A stretch of 61,439 nucleotides of DNA, filler included, from Circinaria calcarea (GCA_051942165.1; 14 parts of 14 records of this genome joined end to end with filler, not necessarily neighbours in it), one strand, 5' to 3'; counted from the whole stretch's first letter, positions 1-61,439 are shown. Notes: generated from the sequence alone by a model not told the origin. Translations and numbers: made by a program.

Positions 1-1284
1 CCCTTCCCCCACACCAATGCGCCATAACCAGCCCCTCTGCTCCCTCTACAAAAGACACAATATTCCCTACGACAAATAGGCAGAGTTCCTACCCATATCT
101 CCCTTATTGCTCGGCGTTCCGAAGAAACTCTCTGGAGATGAGGCGGTAGCTAGGAGGCCCAGTGCGGAAGCTAAGACTTGTATCCCAAAATCAAGGTACC
201 TATACAGACACCATGCCCTCGAATCCACCGCATTTTATACACTGAACGTCTCATCCTTAGATAAGGTACCTTGCTCCCTTAACTGCAGATACTTAACCCT
301 CTACATACCCACCTTACATCCCCTACTCCCACCCTACCCCTCCCGTCCTCTTCCCCCCTTTTCTGCGCCATTACCCCAAGAAGCGAAAGCCGAAACAAAA
401 GGCACCATAACCCCTGCGTAGATCCATGCCTGGAAAGCATGGAAGAAGATAAAGCTAGCATTAGCTGGATAAACGGATGGGTGAACGAAGGCGAGGACGG
501 GGAGGAGTAGTAGGGGAAGAGGAGTAAGAGAGGTGGGAAGGGAAAGAGGTTCGTAGCCTACCGTTGTATGAGTTTTGGGGTGGGGAGGAGTTGAAGGATG
601 TGTGATGGGTGAAATCATAGATAGTGGAATTACCGGCTCGCCAGCCCAGTATGTCATGGGGTCAGCCCTAGGCCACCCCTGACGGGTGCGTCGGCCCGCG
701 CAGCCCTACGGGCATGTATTTAGCTTCTTGCAGCCATTCTGGCTACACGATATCCGTCTTACACTGAATACACATACTATGCACTTGAGAGCACGCCTTT
801 CACTACGTGACAAAGTATCTTTCCAGTCTTGGGGGAACAATCAGTGCGCCACCTTGGGGAGGCTACAGGTTAGCGTCATGTAGATACCATTACAATATCA
901 AGCCATCACGTATGAAAAGTAGGGCCGATGAGAGAAACATATCAAGACCAAGAGCTTGGGCAAAGATCTAGCGAGCGAGAGCTCGACGATCGCCAAAAGA
1001 CAGATTTTTTTTTCGTAGCCCGAGTCAGGCAATTGACAAGGTACGAAACCGCGGTTGACCACGCTTTTCAAAGCATGACAAAAGTTACCTAGTAAAAAGA
1101 GGCACAAAACTACCGTTTTCCCAATTTCTTGCGAGTTTCGCGCCATGATCAACACCGCCATAGCCAAACATCCAAAGGGATCATTCCCATCTCCTTTAAA
1201 ACCAACCTTCACCATCGCGTCCAGGTCATCACTCATAACAGTCGAATTGTCCGTCAGTACCGTGTTTGATGACTATGTCAACAA

Positions 1285-4200
1285 CTAGATGTAGAACATG
1301 CTGTTCTTGATATCTTCATGGACATCCCTAGTCCAACGGGCTCTAGCCCAGTCGAAACTCATGTCGCTTCTACCAGAATTGAAGACATTGTCGAGGTAGC
1401 AACGCGCTCTTTCAGCAAGTATGTCAGCATAGTAAGCTGGAGGACAAATCGAGACTGATTTGGTAGCCCTGCCGAACAGGTAACACAGATTATGAGTCTA
1501 AAGGCACGGTCAGTCTCCGCAGACGGTTACACTGCAGTCAATGATACGTACCAGTTGTTCTAGTGCGTCTACCTTGATTCCGATTTGATTTTGAATGACG
1601 ACGTAGTGAGCGGGTCTAGCTGTGCCTTTAAGACCATCATGCGCTTGGAGGAAAAAGTCCCAACCTCTCTCCATTGTGATACCTCGATCCACTATAGTGC
1701 CCGGATGAGGATTCCCGGATCTGGCCATACCGCTTTCGTCGGTTGGGTAAAATCTTGTATGATGCCTCTTACCAACAACGATAATGGTCACCAGAGGCTT
1801 CTTCTCATTGGCCTTGTAGACACGTTGGATGGCTTTGTCGAACGATGGAGACTCCTCATTCAGCACTGTCAAGTATTGTCCCTCGGAAACACCGTCACGG
1901 TACACAAGGATTTTGTTAGGCAAAGCCCCTTTGTTGTGATTTTGCCATGTTTTGAGGCGTTCCACTATCAAGTCTTCCAGACCTGAGACTATCTCTTTCC
2001 TACTCTCTTGTGCGCGTACACTCGCAGGCCACTGCCCACATCTCTTATCGACGCTGGCAACACATGCAGCAATGCTCGGAGCGCCGCTCTGGCTGTCCGG
2101 TGAAGGATGCGTCACGTCTATCCCCACCAACATGGTGTTGCCATCGTCCAGTATGCCCATTTTCTCTTTGGGTAACTGCTGGTTTACTCCGCCGCGTTTT
2201 AGGTTGAATTTGAGCGCTACATTAGCGAGATACTGGGCCGGGCCACTGCGACCATCCCATTGTTTGTTGACTGTGTTGGCAGCGACACACACGCAATGTA
2301 GTCCATGAGTAACGTCCGTCCGGAACTTAATTTTCGGGTACAGCCTTGTATCTTTCTCTGGGATTACCACGAGTATCATTTTGACTTTCGCTTGGCGGAC
2401 CATCTTGAGGAAGGCGTCGATAGCGGCATCGTGGGATTCCGTATCCGCTGGATTCAGGTTCAACACTGTCTGCGGCAAATTGATCGTCGGCCCAACACGA
2501 AGACCACACAACTCCATCTGCTTCGCCAATTGGTTTATGAGGTCCTTGGTAGGGAAGGATAAGGACCTTCGACCGTTCCATTGTATTTCCATGACCGACC
2601 AGTCTGTAATGTTTGCTCCGACACTAAACTTTATGCCCATCATATTCCAGGCTCCAAACCTGGGATTTGTATTTTGTTTAGGATTTGCGTACACAAGAGT
2701 AGGGGGTTTGAGGATCCGCCCAGGAACGGTGATCATCTGTGGCTTGATCTCAAGTCCAAATTTACTCTACAGTTTCAATCAGCTTGGAAGTTTCAGCTGT
2801 AAATGCAGTCAGAGTGAAAGTCATACCGGCCCATCCATTCGGTTCTGCCCAAGCCCCAAGATCCTCGCGCCCTCTCCGACTATCAGCTCTGCGTTAGTAG
2901 CCGGCTGACGACATGCGACATTGACCATATTCGCCGTTTGACTGCCTGACAGCTTCTTTCCAGATATCTGACCAGGCACAACATTACACAACTCCGGTGG
3001 TATCATAATCGGGTGCTCTTTGTTTCCGACATTGATCAAAGGCCTCTGTCCTTCCCTTAGTGGTATCCCATACGCTAAAATTGGTCAGCGTGGTAAAATT
3101 ACTGATAGACCTTCAATGACTTGCCTTCTTTGTAATAAGCCTCAACAGTGACTCGCTTCCTCTTGCCATCCTTCTCCCATTCAAACGTGGATTGTCTCGC
3201 GTTCGCACCCAACCCGACAGGCTTCGGAGACGTGACGAGGCCATAGATCACTTTCTTTTTGAATACGCCGTCTATTGTCTTGGATTTGATGTGTCTCAAC
3301 TCAACACGAACTCCTTTTAGGAATTTCTGGAGTTCTTTCAGTTGCTCTTGGTGATCTCGACCTCTGACAGTATCCAAAAAAGCATCCATGAGCTTAGTCA
3401 GTGGGCCAGCCTCATAGAAGGCCGCTGTGATTGAATTGACGTTCAGCAATAGTCGCAGAGTCGATGTCCTGACCGAGGTGTATAGTCCACGCAATGCTGT
3501 AAGTCCACCACCCAGAGAAGATGGCTGGTTATCGAGAGGAAAGAATTTGCCGCCTTTGAAAGCCGCGATACCAGTCGTGTTTGAGGGTAAGCGTGACATG
3601 ACGATATTCAAAGCTTGTAGGATAGGACTCTTGTCATCGCACGTAGTCCGGGGATCCGTAGACATAAGATACTGCATAAGGTTTGCAACAGAAACCGTTC
3701 CGTCCTGTTTGACCCTCATCTTATACTTCACAGCTTTCGGACCTTCTTCGCTCTCTTCCGGTTCAATGTATGGGATATTTCCCACCTGGAAGCCCTCAGG
3801 CCCAAGGTTGACCTCGACGCTGGTAATGATAATGGTCTTGTAGTCCGTGGCTATGTTCTCGGCCCCTATGGCTTTCGCTAGGAAGGGTGCCCTATCGATC
3901 AGAAGCTGGATCATGCGCTTTGACTTTCCTTTCGGATCCGGGTCGAAGTTTACGACATAGCGGAAGAGTTTGGCGTTTGGATCCGGAAGGGTAATCTGAA
4001 AATAGTTGGTACGTAGTACAATAGGAGTTCCGGTGGTTCCATAGGAAGGGCGTAATGGCAATCTCTTTTCACCCTTGATGCTTAGAGTTGATAGAGTCAA
4101 GCCAACCAAAGCATCTTCGGCCTTGGTAACTTCCGCAGAAGGCTTCTCAAGTTCTCCTTCTTGGGGTCTGTCTAAGTGTTAGCAGTAGTGCAGCAGCATT

Positions 4201-4313
4201 AAAACGGAGTAACCTCAAACCGGAAAACAACGGGGTCCTGCTTCGGTGGTCCTCGTGGACCGCCTTGCCCTCCACCGCCGCCTCGACCACCTCCGCCTCC
4301 GGTATACCCACCC
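1285..4313 (-). CDS. qde-2: Argonaute (QDE-2-like), N-PAZ-MID-PIWI, 5'-truncated by contig end
   Basis: PIWI motifs GIDVTHP, YRDGVSEGQY, KRHHTRF, FFLQAH, GTARPAHY, and last exon THNLCYLFGRATKSVSICPPAYYAD...NSMFYI* (stop 1285-1287). Inferred introns 1498-1551, 2767-2826, 3075-3124 (GC-AG) and about 4168-4220 restore one frame. Gly/Arg-rich N-terminus at the contig edge. Confidence 0.95.
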
Positions 4314-4413
4314 NNNNNNNNNNNNNNNNNNNNNNNNNNNNNNNNNNNNNNNNNNNNTTAATTAATTAANNNNNNNNNNNNNNNNNNNNNNNNNNNNNNN
4401 NNNNNNNNNNNNN
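4314..4413. other. Artificial contig-joining spacer (N44-TTAATTAATTAA-N44)
   Basis: Identical 100-nt spacers also at 8723-8822, 13130-13229, 17537-17636, 21943-22042, 26343-26442, 30740-30839, 35132-35231, 39523-39622, 43911-44010, 48299-48398, 52682-52781 and 57065-57164. The core gives stops in all six frames. Confidence 0.99.
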
Positions 4414-4414
4414 A

Positions 4415-4855
4415 TGGCTGGCATACAACGAAGATGGCTCGGAAAACCCGCCCGGCTCCTGGGGTCTTACATCTCCCGGCTACACTGGGAACTATCAGTT
4501 CCGGGTGGACTTTACCAACATACCGTACATCACCACCATTGCCCTCGAACAGAACATCAAAACATGCAACGGCACCATGTACGAGATAGCAATCACCTAC
4601 AAGCTCGGTTCAGACCCACAGTCGGGTTCTGGGTTGATTCTGGCATACGTAAATGGGGGACCACTGCTGCGCATCGAAGCGGGTAACACTCTGCCTGTTG
4701 GGCAGTACCACCGCGCTACAGCAAGGTTCACCGAACCTTTCTATCCGGGCCCATTCTATGATGATAAGGGGAAAGTAAAGTTTTGGTTTGTGGCTGATCA
4801 GTCGAACAAGGGGTACATGTACATCGATGACATCAGTATCACGCCTGTGCTGTAG
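4415..4855 (+). CDS. C-terminal part of a protein with a probable carbohydrate-binding (CBM4/9-like beta-sandwich) domain, 5'-partial
   Basis: Frame open from the contig start (WLAYNEDGSENPPGSW...SPGYTGNY...LEQNIKTCNGTMYEI...YIDDISITPVL*). The terminal YIDDISI strand is typical of CBM-cenC-like domains. Confidence 0.5.
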   Translation, partial: WLAYNEDGSENPPGSWGLTSPGYTGNYQFRVDFTNIPYITTIALEQNIKTCNGTMYEIAITYKLGSDPQSGSGLILAYVNGGPLLRIEAGNTLPVGQYHRATARFTEPFYPGPFYDDKGKVKFWFVADQSNKGYMYIDDISITPVL

Positions 4856-6090
4856 GCTCATGTTCTACATGAAGACGGCATCAGTCAGGCGCCGTGACTT
4901 GATTCATTGGACTTGGGGCAAAAGGCTGGACTCGGACATCGTCCTTTGGGAAAACGCTGCCAGGGCTATGTAGTACGTAGAGTTTATCTGCATACCTGCT
5001 CAATCCCGATAAATGCAGCTGCTGGGAATGTTCTGGATGGATGGTACACTCTCACCCTTCATCCATTATCCTTGACTTCTTCTCAGTAGTAATGGATCCT
5101 AATCCCTCACGCTCTCTGTCCCTTGATAGTGGGTCCGGGAATGATGTACTCGTATTCAAATAACCGAAGCCAGTCCCCACTGCGCTGAAGTCGTGACCTA
5201 GCCGGCCTAACGGAGTCGAGTTTCCACGATAATCGCTCTTCTAAACCTTGCTGGGATATATCCTAGCACATGTCCGGGTTTTATTCGCTTATACGGCCTC
5301 CCGTTTTTACAAGTCTCAGTTTGTTGAATATACAATGCGAATCGGTATTCATTATCGCCACTACTACTCGAATCTAGAATACATGTGGGGAAAAACGACT
5401 AATTTATAACCGTTTTACCAAGGTTTCCCCACCCCTGAACTATACCATACCTAATACGGTATTTCCTTTCCTCCGAATATACATATCTGAATGTTTTATG
5501 CACGCCGAATCACCGTTCGGTATTTCGCTCAAGGAATCATCTCGTGATTATTAATTCGTAATCGCTTAATTGTAACACAGCTGTACCGAGAATACCGAAT
5601 ACCACTAGAGTTTGTGGAAGGCTTTGGATTATAGGAGCTTATTTTCGCAAACTGCTGTGGGAGAGCTTGGCGACGTGATCCACCCGAGGCGGGGTTCTGT
5701 GGGAGATTCTATTCTGGATTGGTATTGGATGGTGGGTTCTTGATAGTAATGGATCGGGATGACGTTTCTGGGATGTGGGACATCTATTTCCGCTTCTTGG
5801 AGCTCTGCGGGGTTGCTCCAGCTTGTATGGTTCCGCCTATAGCCTGTGCGTATGCGGGTTGGCGAGGCTGAGGGTGAGGTTTTTAAGAGTTCGGTATGGT
5901 GGTGTGGTGGGGTATTGATGAGGCTGAGGGATATCCCCAGGGCGTATAAAGCTTCCACGACATCAATTCGATCTGGCTCGAAATCTCAAATCTTTCAAGT
6001 CTGTTGTGAAGCACTTATCTCTTAGTGCTATTCTACTAGAACTTCGGTGTGGATACGAGTCTATATTTGTTACTAAATAATATAGGTACA

Positions 6091-8722
6091 ATGGAACTAG
6101 AGTCTACAATATGGCATTGCGGTCATTGCAGAGCCGGTCCCATGTCTTTGTCCATTGACTCGGCTTGCTGGAATTGTGGTCGACAGAGAGATGGCTATGC
6201 GATATATGAGTCATTTCCAAGTCCGGCAACCCAAGCTCGGAACCCGGCACGAAAGCGAGCATTCGCGCCACAGGATCCCGATACGCCTGCGGCTGTCTCT
6301 TCTAAAAAACTCAAAGATGGAGGTCTTATTTCTGGCTCCACTCCAAACCAAGCCTCTGTATCCTCTGTCTCATCGATACATAGGACAACTCCCCCGAACC
6401 TGTCAGCTGATGAGAATCCTTCTGCTTCCTTTTATACCAGTCATCAGTTCAGCGTACCGTCCGAGTCTGAGGTACAAGAATGGTTTGAAGAAATCACAGC
6501 TCCGTTTCGAGGCGAGCTGTATCCGGAGCCTACTTCGCCAGGGTCAGATGCGCTACCGCAGGAATCAATCCACCAATACCTCCATGGACCGCGAAAGTAT
6601 TATGAGAAACTCAGAGACCTCAGAGATAAAGTCTATCGGTATTCTGCTTTAGCCTCACTGTCAAATCTCACTGCATTATCGAATCATGAGACTTTTTCGA
6701 ACCTGGTCCCAGAACAGGGCCATGGTTGGAAGGTTAGAACGGCTGACAGTGATCTCTTCGAGTACGGCCGTCAACCCTCACCTAATGTCTTCGGGCCCTT
6801 CCAGCCAGCTATAAAAATGAAGCTACAAACCTGTCGGAACCTTATTGTAACTGTCTGTTCAAATGTCAGGCGAATTGAGAACGCGGGGTTCGTTCAAAGC
6901 CAGATAAGTCTCCTGATAATGGACAGGGATCGTTCAGGGGTAATAAGTCTCGTGCCAATGCCTGTTAAAGAGATATACGACCTAGCATACTTATTTGACC
7001 GTGCTGTGGAGTGTGTAAGGCAACCGAACTTTGTGGCCATTCACTTGGGATATGTCGCGGGGGCTTTAACAAGAGCCTGCCATAGGGTACTCCTTTCATT
7101 ACACTTATCAAGAATCCCACCGCTGATTGACGTCGTTGAGTACATTCATGAATATGGTGATGAGTGTTTGCACTACTGGCACAATACTGTGCTACTGCTG
7201 GATATCGCTGTGCTTTTTTATACTGGTGCACATGTCGATCCTCTTTTTGGGCAAATGCTAGAAAAATATGATCAAAAATTATTTCGAGGTGAAGTTAATT
7301 CTAGTTTATTTTACGGGATTTACATACATCAGCAGCCGCTTAGATGCATGGGTCCTCTTCTCGGTGATAGAAAAGTATGGACTTTTAGTCTGAATCCTAT
7401 TTCCTCGCACCAAGGACTCTACATCTCAGCAGCAGCGGATTCAATAGCTGACATCTGGGGTCCTATGTGGAAAGTTCATGAGACAGATAGCTCAATACTT
7501 CAGTATAATATTGGCAACGGCTGCATTGTCCCATGGAATCATGATGCGTCGGGAGAACATCCTCAGTTAAATGATGGCGAACGCCTAGCACACTGGATGC
7601 CTGTCAATTTGCTATTACGAGGGTTGCCTACAAGTGAAGTAGACAATCCCTGGGATCCTAGCGAACATACTTCGGGAAATGATGGATTTGAAGACGAGGA
7701 CAGTTCAGAAAGCGAGCCTAGCGACCAGGCTGAGATGCTCGACGTTGACAGTGCGGATCCTAGTCAATGCACTTCTTATGCTAAGGCGAATCCTTTCAGT
7801 GGCAATGAAAAACTCCTTATTGGGGCGCAGAAAATCCTCAAACTTGAATGGGACGAGTGTCGCTGTTCAGCTCAGAAATTCGCCCATCAGCTGAAAGAAC
7901 TCCGGCGATTACAATTCCTAGAAACTTCCAAGCTATTCCACTACGTTGATGCACGAACCGTCAATATGACGACCGGAAGCCACGGCCTTACATTGGGTGC
8001 AAACATCACTATCAAGACACAAAACAGCCGTTCCTGGAAAAAGGTATTGCTGGAGGTATGGGAAAATCAGCCTGAATCCCGTCATCCGAAAATCTTGGAG
8101 AACTTCTGGGGTGTGTGTATATCTTTGTGCACTGGGAATGCTCAACGAGTTCGCATGATTGAGTTGTTAAGGACAGAGAGCATCCGCCAGCTGCTAAAAC
8201 CTTTCCATTGGAGTGACAACACTATCAAAGAAAATTTTTACAGCGCGGTCTCTAGCACCGATCCCTTTGCTCTACGTGCGATTTGGGACAGAGAAGAGCA
8301 CTGGCAAGAGGAACTCGGTAGGGCTCTTCTTACCTGTCTGAGGGCATTGTGCCAAACAGGATATGATGACGACCGGGAAGAGTTCTATGCCCTTTGGATG
8401 TCTTCCAAGAGTAGCCGGCCCAAAAAGGTGGCGCTTAGCCCATCTGAACACAGTTGGGTCCGCCTACTGCGAGACTCTGAGGACTCCTGTGCCACTGCGG
8501 TCGTGGTAAAGGAGTGCTTGGGCATATTTTCTAAGCATAACCGGGTACAGAAATGCCAACACAACAGAGGCTGGTCTGCTCCGTCTAGGCTGGAAACTGC
8601 AATCGTCATCAACCATAGAATCTCCGATCCGCTGATGAAGAGGCAGTGCTCAGAAGACTTGGAGGAATGGCGTAGAGCAGACCACCTGTGGCGAATGAGT
8701 TGGGATGTTTCGAAAATCATGC
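6091..8722 (+). CDS. Large fungal hypothetical protein with N-terminal Cys4 zinc-ribbon-like motif, 3'-partial
   Basis: Uninterrupted ORF of over 870 codons. N-terminus WHCGHCRAGPMSLSIDSACWNCGRQRD, followed by a low-complexity linker and globular-looking segments. No known catalytic motif recognised. Confidence 0.75.
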
Positions 8723-8865
8723 NNNNNNNNNNNNNNNNNNNNNNNNNNNNNNNNNNNNNNNNNNNNTTAATTAATTAANNNNNNNNNNNNNNNNNNNNNN
8801 NNNNNNNNNNNNNNNNNNNNNNATCGTACCACGCTCCTTTTCTCTACAGAGTCAGACATCTCACA

Positions 8866-11800
8866 ATGTCTAACTATCCACCTACTCCATCGTTCGGAGG
8901 TTTCGGGTATAATGGTCACTTTGCGCCGCCACCGCCTCCCGGTTCCAACAACATGATTCATTATCCTACCTATCCACAGCAAAGAGATGTGGTATATCCT
9001 CACCAAAGGCCTCTGGTTCCTCCAAGCATGTCTTACGGCAATGCATACGCTTTTAATACAAATGCTCAGACTACCAACCCAAATTTCCATGTTGGCGGTG
9101 TACATCCTCCACCGTCTCCTGCCTTTCAAGCCTATGGGCAACAACATCAGAATATCAATGTGCCTCAACCCCCAGGACCATTTCCCCCTATGCCCATACC
9201 GAATTATCCGGTTGTACCCCAGCGCTTAGCTACATCAGTAGCACAAGTCCCAAGCCCTTCTACTCTACAACCACATACAAGCCTTCCTCCGAAGCCTCCA
9301 CCACTATCAGCACAGGCACAGTCGCTTGGTCAGGCCGGTACACGTTCAGAGATTATGGACGGTGCAGATAGAGAAGATGGAGAACTTAGTGATGGCGAAC
9401 TACATCGACCGGGGCAGGCAACACATTCATCGGTGTCATCCTCTCGGTCTGATCTCGGTCGTGTTGGCAAAGCCGAGGCGATCTCTGATAGAATAAGAAA
9501 TAGTGGGCGGGACGGAATAGGAATTGCAGCAGAAGGTTTTTAAGCCTACCTATGGTCAGGTAAGAGCGGAATACTGACAAGAAGTTAGGTATGGCGCAAA
9601 GTGATTTCGTAAAGGAGCGGGTTGATGGAGGATCGCATGTGGAATCACTTCCTGTTTCCAAGCAGAATTCGATTTCTCCGCATCAAAACCAGGATCCCTC
9701 CACCAACATGCTTGAAGGTAGTGGGCGTCGGTCGTCGAACCAGCCGTTGGCAGATCACAGAATTATTGGTTCGTTTCCATTACATCTACTTCTACCTCTT
9801 TTGAATACCGTGCTAACATTCACCTTAGATTCACCTGACGAAGAAATCTCCTCGGTTCCTCAATCTTCCCTCCTCCACTCTCCATCACCCAACCAGGCGT
9901 TCGTCAACGGCCTCAGAGGAGATCAGTCAGTCCTGGAAAATCCCTCATCTGAGAATTCTCAAGCGGGCTATCATACTCAGCAGCGGTTATCAGGACCTGA
10001 CATGGAAGGCAAAAATAAACGCGAATGTGCCAAGATTGTCTTACAGGAACTATATGATAACAACATCGGTTTCGAGAAACTCTTGGCCGAGGGGATCGAC
10101 GCATCACTTTTACGTGAATTGTACCTTGAGCTTGGCATCGCAGTACCGAACTTGCCTTTACAACAGGTCGATCACCGCGACACGCCAAATGGCATCTCGA
10201 TTACTAAAGAAAATCAAGTTGGGGATGTCGCTACTTCTGAACTCATACCAATCCATGTAGGCCAACAATCTGAACGTACACTTGAGATACAAGGGCAGGA
10301 CACAACCGGTTTGACCCAGGGCGTTAAAGGTCAGGAAGTGCAACATGATCAAAATGCGTTACGCGACCAGAATGTGGTGCAACCAGCCCAAAAGACTGTC
10401 AATGTAGGTGCCGTCCAAGAACCTTCCAGCACGTCAAAACCCAACATTGCAAATCTACCCAAGAAACCTCCGATGGCTACTCCCGGCGATAAAGCAATTG
10501 AGCGCAAGGATTATATTGCAAAGATGCTGGCTGCCAAAGCAGGTAGAAACACCTCAACCGCCAAAGCTTCGAAGCCAGCTGAACCTTCAACCTTGCTAGT
10601 TGAGGTGAAGAACTCCGACAACACAAAAGAGAACAGTCGTGCTGCATCTCCTGTGATACTTACAACAGATTCGATGCCTGTTCCTTTGGAAAAGGTAACC
10701 AACACAGAAGACGTAAGAAGGGCGCAGACGGAACTTGCTAGACGTAAGATTGAGGCGCTCAAAACCCGCACCGAGCCTCATCGTGATGAATTACCTAAAG
10801 TTACACAAGAACTACCCTCTTCGCCTCTCCGTTCGAACCTGTCGAGTCTCTCCCCTCCAATGCAAGAGAGGTCTCCAAATATTCCACAGCGAATGTCAAA
10901 GGAACCCCCTGCTCCACTGCGTCTGCCAGCAAATGAGCAATCCATTCCGAAACCGAGCGCTACTCCACAGTTTACGCCATCCAGGTCCTTTTTCTCATCA
11001 CTCGGTCGGAGACCAGCAAATGGCATTCCTGGTCTGTTTTCTTTTTCCGCCCCAGTCTCTCCTCCTGTCAGCCAAGAACAATCAATTATCCCGGCTTCGT
11101 CTATTACCAGTGCCATTCAGGCAATTCCTGAGCAACCTACCATACATCCTCTAGAACAAAGTACAGATCAGCTTGGCGATGCTCCAATACAACAGGAAGA
11201 TACGGACATGGATGATATTCATGTCAACTCTCCGATCCCAGTCACTGCAAGTCCGGTTGCGAACTCTACCTCAGCACCTGAAACAGCCCAAGGACAATCA
11301 CGCAAACGCCCTACTGCTGCTGACTTTATCGAATCCCCTGCTGACAGGATCAAAAGACGTTTGGGCTCGAGTGAGCAAATAGATGTCTTGATTGAGATTA
11401 GTGAAGATGAGGACGATTCAGATAAAGATGAAATGGATCTTGACAATGTTTCAACAGCTCGAGTACCTCCCCCGCCTCTAAGCGTTGCAGAGAGTGCCAA
11501 GGCCAAAGCAATCCGCGATTTACCTCCGTTGAGTGATTTCCCATCACGAGCGAAGTCTCAAGTTAATTCATATGCGAGCACTCCACCGATGGTCCAAACG
11601 CCTGGGAAAGTAAAGGATCAGGAAATCCTCAAGCTGAAAGAAGAACAAATCTTACTTATGCAACGCAAGATCGCGGAGATGGAGCAACGAAAAAAGGCAA
11701 AGCAAGCGATCAGTCGTGCGCAGACACCAGGGATGAGTAGTCCAAGGCAGGTAGAGGTCAACTCCGACGTAGATCCACGGACAGCCTCATTGGACAAGGG

Positions 11801-13129
11801 GAATAGACTTGACCTCAACGTCCAGCAATCAATCAAGGCAGCCGATCAACAACTCGAAGCGCAACAAGCTGTACTTGTTGCAGCCGAGGAAGCTCTGCCT
11901 GAGAAACAAGAAGCGGAAGCTCGCCAGAAACAAGAACTGGAAGAACTGGAAGAACGCGAGAGACATGAGAGGGAAGAACGTGAAAAACAAAAAGGAGAGC
12001 AACGCGCAAAGGCGCTGATGTTAGCAAAAGCTGAGTCGGAGCGTGTTGAAGCTCGGAAGGCGAAAATGCTGGAAGAGTCGCAACAAAGGCAAAAACGAAA
12101 AGCTGAACTGGAGACTGCTTTGCCTGAACTCGACGTACAGCTCGAAAAGGCAAAATTTCAACTAGAGGAAACACAAGCCGGCATCGAGAATATGAAAAGG
12201 GAAATAACAAACATTGAAAGAGAGATTGAACGCGGCCTACAAGGCCGTCAAATCATTCTTCAACAACTCGACGACATTGCGAAGGAGGAAGAAAAGTTGA
12301 CAATAGGGCATCAGCAGTCTACTGATCATACAGAGAAAGACTTCGAGGCTACTGATTCACACATTCCAGGTAAGTAGAGGCCCTTGTATATCCACTGTCA
12401 AATACGTACGGTAGTTTTCCGCGTACGCGTCTCTTTGTTCGGTTCTTATATTTGAGTCATGAATTAGTAGATCCTTTGGCTGGAGCCAATCACGTGCAAA
12501 TAGAAACAAACGGAGTAGAGAAATTATCTACTGAACCGTCAATATTGTCGCCTTCTCCGAAATTCCAACCCTCTGGACATCTACCACCAACCGAAAAGCC
12601 CCTTCAGCACACCGAGACCGTTGATGAGATTATGGACATATCGAGTGCCAGCTCGAGCTCTGACGAAGGTGAAATCAGTGATGATTCGAGTCGCAGAATC
12701 TCGGTTGAGAGGCAGGTGCTTGCAGAATTTGACCAGAGTCAAGGAAAATTTGGACCAGATCTGAAGGAAGATTTTATGCCAGATGTTATGCCAGCACAAG
12801 TTTTCTACGCTGGAAGCAGCATATCTACGGAAGATGACCAGATGATGTTGGCTAGAACTCCTGAACCTACAGAGCTTGTTCCCCTTGCCAATGAGGAAGT
12901 AAACCGCCCACCGGACGACAGTCAAATGGAAGAACCACACGGCAAGATTAATACGCAAGACCAAGCCGAAGTCCATGATGAGGTAATTCTGGATACTGAG
13001 AGTGACTCTGATGATTATGAGCCACCGGAACCTAGTTCCCCTGTAGATAACCAAGCAGTATCCGTTGATTCGGAGCCATTTAGCCCGAAATCGCCCTCGC
13101 CGATTGTACAGAGTATGCCTGAGCAACAA
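8866..13129 (+). CDS. Large low-complexity/coiled-coil nuclear protein, probably Red1/ZFC3H1-like (MTREC scaffold), 3'-partial
   Basis: Pro-rich N-terminus, EDGELSD, ERKDYIAKMLAAK, RKRPTAADF and a long coiled coil. Probable introns at about 9536-9588, 9768-9829 and 12370-12469. The diagnostic C-terminal zinc finger would lie beyond the contig, so the family call is tentative. Confidence 0.55.
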
Positions 13130-13436
13130 NNNNNNNNNNNNNNNNNNNNNNNNNNNNNNNNNNNNNNNNNNNNTTAATTAATTAANNNNNNNNNNNNNNN
13201 NNNNNNNNNNNNNNNNNNNNNNNNNNNNNCCTGCATACTGCTACTGCTATCCCTTGGGCATGTCGGCGTTGACGCTAGCAGCTGTATCGCTACTGCCGGG
13301 GTGAGTCAGCACCACACCTCGGCGACTTGTCAAACTGACATTGGAACAGCCGGTGATGAGTTGCCCTGGATGCATTCGCCGTCGATACACACCTTCCCAT
13401 GCCATATACCTCAGCAACGTTGTTTGAGGACGAACC

Positions 13437-16400
13437 ATGGCTTCCCGCATTCTACGTGGGACACGCCCGTCCAGACCCTCGAGACCAGACACGAGAGAGG
13501 CCGAAAGAGAAGGGAAAGCGCTTGCAACGCTGCCAAAAGGTACCTCCCTCGCATCCAACGTCTCCAGCAGTTCCAGAATACCCAGGAGCACCTCATCCTT
13601 CTTCTCCAGATCCAAAAATACTCGGATCAAAGAAGTCCCTCCTGTTCCAAGTCGGAACGATACCACTCCCGGTATGACAGAATCAGTCAAATCCGCAGCA
13701 GCGGCGGCCGGTGAGAGGGCCCATCCGCGGGTAGGTAATGCCATGGGGCTGGGAATACATGCGGACGTCGTTCTACCAGCCAAAGCTTTGGATTACGGAC
13801 CACGACAAAGCAGTCGACTCCGTCGCAAAGCGTCAGCGAAAGATAATCACAGCCGATATGCCGAATCCGAATCGACCACTTTTGAAACCGTCACTTCCTC
13901 TCAGGCACTCGAATCTCAACACATCAGGTCGGAAGCCGCATCTCTGCCTGGAGGATACGACGATCCTTTCCCCGGATCAATTCTTGGAATAAGCCTTCCG
14001 ACAATTGCTGCTTCGACAACGCAAATTCCAAGTCCGAAGCCAAAAGTACCAGAACATGCAACGTCAAACTCTCGGATGGCTCATCACGTGGCGAGGTTAT
14101 CAACTCATAAAACACCAGCCCATGATCCTAATCCACCTACACCCAATTATGCAGCCAGGAGCAGTGTTGCCTCGACTCGCTGCTCCGTGTCCCCAGGTGC
14201 TTTCAGTCGGACATCTACGCCAACTTCAGCGTCATCCCACTCGCCTGCGGTCATTTCACCTCCCAAGTTTACCCCTAGGCTGAACCCGGCTGTCAAGTCC
14301 CGGCCCCCAGTCACGAGGCGCAGAGGCATTGAGGGATCGTCCTCGCGTAATGACTCAGAGTCCTCGGGCCTTCCTGTGTTAAGGGAGTCTATGACTTCCT
14401 TTTCTTCGGGCTCCACAATCCGAGCTGTGGAGGGTGCAGTGGAACCAGACCCGGCTGCGCCGAGAACCCAAGTTCATCTATCAGCCACACCACCGACCCC
14501 TCCCTTGCGAACCTCGTCTAAGAGATTACCAAAGTCTCGCAATTTTTCTAGGATAGATAAAGTCGAAGTTACCCCGACCGCAGTCCCGCAACCCCGACGC
14601 CAAGGGCCGCCCACCGTAACCAGTGGAATCCTCAAGCCTGACACTACGACTTCCTTTCATACAGAGAATCCAGGAACAGCACCTCCTCGGCCTAGCCGTG
14701 ACGGTGCTCCCAGTCTTGACCATCAGCAGATACCATCGCCCGTCATACGTAGTAACCTGAGTCGACTAGAAACAACAGGTCACAAGCGACGAGAATCGGT
14801 TGAGAAATTGGCAGTAGGTTCTTCTTCCAACAACGGCCAAGTCCCAACGATTCTCCCGTCGTTGGTACGTACCTTATCCAGCGCTTCCAGGATTCCTACT
14901 CTATCATCTTCTACCCACAGTGGTAAGCAAAACGACACGGCATCAACTTCATTACGGATGGGAGACTCTCGCGTGGTTCCCCAATTACAAACGAATTTCC
15001 CCACCAAAGCTCTAAATAAGGAAATTAGCCTCTCCAGCGGTAGTTCTGTTAAATCACCCAAGAAATTTTCCCTTTTCTCAAAACCGAGCAAGTCACCCTT
15101 GGACCCGAGCAATGTCGTATTCCCTGATAGGCTTACCAAGAAAGGCCCCACTGCGGGAACTGGGCACGAGGGTTATGGAAAGTATGGTAGACGTGGTCGA
15201 AGTGGAAGTATCAGTTCCACGGCCAGCCGGGGTCGTTCAACGAGTGTTGGCAGTAAGACTAGTCGTGCAGGTCGTCCCCCTTCTAGTCGCAAGAGTAGCT
15301 TTGGGAGCCAGTTTGAACCCGAGCTGGATGACTTCTACAAAGATAGGTTAGACCCGGTGGTTATCAGGGGTAGTGGTCCAAATTCCGAAGATCACGATTC
15401 CCCCATTTATCGAACAAGCAGTGCGGAGAGCGCAACAAGTTCAACGTCAAGTCCAGGCTACATCACTTCGAACAAGCGGATGGTTCACGGAACCCAAGCC
15501 CGTACTGAGGCAAAAGATCCAAAGGAATCAACCGGCCTCCCAACCTTGGCTGCTCGGCGATCAGTCCACCGCTCCAAGCCATTCAAGCCATCGGACACCC
15601 TAAAGGTACCACCTACAATAGACACGCAAACACTGACGTCCTCTCCTTCTTTGGATAGTGGGGACAGAATGCAGTCATCGATAGCAGGCACAGACAGTAC
15701 TACATCCTTGAACGACATCTCCGAAGGTCGCGAAGGTAACTGGTTCAAACCGAGAAAGGCTTTTGATCGGATCAAACTTCCCAACAAATGGAATTTCTTC
15801 CAGCGAGCGCAGTATAGCCCTAAAAGGACCAACGCTACTAATTCCGCCACGGAAACTCGTGGACTTGGCCAGTCGTCTGCTCCCATTTCCAAGCATGCTG
15901 AACCTCGTATAGTCGCTCATTATGCACTACTCGATGGGTCCGAAAAGGATGCCTCAGAGGCGCTAGATGATCTATTGCTTGATATTGAAGAAGATCTGGA
16001 GCTACGGCATCAGGACAGCCTAGAGACGTACAGGGTCATGGAACAAGAGGATTCCAATCAGGAGCATGATCACTCCACGCTGTTACCCTCGCCTCCAAGT
16101 TCGAATGCAGATTTTCCAGGCTACGTACGTCCTCCTCCACCTAAAGTGGCGTTGCATCATCGCGAGGCAAGGGCAGAACTCAAGGTCTCCCTGCCCACCG
16201 CTACGCCAAAACAGTCTCGGTTACCGCGGGTTGGTCGCATCCCAAAGGTAGGTTCGAAAGGAGACTACCTTCACAAGCCTCCCCAACAGTCGTTTTCTCG
16301 ACCGTTCTTTCGACGACCAGAACTCGCCGTCGAGCCCGCTGCCGACCTTACCATTGAGCATTCTCTGAATCCTGGTGAGTTTGAAGACACCAGCCAGGTC

Positions 16401-17536
16401 GACGCATTTGTCGAGCAAGCGGTCCCAAATGTCGAGGTCGAAGAACCTCCATCAGCGCAATGGGGAGACTACAGCATGGAAGAAGCTATGAATGTTCCAA
16501 TTGCTTTCAACCCCTTTGTCAATGGCATTAGCGAAGACCAATTTCTGTCGTTTCCCCCCCGGAAAGACTCCGAGGTTTCTGGATCAAGTAGCTCCGGTAT
16601 CGCCAGCTTCGTTGCCATTACTGCTATTCAGCCTACTTCTCAATCTTCACCTAGCGAGGATGAAGTATGGAATGAATATGACGAACTCCTTGACCGTGTT
16701 GTGTCTCCGATCGAATTTTCAGGCACCCCACGGGGTAAAGGTAACCTGCAGGCACCCGCCTCCGAACATTACCAGCAGCCATCTCTCGATTCGATGAAGA
16801 AGGAGTCACCCGTACTAAAACCCAGTCAGAACTCAGGAAGTATAGACTTACCCGGTCATTCTCTGAGGTCACAATCTCGGCAAGCTGCGACAGACTCCCC
16901 AGCGTCAGCACTTCCCAGTCCTCGCAGATCCGATGCGACGCTTGTGTCGCGTCTGTCGTTTTCGGACTTCTTTGCAGGTTACGCTGACAGATCCAGTCTT
17001 GGAACCAAGGTCGGACCAGCAACCCTATCGACAGGTAGTCAATGTAGTTCTTTGAGCACCTCATCTTCATCAGGATCTCGGACAGGTCGTGATAGCAATG
17101 ATGAGAAATATCGACAACTCTTAGATCGGAAAGCTAGCAGCGCGTCTGGAGCTCAGAATAGTCTCCGGTTCAGCGCGGTGATGACTAGCCGTTGGCTATC
17201 ATTCAACCGTGTACTTTTTAGCCCCGCCCAGGAGGAACTTGAGAACAACAAGCAAGACAGGATTTTAGTTCTTGACGGGTTATGCAACGATGACTGGTCA
17301 ACCTACTGCGCTATGACATATCCAGATGCTATTGTCTATAACCTTGGCACTTTGCAGGCCATGTCCGCCAGGAGGAGAGTATCTCTCACCTCGCGGTCAC
17401 TTTCCAATCATCGACGGATCCATCACGCCAGCTTCACCCACCCTTTCCCGTTCCCAAAAGGGTTCTTTACCGTGGTCGTCTTACGCTTCCCTGTTGCAAG
17501 TTCGGAGTCAACTTTCTACCATGCCATATCCGAGTG
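13437..17536 (+). CDS. Ser/Pro-rich protein with C-terminal SAM-methyltransferase-like domain, 3'-partial
   Basis: ORF of over 1360 codons with a conserved-looking island KKGPTAGTGHEGYGKYG and C-terminal RWLSFNRVLFSP...RILVLDGLCNDDWSTYCAMTYP...PFPFPKGFFTVVVLRFP (class I MTase-like). Confidence 0.7.
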
Positions 17537-17637
17537 NNNNNNNNNNNNNNNNNNNNNNNNNNNNNNNNNNNNNNNNNNNNTTAATTAATTAANNNNNNNN
17601 NNNNNNNNNNNNNNNNNNNNNNNNNNNNNNNNNNNNC

Positions 17638-18008
17638 CGACTGCTCAACGATATGCAAAACCACCAGGCTTCCTGGCCCTTTACGCAACCAGTCAACCGG
17701 GACGAAGTCGCAGACTACTACGAGGTCATCAAGGAACCCATGGATCTCAGTACGATGGAAGAGAAGCACGAAAAGGATTTGTATCCGACGCCGGAGGATT
17801 TCATCCGCGATGCGAAGCTGGTGTTTGATAATTGCCGGCGGTATAATAATGAAACGACGGCGTATGCGAAGAGCGCGAACAAGTTGGAGAAGTTCATGTG
17901 GAGCCAGATCAAGGCGATTCCGGAGTGGTCGGTACGTATCGTGCTCAGATCGTGGGGTTTATGCAGAGGACTGATGATTCTTTGTAGCACCTGGCGGACG
18001 AGAAATGA
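17638..18008 (+). CDS. GCN5: Histone acetyltransferase GCN5, C-terminal bromodomain, 5'-partial
   Basis: [40 protein letters not shown]...[12 protein letters not shown]...IPEWS, then intron 17932-17987 (gtacgt...ctgat...tag), then HLADEK*. Confidence 0.92.
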
Positions 18009-18230
18009 AACGCCATCCGGATGTTTTCAGCGAGACGTACATGGAGCCTCACAGCCAGTCCGCCATTTACACTCGAAGCATCGCCGGCATTCGGGAACGG
18101 GTTTTGGGGAGGTAACGGTCTACAATTTCTAGCGACGATACCCCAATGCAAGGTGTTTGGCGGCCTGCTGTCACTACTCACTTTGGACATTTAGTAGCTC
18201 AGTGTTTTTTATCTGCGAGACTTTGACTAT

Positions 18231-18258
18231 TGAATTGAATTGAATTGAATTGAATTGA
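18231..18258. repeat. (TGAAT)n microsatellite
   Basis: About 5.5 tandem TGAAT units downstream of GCN5. Confidence 0.9.
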
Positions 18259-18829
18259 GAGGAAAGTCGAAGACTTTTCAAAGTCTTGGCTAGGTGTCTT
18301 GATTGTAGAGTGCCCAGTCTGTATTCATATACTTGAGTTCGCTTGCACGTACTTTCCATCCCAAATCCTATCCGAACTCCACCCGGGGAGAAAATCTCCC
18401 CATCTTTCCCATCCAACCCCTCCCACCAACTCTATCCCCATCCCATCTCGTAATCATCCAATTCTCCTTCACCAATCCATTCCTCACCCTCCTCCAGATC
18501 GTCAAACCTGGAATCCCAGCCCCAGCAAATCAGATAGCATCGCAGAAAATGTCATGGATCGTCGTGATGGACTCAGAGTATATAGCCACCGCACCACACC
18601 ACACCAAACCACCCCCCCCCCCAAAACATCTCCATCATCGCCAGTCTAGCGCTAGAAGCAAGAGACTGCCAGTGCTTCAGGGATATTCTGGAATGTGGAA
18701 GTGGTGTTAACAGGTACGGGGTATGTGCGATTCATCATCGTCCCGTGAAATAACCCATGCAAGGGGCAAGATTTCTCAACTGACATGGCGGGACCGCCAT
18801 GCTAGTATTGACTCGAGCACGAGCGATTC

Positions 18830-19660
18830 GATAGGCCGCTCCAGTAACTGCGCTGGAGATGAACCACAGTTTGTATGCAACCTTCCCCTTCCCGACCCTA
18901 AGGGGGTTGTGAGGTAGTCTCCGAGGGTGTGTCTCACCACGATGTTGCCAGCGTGTGCTTAAGACCTTCATCCGCTGCTTGGTGTAAGCGTAGGGCCCTA
19001 CATCCAACGCTCTCTTGATGAAGACGAGTCTTACACGAGTTATGAGCGCGTTGGTGCTCGATAGGCCGCTCCGAACTTTCGAGCCAAACAACGCCATGTG
19101 GAAGTGAGGGTTCAGAAGCGATTGAGCAACGTGTTCACACTTGCCATGGAGTAATCGCCTCAACGACGTGTAGTTGTCCCCCTTGGCCAGACAAGCTTAA
19201 TAAAAAGCGAAATGCCTCAGCGACTATGGGCACCATGAATGCCAGAGAGGCCGCTCCGAGTATTTTTGCTGCTGGCACTGACTTGCGTTGAGTGAGCTCC
19301 ACTGAAGGTGAGACTTCAGCTCTGGGAGTACTCTTTGGTTGACAGGCTGCTCCGAGTATCGAACTGAAGAGCACGTTCAGCTGAGCATGAAGCCTGGGGC
19401 AATAGAAGCGTCATCTGCGCTTGATAGGCCGCCCCGTTACCACTTCATTTCTTTCAGACCACAATTGAGAGAAATGTCTGAGTATCATGAGCACCAAGCT
19501 AGGTTTGATGTTTGATAGGCCACTCCGAGAATGTTTCCGTTATCGCAAAAATCAGCAGATTTTCCTAAAGATGAGGCTCTAAGAGGAATGCGCACCGTAA
19601 TTCGGTTGACGCATGATAGGCCGCTCCAAGAATAGTATTAATCCTTATTATGATGTCCAA
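18830..19660 (+). repeat. Array of seven GATAGGCCGCTCC-like motifs with flanking hairpins; candidate structured ncRNA
   Basis: Copies start at 18830, 19060, 19245, 19341, 19423, 19514 and 19615, with unique sequence between them. Complementary arms flank most copies. The repeat is directly seen; the RNA interpretation is inference. Confidence 0.7.
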
Positions 19661-20005
19661 AGGACTGAGCACTCTCCGTCTTTATGTGACAATGTGGTGT
19701 GGGTTGGAAGGGAAAGAGAGCAGTGTTGGGGCTTAAATGTCTGAGGTGGCTGTGAAAAATGAGTCAGAGACTCGGTTCGAGCTTCTTCGATAGAGTGAAT
19801 GAGAGAATAGGCTTGGCCCGTGCCTATTTGTGAACGAATAGTTGCGGTGAGTAGCCAACAATGTGTAGGGGCTATAGAGCCGACCGAAGAGTATTAAACA
19901 GGGACAACGATGCACGTGACTAAGGTAGGCAGACATGGGAGGATCATAAATTCTGGTCGAAGTCATCACTTCGTAGACGGTTGAGAAAAAGCATGCCTCT
20001 CTTAA

Positions 20006-20922
20006 TTAACCCCCTAACCTTTTTCCCAGCCCGGCAAATCGCCCACCTCTCTTTGCATTCCGCTGCCCACCTCGACCTAGAGTCTCGTCGACGTCCATCA
20101 TGTCGCCTTGGTCCACATCATAGCCCTCCCCATTCCCTGCCTCGCCTGCCCCTCTCTTCCCTCCGGCCTTGGCCGTGTCTTTCAATGTACGGTCATCGGC
20201 CATGGCTTTCTCTAAGATTCTCTCGTGTTCCTTTTCCCGTCTTCTCCTGTTCGCTGCCCTTCTTCGTACTTCTGTAACTTGGCCTTCTATTTCTGCTAGT
20301 ACGCTCACGCATCTTCCATTCCAGTCATCAAGGACAGCGACGATGTGAGGCACGCTATTGGGTCTCAGGTCCCGCAAGGGTGCAAGTGAAGAAACATCCA
20401 CACGCTTAGAAAGGGTATCGAGCTTAGCATTCAGGAGACCGGCGTAGATACAGCTGATGACCAGATCTTCCAGAACTCGGATGGTGGGGAGGGCAAGGGC
20501 TGACAATAGGTAAGAGTAGGTAAGAGTAGCATGCGAAGTGGACAGTGAGAGGAGGGTAAGCTGGCGAAGCTTGGATGACTGGGCGTCCGACAGGGTAGGC
20601 AGATCAGGTGTTGCTGCGTATTATGTTAGGCTACTTCCAGACAACACCGTCGGAATCGAGGGGTTGTACACGTGTAATCTGACCAGGTGCCCCATGAGAA
20701 TATCTTCAGAAGCGTCAGGTAAGGCGCATATTCGGGCGATGCTGTACGCAATGACTGGATATTTGGTGTTTGCAGGAGCTCCGCGAAAACATACGTGTTG
20801 GGGGCAGATGTAGCTTGCGTGATGAGCTCTGCAGCCGCACGGGGGGATGTGGCGGATTTTGAAAGAAGGACATATTGCTCCAGGGCATTCAGAGCCTTTT
20901 GCTGGGTCGGATCCATTGCCAT
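20006..20922 (-). CDS. CSN7: COP9 signalosome subunit 7 (PCI domain)
   Basis: MAMDPTQQKALNALEQYVLLSKSATSPRAAAELITQATSAPNTYVFAELL...LLKIFSWGTWSDY; intron 20614-20669; KLRQLTLLSL...LEDLVISCIYAGLLNAKLD...RDLRP. Confidence 0.9.
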
Positions 20923-21789
20923 GGCTGAGATACGGTATGTACTACAGAGTACAGTATCGAAGCTCTTTTGCTTGGAGTCAGGGCGTTCATCGGATAAGGT
21001 GAGCATGGGGGGACTTATCGATAAGATGGCGGCTCAAAAATCACGTTACCAGTACCATAGTATGGTAACAGGGATCATGCTAGCGCGCTTTTTCATCGAA
21101 TCCACCAGCCTCCGAAGTTCGGTCACCGATGATCTTTGAATTTTCTAGACTCTAAGCTACATGTACAATGCAAAGTAGTCGGAGGCGAAAATGCTGCTGT
21201 CAATCCGGCATTGTTAGGTAAGATACTGATTGATGAAGGGCACACGTTCTCAAACCCAAGAAGGAGCACTGTTACACTACATCCAGAAGCTTCACCCTTC
21301 AGTTGTAGTGAAACAAAGAATATTCACTGAAGGAGGCTGTGGAATCGTATTGAAAAGTCCACGACGTATTCTCAGCTGATTATCATTTCGATCGGTCTAT
21401 GCTGAATGTAATCATCTCCCCGTTAAAACCTTCCTGCCTCCTCTCCCAAACTGGTTAGTAAGCACCAGCACTTACTACGCTTGCGGATCGTCTTCGCAGT
21501 CAGCCCGTAATACCGACCTCGGGGATACAAGGCTGACAGCCACAGTGCCATCCCACCACGAGGGAGCTGGTCTTCTCTCTTTCTTCTTTCTTTGTACTTG
21601 GATTTGGTGTGTTCTTACATATTAGAAGAATAGCAGCGACATTCGGACGCTTTGAAAGAGTGCTCGAGCGGTAAATACGCGCCTTCGTCGAACATACACA
21701 ACCATTTCCCCAAAACATCGACCTCGGTTCAACGAAGAACATCCCCGGGGAGAAGCTGGCCGGACGGTCGGTACGCAGTGCTGCTAGCA

Positions 21790-21942
21790 ATGGCTTCTTC
21801 AACCGCTGCGACCGCCCACATGGCTATGACAACTCTACGAGTCGAGGGTATGACCTGTGGCGCCTGCACCTCGTCGGTCGAGAGTGGCTTCAAAGATGTC
21901 GACGGGGTGGGAAACGTCTCTGTTAGCCTGGTGATGGAGCGG
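21790..21942 (+). CDS. CCC2: Copper-transporting P1B ATPase (Ccc2-like), first HMA domain, 3'-partial
   Basis: TTLRVEGMTCGACTSSVESGFKDVDGVGNVSVSLVMER contains the GMTCxxC metal-binding motif. The true start could be further upstream. Confidence 0.8.
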
Positions 21943-22042
21943 NNNNNNNNNNNNNNNNNNNNNNNNNNNNNNNNNNNNNNNNNNNNTTAATTAATTAANN
22001 NNNNNNNNNNNNNNNNNNNNNNNNNNNNNNNNNNNNNNNNNN

Positions 22043-22305
22043 ATTAAAAAATTATATATAATTCTTTTTTATAATATAAAGCCGGTAATAATTCTTTATC
22101 AGTCTGTCGTTTAAAATTATCGAAGGATTATAACGATAATTAGCTAACGAGGGAACAGCGAGGGGCTGAAAATGAATAAAAAAGCAGTATAAGGGAGCAG
22201 AACGAGCGGAAAAAAGAGCGCAAGGGAGCACTAGGCGAGCAGGTGGTCGGAATAATTGTTAGCGCGGGAGCAAAACAGCGACGCCTTAATCAGCCTAACA
22301 TCACA
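22043..22305. mobile_element. Possible decayed transposon/LTR end fragment
   Basis: AT- and TpA-rich contig start grading into a purine-rich tract ending ...CCTAACATCACA (TG...CA-type terminus on the reverse strand). No partner copy is visible. Confidence 0.25.
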
Positions 22306-23099
22306 TGTTGCCATAGGTTCGGGGTATCTATATATACATATATATCAAATCCAGCACCTTTTCCACCAGAGTCCAAAGGCCAAAGCATGGCGAATTGTGA
22401 AATAGGCTGTATTGGCTATGGTAACTACCACTCCATGTGTATGGACTTCACTATGGAACTACAGAACAGAAAGAACCCTCTGCTATGTGTACGCTCGGTG
22501 GTTAATTCAACCGCTCCGGATACTAGTTCCTCCACGTACCGTAGTGTAGAACCCCTACCTATTCTTGACACGATTATTTACCCGTAGTTGTAGCACGTGG
22601 ACTCGGTAAGCAAGCTTGATGCTTTTCAGCATTTTAGGGGGGGGTTCGGAGAGGAGAGGAGGAGAGCAAAAGAAAGGGGGCGAGGAAACTACGGATACAC
22701 GGCAAAAATTATGGTCGAGATCTGATTGTGTATTTTTTATTACATTGACATTTACAACATGTTTTCCGAGGAATCTCACCCCTACTCTCTCTGCCTATGT
22801 ACAAAACCATTCCATCCCCCCTTCAACTTATCTGTATCCGTATCTGTATCCGTATCTCTAGATCGAGCACAAGGTCACGAACCAAGCCTCTGGCCTTTTT
22901 TTTTGAGAAAAAAAAGGGGGTCCCAATATGCCCGAATCTCCCAGTAAAGGTAGAAAAGTACGTTGTGTACATGATACAAAATTGAAATTGGCAAGTAATC
23001 GCTCTACAATCACCATGCCGGTTTTATACGTCCCTGAGACAATATCACAGAGAAAAGAATAATTCAAGAAGAGAAAAAGTAGAAAAGAAAAAGAGGGTT

Positions 23100-26000
23100 T
23101 TAAAACATCGTCCCTGCAACTTTCTGCCTTCCCCCTACCGGCATCCCTACATCTAGGTCCTGCCCACCCATCCGAGCACGACCTCCAAATGCGACCGCCG
23201 GAGGAGCATATATCCTCTTCGGCGAAGGCAGCATCGGTTCCGGACTCATCGCTGCATGGGCCCGTGCTCTCGCGGCCAAGTTACCGCCTTCGCTCGACGT
23301 CTTGCGGAGTCGATGGCGGCTTTTCGGCCTCGGATCGCTTTCATCGGCGGAAAAGGTACTTCGTTCGCCATGTGCGTATTCAGGGCCATTGGACATGAGC
23401 ATGGGCATTGGCATGGGCATGGATGGCACAGGTGGAGGGTTCTCTGTTCTCTCTCCTCTACCACCTCCATTAAACGTATTGAGGAGATTATGGGTAGTGG
23501 GGGTACGACGCCTGCGCGGATTGAGAGGAGGAATGGGTGGAACAGGAGTATCATCGATGTTGTCCATGCCGTTGCTTAGACTGGCGCCAGGGGGAAGATC
23601 GACTGTGCTGACGGACGAAGTACAGGACATGAAGCGCGGATCCGAAATGTCGTGTTTGTTGATGCTACGTTTACGAGCACCGGGTACACGGACTGTTGGT
23701 GGAGAGGCACTCGCTGGGATCATAACTGGAGCGGAAGCGTTGGAAGGAGCTGGAGAAGGTACGGCGTGGGGGCCTGGGGATTGAGAAGTATAAGGTGTTA
23801 CCGGTGAGGCGCGAGGACTTCGACCGATAGGACCCGGGTAGTGGTTATGGTAGTTCGTTTGGACGGAGAGGAGAGACTTCTGGTCGAAATAACCTGGTGT
23901 GGTACCTCGGCTGTTGCTTCGGGTCCGACCTGACATGGCGGATTGAGACCTTGGTGGAAGATTGTCGTGTGGGGGTCTGATTTCCATGTGCGGTCGGGTT
24001 GGTGGGGAATAATTTCGGGCTTGCGCATGATTTGCGTAGTGGCCTTCATAAACTCGTGGTTCCATGCTTGGCTTTTTGCGTAGAGGATGAGCATTTGAGT
24101 TTGGGGGTGGATGGGCTAAGGGTTCTCGGTCGGTTCGATCGTGACCGAAAGGTCGCGAGAATGGAGGAACTACCTTCCGCGACGTGAAGCCTTGTCTTTG
24201 GTCTCCGTTATTCCGTTCAAAGTAGGCGTTTGGATTCGGAGTCGGTCTATTATGGTGGGGTCTATTAGGTTGGTTGGGTCGAGGAGTTGGCCGATAATGA
24301 GCTTTTCCATTTCCATGCGCATCTATCACGGCCTGGTCATCCCTTTTTTTCAAGCTATCCTCCTCTGGCAAAAGCGGGGATCCTGCCTTGGAGTTTGAAG
24401 TAGATCCCATGCCAAGCATCTTCATTCCTCTCGACGGACTTTCATGCTTTCCTACAAGAGACCCTCTGCTAGCCTTCTTCAACAGCCCAAAGGCTCCTCC
24501 TGTCCTGACATAACTCGAATCCTGTGGTCGACCTCCAGGCATAGGACTTGACGATCGACTTTCGGTCTCTGCAAAATTCTTCAGGCTATCCTGAACCCGC
24601 TTTCGCCTGTCAGCTAATTCATTGGCAAAGTCTTCCCTCTCTTTTTGCGTCTCGGTACTTCCACCTCTAGCGTGGTGCCCTTTGACCTGATCTTGCCATG
24701 CTGGGTTCACCGACTCCTGACTTTCTCGTGGTGTCTCTTCGCCAAGAGCTTGCCGTGTCTTATCTGCTGAAAAGCTTCCAAGCGTTTGCTGGGCTTTGGG
24801 AGATCCGTTTCTCAGTGCTGCAGCTTGATCAAGCATCGCCCTAGCACGAGCGGATAGAGAAGGCGGACTAGTCACTTGATTCTCGGCAACTTTTGATCTC
24901 GATGCATCTTGTATCCCATTCGGTTGCTTGTCCTTCCACGAGTTGTTCAATAGATCGGCCGGAGGCTGCTCTTCCCTTTCATTTTCAAACTGATTAGTCG
25001 TCTTTAGCATTTCATTGGACCATCTTTCATCGAGTCTAGGTGCAGGGTAGACCGAGGAATGATCGCTATCGTTACGTAAATGTGCTCTGACAAGGCCACT
25101 TAAACCTGTCATTGGTCCTAGTGTCGGTGAATCAACTTGCTCGAGATTATCTGGGGCCTCGAGAACTGTGACTCTGATATCGCTCCGTTTGTTTTCATTG
25201 ATAATTTCAAGATCTACTTCTTCAGTGAAATCCATATACGACTCCTCGTTGTGTTTGTTCTGAAATGCAGGATGGAGGTCATTGTGTTCGTACTGCAATG
25301 ATGGTGTAGCTTGTTGAGCAACCGGAGAAAGGCTTCGGAATTCAGCAGGTTTGGGTGTAATTGATTGCTGGCGAAGCCGGCTCTCGATCTTGCTATCACT
25401 ACCACTCAGACCGTTGGAGGGAGACTGGTTCATGTCAACGTGCGTGTCATCCAAGGGCTTCCGATGGATATGGGGGCTTTTAGTTACAGCTCCAAGTGCA
25501 TGGCTATGGAACTGCTGTGGCTGATGGTCTACATGAGAATCGAGACTTGATTGGAGGCTGGTCGAGGAGTCGTTTCTTACTCGGCCAACATAATCCACAG
25601 GAGTTTCGTTCCTCGAAGCGCTTCGAGAAGCCGTGCTAGAAGGCGTTTCTCTTCCTTCTTGCAGTTTAATTTGTCGTTGCGCGTACTGATGTTCGTCGTA
25701 CCGATGGATCGGCTTATGAAAAGCACCAGATGCGGTGGCTTTACCAAGATCGTTTGGCTCCAGGGAAGACACAAAGGTTGAGTTATCGAAATGAGGACTC
25801 ATCGGAGGGCTGAGTGGAGGAGAATGACCGAAACCAGACTGGTCATCCCTGTTCGTGATGCTCGAGGGCGGGTTGTTGAAGCCGAGGTCGAAGCCACTCA
25901 TGTCCGTGGGTGTGGCGGTGCTAGAAGGTGGCGGACTTCCAGCACGGAAACTCGTCGACGCATACAAAGGTCCCGATCGCTGAAAACGGTCGTTCAGATT

Positions 26001-26342
26001 CGTCGCACTTCGGGTTTTGGACAGGCTTTTGGGGAGAGGCATACCCCCCGGTACTCGCTGACGTTGAATTGAGTCTAACCTGTGCATGGCAGACGTCTGC
26101 TGCTCGTACATCTGTCGATCAAGTCCCTGACCATACAGCCTTTTGTTCTTGGTCGCAGTTCGTTCCAAGCTTTCCGAAGACTGCTTCTTAGGAGACTGTG
26201 CGTTGGAAGAACTCCCTGTTTTGACGCTCGGAGTATGATGTAGCGATGAAGCACTGCGCGACGCAACCGATGTAGCAGCAGTCGACATACGTGCATAGGA
26301 AGGTCCCGATGTCGTTGAAGAAGTAGTCTCACGTTTTTTATT
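23100..26342 (-). CDS. Large disordered fungal hypothetical protein, 5'-partial
   Basis: Frame open from the contig end for about 1080 codons. Conserved-looking islands DLGKATASGAF, HARGGSTETQKEREDFANELA, RKRSINKHDISDPRF, HRLRKTSSEGGNL. Confidence 0.8.
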   Translation of the reverse strand, partial: NKKRETTSSTTSGPSYARMSTAATSVASRSASSLHHTPSVKTGSSSNAQSPKKQSSESLERTATKNKRLYGQGLDRQMYEQQTSAMHRLDSIQRQRVPGGMPLPKSLSKTRSATNLNDRFQRSGPLYASTSFRAGSPPPSSTATPTDMSGFDLGFNNPPSSITNRDDQSGFGHSPPLSPPMSPHFDNSTFVSSLEPNDLGKATASGAFHKPIHRYDEHQYAQRQIKLQEGRETPSSTASRSASRNETPVDYVGRVRNDSSTSLQSSLDSHVDHQPQQFHSHALGAVTKSPHIHRKPLDDTHVDMNQSPSNGLSGSDSKIESRLRQQSITPKPAEFRSLSPVAQQATPSLQYEHNDLHPAFQNKHNEESYMDFTEEVDLEIINENKRSDIRVTVLEAPDNLEQVDSPTLGPMTGLSGLVRAHLRNDSDHSSVYPAPRLDERWSNEMLKTTNQFENEREEQPPADLLNNSWKDKQPNGIQDASRSKVAENQVTSPPSLSARARAMLDQAAALRNGSPKAQQTLGSFSADKTRQALGEETPRESQESVNPAWQDQVKGHHARGGSTETQKEREDFANELADRRKRVQDSLKNFAETESRSSSPMPGGRPQDSSYVRTGGAFGLLKKASRGSLVGKHESPSRGMKMLGMGSTSNSKAGSPLLPEEDSLKKRDDQAVIDAHGNGKAHYRPTPRPNQPNRPHHNRPTPNPNAYFERNNGDQRQGFTSRKVVPPFSRPFGHDRTDREPLAHPPPNSNAHPLRKKPSMEPRVYEGHYANHAQARNYSPPTRPHMEIRPPHDNLPPRSQSAMSGRTRSNSRGTTPGYFDQKSLLSVQTNYHNHYPGPIGRSPRASPVTPYTSQSPGPHAVPSPAPSNASAPVMIPASASPPTVRVPGARKRSINKHDISDPRFMSCTSSVSTVDLPPGASLSNGMDNIDDTPVPPIPPLNPRRRRTPTTHNLLNTFNGGGRGERTENPPPVPSMPMPMPMLMSNGPEYAHGERSTFSADESDPRPKSRHRLRKTSSEGGNLAARARAHAAMSPEPMLPSPKRIYAPPAVAFGGRARMGGQDLDVGMPVGGRQKVAGTMF

Positions 26343-26444
26343 NNNNNNNNNNNNNNNNNNNNNNNNNNNNNNNNNNNNNNNNNNNNTTAATTAATTAANN
26401 NNNNNNNNNNNNNNNNNNNNNNNNNNNNNNNNNNNNNNNNNNTC

Positions 26445-27332
26445 CTTCATCATTTACCGCCTAGTCAGGAGTCTTACGAACCACTTGAACCTTCTATAAT
26501 TCTGTTTTTGGGAAACAACAGTCTTACAAGTCTCCCCGGTGACCTATACAAACTACGGAATATCAAACATCTTAGCGTACGGCAGAACTGTCTTACAGAA
26601 ATCATGCCCTCGATTGCGAAGCTAGAGAAAATGGATGAGTTAAATGTTGGTGGGAATGCGCTGCGATGGTTGCCTTGGGAGATCTTACAATTGACTCGAC
26701 ATAATTTAAAGACTACATGTCTGCATCCCAATCCTTTCGTCGAGCCGGTGCCGAGTACAACCGTTTCTGTCGACTCTGCTAAACAAAAGCTGCGGTGGGC
26801 CACAGGACCACCGCGCACCGTCGCAAGTACGGCGATTGCTTACCTCGACATTACAGGCACGCCAGTTCGTGGCTCGCGTCCGGCACCGTCGTCTCTGCCA
26901 GATTACTATCCTTCAGCGGCGGGAAGTGATGGCGAAGTTGTCAGCAAACCGTGGTATCAGGAAGCAAACCACACACCTTCTCTTGTAGAGGTTGCCCTTC
27001 GTGGATGTAGCGAGTCCTCCATGCTGGAACAGCTACCTCTCTACCTTACCGAAGACAGCCCTCAGTCGCTATCGCATTTACTCCGACACGCGTGGAAGGT
27101 GAAAAGTGCGGGCGGGAAATTATGTTCAGTATGTGGTAAGGCATATATAATCCCGAGAACGGAGTGGATAGAGTGGCGTAGCTCTCTATCTCAGCATTGT
27201 CGGTACCCAGTACCTTTGATCCGTAAGGGATGTAGCTGGGCATGTGTCGTAAACTTCAACGCTGTGCCGGCTAACTGGCGGAATTGTGGTTGGAAATCAG
27301 CGGATGAGACTGAGAAAACCCCATTAGAGTAG
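26445..27332 (+). CDS. Leucine-rich repeat protein, C-terminal part, 5'-partial
   Basis: LxLxxNxLxxLP repeats (LFLGNNSLTSLPGDL, LSVRQNCLTEI, LNVGGNALRWLP), PSLVEVAL, and C-terminal CSVCGK...WIEW...GCSWAC. Confidence 0.85.
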   Translation, partial: LHHLPPSQESYEPLEPSIILFLGNNSLTSLPGDLYKLRNIKHLSVRQNCLTEIMPSIAKLEKMDELNVGGNALRWLPWEILQLTRHNLKTTCLHPNPFVEPVPSTTVSVDSAKQKLRWATGPPRTVASTAIAYLDITGTPVRGSRPAPSSLPDYYPSAAGSDGEVVSKPWYQEANHTPSLVEVALRGCSESSMLEQLPLYLTEDSPQSLSHLLRHAWKVKSAGGKLCSVCGKAYIIPRTEWIEWRSSLSQHCRYPVPLIRKGCSWACVVNFNAVPANWRNCGWKSADETEKTPLE

Positions 27333-30300
27333 GCTTTCTGGTTTCTACCACTCTTCAACCTATAATTTTAGCCATCCCAGCCAGTTGGCCGCCACTACCT
27401 AATCTTATAATAAAAAAGGCAGCAAGTTCTCCTTTCAAGAAGTGTCGAGCTTATTTGCCGAACAGCATAGGTGAATCGATCTCTCCCCACACAGCACAAT
27501 CCTGTTTGGCCGAGTAGTAAGGTGGCATTGTTCAAAGCCACCCTACTAACCTTTACCTAGTATTCTATTAACAATGCTTAGCAACCTGGCTATATCTCCA
27601 TCTTCGTTTATCCCTAAACTGGGCTGGCTTTCTTTCAGCTCCCTCTGCGTACTTACTTAATTACGTAGCCATGAAGGAAGACTGCCAATCGACTTCTCAA
27701 AAGCGAGCAGCCCTCTATCGACAATTCGTCTCATAAGTACCATGGACATTAAAGCCTGCTGTGTCTCCCGTCTTCCAGATTCTTTGCCATTTTCCTGCGT
27801 CTAGGGATTGTTCTTAAAATTTAGAATGGGTCCTCCTTCAGCGAGGCGGAGTCTCTTAAGGAGCATTCTATGCAACCTCTTCGTTTGTCCAAATTACTCG
27901 ACACTACAAAATCTAATATCCAACAAGATCATATCTGCATCATGCTACTGTTTCATATCTTGTGTATGTTTTAGGTTGGCAATACTGCGAAGTTGCACCC
28001 TATCATCAATTCTCTCAACGTTTCATACTACTCTACCACCATCAGCAGTGCATCAACCTTCAACTGGTTACTACTTTGCAACCAAGTCTCGGAAGGACAA
28101 TGGAGCACGACTAGAGAGCTTTGGATTAACCCCACATTGAGTTACAGATCCCTGCAGAAACCTTTATGATCAAATCATACTTCTACGCTTGATATGACAG
28201 CATATATATGAGCTTCCTGAGTGCACTGTTCAAATCCGACCTTGTTCCTCACCCAGAGGTAGATGGGACACTTCATTATGGTTCATCTACTAATCTTTGT
28301 CGCAAAAGGCCTAAACTTGAAAGCAATAGCAATGCGAAAAGCCTTCAGTATTTATACCATCGTCCTAGGAAAAGCGTTTCGGCTAATTTGTTAGGGAAAG
28401 GTTCATCTCGACATAATGTCACAGTGCAATGCTGGATCCGCTAGACTGGATTGCCGCGATGCCCTGCCTTGAACGAGATGACCTATACATAGGGAAGTAA
28501 AGAGTTGGTTCTGAAGGCACGGCATCGGAGACCCCAGGGACAGTGGTGATATATGATTCCGAGAGCTTTCCATTGTGGCCTTTACAAATGTCTACCATCA
28601 TCTTCATTGAGCTCTTTCAGGGCAGGATCTTGACACAAGAAGCTCCTTCGTATGATTCGCCATCGAGTATTCCAAATTACGACTAGTAAACCATCAGTAC
28701 TATACGAGCTGAGCTTGTCCACTATTCGTCTCATATACGATCCTCGCATCGTCGCGGCTACTACGAAAATGCAACCTGATTCATCCAAAGAAGCAAAGCT
28801 AAGCTACTACTAACCGCGGTATTTTGGAGTTTCGAAAGTTGAAGATTAAGACCTAGTTGGATCAGAAATTTGGCTTTCTCGGCAATTCAACCCAAGCCAA
28901 TAGCCCGAAACTCCTGCCCGAAGTCTAAAAAAGCAGGAGCTCGCGCAAAAAGATACAAAGTTTGAGACTGTGCCCTATGACCCGAAAGCCAGTAGCATCA
29001 AAAGGTAGAGGTATCCAGCATGTCTATTACAATGATGAGTATATTGGTCGTGTTGTTAGTGTGGATAGATGTATGCCCGGTTTAATGGTCAAGAAACTTA
29101 AACAAACTGCTATTTAGATGATTGTCTATTACCTGTCGAGTCACTTTCGGTAGCCCTGGTCAACTTCTGCTCAATCCAGATAAAGAATCAAAGACATCTT
29201 ATATGGAAGGCACAACATACTTTCCTCTGACCAATGGTTGAGAAGACTGTTGTTAGCTTAGAGCTCAAGGAGTTAGAGGTCCTTTCAACCCTTTCTAGAT
29301 ATATTCGTGGAGGACTTTATCATAACTTTTTCGCCCGGGGAAGTCGGGCACTGGTTTTCATAACACTCTATATAGCATCGTCGGTGGACTGGGTGTAGGT
29401 TATACACAGGATCACAGAAGCTGTGGAGAGGTAGAGATGGTCGTGACGGATAATTTACTAAACTATGAGAAGCATACATTGAGCTCGATTCTTAACGCAA
29501 GGATGCACTAATCTATGTGTCTATGAGCACGGCTAATCCCAGGTAAAACTGGCTGAAAAGGATAGACCCATGCAACTGTCAACATTGCTTTTGCAATTTG
29601 CGAGATTGAGAGCTGGGTATACGGAATATAGCTTGTACTCAGACTACAAGAGGATTTCTCAAGAAAATAACACCCATATATAAAGGTCATATCAATCTTG
29701 GCGGTGAAAAGGAAAGATTATTGACTCAGGAGAAGAAGCTTCGAAGGTTTCAGTTAAGAACGCTTGGTCAGTCTACGGGGTCAAGAATATTGTGACAGGC
29801 TGTAGAAGAATCAGCTATACCTACGCAAATGCTTGTCGGGGAGCGGAAGAGCGTGAGCGATCATAAAACTCAACCGTCATTCACTTCAGCCGACCATTCA
29901 TTGGATCCAGTTAGGTAACCGTACATGCATGTAGTAACGCGGCGCCCACAACACTACAAGGAGCACCTTCCCCTTTTTTATACCTGGTACTAACCCTCCT
30001 TCTCCAGTATAACGCTTGGCACAAGACCAATAGAAGTCGCTGGACTGTCAGCACACGCCGTTGCAGAACCTTCTGCCCTTGCTCATGCCTAGTGGCAGCA
30101 GCCTCAAGCCCGGTTATAGGAGCTCCAGCCGAAGACCAGAAAGTTTTAGAGGAATTTATCTACCTCTTATTGCGCTAAAGTTATGAGAAATCTACGAGAA
30201 TTTGGAGACTGTTGCAACCTGAGTTGGTGGTTGAAGAGCCCACTCAACCCACTACTCTATTGCCCCTTCACTTTCGTGTGATGCCGTTAACCACCTCGGC

Positions 30301-30840
30301 CTCCATCACATCTGTCCCGACTTTTCCAGTAGGACTGGACGTGTCTAAGGTGGTGGTTAAGCTTCTGCCACCTAAGGCGGTCATAAAGCTTCCGCGTCCT
30401 CCTCAAGTCCCTGACAAGGCAAAGGTGCTAAAAAAATCCGGGTTTCCAAATGCTAGAGGCACGCTATCCAATATCATGGACTCTCACTTGGCCAGATATT
30501 GTCGGAGTTGACCTTCTTGTTCTGGGGATAGACAGCCTATGGGTTGATGAGAAGCAAGTGGCAGAATTCGAAAGCCTAGTTTAATGTTTGCGGATAGCAT
30601 TCATTATATGCTATGACAGAATTACGGGCCGTGTTTGGCAACAATCTATGTGTTCGGGAATGGGTCCCTTTCACAGCGATGCCGATGTGTTACTGCACAA
30701 GGGAAATGGTGCCTTCACCTAGGCAGGAAAACCGTATAGNNNNNNNNNNNNNNNNNNNNNNNNNNNNNNNNNNNNNNNNNNNNTTAATTAATTAANNNNN
30801 NNNNNNNNNNNNNNNNNNNNNNNNNNNNNNNNNNNNNNNC

Positions 30841-31116
30841 AACAGCCAGCTTGGCCGTTTTGGTCTTCACAACGGAGGGGAGCAGGACCGGTTCCTCCTG
30901 AATGAGAAATGGGAGTCGCTGGCCACGGCACCGGTGAACCCGGGTAAGCAGGATGGCGAGTACTTCCTCTTCAGCTTCAGTGATAACGACTTCATCGCCC
31001 AAGACGGCTTTCTCAACGGCGGCAAGTTTACGTACAAGGATAGCAGTGGGTTCAATCTTGATAACCAGGTACTGGTATTCCAGATCAAGGTGCCGAAAAG
31101 GGTGGTACCTTCATGA
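30841..31116 (+). CDS. Phytase-like (esterase-like activity of phytase) domain protein, C-terminus, 5'-partial
   Basis: NSQLGRFGLHNGG...LNEKWESLA...YFLFSFSDNDFIAQDG...LDNQVLVF. KWES and SDNDF match this family as recalled. Confidence 0.7.
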   Translation, partial: NSQLGRFGLHNGGEQDRFLLNEKWESLATAPVNPGKQDGEYFLFSFSDNDFIAQDGFLNGGKFTYKDSSGFNLDNQVLVFQIKVPKRVVPS

Positions 31117-31447
31117 TAGATAGGTGCGACCATATTCTAGAATAATCTCAATCCCAATGGCAAACGAGTAGCGTTGCTATGTAATAAATGTGGTTGGGTG
31201 CGTGAAGAACGGGTAGTGCAATCCGAGAGCGCTCATAAAAAACCTTGACTGAACTAGGTTGTACTTGAGGGTCTTCCCCTCTATTAGACTCTGCATATAG
31301 TCTACGCATAGGTCCAATCCCAGTGGGAGCTTCAGTGCAGAATGAACATTGCACAGTATCCTAATATCAATGCCTACTCTGTCGAGAAACACTCGTCGCC
31401 ATCTATCGACAAAGATGACATACAAATCAACTTTCCTGATATCCCAA

Positions 31448-33495
31448 TTACAAAACCAGCCCTCCGGACTCACTCAGCCTTGGCTCCCCGGCCGCCTCAA
31501 AAGTCCCGTTCCCCAACCTCCTCAACCCCTGCGCGGTACTCAACCCGGGCGGCACCCACGTTACGTTGTGTCCCCTCTGCTTCATAAACGCCACCGTTCC
31601 ATTGTCATAATCCCACTCAAAGTCTACATAGTTTGGCAGCAACTGATCATGTAAGCGAGGTTGAGCGAGTGCCTCCGGGACAGACATGCCCTGGTCGAGG
31701 ACGTGCCAAAGGTTCTGGACAGTGGTAGTGATGATGCGGGACCCGCCGGTGGCGCCGATGGCATAGTAAAAGGAGTGATTGGCGTGCTCGACGATTGTGG
31801 GGGTTTGCGAGGAAAGAGGACGTTTAAAGGGGCGGATGTAATTAGCTGGGGAAGGGTGATAGCCGTAAAAATTCGAGACGTTAGGTACGGAGAAGTCTGA
31901 ATCTATATTAGCTGGTATATCTAGAGAGCCCCTTGGAAGTGGGATATGTACCATTCATCAGATTGTTCATAATTATCCCCGTTTCCGGGACCATCAGCTG
32001 GGAACCGAACATCGTGTTTATTGTCGTAGTCAGGCTGATTGCCATCCCGGATGCGTCTGCTGCGACCATGTGGGAAGTTCCATGACTAGAAGAGAGTCAG
32101 GCATAGCGAAAGGAGGCAGACGTCCCAAGCTAACCTCTCGACGCTTTCAAATCCAGAGGGATCATAATCAGATACGTTGAGTGTATGCTCATCAGATATT
32201 TTGCCTCTCGTGATGGAAGACAGGTGCGCGTCAAGCATATTGTTCTGGAGTGATTGCATTCCATCATTAAAGTCTGGGTCGCCCATACCCGCTCTCTAGC
32301 AACAATTAGATTTTGGTCTCTTGCTCCGACATGAGGACACCATACCTCGCCATAAGCAAACCTCATAGCCTCAACCAAGCGATGGGTACTCAAATTCAAA
32401 CGCTCTGGATCTCCTATATCACCATACCCTTCGATCGTCTTTAGAACGCTCAGCGTGACCGCACCACTTGCTACTAATCCACAAGCGTGAATTCGATATC
32501 CCCTATAGTCTATCTCCACCAGTTCACGGGACACTATAGTATAGTTCTCTAGATCTTCCAGAGTCATTGTCCCGTTAGCTTTCTGTATTGCTTGGATCGT
32601 GGCCTCTGCTATCGACCCTTTGTAGAAAGCACCAGGCCCCATCTCAGCAATCGTTTCCAGTGTATCAGCATAACGTCTCCGGGTCATTTTATCTCCTAAC
32701 CCAATAAGGGTGCCGTTCGGTGCAAAGTCTTCTGCCCAGGTATGATCATTTTGCAGAAAGTTGAATCCTCGGAGGACTGACACGGCATAATCCATGGCAC
32801 TAACAAGAGTTGGCCCAGCAGGAAAGCCATCTCGAGCCACCTTGATGGCTGGTTCTATGAGATCAGACCAAGGAAGCGAGCCGTAAGTATTGTGTAGGTA
32901 TTCGAGGCCGCGAAGCTGACCCGGTACTGCACTTTTATTGCCTAGAGGTTAACAGGCTGAAACTCAACCAAGGATCTTACTTACCTCGCAAGACCACCGA
33001 ACATAGAACCACGTACATTGTCCTTGAACATATTTTCGTAAGCCGCGGCAGGTGCCGTTTCCCGAAAGTCGATGACCTCGTAACTACCGTTTGACGAGCG
33101 AACAAGCATGTAGCCTCCACCACCGACACCACTATGGTAGGTGCCTATATATCTTAGCCATCGTCTTCTACACAAGACTTCTTTCTCTTACTGATCACAC
33201 CGACACAGATTACTGTACCCACCAGCTAGCCGCGTTATCAGCCCTTACTGCCTTTGAGGCTCATTTGGTAGCGACATACAGCATCTGCTGCGTTTCCCCC
33301 TGCCCCCAAAAGATCGATCCCTACTTGACTGCATGTCTGATGTTCCGATGCAACGGCTCCAAGCTTGCCATCACTGATAGGTCGTGATACTGAACCTTCT
33401 AATACGACTTGAGTCGCGGCCCAAATTGGTACAGCTAGCAATGTCCAAATAGTAAGGGTGATGGCGTTTCTCCTCGCCGACGTGGCTTGTGCCAT
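31448..33495 (-). CDS. ggt: Gamma-glutamyltranspeptidase, multi-exon, with N-terminal signal or anchor
   Basis: GAVASE...GGNAADA, HSGVGGGGYML, IDFRETAP, nucleophile motif HGTSH...TTTIN, KRPLSS, GATGGSRI, PRLHDQL. The ORF pieces are separated by short GT-AG introns. Confidence 0.93.
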
Positions 33496-34186
33496 TGTTG
33501 AGTAGAAAAGCAGGAACCCACATCTCCACTCGGCGCTGGAGTATTCTTATCCATCCTTATCTACCAGAAGCTGTGACGTGATGTGATTGAAAAATTGAAA
33601 GATATGAATGATTGAATGGACGTCTACACCGTTGCAGCAGCGCTTATGCACGATGTTATGTGACGTCTGCCAGAAGAGTCGAGCGAGTAAATCCTTATCG
33701 CAGCATCAAACATCCACCGGATGCATTGACGGACCGAGAATGCTACTCTATATGCGCTAAAATATCCAATCAGTCCGAGCCTCCAAGATAGTCTCTTCCC
33801 AGGCCATCTTGCCAGATAGATTACCACAGTGCTCTCCAGGCATCTTCCCTTACTAACCGATATTTATATTAATGCTGGTAAACTCATGCTATAGGCTTTG
33901 AGTAGCTTCGAAGACCTACCGGTAGAGGAGCTTCTGGAACCCTACGCTGTGCTTACCTCGGCCAGCTCAAGGGAAGCTGACATTGACAGCTGCAAAGCTG
34001 GCCCAGCGCTGGACTTTATAGAGCAATCTCGTTTAAGGAGATCGTATATGTTTTGCATATCAGCCTCTATCAACTCTCGACGGTAGCGATCCCATGCAAT
34101 CTTTACCAGCACAATTCATACTTTACATTCAGTGATTGGCTCATCTTTTACACCATTCCATAACCTCACAACGTTGTGAAGCCGGT

Positions 34187-34912
34187 TCAATTGGAGTTTT
34201 CATTTTCCGCTTCGGAAGCTTCAGATGGCATCCGGATTGAGAAGTTCTTGGGGAAAGGAGCATCTCCAATGAGGCCTATTTTCAGCAGGTAGGGATTATT
34301 CCTTATCTCATCTGCCCGTGCTTTCAGTTTGCCCACATCGAAGCCTGCCCACATCGAAGCCTGCCCAGATGAGGCGGCCGGCAAGGAAAGCAGCTTCTTC
34401 GGAGGTAAGCCAGACACTCACGCGGTTGACAGAAAACTATGCAACCCCGCATTACCCCCAACCGTAGTTACTGGCCTATTCCAGCCCAGAGCTCGGCTGT
34501 GAAGCCCCTAACATTAGGGCGATCCCACAAATTTAGAGGCTAATATTTAGCGAGTAGCTACGGTCGGGTTGCATAGTTTTTTGTCAACCGCGTGACACTG
34601 AAGTGACCTCCAAGATCCGATGAACCGATGTTAGTGCGCTAGCAACATCGTATGCGGATGCGTTGCATGCTGAAGGATGTGAAAGGGACAGGGGAGAATG
34701 AATAAAGGCGGGTGGGTAGGGTGCAAACAGAGCAGCATAACATTGACAAAATCTTTATAATTAAGGGGGGGATGAGTTCTATGGATGAGAATTTGGGGAC
34801 ACTTTGCAAAACCTAGAGAGCAGAGGTCAAAGTCTCTGAATTCAAGACTCACTGCCTCCCAGTCAAAGATTTCCTCTGGAACTCCATTGTTTCTCAACAT
34901 ATCTGTATATAT
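34187..34912 (-). pseudogene. Disrupted gene of unknown family
   Basis: Removing the MITE plus one TSD and one copy of a 16-bp tandem duplication (34331-34362) gives a continuous frame DLGGHFSVWLTSEEAAFLAGRLIWAGFDVGKLKARADEIRNNPYLLK...; an upstream exon-like piece reads YTDMLRNNGVPEEIFDWE... Confidence 0.5.
34419..34594. mobile_element. 176-bp MITE with 29-bp TIRs and 5-bp TSD (ACACT)
   Basis: Left TIR CACGCGGTTGACAGAAAACTATGCAACCC, right TIR GGGTTGCATAGTTTTTTGTCAACCGCGTG (1 mismatch). ACACT at 34414-34418 and 34595-34599. Confidence 0.9.
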
Positions 34913-35131
34913 CACCCGGGGCGAAAACTATGCACCCTTACACCTTGCGTAGCATAATCATTCTGTACATATGCTATCGTTGCAGGAAGTCTCCTTCGCT
35001 GGAACCGTAGGCGCTCTGGCTAGGGTCGTGATACTGAACGGAAATGATTAAGATTCAATTCACTATAACCTCATTCCTTGTTTGCTCATTCGGTTTCGAG
35101 ACTACTCGCCCGACAACTCCCTTGCACATCC
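34913..35131. mobile_element. End of a second related DNA transposon, truncated by the contig end
   Basis: CACCCGGGGCGAAAACTATGCACCC resembles the MITE TIR (CAC.CGG...GAAAACTATGCA.CC) and coincides with where the pseudogene frame stops. Confidence 0.5.
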
Positions 35132-35231
35132 NNNNNNNNNNNNNNNNNNNNNNNNNNNNNNNNNNNNNNNNNNNNTTAATTAATTAANNNNNNNNNNNNN
35201 NNNNNNNNNNNNNNNNNNNNNNNNNNNNNNN

Positions 35232-35621
35232 CGCTGAGCGGTGCAAATAAAAGCGGGCCGATGCCGTCTATAATGAATGATTAATGGTAGCTAAACTTCA
35301 CAGATGGACATGCTTACATACAAGTACGTAGAGTGACAGGGGGAGAGCTGCCTTTTGAGCGGAAATAGCATAGGCTGCTTCAACGAACGGTTGGCTAGAT
35401 AGGTAAATGGCGGAGCCACTATAGACTGCAAAGGTTCGCTTGAGCCCCCCCCAATTCCGTGGATTCGCAGGATCCTTTGCGTCGTCCCAATCAACTAGGA
35501 CAGTACCATCCTCGGTGTCTTGTGGGATGGTGGCTTTGGCTTCGGAAAAATTAGAGACGGCTTTGCTTTCAACGTCTCCGCCTTTATAGAAATGCTTTTG
35601 TTCCATCGCTCCCAACACCAT
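35232..35621 (-). CDS. MFS drug:H+ antiporter (DHA1) N-terminus, 3'-partial, possibly degenerate
   Basis: LVDWDDAKDPANPRNW, VYSGSAIY, LPLSLYVLV, intron, then YGIGPLLFAPLS. Confidence 0.75.
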
Positions 35622-35832
35622 CTCTATCTCATATCTCCACGAAAGCCAGTTATATGAAAAGACTGCTATTTCTTGTGCAATGGGGTTCCCTTCAAGAACA
35701 CGTGTTATGTTTGGAAGAATAGGAATGCCTTAATGCTAGAAGAGATCCAACAGCATATTAATACGAGCACTAATTCATTATTAGCAGGGCATATAACACA
35801 ATCCAATAAGATGGATAGGTGAAAAAATTGCT

Positions 35833-38800
35833 TTACCTTTCCTCAACAAAGTCCTGCTGCATCATCCACTCCGCCACCAAGGACATGTACTCTTCTACAC
35901 ATGATAGGGAGTATGGGTGATGTGACCCTAGTACCTCCTGGTAGCTTCTACTTGCTCTTTCGTACAAAACGGATGCCTCTTGATATCGGTTCTGGCTCCG
36001 AAGCAGAGAAGCAAGAAACCAGACACTCGTCAATGTGTTCGGATGTTCGGTCCCCAGCGCCTTTTCCCTTAACGCTAATGTCCGCTGGTACATCGCCTCG
36101 GCCTCCTCGTACTTCCCTTGTTTCTCTAATACTGACGCCAGGTTATTCATGCTCATCAGCGTATCAGGATGCTCCGTCTTTAACAATTTTTCTCTTAATG
36201 CCAGCGTCCGCCTGCCCATCGCTTCTGCCTCCTCGTATTTCCCCTGAGAATATAAAACTGTCGCCAGGTTATTCATGCCTGTCAGCGTATGAGGATGCCC
36301 CGTCCCTAAATTCTTTTCTGTTGATTCCAGCGTCCGCCTGCCCATCGCCTCGGCCTCCCCGTATTTCCCTTGCTTTTTTAATACTAACACCAGGTTATTC
36401 ATGCTCATCAGCGTATCAGGATGCTCCGTCTTTAACAATTTTTCTCTTAATACCAGCGTCCGCCTGTTCATCGCCTCTGCTTCCTCGTATTTCCCCTGAT
36501 AATCTAATGTTGCCGCCAGGTTATTCATGCTTATCAGCGTATCAGGATGCTCCATCCCTAAATTTTTTTCTCTTAACGCTAGCGTCTGCCGGGTTATTAC
36601 TTCGGCTTCCTTATATTTCCCCTGCTTATTTAACGGGGACGTCAGGTTAGTCATGGTCGCCAGCGTGGCGGGATCCTCCATTCCTAATATTTTTTGCTTT
36701 AATATCACCGTCCGCCGAAATATCGCCTCAGCCTCCTCATACTTCCCCTGGCTGTCTAGTATTGCCGCCGTGAGTTCAAGGTAGGATAAGTTTTCCTCCT
36801 TTAGAACTTGACGGGAAATATTTAGTGCTTTTTGGCTTCGGGCTAAAGCCAGATCATACTTTCCTTGAGCCAATAGACAATGTGCTGTATTATAGAGAAG
36901 TAAGGCCTGTCGAGAGGAATATTGCTGCTCGGAATGCTGATATTTTAGGACTGCTTCTGCGTGCGGCAGCAATGCCACACATATCTTCCAGTTTTCATAA
37001 ATACCGATTGGAAAGGACTCCGACAGCAATTTCACGGCCTCCTTTTCCCATTTCTCTATCTCACCATGTACACGTAACCACGCTCTTGTCGCAAGCTGCA
37101 CAAGCCGATGCATTCCAAAGCATTCGCCTTCGGCTTCGGAAGTAATCAAAGCAAAGTCATTCAAGGGCGCTAACGCATCTTCAAAAACCAAACGGTTGTC
37201 ATCTTTACAAAGAAGGAACTCCGGAATTCCTTGCCGATCGAGAACACTCATGAGCGATAGAAGCTCGGCGGCTGGAGGAAATTGTTTTTTGATCTGGTCA
37301 AAAGAGATTTGCCAAGTTACGAGGACCGAATTCGGCATACCAGGATCCCTTCGAAGATCCCCCGTATCCTTCAATAATATTTCTTCGTCCTGTCGAGCAT
37401 ATGCTAAATATTTCGCGATTGTCATCCTCGTCTTTCGTGTGCTAATATAAGCTGCAGCCTGTGAAATTGCAAGTGGGAGGCCGTCTAAAGTCTCTACAAG
37501 AGCAATGGTATCATTTTCGCTTGATTTGTCATCGGGTAATCGCTTACGCAGTAGAGTTTTGGCATCTTCTTCTTCCATTAGTGGCACATCGATGACACAT
37601 TCGATTCTGTTGGTTAGCCTAAATGCTGCCTGGCTATTTCGGGAAGTGACAAGTATTGATCCTTTGGAGGTTTGGGGAAGATACATGCACAGTGGTAAAG
37701 CATATTGATTTATGGCAGTCCCGTCGGAGGTTTCTTTTCGAGGGTTGAAGAACATATCTGCGTCATCAGCGTTATCCAGCACTATAAGCCAGTAAGAACG
37801 ATTTTCGTCGATTAGCCAATCAGAGACAACCTGAAGCGTGTTGATTTTAGGATCGTTCCATCCAGGTAGATTCAACCTTCTTGCAATATCTTTGTATGCT
37901 TGATCGAATCTCTCGAAGGTACTGGCATGCACCCAGAATATGCTGCGATTTGGGTGCTTGCTTCGATACCGATAGCAGTATTCAATGGCTATCTGCGATT
38001 TACTGTGCGTGTAAAAACTATTAGCCGAATTCTGTCTTCATACGAGTGTCGAAGGCCGTACCCGACGCCTCCTATCCCGGTAAGGGCAACACGCTGCTCG
38101 GTCTCCAACTTTTCATCGATGTCGCTGATGATATCCTCTCGCCCAACGAAATGGTTGTCTCGGTTGAATGGCACCAGGAAGAGCGTTGTTTCTTTGCCTA
38201 AGCTTGCTGCATGAAAAGCATTAGCCTAATCTATTACTTCCTCATACCGCTGTAAGGTATCCACAGCTAGTAACCGCATTTCAGTGTGATTTTCAAACAC
38301 AAAGTCCTGCACCTCAGGGATTACTGATGTCTACGTACAAGCAACTCCAGACAGCGGCCGCGAAGGCGGTACGCTTAGCGAAGCAATATGCGCCCTTTCT
38401 GCTGCGGCCTTTACCGCAGACTTCACAAGCCGCCCAAGGTTGAAAGAAACTTGCTCATAATCATCGCCCTCCGCACTCTCGAACTTGCAGACTCTGGTAT
38501 GATCTGCATCTAGAGCTATCTGCCTCTCACGGAGTCCGGAGAGACCGAGAGTGGCCGATTTCTGGTCCACGATCTGCGGCTGTTAGCTCAGGCAATCTGG
38601 TAGATATATTTCAGTGCGTACAAGACCCAACCTCCCCATCGGAAGCGTTTCGAAGAAGCTCAACACATAATAATCCTCAAGTTGATGTCGGAAGTCTTCC
38701 ACAAGTGTATCAGAGAATAATGAGTCCCTTGTCAGCGCCTCCATAAACGTATTCGACGGGTTTCGAAGTAGACCTCTTGTTATAGAGGCGACGATGTCTC

Positions 38801-39377
38801 CTAGTTTCGCATAGTTGCCTCCTCGATGAGGTGTACCGAAAAATGCGATTCCGTATGTAGCTTCACGAAGAGATTTGAACGAATCGTCGAGCTTAGCTTC
38901 CACCATGGCCCGCTTAACGATAATACCCCCCAAACTGTGAGCGACAAACACGATCGGCCTTCCCTCGGCCTCTTCCCGCTTGGATACAATTCGGTCGAGC
39001 AGGTTTATAGCTTGTTCTCGAACTCCTGCGACTGAGGTCTCGAAAGCCACGTTGGCATTGTAGCCAAATAACAGAACTCGCGCAGATGGTAATTGTAGAG
39101 GTAAGAAATCTCTCAACCATAGCTTATCTTTCACTGTCCATGTTGCTTCGGCGTGGAATTCGGTGTTGGTCGGGTTGAGGCCATGTACTGCAATAATACT
39201 GATTTACACGATGGAGTTAGTACGAGGGATTCCCGAAAAGAATAATCAAGCACGACCTACTCGATATTAGGATTCTCTGGATTTACTAGCACTTTAAGGA
39301 AGTTCTTAGAAACGCGATCGGTAGTCTGTGCAAATCATTAAACATAAACGTGTAGAAGAGAAAGATTGCTTTACCAT
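35833..39377 (-). CDS. Fungal NLR: SesB/DUF676-like alpha/beta-hydrolase, NB-ARC, TPR repeats
   Basis: ATG-only first exon at 39375-39377. Hydrolase motifs DIIAVHGL, WLRDFLP, VFVAHSLGG, FFGTPHRG, DHTRVCKF. NB-ARC motifs PFNRDNHFVGRE, Walker A GIGGVG|KS (split by an intron), Walker B WLIVLDNAD, GLPLAI, MHRLVQ. 42-aa TPRs (HPDTLMSMNNLA...QGKYEEAEAM). Confidence 0.92.
36000..36780 (-). repeat. 126-nt TPR-coding tandem repeats with high internal identity
   Basis: About six 126-nt units. A roughly 60-nt stretch starting CCAGGTTATTCATGCTCATCAGCGTATCAGG is identical at 36138 and 36390 (252 nt apart). Confidence 0.9.
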
Positions 39378-39684
39378 ATTCAAAGAAGTGGTATGGCGTA
39401 TCGTCCTGGTCATATATAATACATAGCCCAATCTGCAAAAAGAAGAGGGGAAGATGGGCATACTTTAAATAAGCTGCGCGACTAGCATAAACATACACAG
39501 CGCCCGTAGCTATCAAATCCCCNNNNNNNNNNNNNNNNNNNNNNNNNNNNNNNNNNNNNNNNNNNNTTAATTAATTAANNNNNNNNNNNNNNNNNNNNNN
39601 NNNNNNNNNNNNNNNNNNNNNNCATCCAATTTTCCCAGCTCAGCTCTCTCCATCTCCCTCCATACCATACCAAAACCCCCTCCT

Positions 39685-39707
39685 CCTCTCTCTCTCTCTC
39701 TCTCTCT
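39685..39707. repeat. (CT)n microsatellite
   Basis: About 11 CT units. Confidence 0.85.
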
Positions 39708-40359
39708 TCTCACAACCCCTCCCCAAAGCCCTTCCGCGCCGCAAACGGGGGAGGGACATAAAGCCTGAGCAAGAGTGAAACCCCCCTCCCCCCTACCTAA
39801 CGCAGATGAGTGAGATTTGGGATTTGAGATTTGGGATGGATGTTTTTATTTCCCGAAACACGGTGGGGATTATGACAGGAAAGGAAAGAAAGGGAAGGGG
39901 GCCGGTTAGGAGATTTATGAGAGTTATGAGGAGTACAGACGTGCGGGATTAATATCCTTGGTCTGTGTGTTGAGTGAAGTGACGGTAAGGCGAAAAAAAG
40001 GGGAGAGGATATAGGGGTAGATTGTCTAAGATGAAGATTAGAGAGTGAATATCGAGAGGGAGTTCAGAGGATGGGTGAAGTGGGGATTCCAAGGTCCATG
40101 GAAGTCACGAAGATAGGTTTGAGAATAGATAGATAGGAGGAGAGGGTGGGCTGGGTGGAGGCGTTTGCTTTGGTAGATAGAAGAGGACTTCACGAGTTGG
40201 TAATGTTTGGCTCGAAGCCATTAATTCATCCATCTAACCGTCGACTGGTAGCCATCATGGTAACGGCGGGGACGGCACGTTGTAAACGCCCACGGCTATG
40301 CACAAGAAAAACCAACCTGCAATGCTTCCTTTCCGTAAATAAATCCCCTCTGCCGGATA

Positions 40360-42618
40360 TCAGAAATCCCTCATCACAGCAACCAAATCATCTAACCTGC
40401 CCACTTCCCCCAACAGCTTCCCCTCCCTCTCCCTCCACTCCCCCAGCGCCGTCCTCTCGTCCAAACCGAGGTACTCATCCTCCTTGCCCACGACATCCGT
40501 CCGCGCCGCCTTATCGAGAAGTGTCTGCACGGCCTCCCGCTCCACCTTGACTCTCTGCAGACACCGCGCCATGGCCTTGTACGTCTGCTCGAGGACCTTC
40601 TGTCGGCACCGCTCCGGGTCAAAGAACCAGAGAAACATGGTCCGCGACGGCTGGCGGTTGCTGTCGCGCGGGACTTCTTGGAGTTCGAGGTGGCCGCTCT
40701 CATGCATGGCGGTGAGGTAGCTACGCAGGACCTTGGAGTTCATGAGGCCGAAATTGCCGATGGCCTTTTCGTCCAGTTTGCCCTTCTCCTGGAGGATTCG
40801 GATGATCCGGAGGCCGTCGGTGGTGTAGCGGGACGTGATGATGTTTTCGAGCTCGATCAGGCGGAGTTGGCGGGAGAGCGCAGCGAAGTTGACAGACCAG
40901 CTTTCCGGTTGATTGGCCATGCGACGTATGTGACGGACGAAACGATAGGGGTGTTCTGCCAAGAGAAGAAGATTTTGACGGATGAGCTCGTTGTCCGAGG
41001 GCGACCCGGAATCTTGACCAAAATCGATCATGTCTGTAGTGTCAATACCGTTCAAGCTAGCTTCATCTTTTACCTCAATGTCATCGTCACTCAGTTTCCG
41101 ACGGCGCTTTTTGGGATGGATCAATGGGTCAATGTTATTTTTGTTAGAACTCGCATGTCCTATGCTGTTATCCCAGTCAACAGCATCTCGTAATGCGGCG
41201 TTTAGCTCTATTGTTGAGATTCCAGAGCTGTCTTCGGGGTCCTCATAGCTATCAGACTCGACAGACATATGAGAATTGATATTGCAACATCGAATGCCCT
41301 TTTCTAGTCGGGTCAAAAGCTCTGCATACAGCTGTGACGCCGCCTTTCCTATACGCTTTTCCACTAGCTCAACAAGTTTCCTATTCCTAGCTACGACGGC
41401 AAACTTTTCATAGTTGACTCGAAGAACAAGAGTGTCCTACGTATTGTCAGTCAACCTACTCTTGGCAAGACTTTCCTAGGCAATAATCCAACGTACACCC
41501 AAAGACGACGACTTATGCCCGGCTCCATAGTGACTATAGCCATTCACATAGTTGTTGGCGTCGGAGTCGGTTCGTAATCGCTTCCCCATCCTCTCATCTC
41601 CGTTTGACGTAACATCTCCCAACTGCCGCTTTCGGGACTTATCGAACTTGTCCAGGAGTTGGTTCTCAGCCTTGGTGTTGAATCTCCATTCGGCCAACTT
41701 ATTCTTCAAGGCTTGTGCGTAATCAAACTTTTCAGTACCCTTGAGAGGTCCACGATACTCGGGGTTGCGTTGCAATTCTTTCTCAGCTTCGCTCTTGTTA
41801 TCGGCTTCCGAGCGAAAGTGGGACTCGTGAACAGTTGATACATAGCCAGCCCGAATCAGGGTGTACAGAGTTGTTTGAAATGATTCAAGAGTTGGAACGT
41901 GGCTACCTTTGCTACTGGTCTTCGCAAGGCCATTAGGTAGATGTGTATCAGCATTGACCTTGGCTCCGTTCGCTCGATTAGAAATATCCTCTGAATGTAT
42001 TAGGTCGTATGCTCGAGCCAGATCCCCCACCTGAGCGTGACCAAGGAGCAGAAGATTGGAGACGAGTCCGCCAGCGAAATTCCCAAAACGGTCTTCAACG
42101 AGCTTTATCAGCTTGCCTGACCGTACCAGAGCATACGCCGAGGGCCAATTGGCTTCGTAGTAGGTAGTATCATTATCTGGGGAGGTATACCACAAAGCAA
42201 GATGCTGTTGAATAAGTACCGCGAGGCTGTGCTTCAGTTGACGAGCAGTAAGACCAGAATGGGACAGTATGACGGAGAACGGGAGACGGCCATAAGAAAC
42301 AAGTATCCCAAAGACTCGCTGCGAGAAATTAGCCTAAGGTTACTGTGATAGTGTAGGCTTATAAGAAACGCATTCTTGGAATGTGGAGCACGAGACCATT
42401 CAATCGCTTAAATTCAATCGCCAAAAATAGGGGAACTGGAATGAAGACAAGGGTTCTTACAGATGTCAAGTCGCCATATATGTCATCTACAAGGAGAAGA
42501 CATAGTTCTGTAGCATGCTATAATTTATCAAATCAGCGAGACTAGAAAATGAAGATTATACGCGAGCCTGGAGCATAATAATAATCTGCATGAGTTCAGG
42601 AATACGTACCTGAGACAT
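40360..42618 (-). CDS. RPC82: RNA polymerase III subunit RPC3/RPC82
   Basis: MSQ|HATELCLLLVDDIYGDLTS|RVFGILVSYGRL...SLAVLIQQHL; LRVNYEKF; GLRIIRILQEKGKLDEKAI...LQEVPRDSNRQPSRTMFLW. Three introns inferred. Confidence 0.92.
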
Positions 42619-42964
42619 CGTATAACATTCTCAAGAAGAGAGACCACCCCTCACAGTTTTACTTCGATTACGTCTGTTGCTGTACAAGAGATGTGTATGC
42701 TCTCAATCCGGATGACTACGAAGATGCAGCACAATAAAGCTATATCAACTTATTCATTCAATGGTGGGGCCCCGAGTCATATTGAGTGTAAGCGCGGTGC
42801 TAAGCGCTCGCTTATTTCCGCCAATGATTTTTACTGAGAGACGAAACTAGTCGGCGCGAACCTTCGCCCGGAAATCTTTCCACCAAGCTCAGTCACACTG
42901 GCCTCATCCACTGAAGATTGAAGATTGCCCGTTGGTTCTTCTTTGCTTCTTTGCATTGACAACG
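42619..42964. promoter_or_regulatory. Short bidirectional promoter region of RPC82/QCR2
   Basis: About 346 nt between divergent start codons. Contains CCAAT (about 42821) and an imperfect palindrome TAAGCG...CGCTTA (about 42789-42815). Confidence 0.6.
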
Positions 42965-43910
42965 ATGATCGCTCGGTCTTCGTTTGGCCGCATTGCGCAG
43001 CGTGCCCTTCGGAGTCAATGCCTTGGCCAGCCGAGCAACTGCCGCGGCCTGGCAGCACCAGCTTCGGGAACATTTACCTACGACACTGGTGAAGCGGCCG
43101 GAGTTAAGTTTGCAACTCGAGATACAACAAGCCCGACCACAACATTGGCAGTAATAGCCAAAGCTGGGACACGGTACCAAATCCTACCAGGCTTTGCAGA
43201 TGGTCTTCAGCAGTTCGCATTCAAGGTCAGTTTCTCAAAGGGCCTTTTTGTGGGTTCGGATGTTGTACAATTGGTTCGCTGACAGTTATCTTTATCATAA
43301 AAGGGAACTTACAAGCGATCCGCTCTAAGAATTACTCGAGAATCGGAGCTCTTAGGTGGCGAGCTATCCACATATCACTCGAGAGAGAATCTAGTATTGA
43401 CAGCGAAATTCCTACGGGACGATTTGCCGTATTTCACGGAATTACTAGGAGAAGTAATCTCAAAAACCAAATTCACACGTGCGTATAGTCGGACGGGAGC
43501 CTTCTGCATTGGCTAATCTGGTGAAAAGGTCATGAATTTCAAGAGGAGGTTCTTCCGATGATTAAACTCTCACAGAAGACGCTACTTGGCAGGCCAACTG
43601 ATCTGGCTATCAACTCAGCTCACGGTGTTGCGTTCCATCGAGGCCTTGGCACCCCTCTACACCCATCCTCTTCGACGCCCCTGACAAAGTACCTGAACGA
43701 GCAACGCCTTGAAGCTTATAGCAAGGTGGCATATGCAAAACCCAATTTTGCTGTGGTTGCGAATGGCGCAAGTCATTCGGATTTGTCAAAGTGGGTAGGC
43801 GAATTCTTTACAGACTCACCGAGTTCGCCGCCTTCTAATGTCCCTGCAATTGACACCACCCCATCCAAATACTACGGTGGCGAGGAGCGCATAGCTCATG
43901 ATGCAGGTAA
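42965..43910 (+). CDS. QCR2: Ubiquinol-cytochrome c reductase core protein 2, 3'-partial
   Basis: Mitochondrial presequence MIARSSFGRIAQRALR, AKAGTRYQ, FAFK|GTYKRSALRITRESELLGG, AHGVAFHRGLG, KYYGGEERI. Introns 43226-43303 and 43479-43528. Confidence 0.95.
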
Positions 43911-44010
43911 NNNNNNNNNNNNNNNNNNNNNNNNNNNNNNNNNNNNNNNNNNNNTTAATTAATTAANNNNNNNNNNNNNNNNNNNNNNNNNNNNNNNNNN
44001 NNNNNNNNNN

Positions 44011-44370
44011 TTTCCGGAGCTCCGCAAACGACTCGGGGCGTAACTTGACCGCAGGGGCTTGCTGCCAGGTGAATGCTTCATAGTCGCCGTGATCGCCCAC
44101 CATTAACCATTTGAGGGCCAACATTCCACGGACGGTGCGGTTGACCTCGACATAATCTCCACCAAAGAGTCGCTGCGAGGGTGAAGCATTCTCGTTGCCG
44201 GAGACCTCTGCTGTGTCCGTGGGACTGGATTCCGCAGTCGGGTATGCATTTTTCAACTGTTCGAGTTCTGGCCCGAAAGCCTCACCGAATATCTCGATGG
44301 CTTCCGGATCGGACAGGTCAAAGAATTTGTTCTCGAGAATACAAGTCCGAATCCTTAGAGTTCGCTTCAT
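44011..44370 (-). CDS. Fungal hypothetical protein, N-terminus, 3'-partial
   Basis: Frame open to the contig end: MKRTLRIRTCILENKFF...ELEQLKNA...SPSQRLFGGDYVEVNRTVRGMLALKW...KLRPESFAELR. Confidence 0.6.
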
Positions 44371-45152
44371 GGTTGCAAAAGAGCAGCCGCTTCGCAGTGC
44401 AATGGAATAGGTTGTAGAATATGGGAATTCCAAGAAATCCTCTAGGGACCTAACATGACCATATAGTAGACGATGAGAGTTGACCCTTATCCATTTGAGG
44501 CCTGTGAAGGGGGGGGGTGGCTGAACGATGAATAGTGTAGGACCGAACAGGCCGGAGAGGGGCTATGCAGTCTGTCTTCTTTGTTAGGCGCATCGAGTGG
44601 CAGATTGGTCCAACGACTGCCTATGTTATTCAAGTGTTGCGTCTAATCCGGTTTGAATGAATTTGGCAGAATGTCAGCAGCGACAATGAAGGAATTGAAG
44701 CTGAAAATATCGCCACTCAGAAGGTGAGCTGCTCTGAGCTGTTCTGGTAAGCACGAGACCGTGAGGTTCTAGTAAGGCTCAGCCGCGGGGGGCCTAAGGA
44801 AGAGAAGCAGAGGGGACTCCTCCCTCTCAAACATGGCTACAGTTACCTGGACGAGTGATACATATACCGGTAGTAGGAATTAACTCCAACATGTACAATT
44901 TATTGATTACGGCTGCCAGAGCAAAGAAACCACTACTCCATACCGGATAATGGATTAACTTTCACGTGGCCCCCGAGGTCTTTAGGCGGTTGATCACCTA
45001 TGGTATGACGTAACACGCAAACTCCTCGACTGGATTTCCGGCGGCCCGTTGGAGCTACACAAAGCGTCTTTGGCTACTCTCAGACTCAATCCATTCAGCA
45101 TCTTCTGCTATTGTTCATATCTCCAAACTTAAACATACTCAAAGCAGTCATA

Positions 45153-45789
45153 ATGTCTTTTCTCTACCGATCATCCGCCATTGCAGTCCGTTCGGCCCGC
45201 CTCGCTCCTCGAGCTGCCTTTTCGACTTCGGTCCGCTCTCAGAAATCAGCAACTGACGCGGTTAAAGATACCCTCAAGAATGTTGATAGAACTATCTCCG
45301 ATGTGGCCGTAAGCGGTATCGAGACAGGCGGTACGTGCTAAACCTATCTCGATCAATGGCAAGAAAACACGTCAGACACGCCTTTCCTAAGAGTAGTCTA
45401 CGGGATGGCTATGCATACCGTACCTCACAGACGGACATGGAGATCACACCCAGCTCAGGATCATACGAACAGTTGCTGACCTTATCATTGCAGAAGCCGC
45501 AACCGCCAAAGTCAAGGAAGTCGTTGGGGTCAATACTTCAAAGATGGAAGGATCCGCTTCGGAGTTGACTGGAGAAGGCAAAGGAAAGGCAAAGGAGATG
45601 AGCGGAGAAGTCAAGGGGAAAGCACAGGAGATGATGAGTGAAGCTAAAGGGAAGGCGCAGGAAATGAGCGGAGCCACTTCAGGGACAACTGGAGAAGTCA
45701 AAGGAAAAGCGCATGAGATGGCTGGTCAGGCGAAAGGCAAGGCATCTGAACTTACGGGCGAGGCCAAGAGCAAGACCGGCATGAGATAG
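45153..45789 (+). CDS. Mitochondria-targeted LEA-like protein (11-mer repeats)
   Basis: Presequence MSFLYRSSAIAVRSARLAPRAAFSTSVR; intron 45331-45493; 11-aa repeats GEVKGKAQEMM / SEAKGKAQEMS / GQAKGKASELT. Confidence 0.85.
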
Positions 45790-46770
45790 TTCCTCGGAGG
45801 GTGCCTCGAACCTCTTAGTTGGTTTTGCAAGGTCTATGGTTGCTTATGGTGAGTTTTTGGAAGGGAGCGGCTGAACAGCACAAGCGTGTGTTTTTGTAAG
45901 TTAGCGAACGAAATGAAGCACTGCTACGTTCTTGTGATACAAATTTCTCGAGCCATTGCTCCTTGGCTACCTAGTCGATAGTCTGACTAAAACGCACAGC
46001 CCAAACAAGCGGATCTCAAGTGGAGGTCTTTGCCACCTTGAAGCCTTTCAGGCATTTGTCGACTGCACCTGTTATGCCAGACATGGTGGCAAGCACACGA
46101 AAAATTACCTGCATGGCATCGTAGGTTTGGATGACCGTCTACCTAAGGCCGTCCGGGATCATCAGATCTACTCAGGCAAACAAATAGTATAACGACATTC
46201 ACAATATTTCAGATACTCATTACTCAACACGAGTTCGCAACCCCAAAGCAATATATAAGAGAAACCCAACTAGATGGCCAAACCCCTGAAGCGCTGCTAT
46301 CCAGTATGTTGTCTCGCCACATGAATTTCCCCAACCTCATCTTGGCACTTCCAAGCCAGGGGGTAAGTCGGCGTCTTGTAGTCATTCCTTCTACCCTCCA
46401 CTTTCCCCTCCGAGACTACCCATAGACGCCCAAATGGCGGGAAAAGCCAGAGTGAATATGAAGGGATACGTTTTATGATGGAGAAGAAAGAAAAGCAAAG
46501 CAGAGAGGTGAATACTGATAGGCCGCAAGGAGGGAGCTAGACTGGTTGCGGACTAGAGGGCGACTGTGATGAGGGGTCTAGCCAACACAGAAAGTGGCAT
46601 GTCCCTTTGTTGAAGCAGAGTCACCTCGAGAGGATCATTCGTAGTGTTCACCCTTTGCTTGACCAACTTTCATTTACCATTCTTACAACCACACAGCCTT
46701 AACTTTATCGCTAGCTGCAACGAGAACTCCTTCAGGTTGTCCACGAGTCTTTGAGAAATTCTCTGCAACC

Positions 46771-47658
46771 ATGCCACCCCCCGGAGGAAGAGGACGTGGT
46801 GGGAAGTTCAGCAAACCAACTCGAGGAGGTATTGTGATACAAAATCACCAAATTGACACTCTCTAACTCGATCGTTGCAGGTGGGAAGAAATTCAGCAAG
46901 AACCTAACACCCCTCGACGCAGATGGCAACCCTGTTGGCATGTGGGGCGTATGTCAAAACTCTTTCCTTAACAATCCTTCAGCCTGACACCATTTTCGGT
47001 CTAGGATGCCCGCGAGGCTGCCAAAGGAGAACCATCCTCAGAGGAAGAATCCTCGGAAGAAGAGGAAACCTCGTCCGAGGAGGAAGACTCCTCCAAACCC
47101 GCCTTAACCCGCGAACAACGCCGCCAAGCCGCCAAAGCAAAGAAAGAGGCCGCCATCAAACGCAAAACGCAAAAAGCGGCGGCCCCCGGCGATCTTCCCT
47201 CCTCCTCCGAGGAAGAAGAAGAAGAAGAAGAAGAAGACTCTGATGACATTGCCCCCGCGAACCCTAACCATACCGCTAAATCCCGCTCTCAAGCCTCGGC
47301 TGCCCCTCTCGACCCTGCCGCTGCCCCCACCAAATCCAGTTCCTCAAAACAGACACCCCTCTCGCAACTCTCCCGCCGCGAGCGCGAAGCCCTCCAAGCC
47401 CAACAGGCAAAAGAGCGGTATCAGAAAATGCATGCCGAGGGAAAGACTGATGAGGCCAAGGCTGATTTGGCGAGACTGTCGCTGATCAAAGAGAAGAGGG
47501 AGGTCGAGGCCGCACGGAAGAAAGCGGAAAAAGAAGAGCGGGAAGCGCAGGAGAAGGCCCGACTGAACGAGATGGACGAGAAGGAGCGGAAGAAGAGGGA
47601 AGCGGCCATGGGGGGAGGGGAGAAAGCCGGGGCAAAGGGAGGAAAGAAGAAGGCTTGA
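46771..47658 (+). CDS. PDAP1/PP28 (casein kinase substrate phosphoprotein) family protein
   Basis: [25 protein letters not shown]; acidic tract; LSRREREAL...[24 protein letters not shown]. Introns 46829-46880 and 46949-47004. Confidence 0.9.
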
Positions 47659-48398
47659 GATGTTCTAATCTATACGGGAGCGTAGTTTGTAGTCTGAGAC
47701 TCGGGCTACCTTGTACATGCCCTCCCCCTCTCTCTGTGGCATGCAATAGATTTTCTCGAGATTTTTGATCCTCTACGTGTAGGATGCTTTTCGTGTTATG
47801 GTAAAGATGTGCAAGTTTGCCTAGTTAATTGGCTGGCCTCGCGGTGTTGGTGCCCTTTTTATTTTTTGAAAAAAAAAACTAGTACCAGTCTCCCTAAAGC
47901 CCCTTTTGTCTACCAACTATAGTTCCCTCTCCCCCTCAAACCCCCTCAAAACCCCCAGACCAGACTAAATCTCACCTTATTTATCAAAATCAAAAAATCC
48001 ACAAGATCCAAACGCCCCCGCTAGCCGCTAGCCAGCGGTTCTAATCATAATCATGGATTCGAATGATTTGAGATCTTCTATCTCTATCGCTGTGCCCTGT
48101 GCCTTCCCATTTCCTTTCTTTTTCCTTTTCCTTTTCCTTTTACGGAGTGTGGTGAGTAGAAGGAATTGGGGGATGGGCGGATGGGTGAATGGTGAATGGG
48201 CGGATGGGCGAAGAGTGATGGAATGGGCGCGTTGTGATCTGTGGTCTGTGTTCTGTGAGTAGAAGGAATTTGGGGGATGAGGAATGAGGGATGGGGAANN
48301 NNNNNNNNNNNNNNNNNNNNNNNNNNNNNNNNNNNNNNNNNNTTAATTAATTAANNNNNNNNNNNNNNNNNNNNNNNNNNNNNNNNNNNNNNNNNNNN

Positions 48399-49017
48399 AG
48401 ATGCTGGGGCGAACAGGTAAATGCTGAGACCATGACGCGTCCCAAACCGCCGCAGCGATCCTCCCATGTGCCTATGTCCGGTGCAATATTGCCACAGGTC
48501 CGCAGCGTTTGACCAGATGTTCCGCCATGTATCCGTATCAAAGCCCGGGGCTCCGGGGGACTGATCGTTGAAGAGAGCACCGATGCAGGATCCTGCGTCA
48601 AGAGGTTATTGGGGGGAATACTCCGTCTAGTAACTTGCAGCCCACTCGCAGAGAGCCGAGATACTACTTACCGGCTCTCCAATAAAGAGGCGTGTGGTAT
48701 GTGGCCGCTCCCCTAGACGGACGTGGCCCTTGGCGACCAGGGGCTACAAATTCATAATGATCGTGTATGAAGCTAGGCATGACCCGGATATGGGTACCCA
48801 GCTCGGTCATAATTTGGATAACGACAAGTCGGCAGTCCTCGTATGCAGGACGTCCATAGAGTGTACTGCAAGTGACGCCCACATGGGAGAAATCCGTGTT
48901 GGTGACGCGGCGGGATAGTCCTGGTGGTAGGGAACTGCCAATTTGCGGGTTTGGCTGGATGACATGGGAGGAGATGAAGGGGGAGGAGGAGAAGAAGAGA
49001 AGGATGCAAAGTAACAT
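48399..49017 (-). CDS. Small secreted Cys-containing protein, 3'-partial
   Basis: Signal-like MLLCILLFFSSSPFISS; CSTLYGRPAYEDC...TPLYWRA|GSCIG...DTDTWRNIWSNAADLWQYC...GG. Intron 48593-48671. Confidence 0.7.
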
Positions 49018-50206
49018 TATGGAGAGAGTGAGTCAAGGTCTTGGATGATGAGAAATGGCAATACGAAGGGTACAATCACAGATAACTGAGTATCTATGGC
49101 GCAAGGTGGGAGAAACATGACAGTTTGGAGAGAAGCGCAGATTCCGAGTGCAGTCATCCTCTTCCTCGTCTGCGCCAGAGAGACGAATGCATTGGGAACC
49201 CGGTATAATCTTGAGACTTGGTCCGTCCTTGGTCACAAGTCAATGTCAAACACGTTCGAAACTCGTGGCAGCTGCCGTGGTTTCGGAGAGCCTTGGCGAG
49301 TTGCGAGTAAGAAAGACCCATTCCTACTCGGACAACAGACGCCATTCAAACCAACCAATGCCAGCAATGCCCCGGCCACGATTGGATGCGTGTGGAGATG
49401 TTATTAGTCGTTTGAGATGACGATTGCATCGTGCCTCGAGGCAACAGTTCGGTACATTGCGATGGATCCCCTTCCCGCTCCGCAGTCAGGCAAGAGCTTC
49501 TCATGTGCTGCACTCCATCAGGGCTTTTGATCGGAAAGCACATCACCGTGTTGCTGGACAAGAGAAGCTCGTTGAAGAACGTACTCACGCGGGTGACGGG
49601 AAAAATCCGACACAACCCATCCATAGCTTAGCGATATCTCGCACTAACATTAGTGGGGATTATCGCTAAGGAGTTATGGGGCTCTGTCGCATTTTCTGTC
49701 ACGCGCGTGGTACTCTGTACTGTCCTACAGAGAAGAGCGGAATCGTTCCGGGCCCGAGGATCTTGGCAGTCCCTCGATCACAGTCATGTGCCGGCGATCA
49801 CGCATCTCCATCCGATCTCGCTACCACGTCTCCACCAGTCATGAATGGAATCCGAACAAGCTTCAGCCCGGCAGAGACATCGGTTTCTGGAGAGTTTCAC
49901 GCGAGCCAATCAGCTGTCCGTCAAATGCAGCAATCGGTCTCGCCCGGCTGACGTCACCGGACCGGCAGGGTTCAAGGTACTTTGGTCCAACATCCTGGAC
50001 CTTTGGGCCTCGATTCACCGTCATCGCGCTAAGGCTCAACGGCAGTCGCCAAGAGCAGACTTGACGAATTTGGGTTCAAGTGGGGCTCGAAGCATATGGA
50101 GTGGGGTAGATAAGGAGCGAAGAGTCTGCTCAGTCACCGGAACTTTAAAGTCTCAGCACATTCTACTTCGGCCACGAGCGTTGCTGCTTCATCCATACAA
50201 TCCGAC

Positions 50207-52681
<2,475 letters not shown>

Positions 52682-53596
52682 NNNNNNNNNNNNNNNNNNN
52701 NNNNNNNNNNNNNNNNNNNNNNNNNTTAATTAATTAANNNNNNNNNNNNNNNNNNNNNNNNNNNNNNNNNNNNNNNNNNNNGGATTCCTATACATAATAA
52801 AGGGCGTGACAAGAGGCACGTTATCGCCTCATAGGGTCACATTAAACGTGAAACCCAACCAAAACCTACCACCGCCGCATCCTCCCCCCTCCAGAAGGTA
52901 AAACCCCAGCCTGTCCCGTAACAGGGCTGATTCTCAGCCCTGTGCTAAGCCTGATAAGTAGTCTTATCCGAAGCCTTATCGAAAACAGGAAGCCTTACAT
53001 TGATCATCGAACCTCGACGCCCCGGGGAAAGTAGCCTCGTCCCCGTAAATCATGCACACATACGAGTCGGTGATCAAACTGGTGTGTGACGGATCGAGTT
53101 TATTATTATCGACAAATTACATCTTCATGCACCGTTTGTCTGAGTAGCCCCCTAAGCCACCACGGCACTAGGGGTGAAGCATTTGGAGACGAACATGCAA
53201 TCATCGGTAGGCTCCGTGCAGCTAATTGAACAGAATGGGGACAGCTCTCCCCAGCCTTGTATCGAAGGCTCAATCTCTTTGCATATTCAATGGTTTGAAA
53301 GGGCGTCCGCTGTCTCGACTTGCTTGATTGTCTTCGATCTTGATGCGGTGCTCCTAAACTGTCAATTTGGTGGGACCTGTTATTTGCCAGCGCTTAAATT
53401 ACCATGCCTCCACATGTCGTGCAGTTATGACGAGCACCGTATTTAGGTGCTCGTAATACCTTCTTCTTTGCAACCCATAAATGTCTAGTTTGAAAACGAG
53501 TCATTCATTGTTGCCGTTCTACACAAACCAATTGCTGAGCCGCTAGTACCTTCAAAGGGATAGAAACCGTCTTCTAATTTCTTGAGAATATTCCCC

Positions 53597-56279
53597 ATGG
53601 CCGACCCCTTGTCTTTGGCTGCTAGTATTATCACGGTTATCGGGGCCGTCGACAATGTGGGAAAGTTGCTTGCCAAACTTCAAAGCATGAAGGATGCCCC
53701 TAACGAATTACTCGCCTTAATCAATGAGGTTTCCGATCTCCGACTCGTTCTGGGCGATATTGAGGGCTACATCTTGAATAATGTGGAGAATTCACATCCT
53801 GAACAGCTACGGCACATTCGCCACCTTCTTGGTAGAGCTAAAGACAAATTACAGGACCTTGATGTACTTATCCAGTATCGACTCGTGAAGCCGGGTCATC
53901 GAATGCAAGTGTCTAGACGTAAATGGGCTCAAGCCATAAATACCATCAACGACTTTCGGAGATGCTTGCGTGACATAAGACTGAATATAGTAAGTCAAAT
54001 GATTACGCTCAACTCGTATGTCTCCATCCCTCTTTGACAACCCTGACACCAGAATAATAACTCCGCTAATACATGGTAGCTCTTTCCAATCACGCATCGG
54101 CCTCACAATCGATGAGATACAAATACAACTCGACGAACATACCCGACTTCTTTCAGGTATCGTCAACAGTCAATCTGATCTGCGGGGATTGCTTCGTTTC
54201 GAATCATCATCTAATGAACAAACCCAGTTCGGAGCTGAGCAAACCGGGCTTCAAGCAAATAGCCTAGCTTCGTTTACTGGTGACCAATCATCAAACTCTG
54301 TTATTAGCATCAGTGTACACACGGGTGGCTACCAGAGTGTTCCTTGCCGTTCTGGTTGCAGTTGCACTTGTCACAATTCGTGCAGGTCCAAGTCGCTTCA
54401 CGTATTGATAGGTGCTCTAGGAGCTCTTTACATTGGCTATTCTGGAAACCCTCTTGGCCGAGGATGTACGGTGCCTGGATGCCAGGCTCGAAGAACTATC
54501 CGGGCCTGCGTCAGATACCTTTTCCCCTCTTGGTTCCTTTCCAACATGTTAACAATAAGCATTCTCACTGCAATTTCCCACGAGATCACTGTCTCCCTGA
54601 ATGTCAGAAGAGTCGTTTCAAACTTAGAGAGTTATCGCCTTACTGTTGCAGAGGATATTGAGGGTCTTAAGAACCTGTTTCGGAGAGGCTTGGCTTCTCC
54701 GAATGATTTGGACGTTACCGGAGCTTCTGTTCTGAGCGTAAGTCACCTGTTGTTAGACTATACGGATCTTTGATCGGACTTAAAATACGGACTCCTTGGG
54801 GCTAGACACTTGATACCATATTCTAATCATGAATATAATCTAGGATGCTCTTTCTAGTCGTTCTTACAAAGCCGTCAAGTTTCTACTTCAAGCTGGTGCA
54901 GACCCACACCTTGAAAACTTCGCTGGAATGTAAGGTGGCTAAGCTAGTTGTTCCTTTCAAATTCTATGCTGATTGAATTTTGCAGGTCGGCGTTCGAGAT
55001 GGCATGGAAGATGATCTTCGAAAAACCCAATGATCAAGCCTCGCAAGATCTACGCAACTTATTCCCAGACAACGGCGACTATTTAGATGAATGTCGGTTC
55101 TCAAAGCTTCACATGATAGTCCTTGGTATAATCTCTGGTAATATTGAAGAAGAGTTGGCTGTGGGTGGCACGGACCTTAGCGTATCAGACTCTTATGGCA
55201 ATACAGCATTAATATGGGCGGCTCGACGGGGTGATACATCAGCAGTCAAGCTTCTTCTCGAAGCCAAGTCTGATCCAAACGCAAATGCCTATACTGCGAA
55301 CCAAGATGGGCCATTACTCAACGCTGCGAAATCATGCAATACTACAGTCATTAGGCTTCTATTAAAGGCCGGCGCTGATCCTTCTCAGGTTGGTAGAAAT
55401 TCCTGTAACTCATTACACCGTGTGATAGCTTCTGCAGACAACAAGGACGCCGTGGAATGTTTGTTGACAGCAGGCGTGGACATCCACGGCAGGGACAGTA
55501 GTGGCGCCACTCCGCTAACTTATACCGTCGTGGTAAACTCCGTCATTTCTGCAGAGGTCTTGTTGGAATGGGGAGCGGATATTGATGCTCCAGACAAGCA
55601 AGGAGACACACCCCTCCATGAGTCTCTTTATTATCATAGCGATAGAGTAACAGAGCTGTTGTTGAAGCGTGGAGCCAACTACAACTTGTGTGACAGCGCT
55701 GGTAGCTCTGTTTTACACTCCGCAGCCATTTCTGGGGGTTTGAGAACACTTGAAATCTTACAAGCCGCGTGCCTAAAGAACGTGGATCCGCAAGCACTCA
55801 ATCCCCAAGGTAAAACAGCGCTACAGTTGGCTCGACAATGCCAACCAAAGGAGGAAGGGTTTCTCGAAAAGTTTGAAGAGTTAATTGCCGATATTTACAA
55901 GCGGAATGCCAGAGAGAGTGGGTTGAGGGGAAAGGATAATGAAGCGGGAATGAGTATCAAGGATATCCTCCATGGGACTGCGGAGCAAACGTATTCGCCA
56001 ACAGCCAACCAGGCCACCACAAGCATTTTCACTCTCTCCAAATGGACGGGATTTGGCTGGGCTAGATCGATGAGATGTGGACCCAACTCGGCCTTGATGA
56101 GAGATCAGCGTAATCCGCCAGTGCAATCAACGTGCTTATCTATTATATTCTACTTTTTTCTAGGCTTGGGCTGGGCGGGCCTAATCTACACACAACTCTG
56201 GTTGGGGAGAACCAAAGCGGAAATCCAAGTCGCCCAACCTGATGTCAGCATATGGGACACTACGAATCGTTTAGAGTGA
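53597..56279 (+). CDS. HeLo-like N-terminal domain, Cys/His-rich linker, ankyrin repeats, C-terminal hydrophobic segment
   Basis: MADPLSLAASIITVI...APNELLALINEVSDLRLVL; CRSGCSCTCH; about seven ankyrin repeats (GNTALIWAA, GATPL, GDTPLH, GKTALQLA). Introns 54016-54079, 54738-54843 and 54930-54985. Confidence 0.85.
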
Positions 56280-56418
56280 TAGTCTGATATTTTTCCAAGT
56301 GTGGGATGGACTGGGCTAATCTACACACAACTCTGGTCGGGGAGATCGAAAACGGAAATTCAAGTTAGATGTCGTGATGTTAGTACGTGAGGTACGGCAA
56401 AATATGCAAAGCAATAGT
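56150..56418 (+). repeat. Diverged 135-nt tandem duplication of the ankyrin gene 3' end
   Basis: CTAATCTACACACAACTCTGG at 56181 and 56316, with similar flanks. Confidence 0.85.
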
Positions 56419-57165
56419 GCAATTAGTCTTCGAAATCTCACGGGAGAGAATTGGCCTTGTCATACACTACACGGGGGTGAAATGGATCCAATAAAAGGTC
56501 CACTTTTGTATGGTTCAGGGAACTAACCACCATCATCAGAGCATACAGGATGAGGAAGGCAAGCAGCCACCATACCAACCATCATCGTCAAGAAGTACGT
56601 CAACATACCAATACAATCTCTACCCACCCGCCCTCCTACCTACGTTTCCCATCTCCATTATCTCTCACCCGAGCTCTGCACCTTACATACATCCTGTTCT
56701 CAACCCAAACTCAAACTCAAACCCAAACCCCGATTCCAACATGTGTCCATCTCCCCTCTTCCCATCAACCCAACTATCCCTCCCTCCTCTCTCACCGACC
56801 AAGTAACGATTTGCGCTGCCCCGTCCACAGAATACACAGTACCCTCTTGTAAGAAATTCTTGTTCGCAGACGAGCTGTGTCCATTTAGGTAGAGGTAGAA
56901 GTGGCCGGCCATATGCACGGAACCTATTTCCCACCATTATAGGGGGTGCCGTAGTTGGGGACAAGCACGGCTACATTTGCGCGTTACAGTCCCGGATATT
57001 TAAATAATTGGGACAATTGGAAAACAAAGGCAAGGAGTGAGGAGGGGAAAGGGAAGTCGTTTTTNNNNNNNNNNNNNNNNNNNNNNNNNNNNNNNNNNNN
57101 NNNNNNNNTTAATTAATTAANNNNNNNNNNNNNNNNNNNNNNNNNNNNNNNNNNNNNNNNNNNNA

Positions 57166-58217
57166 TTGGTAGAGAAGTGCTGCATGCCAGCTAATTCAGC
57201 AATCGGTCCATTCTGTATCGCCCAGAACGCAACCTGTTGTGTCAATACTTACTGCAATGCTGATGAGACTTGCTGTGGTGGTGCATGCTGCCCAAAGGTA
57301 AGTCCGCGTATTGTCTCAGTCAGAGCATCAGAAGGTATGCTAACATGTTTGCCGCTGATTAGCTCACAACCTGCATTCGTGACCAGGACGCCCCAGCATC
57401 TTGCTGCCCGCAAAACTCAACCTGTTCAGGTCCAATCAAGTGCATTGACTTTTCCTCATCTAATTGCGTCAACTCCTTCGACCCTACCTGGGTCCCACCG
57501 CGCAACTGCTGTCCCGCCAGTCTGCCTTACTGCCGCGACTTTCCGGGTTCCGGGCCTGGCTGTTATGCATCCCCGACTCCAAGCAAGAAGGTGGTGGTTT
57601 CAACCACTACCTCAACTGAAGTGGATTTCGTTTCGATACTTAACCTTGCAGCGGTGACAGCTACCTCCAGCATAGATCAGGTAACGACTATTGCAAAGGA
57701 GACTTTGACGCTAGATGTAATCCCACTTGGCGATGGAATGTTTACCTACGCGTTCCCCAGTGTCACCCCAACTCCCGGTATCACTGCCTTGGACACAGTC
57801 TGGAAAATTGATGTACTTACTTCAACCTTGACACTGACTCTGACGGAGACAGTCAAGTCGAGCTCCAAGTCGCAAGTTCCTGGATCAACACGCACCGTTA
57901 CGGTCACCTCAAACACTTCGGCCTCGTCCACGAAAAGTAGCACCAGTACTTCCACCAAGAAAGACTCGACTACCGTGCTCGGCAGCAACACCACCTCGTC
58001 TGCTTCGCCAACCCCGACAATCTGCTTCAACTCCGACAAAGCGACGCTCCTCCCGTGCATAACCTCTACCACTTCTAACACGTCAGCATCTGGTGACGCC
58101 TTTTCCCCGCAAGGGGCCGTGGTCGTTGACACCTCTCAAGCAAAGCGTTCTAAAGCCATGGGCCTCTCGGTTTTGATCATGGTCGTTATGGTAGTCGTAC
58201 CAGCGCTTCAAGGTTGA
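57166..58217 (+). CDS. Cys-rich / Ser-Thr-rich cell-surface protein, probably GPI-anchored, 5'-partial
   Basis: Repeated CC motifs, intron 57298-57362, S/T-rich stalk, hydrophobic C-terminus MGLSVLIMVVMVVVPALQG*. Confidence 0.8.
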
Positions 58218-59728
58218 AGTTGTCAACTGGGAACCAGGTCAGGAGTCTGAGAGGAGACTTTGGTTCCACAACATAAACAACGGGCGGTTGCCAAAGTTCT
58301 ACAATGGGACAGGATCGCTGAAATCAAGGTATTCGAGATGATGGATCATACGCTGTAGCCTACTCATAGTCGTCACGGCGGACATGAATGTGCTGCAAGC
58401 TAAATAGTATCATTTTAAAAAAAGACTCAGCCCAATCAATGTGCACATCGTGATGTATGAGACGACAAGTCCAATGGCTAACCGCGTTGCAACTTGTCGA
58501 CAACTAGGAATGCATGCATGCATGTTCGCGTGGAGCTGCAAAGTATACGTGCCAACTCAGGCGACCGATAAGGTGTCTGATCAAGCATACAAGGTTTGTA
58601 GGCTTGCTACAGTAATTGAACGTTACAATACCTCTAGATAATCTTAGTCACTCTGGAGGATCCTATTTCCTACCTGAACGCAAGCCACCAAGAAAGCTCT
58701 CGCAAGTCCAATGCGGGAAGGGCCCGATTTGCAGAGTTCGTATGCCTAAGCACTGTCAGGGAGATATAAACAGTACACTTGGCCGCTGGGACTTTGTATG
58801 GAAGGCCGATAAGTTACGGAACGCGTTAGCTATCCAGATCAAGCAAACGGAGAGTTGGAATTGTAGTAGTTTCTTCTGAAGAGCGTCCCCAGAGTTCGAG
58901 AAGGTCAATGTTCGGAGATTGGCATCTCGCCTGTGAGTTAATCCGTACACCTTGCCAAGTCTGATTTATAAACTCGATCGTTGGATGTCGAGGGCTAAGT
59001 GGTCCAGAAAATAATAGGTATTTTGACGCTAGGGGCTCGCTAAAGGGGGTGGTCATGAAAAGGGAGGGCTTTGCTCTAACGGAAAAGGTCTTCGGCTTTG
59101 GTTCTGTTTTGTGAATAGTCTCGAACTTAGGAAGGTAATGACAGCACCAGAAGAGAGTATGGACACCTCAAGGCCTTAACTCCTAACGGTAGCCTTGTAC
59201 CAACGTTTCCCGAGATATCCGGGCAACATTAGAGACCGGGCGAGAATCCCAACCGGTACATTTCCCTCAAATGTCACGGTCCATCCGTTCGAGCGTGGTT
59301 ACTTTCACCCCGATAGCGTTTCAACATTTGGCAAAGGAGCCGAGCAATTATTTGTGTCGTGGTATGAGGGTTGTATCAGGTTGTCGGTGCCCAACGCAAC
59401 TCCAGACAGCTTCTCGATGGGTGGGGGTATTTCACCCTCGGCAGGTTTGAAGGCTGCGCTTGGGGGAGGCGCAGCAGCGGAGTGACAGTGAGACGGCAGA
59501 GAAGGTAGAGTCCAAGGTGACATTTGGAATACTGTCGTCGTAGGCATCATGAATGTAAGCGCGGTTTTCCAACCACTCCCGTCTACGCAACTAAAACGGC
59601 ATAAATTTGGAGGAAAGAAGAAGGTGGAAGATTAAGGAATATGCTTCGATGTCTATCCGGGAGTTTTGTAGAAATTGACAATGATTACCAGTATTGCGAA
59701 AGCACCGCGCTGAGATCTTTGATGGCTG

Positions 59729-59764
59729 TGAGCACGAGCACGAGCACGAGCACGAGACACGAGT
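59729..59764. repeat. (GAGCAC)n microsatellite
   Basis: Four perfect units plus degenerate ones. Confidence 0.85.
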
Positions 59765-60466
59765 ACGGTACCTATACTACCTGTACCTGTACCATACGAC
59801 GGACGGCCATTTGGAAGATTCCATTTCTTCCCGAAACCGATACGACTCTTCTCCCCGCCACCGCAACGGGTCTAACCATCTCGGGCTACCTCGGGCTCCC
59901 TTTCAGGCTCATCGGCCCAAGTTTGATCCGGCACCTCCTGACCGGTGAGACCCTTCCGCCGTTGCAGAAGCGAGAGGCAGCAGGCTGATTGGTGCAGAAG
60001 GCAGAAGCAGAAGCAGAGGCGGGAGAAATTGTCATCATCGACTCGAAAGCGTCGAAGGATCTGCATTGCAAATGGTCAGTGTCATCATGGGAGGGAACGA
60101 CGACGCTGGCGCTTGGCAGTCAGATGTCACTTGCGGGCGGAACTCGAACTCGACTCTCTCTCGACTCTTTCGACTCTCGACAGGGCTGTGCTCTTCGCGA
60201 ATGGCACCAACGCCCCCTCTACTCTGTACCCTCTACTAATATCACCACCCCCCCGAACATTACATTGGTCCTGATCTGACTGTATCTCTTTCTCGCTCTC
60301 TGTCATCAACCTCGCTGTTCTCCATCGTGGGAAGTCGCGGAATACGAAGTGATACTAGCATACATCTAATGTCGAATGGATAATTAACGGAATACTCCAT
60401 CATCTCGTTCTGCTTCCAACCTCATGATAATCGCGTCCACCTCCTATCCTATACTCTATTGACGAG

Positions 60467-61439
60467 ATGACTTTCGTCGGCGCAGCAAGCATCGCGCTTG
60501 CGATATGTGCGCCTTTTGTGCATCTCAACATGGCCTCCGCCCAAACAACCGCTCCCAGAAATGGCACTTTACCGTTGTCTCCAAACACTCCCCAATTACA
60601 GCTGACCTCCAGACAAACCCCCGTGCCGAACAGTTTGAATATCGACCCGCTAACTGTCTCTGCTGGAGCCAATGCCAGCGTTGCACAGTTGCAGGTGAGT
60701 AGCATCTGCCTCGGTATCAGTGGCTGTGTTCCCGTCATTGATGTCTAGACAGGAGATAAGAATCGGGGGCGTGACGGTCCTAACTAGCCCAGACAACGTT
60801 GCGGACCTGGACTTAGGCAACTTTGCATACATCAGTTGCGATCCATCGAGGTATAGTGGTGGTAACATTGACGCTGCAAGTCTGATAAGGACAGCCGCCC
60901 AAGAAATCGGCGGCTTCAACCCGGCCAATGATCCCAGAGGCGCCATCGTTCTCTACAGCACCACCTCAGATTACTGTTCATTTATTCCGGACGAAGACTT
61001 CCAGTACCAACGAATATTTACGTCGACAAACGCTACAGATGCGGCAGCATTTGAAAGGGGTTTGGAAGACGACCAAAGTGACGTTTTGACCACGATCCAG
61101 CTGGATCAGTCGAGTGTCAACGGAAACAATATCAACACATTGGGACCATCACCGACGACCGCGGTTGCTATGATCATCTTGTATAGTATCACTGGGATCA
61201 TTACCGCGCTTTTCCTAATCATCATTGTGACCGGCGCAATCCGGGCGCACCGACACCCAGAAAGATATGGACCGAGAACGTTGGTAGGAAGACCGCGCCA
61301 AAGTCGCGCCAAAGGCATTGCAAGAGCCATGTTGGAGACACTCCCGATCGTGAAGTTTGGTGATCATGAAGACATCAAGCCGATGCCAGCAGAAGGAGAT
61401 GTTGAGCTGGGTGAGACTGGAGCTCCAAAACATACAACC
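60467..61439 (+). CDS. Signal peptide, luminal domain, TM; fungal transmembrane RING-H2 ubiquitin ligase type, 3'-partial
   Basis: Intron 60695-60752; AYISCD...IVLYS...C; PTTAVAMIILYSITGIITALFLIIIVTGAIRAHRHPERYGPR...QSRAKGIARAMLETLPIVKF. The RING domain itself lies beyond the window. Confidence 0.75.

Follow-up and report, generated by a model that had tools for sequence, protein, structure and literature searches.

Between the convergent genes GCN5 and CSN7, a 13-nucleotide (nt) sequence, GATAGGCCGCTCC (hereafter referred to as the core), recurs seven times on one strand, and the question raised by this locus is which molecule, if any, reads it. The stretch of DNA analysed here (the window; 61,439 bases) is composed of 14 pieces of ~4.3 kb joined by linkers (44 N, TTAATTAATTAA and another 44 N). 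The array lies in the piece at 17637–21942, and no other part of the window is contiguous with it. The left neighbour is the bromodomain exon of GCN5 (17638–17946, + strand; Pfam Bromodomain; contig start at 17637), which matches a solved GCN5 chain with E 4.7e-53, the alignment ending a few residues before the end of that protein. The right neighbour is CSN7 (20009–21033, - strand; stop codon at 20006–20008), which contains the Pfam domains PCI and CSN7_HB_subdom (helical bundle). These domain and chain matches bear out the pair of convergent neighbours (GCN5 on the + strand, CSN7 on the - strand) named in the initial annotation. The two stop codons are ~2 kb apart, and the array is located inside this gap, downstream of both genes and with no gene start evident beside it. 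Because the ~2-kb gap displays no convincing coding signal, an unannotated non-coding unit is plausible there.

Two features precede the array. The first is a C/T- and C/A-rich tract at 18360–18640, read by eye on the + strand, in which TATATA (18579–18584) is followed by C-rich sequence 250 nt upstream of the array; the tract is a possible + strand Pol II promoter directed into the array. The second is an 18-nt palindrome, CATGGCGG-GA-CCGCCATG (18784–18801), which has no strand. We take the locus numbers of gcnE and csnG in Aspergillus nidulans to be two apart, such that a gene model might sit between them; when this lead was followed in the literature, AN3621 was present and AN3622 and AN3623 were absent among the matches listed.

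A scan of the whole 61,439-base window on both strands recovered seven copies of the core with 0–2 mismatches, all on the + strand between 18830 and 19627, and no copy with two or fewer mismatches outside the 0.8 kb of the array. Copies 1 (18830–18842), 2 (19060–19072) and 7 (19615–19627) are exact. Copies 3 (GAGAGGCCGCTCC, 19245–19257), 5 (GATAGGCCGCCCC, 19423–19435) and 6 (GATAGGCCACTCC, 19514–19526) have one mismatch each and copy 4 (GACAGGCTGCTCC, 19341–19353) has two, which makes 5 deviating cells out of 91 in the core. The distances from core to core are 230, 185, 96, 82, 91 and 101. Copies, spacings, the GAGTA, GAGAA or AAGAA tails and the palindrome at 18784–18801 were all found exactly where the initial annotation had placed them.

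The calculated expectation at up to two mismatches is 1.36 for the whole window and both strands, and 0.0088 per 800 nt of a single strand, where seven copies are observed. At up to three mismatches the signal dissolves into the background: the window contains 15 matches against 14.1 in shuffles, and 8 of the 15 have exactly three mismatches and are scattered. A profile built from core plus flank recovers the same seven copies at E 4e-6 to 2.5e-4, the next match having E 0.73. By these measures, the array is genuine and greatly exceeds chance expectation.

The units share more than the core. The block ATGNGCACC is common to units 2, 3, 6 and 7 and lies 18–27 nt upstream of the core, as ATGAGCGCG at 19042–19050 (18 nt upstream of core 2), ATGGGCACC at 19226–19234 (19 nt upstream of core 3), ATGAGCACC at 19487–19495 (27 nt upstream of core 6) and ATGCGCACC at 19588–19596 (27 nt upstream of core 7), each on the + strand. 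TTGAYG is found immediately 5' of the core and GAGWAT immediately 3' of it, and a TGAG block follows some 45–55 nt further downstream. Units 6 and 7 are 72% identical across 46 nt. The spacers, described initially as unrelated, are thus related in these ordered blocks, which, together with the identity of units 6 and 7, show an origin by duplication and a functional unit of more than 13 nt. Beyond the blocks, similarity is near random (mean pairwise z 0.60 upstream and 0.18 downstream, 21 pairs).

Tandem Repeats Finder, at a score of 30, reports only (ATTGA)6 and a CACCA run and does not detect the array, in agreement with the earlier view that this is no simple tandem repeat; judged by this program and by the flank z values, the array is not composed of head-to-tail units at least about 70% alike, as a minisatellite is. 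Since the program detects no array, the duplications must be old. That the cores are frozen (7 versus 0.009 expected) while the flanks are near random points to selection on a short site, and we regard this selection-like signature of the short core as established. A stretch at 18919–18933 (CTCCGAG..., + strand), ~85 nt past core 1, resembles the 3' half of the extended motif and may be a decayed unit, in which case not all copies have been kept. The simplest history is a decayed tandem duplication of an ~80–100-nt unit with a selected core. To our knowledge, very few non-coding elements with a frozen core and drifting spacers are known in filamentous fungi, and this combination is a strong pointer to a molecule that reads the core.

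Relatives of the locus are present in two DNA metagenome runs (X1 and X2; word shares 0.06 and 0.05), the contigs of which are 80–95% alike to the stretch. Contig joints were read at 80% likeness, a level at which some joints may stem from repeats or other organisms, and uncovered bins (for example, 18648–18791 in X1) were not counted as evidence. In both runs, contigs of the array interval are about 80–91% alike and joined to CSN7: a 2797-nt contig covers 19000–19156, 19423–19824 and 19910–21331, and a 1222-nt contig covers 19289–19436 and 19423–20401. Divergence amounts to 9–20% in the array (40 differences plus 2 gaps in 205 nt; 16 in 79; 19 plus 1 in 148; 15 plus 9 in 157; 44 plus 7 in 402), to ~7.5% in CSN7 (107 plus 69 gaps in 1422) and, at the GCN5 end, to ~5% in X2 (14 in 294) and 8% in X1 (63 plus 45 gaps in 779). 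Judging from these contigs, the GCN5–CSN7 interval persists beside CSN7 in relatives, a statement that covers the interval and not the bases of the core.

The alignments to these relatives break or restart at cores (18828, 19423 and 19436), and at core 5 (19423) they do so in contigs of both runs. In the 1222-nt contig, core 5 is matched at two places separated by 91 unaligned letters, which suggests an extra unit of ~105 nt bounded by the core 5 matches. The 2797-nt contig joins 19156 to 19289, with 19157–19288 (including core 3) apparently missing; between 19370 and 19423 it is also longer than the window by ~250 letters. In an 899-nt contig, 18601 is followed directly by 18828, so that a 226-nt stretch including the palindrome is apparently skipped. 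Unit number apparently varies between relatives by gain and loss.

Searches further afield returned no comparable array. Metagenome contigs were scanned for pairs of adjacent cores; of the 15 loci obtained, 0 could be aligned to 17640–21940 by blastn. Those with at least three copies (L002, L004, L005 and L010) are ordinary repeats in which the flanks are conserved too; two others (L001 and L006) have two copies with unlike flanks, but lie within a bacterial ORF. At L011 the 13-mer forms the 3' end of a tRNA-like segment made up of T-arm and acceptor; ARAGORN finds no tRNA there, and the likeness was dropped as a product of the way in which the locus had been selected. CSN7 compared with contigs of prokaryote genomes, in a search for fungal contamination, gave 397 pattern matches and 0 confirmed ones. 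Literature searches with 10–11-nt pieces of the motif or its complement led, by title, to primer or construct contexts among the matches listed, and those for fungal lncRNAs with repeated motifs to nothing relevant among the matches listed.

We favour, at a probability of about 0.35, the reading that the core acts as a linear recognition motif, multivalent through its repetition, on a putative + strand transcript that serves as a decoy or scaffold. RNA is favoured because of the size of the gap, its place behind both genes, the promoter-like sequence on the + strand and the ordered blocks of the units. The single orientation of all copies results from tandem duplication and therefore does not favour RNA. 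The array derives from an ~80–100-nt unit duplicated in tandem inside the 2-kb gap, with some units decayed or lost. Selection has preserved the 13-nt core in all seven units, and ATGNGCACC, TTGAYG and GAGWAT more weakly, the rest having drifted almost to randomness; in the proposed mechanism, the core itself would be an unstructured linear site, repeated for multivalency. A + strand Pol II transcript would start behind the TATATA and C-rich tract, at ~18579–18640, and would be an independent long non-coding RNA (lncRNA) or, less probably, a very long GCN5 3'UTR. As a decoy or scaffold, such an RNA would bind a single kind of sequence-specific partner several times over. RNA-binding proteins typically have sites shorter than 13 contiguous bases, and the partner could be either such a protein or, in view of the length of the unbroken conserved run, a small RNA complementary to it; within the 61-kb window, no complementary partner for the motif was found.

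The closest comparison for this favoured reading is meiRNA (sme2) of fission yeast, a decoy for Mmi1 (PMC4077057, PMC3352096). meiRNA is a fungal lncRNA with many short linear motifs that lure one RNA-binding protein, and no conserved fold is needed; the array has seven copies of its core on one strand within ~1 kb. They differ in that the Mmi1 motif is a hexanucleotide found in many transcripts, whereas the core has 13 nt and apparently occurs at one locus in 61 kb. There is no sequence likeness between the two. Units duplicated in tandem within an lncRNA (as proposed for the array), their cores conserved and their spacers drifting, are also a property of Xist repeat A and the NORAD-type units, where multivalency is likewise what matters. 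Those, however, are animal RNAs with known partners and larger cores, and repeat A includes a structural element. The array belongs to no family described so far. If transcribed, it would be a decoy or scaffold RNA of a multivalent kind that is rare in fungi, and its motif would be unusually long and specific, so that a partner pull-down would be simple. A narrower proposal, which we hold more tentatively, is that of a lineage-restricted fungal lncRNA with at least seven linear 13-nt motifs, its units gained and lost between close relatives, which would be a multivalent decoy for one partner or would seed a condensate with it, the partner being an RNA-binding protein or a small RNA paired along all 13 bases; in a filamentous fungus it would correspond to meiRNA or NORAD, but with a motif of much greater length and specificity.

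Nearly as likely as a multivalent RNA, and thus itself a possibility rather than an expectation, is a cluster of DNA-binding sites, with the asymmetric 13-bp core bound as a double strand by a single sequence-specific factor (multi-finger C2H2, Zn2Cys6 or Myb-type, for example). The cluster would serve either as the upstream activating region of some unannotated transcript, perhaps an antisense one, or as a polar terminator or fork-barrier array between the two convergent genes. A G+C-rich, asymmetric core conserved as a block of 13 bp has the size of a four-finger or Myb-type site; a DNA-level reading accounts for this block just as well as the RNA one, needs no transcript and is at ease with the lack of an RNA structure signal. 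Repeats with a short asymmetric core, in many copies of one orientation, at irregular spacing and with unrelated spacers, also lie behind the 3' ends of rRNA genes, where they act as terminators bound by Reb1- or TTF-I-type proteins, the binder being of Myb type; the neighbours of the array are Pol II genes, however. A further argument in favour is an intergenic partial copy elsewhere in the assembly, TGATAGGCCGC (11 nt, at 46516 on another contig), of which ~0.03–0.1 are expected by our own estimate and which, with a profile E of 0.73, is not significant alone.

Three observations speak against DNA binding. The array is downstream of both neighbours, without an evident adjoining gene start; the 57 kb of the 13 other contigs contain no further good copy by mismatch scan or profile; and the ordered, semi-conserved extra blocks suggest a unit that exceeds the site of a single factor. 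In addition, the one fungal factor motif checked, the white-collar light-response element, does not fit: according to PMC7493669, it consists of two GATN repeats (GATNC-CGATN), whereas the cores have one GATA (in 5 of 7) followed by GGCCGCTCC, without a second repeat in register. If the core is read on DNA after all, it marks a factor with a 13-bp site behind the chromatin and signalling genes GCN5 and CSN7.

That the array has no present function, being an old minisatellite-like duplication in decay, we consider unlikely. The core would then have been conserved through mutational or conversion bias, or as the microhomology through which units are gained and lost. Such a history agrees with the apparent differences in unit number among close relatives, the alignment breaks at cores, the one unit that looks decayed, and the failure to find a structural or coding signal. 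It does not explain why neutral decay that erased the spacers should have spared the core, in which so few cells deviate, over duplications old enough to escape Tandem Repeats Finder. We know of no process by which conversion is confined to 13 nt. If neither RNA nor DNA is the level at which the core is read, the locus would be a clean case of short islands that survive in decaying duplications.

Somewhat less likely again is the proposal from which this work started, a structured non-coding RNA with the motif exposed in hairpin loops, or else a precursor that releases one small RNA per unit (for example, box C/D small nucleolar RNAs (snoRNAs)). The four quoted pairs of complementary flanks do exist at their reported positions, most of the core falls in a loop when copies 2 and 4 are folded at minimum energy, and the 82–101-nt period of the last five units is of small-RNA size. 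Folding, however, reveals no stability beyond shuffled sequence on either strand. The 877-nt region has z -0.65 on the + strand and -0.05 on the - strand (20 shuffles per strand), and local folds of each core with 35 nt on each side, compared with 300 flank shuffles, have a mean z of -0.12 (+) and -0.28 (-), with 0 of 14 below -2. The longest helix enclosing a core has a mean of 7.00 pairs against 6.76 +/- 0.45 in shuffles, 170 of 500 shuffles being as good. Accessibility is equally unremarkable: the unpaired probability of the cores is scattered between the 11th and 94th percentiles of the 13-mers of the region, and 5–10 of 13 positions are unpaired in the + folds and 4–8 in the - folds, with no pattern.

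Consequently, the complementary flanks are real pairs at chance level, the region and all seven contexts fold like shuffles, and neither the hairpin presentation nor the preference for the + strand that had been drawn from G-U pairs holds up. On the single sequence, the structured-hairpin version is largely refuted, and since no fold signal appears on either strand, the RNA reading gains nothing from structure. By-eye complementary flanks around a repeated motif, at chance level here in 7 of 7 cases, are a warning for similar proposals.

Searches for known RNA families agree, as the initial annotation had anticipated, in placing the array outside all of them. Rfam yields nothing within the array when 17500–21000 is searched at E ≤ 10 and 0 matches in the whole window at gathering thresholds; ARAGORN, run on the window, finds 0 tRNA genes. 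When 18600–19800 was scanned in a crude way on both strands for box C/D features (C box RUGAUGA with at most one mismatch and D box CUGA near the 5' and 3' ends, terminal stem of at least 4 pairs, length 50–130 nt), 0 of the 7 units matched. The array is not a detectably structured RNA and does not belong to any Rfam family. The bacterial sponges CsrB and RsmZ, which present GGA in hairpin loops and for which Rfam models exist, resemble the proposed RNA in that a single molecule carries many copies of a short motif for multivalent display; the array differs from them in having no support for hairpin display, no Rfam match and a fungal host. Outside the array, the Rfam search at E ≤ 10 gave two weak archaeal C/D matches at 20426–20592 (13.5–13.6 bits; E 4.5 and 8.4), and the box C/D scan gave one candidate behind the array, at 19650–19744 (+).

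Coding potential in the interval is low. The 25 ORFs examined have codon-usage scores of -0.12 to 0.17, with 23 below 0.11, compared with 0.11–0.28 for real exons. The longest (153 amino acids, - strand) had 31 candidates in a protein collection (lengths 84–268), none of which scored, and the two interval ORFs tested have no Pfam match. In the frame GAT AGG CCG CTC C, 5 of the 7 cores have an upstream ATG before any stop, and the peptides from these ATGs, which read the core as DRPLR or DRPLQ, reach up to 18–42 residues from the furthest upstream ATG and 15–42 from the block ATG. A single-frame peptide repeat is absent, as had been claimed.

The least likely reading, a polycistronic transcript on which several units each encode a short D-R-P-L-R/Q peptide, with ATGNGCACC as start codon and first residues, can draw on the five ATG-led cores (P 0.035 at a local rate of 0.31, post hoc and uncorrected) and on ATG-to-core distances that differ by multiples of 3 (18, 27 and 27 nt in units 2, 6 and 7), but has against it overlapping ORFs with unrelated tails, the low codon-usage scores, the missing Pfam matches, differences between units 6 and 7 that fall 5:5:5 on codon positions 1, 2 and 3 and so give no coding signature, and a core whose third positions are nearly as invariant as the remainder (3 of 28 cells deviate versus 2 of 63), which indicates constraint at the nucleotide level. 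The tarsal-less (polished rice) gene of insects, a polycistronic small-ORF transcript, is similar in being an apparently non-coding RNA of ~1 kb with several short ORFs that share one peptide motif; the array differs in its lack of a coding signature and in ORFs that overlap and vary in length.

Three smaller leads were also followed. Readthrough of TAG as Trp, as in an ORF dependent on RNA editing, opens no long frame. A reading as micro-exons (AG/G ... /GTA), judged by eye, was rejected because their 5' splice sites would be without the usual G at position 5 and their lengths would range from 8 to 33 nt. Inverted matches on either side of the array, compared in a test for a transposon relic, are non-collinear and consist of C/T-rich versus G/A-rich stretches.

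Immediately before the array of seven + strand copies of the 13-nt core, an 18-nt palindrome (CATGGCGG-GA-CCGCCATG) occupies positions 18784–18801. One relative's metagenome contig appears to skip the interval 18602–18827, palindrome included, and the palindrome may therefore be dispensable. To the left of the array, the presumed GCN5 3' flank and C-rich tract hold an (ATTGA)6 microsatellite at 18229–18258 and, at 18587–18612, a CACCA run that leads into a run of C. Many short, non-collinear inverted matches connect 18279–18606 with 19663–19876. The left flank is C/T-rich whereas the right is G/A-rich, so that pyrimidine-rich tracts on opposite strands bracket the array. These inverted matches may be compositional, or may be a sign of converging promoters.

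Directly behind the array, a crude box C/D scan returned its single match at 19650–19744 (+), a 95-nt candidate that contains ATGATGT followed by CTGA and is closed by a terminal stem of 5 pairs. An Rfam search gave no support for this box C/D candidate, which may have arisen by chance.

Core-like sequence was also seen elsewhere. A profile search of the window placed a lone 11-nt copy, TGATAGGCCGC, matching the 5' portion of the extended motif (the core plus the flanking blocks shared by array units), at 46516–46526 (+) with an E value of 0.73; it is intergenic, lies on another contig and could be either a chance match or a single site. In a bacterial metagenome contig (L011, one of 15 loci from a scan for two adjacent core copies), the 13-mer ends a tRNA-like T-arm, acceptor strand and CCA at 4001–4093 (+). 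This tRNA-like segment is duplicated, with the copies 80 nt apart, which may reflect duplication of an integration site. ARAGORN called no tRNA at L011 4001–4093, and the segment is unrelated to the window.

The window itself comprises 14 separate contigs of ~4.3 kb each, their lengths falling slowly along the chain. The linkers (44 N, TTAATTAATTAA, 44 N) are at 4314–4413, 8723–8822, 13130–13229, 17537–17636 and 21943–22042, then every ~4.4 kb, and adjacency across a linker carries no meaning for genome neighbourhood. The 1386-aa open reading frame ending at 17536 is thus not a neighbour of GCN5, which lies on the other side of a linker. Divergent from CSN7, the start of an open reading frame at 21634–21942 (+) encodes a CxxC heavy-metal-binding-like segment (MTCGAC...) and probably belongs to a copper-transporting ATPase. 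Further along, the NB-ARC protein encoded at 35839–38037 (-) contains seven TPR_10 repeats (E 6.6e-82); near-identical tandem units of 126 bp (42 aa) span 36090–36620, and the protein resembles a fungal NLR whose internal repeats are highly conserved.
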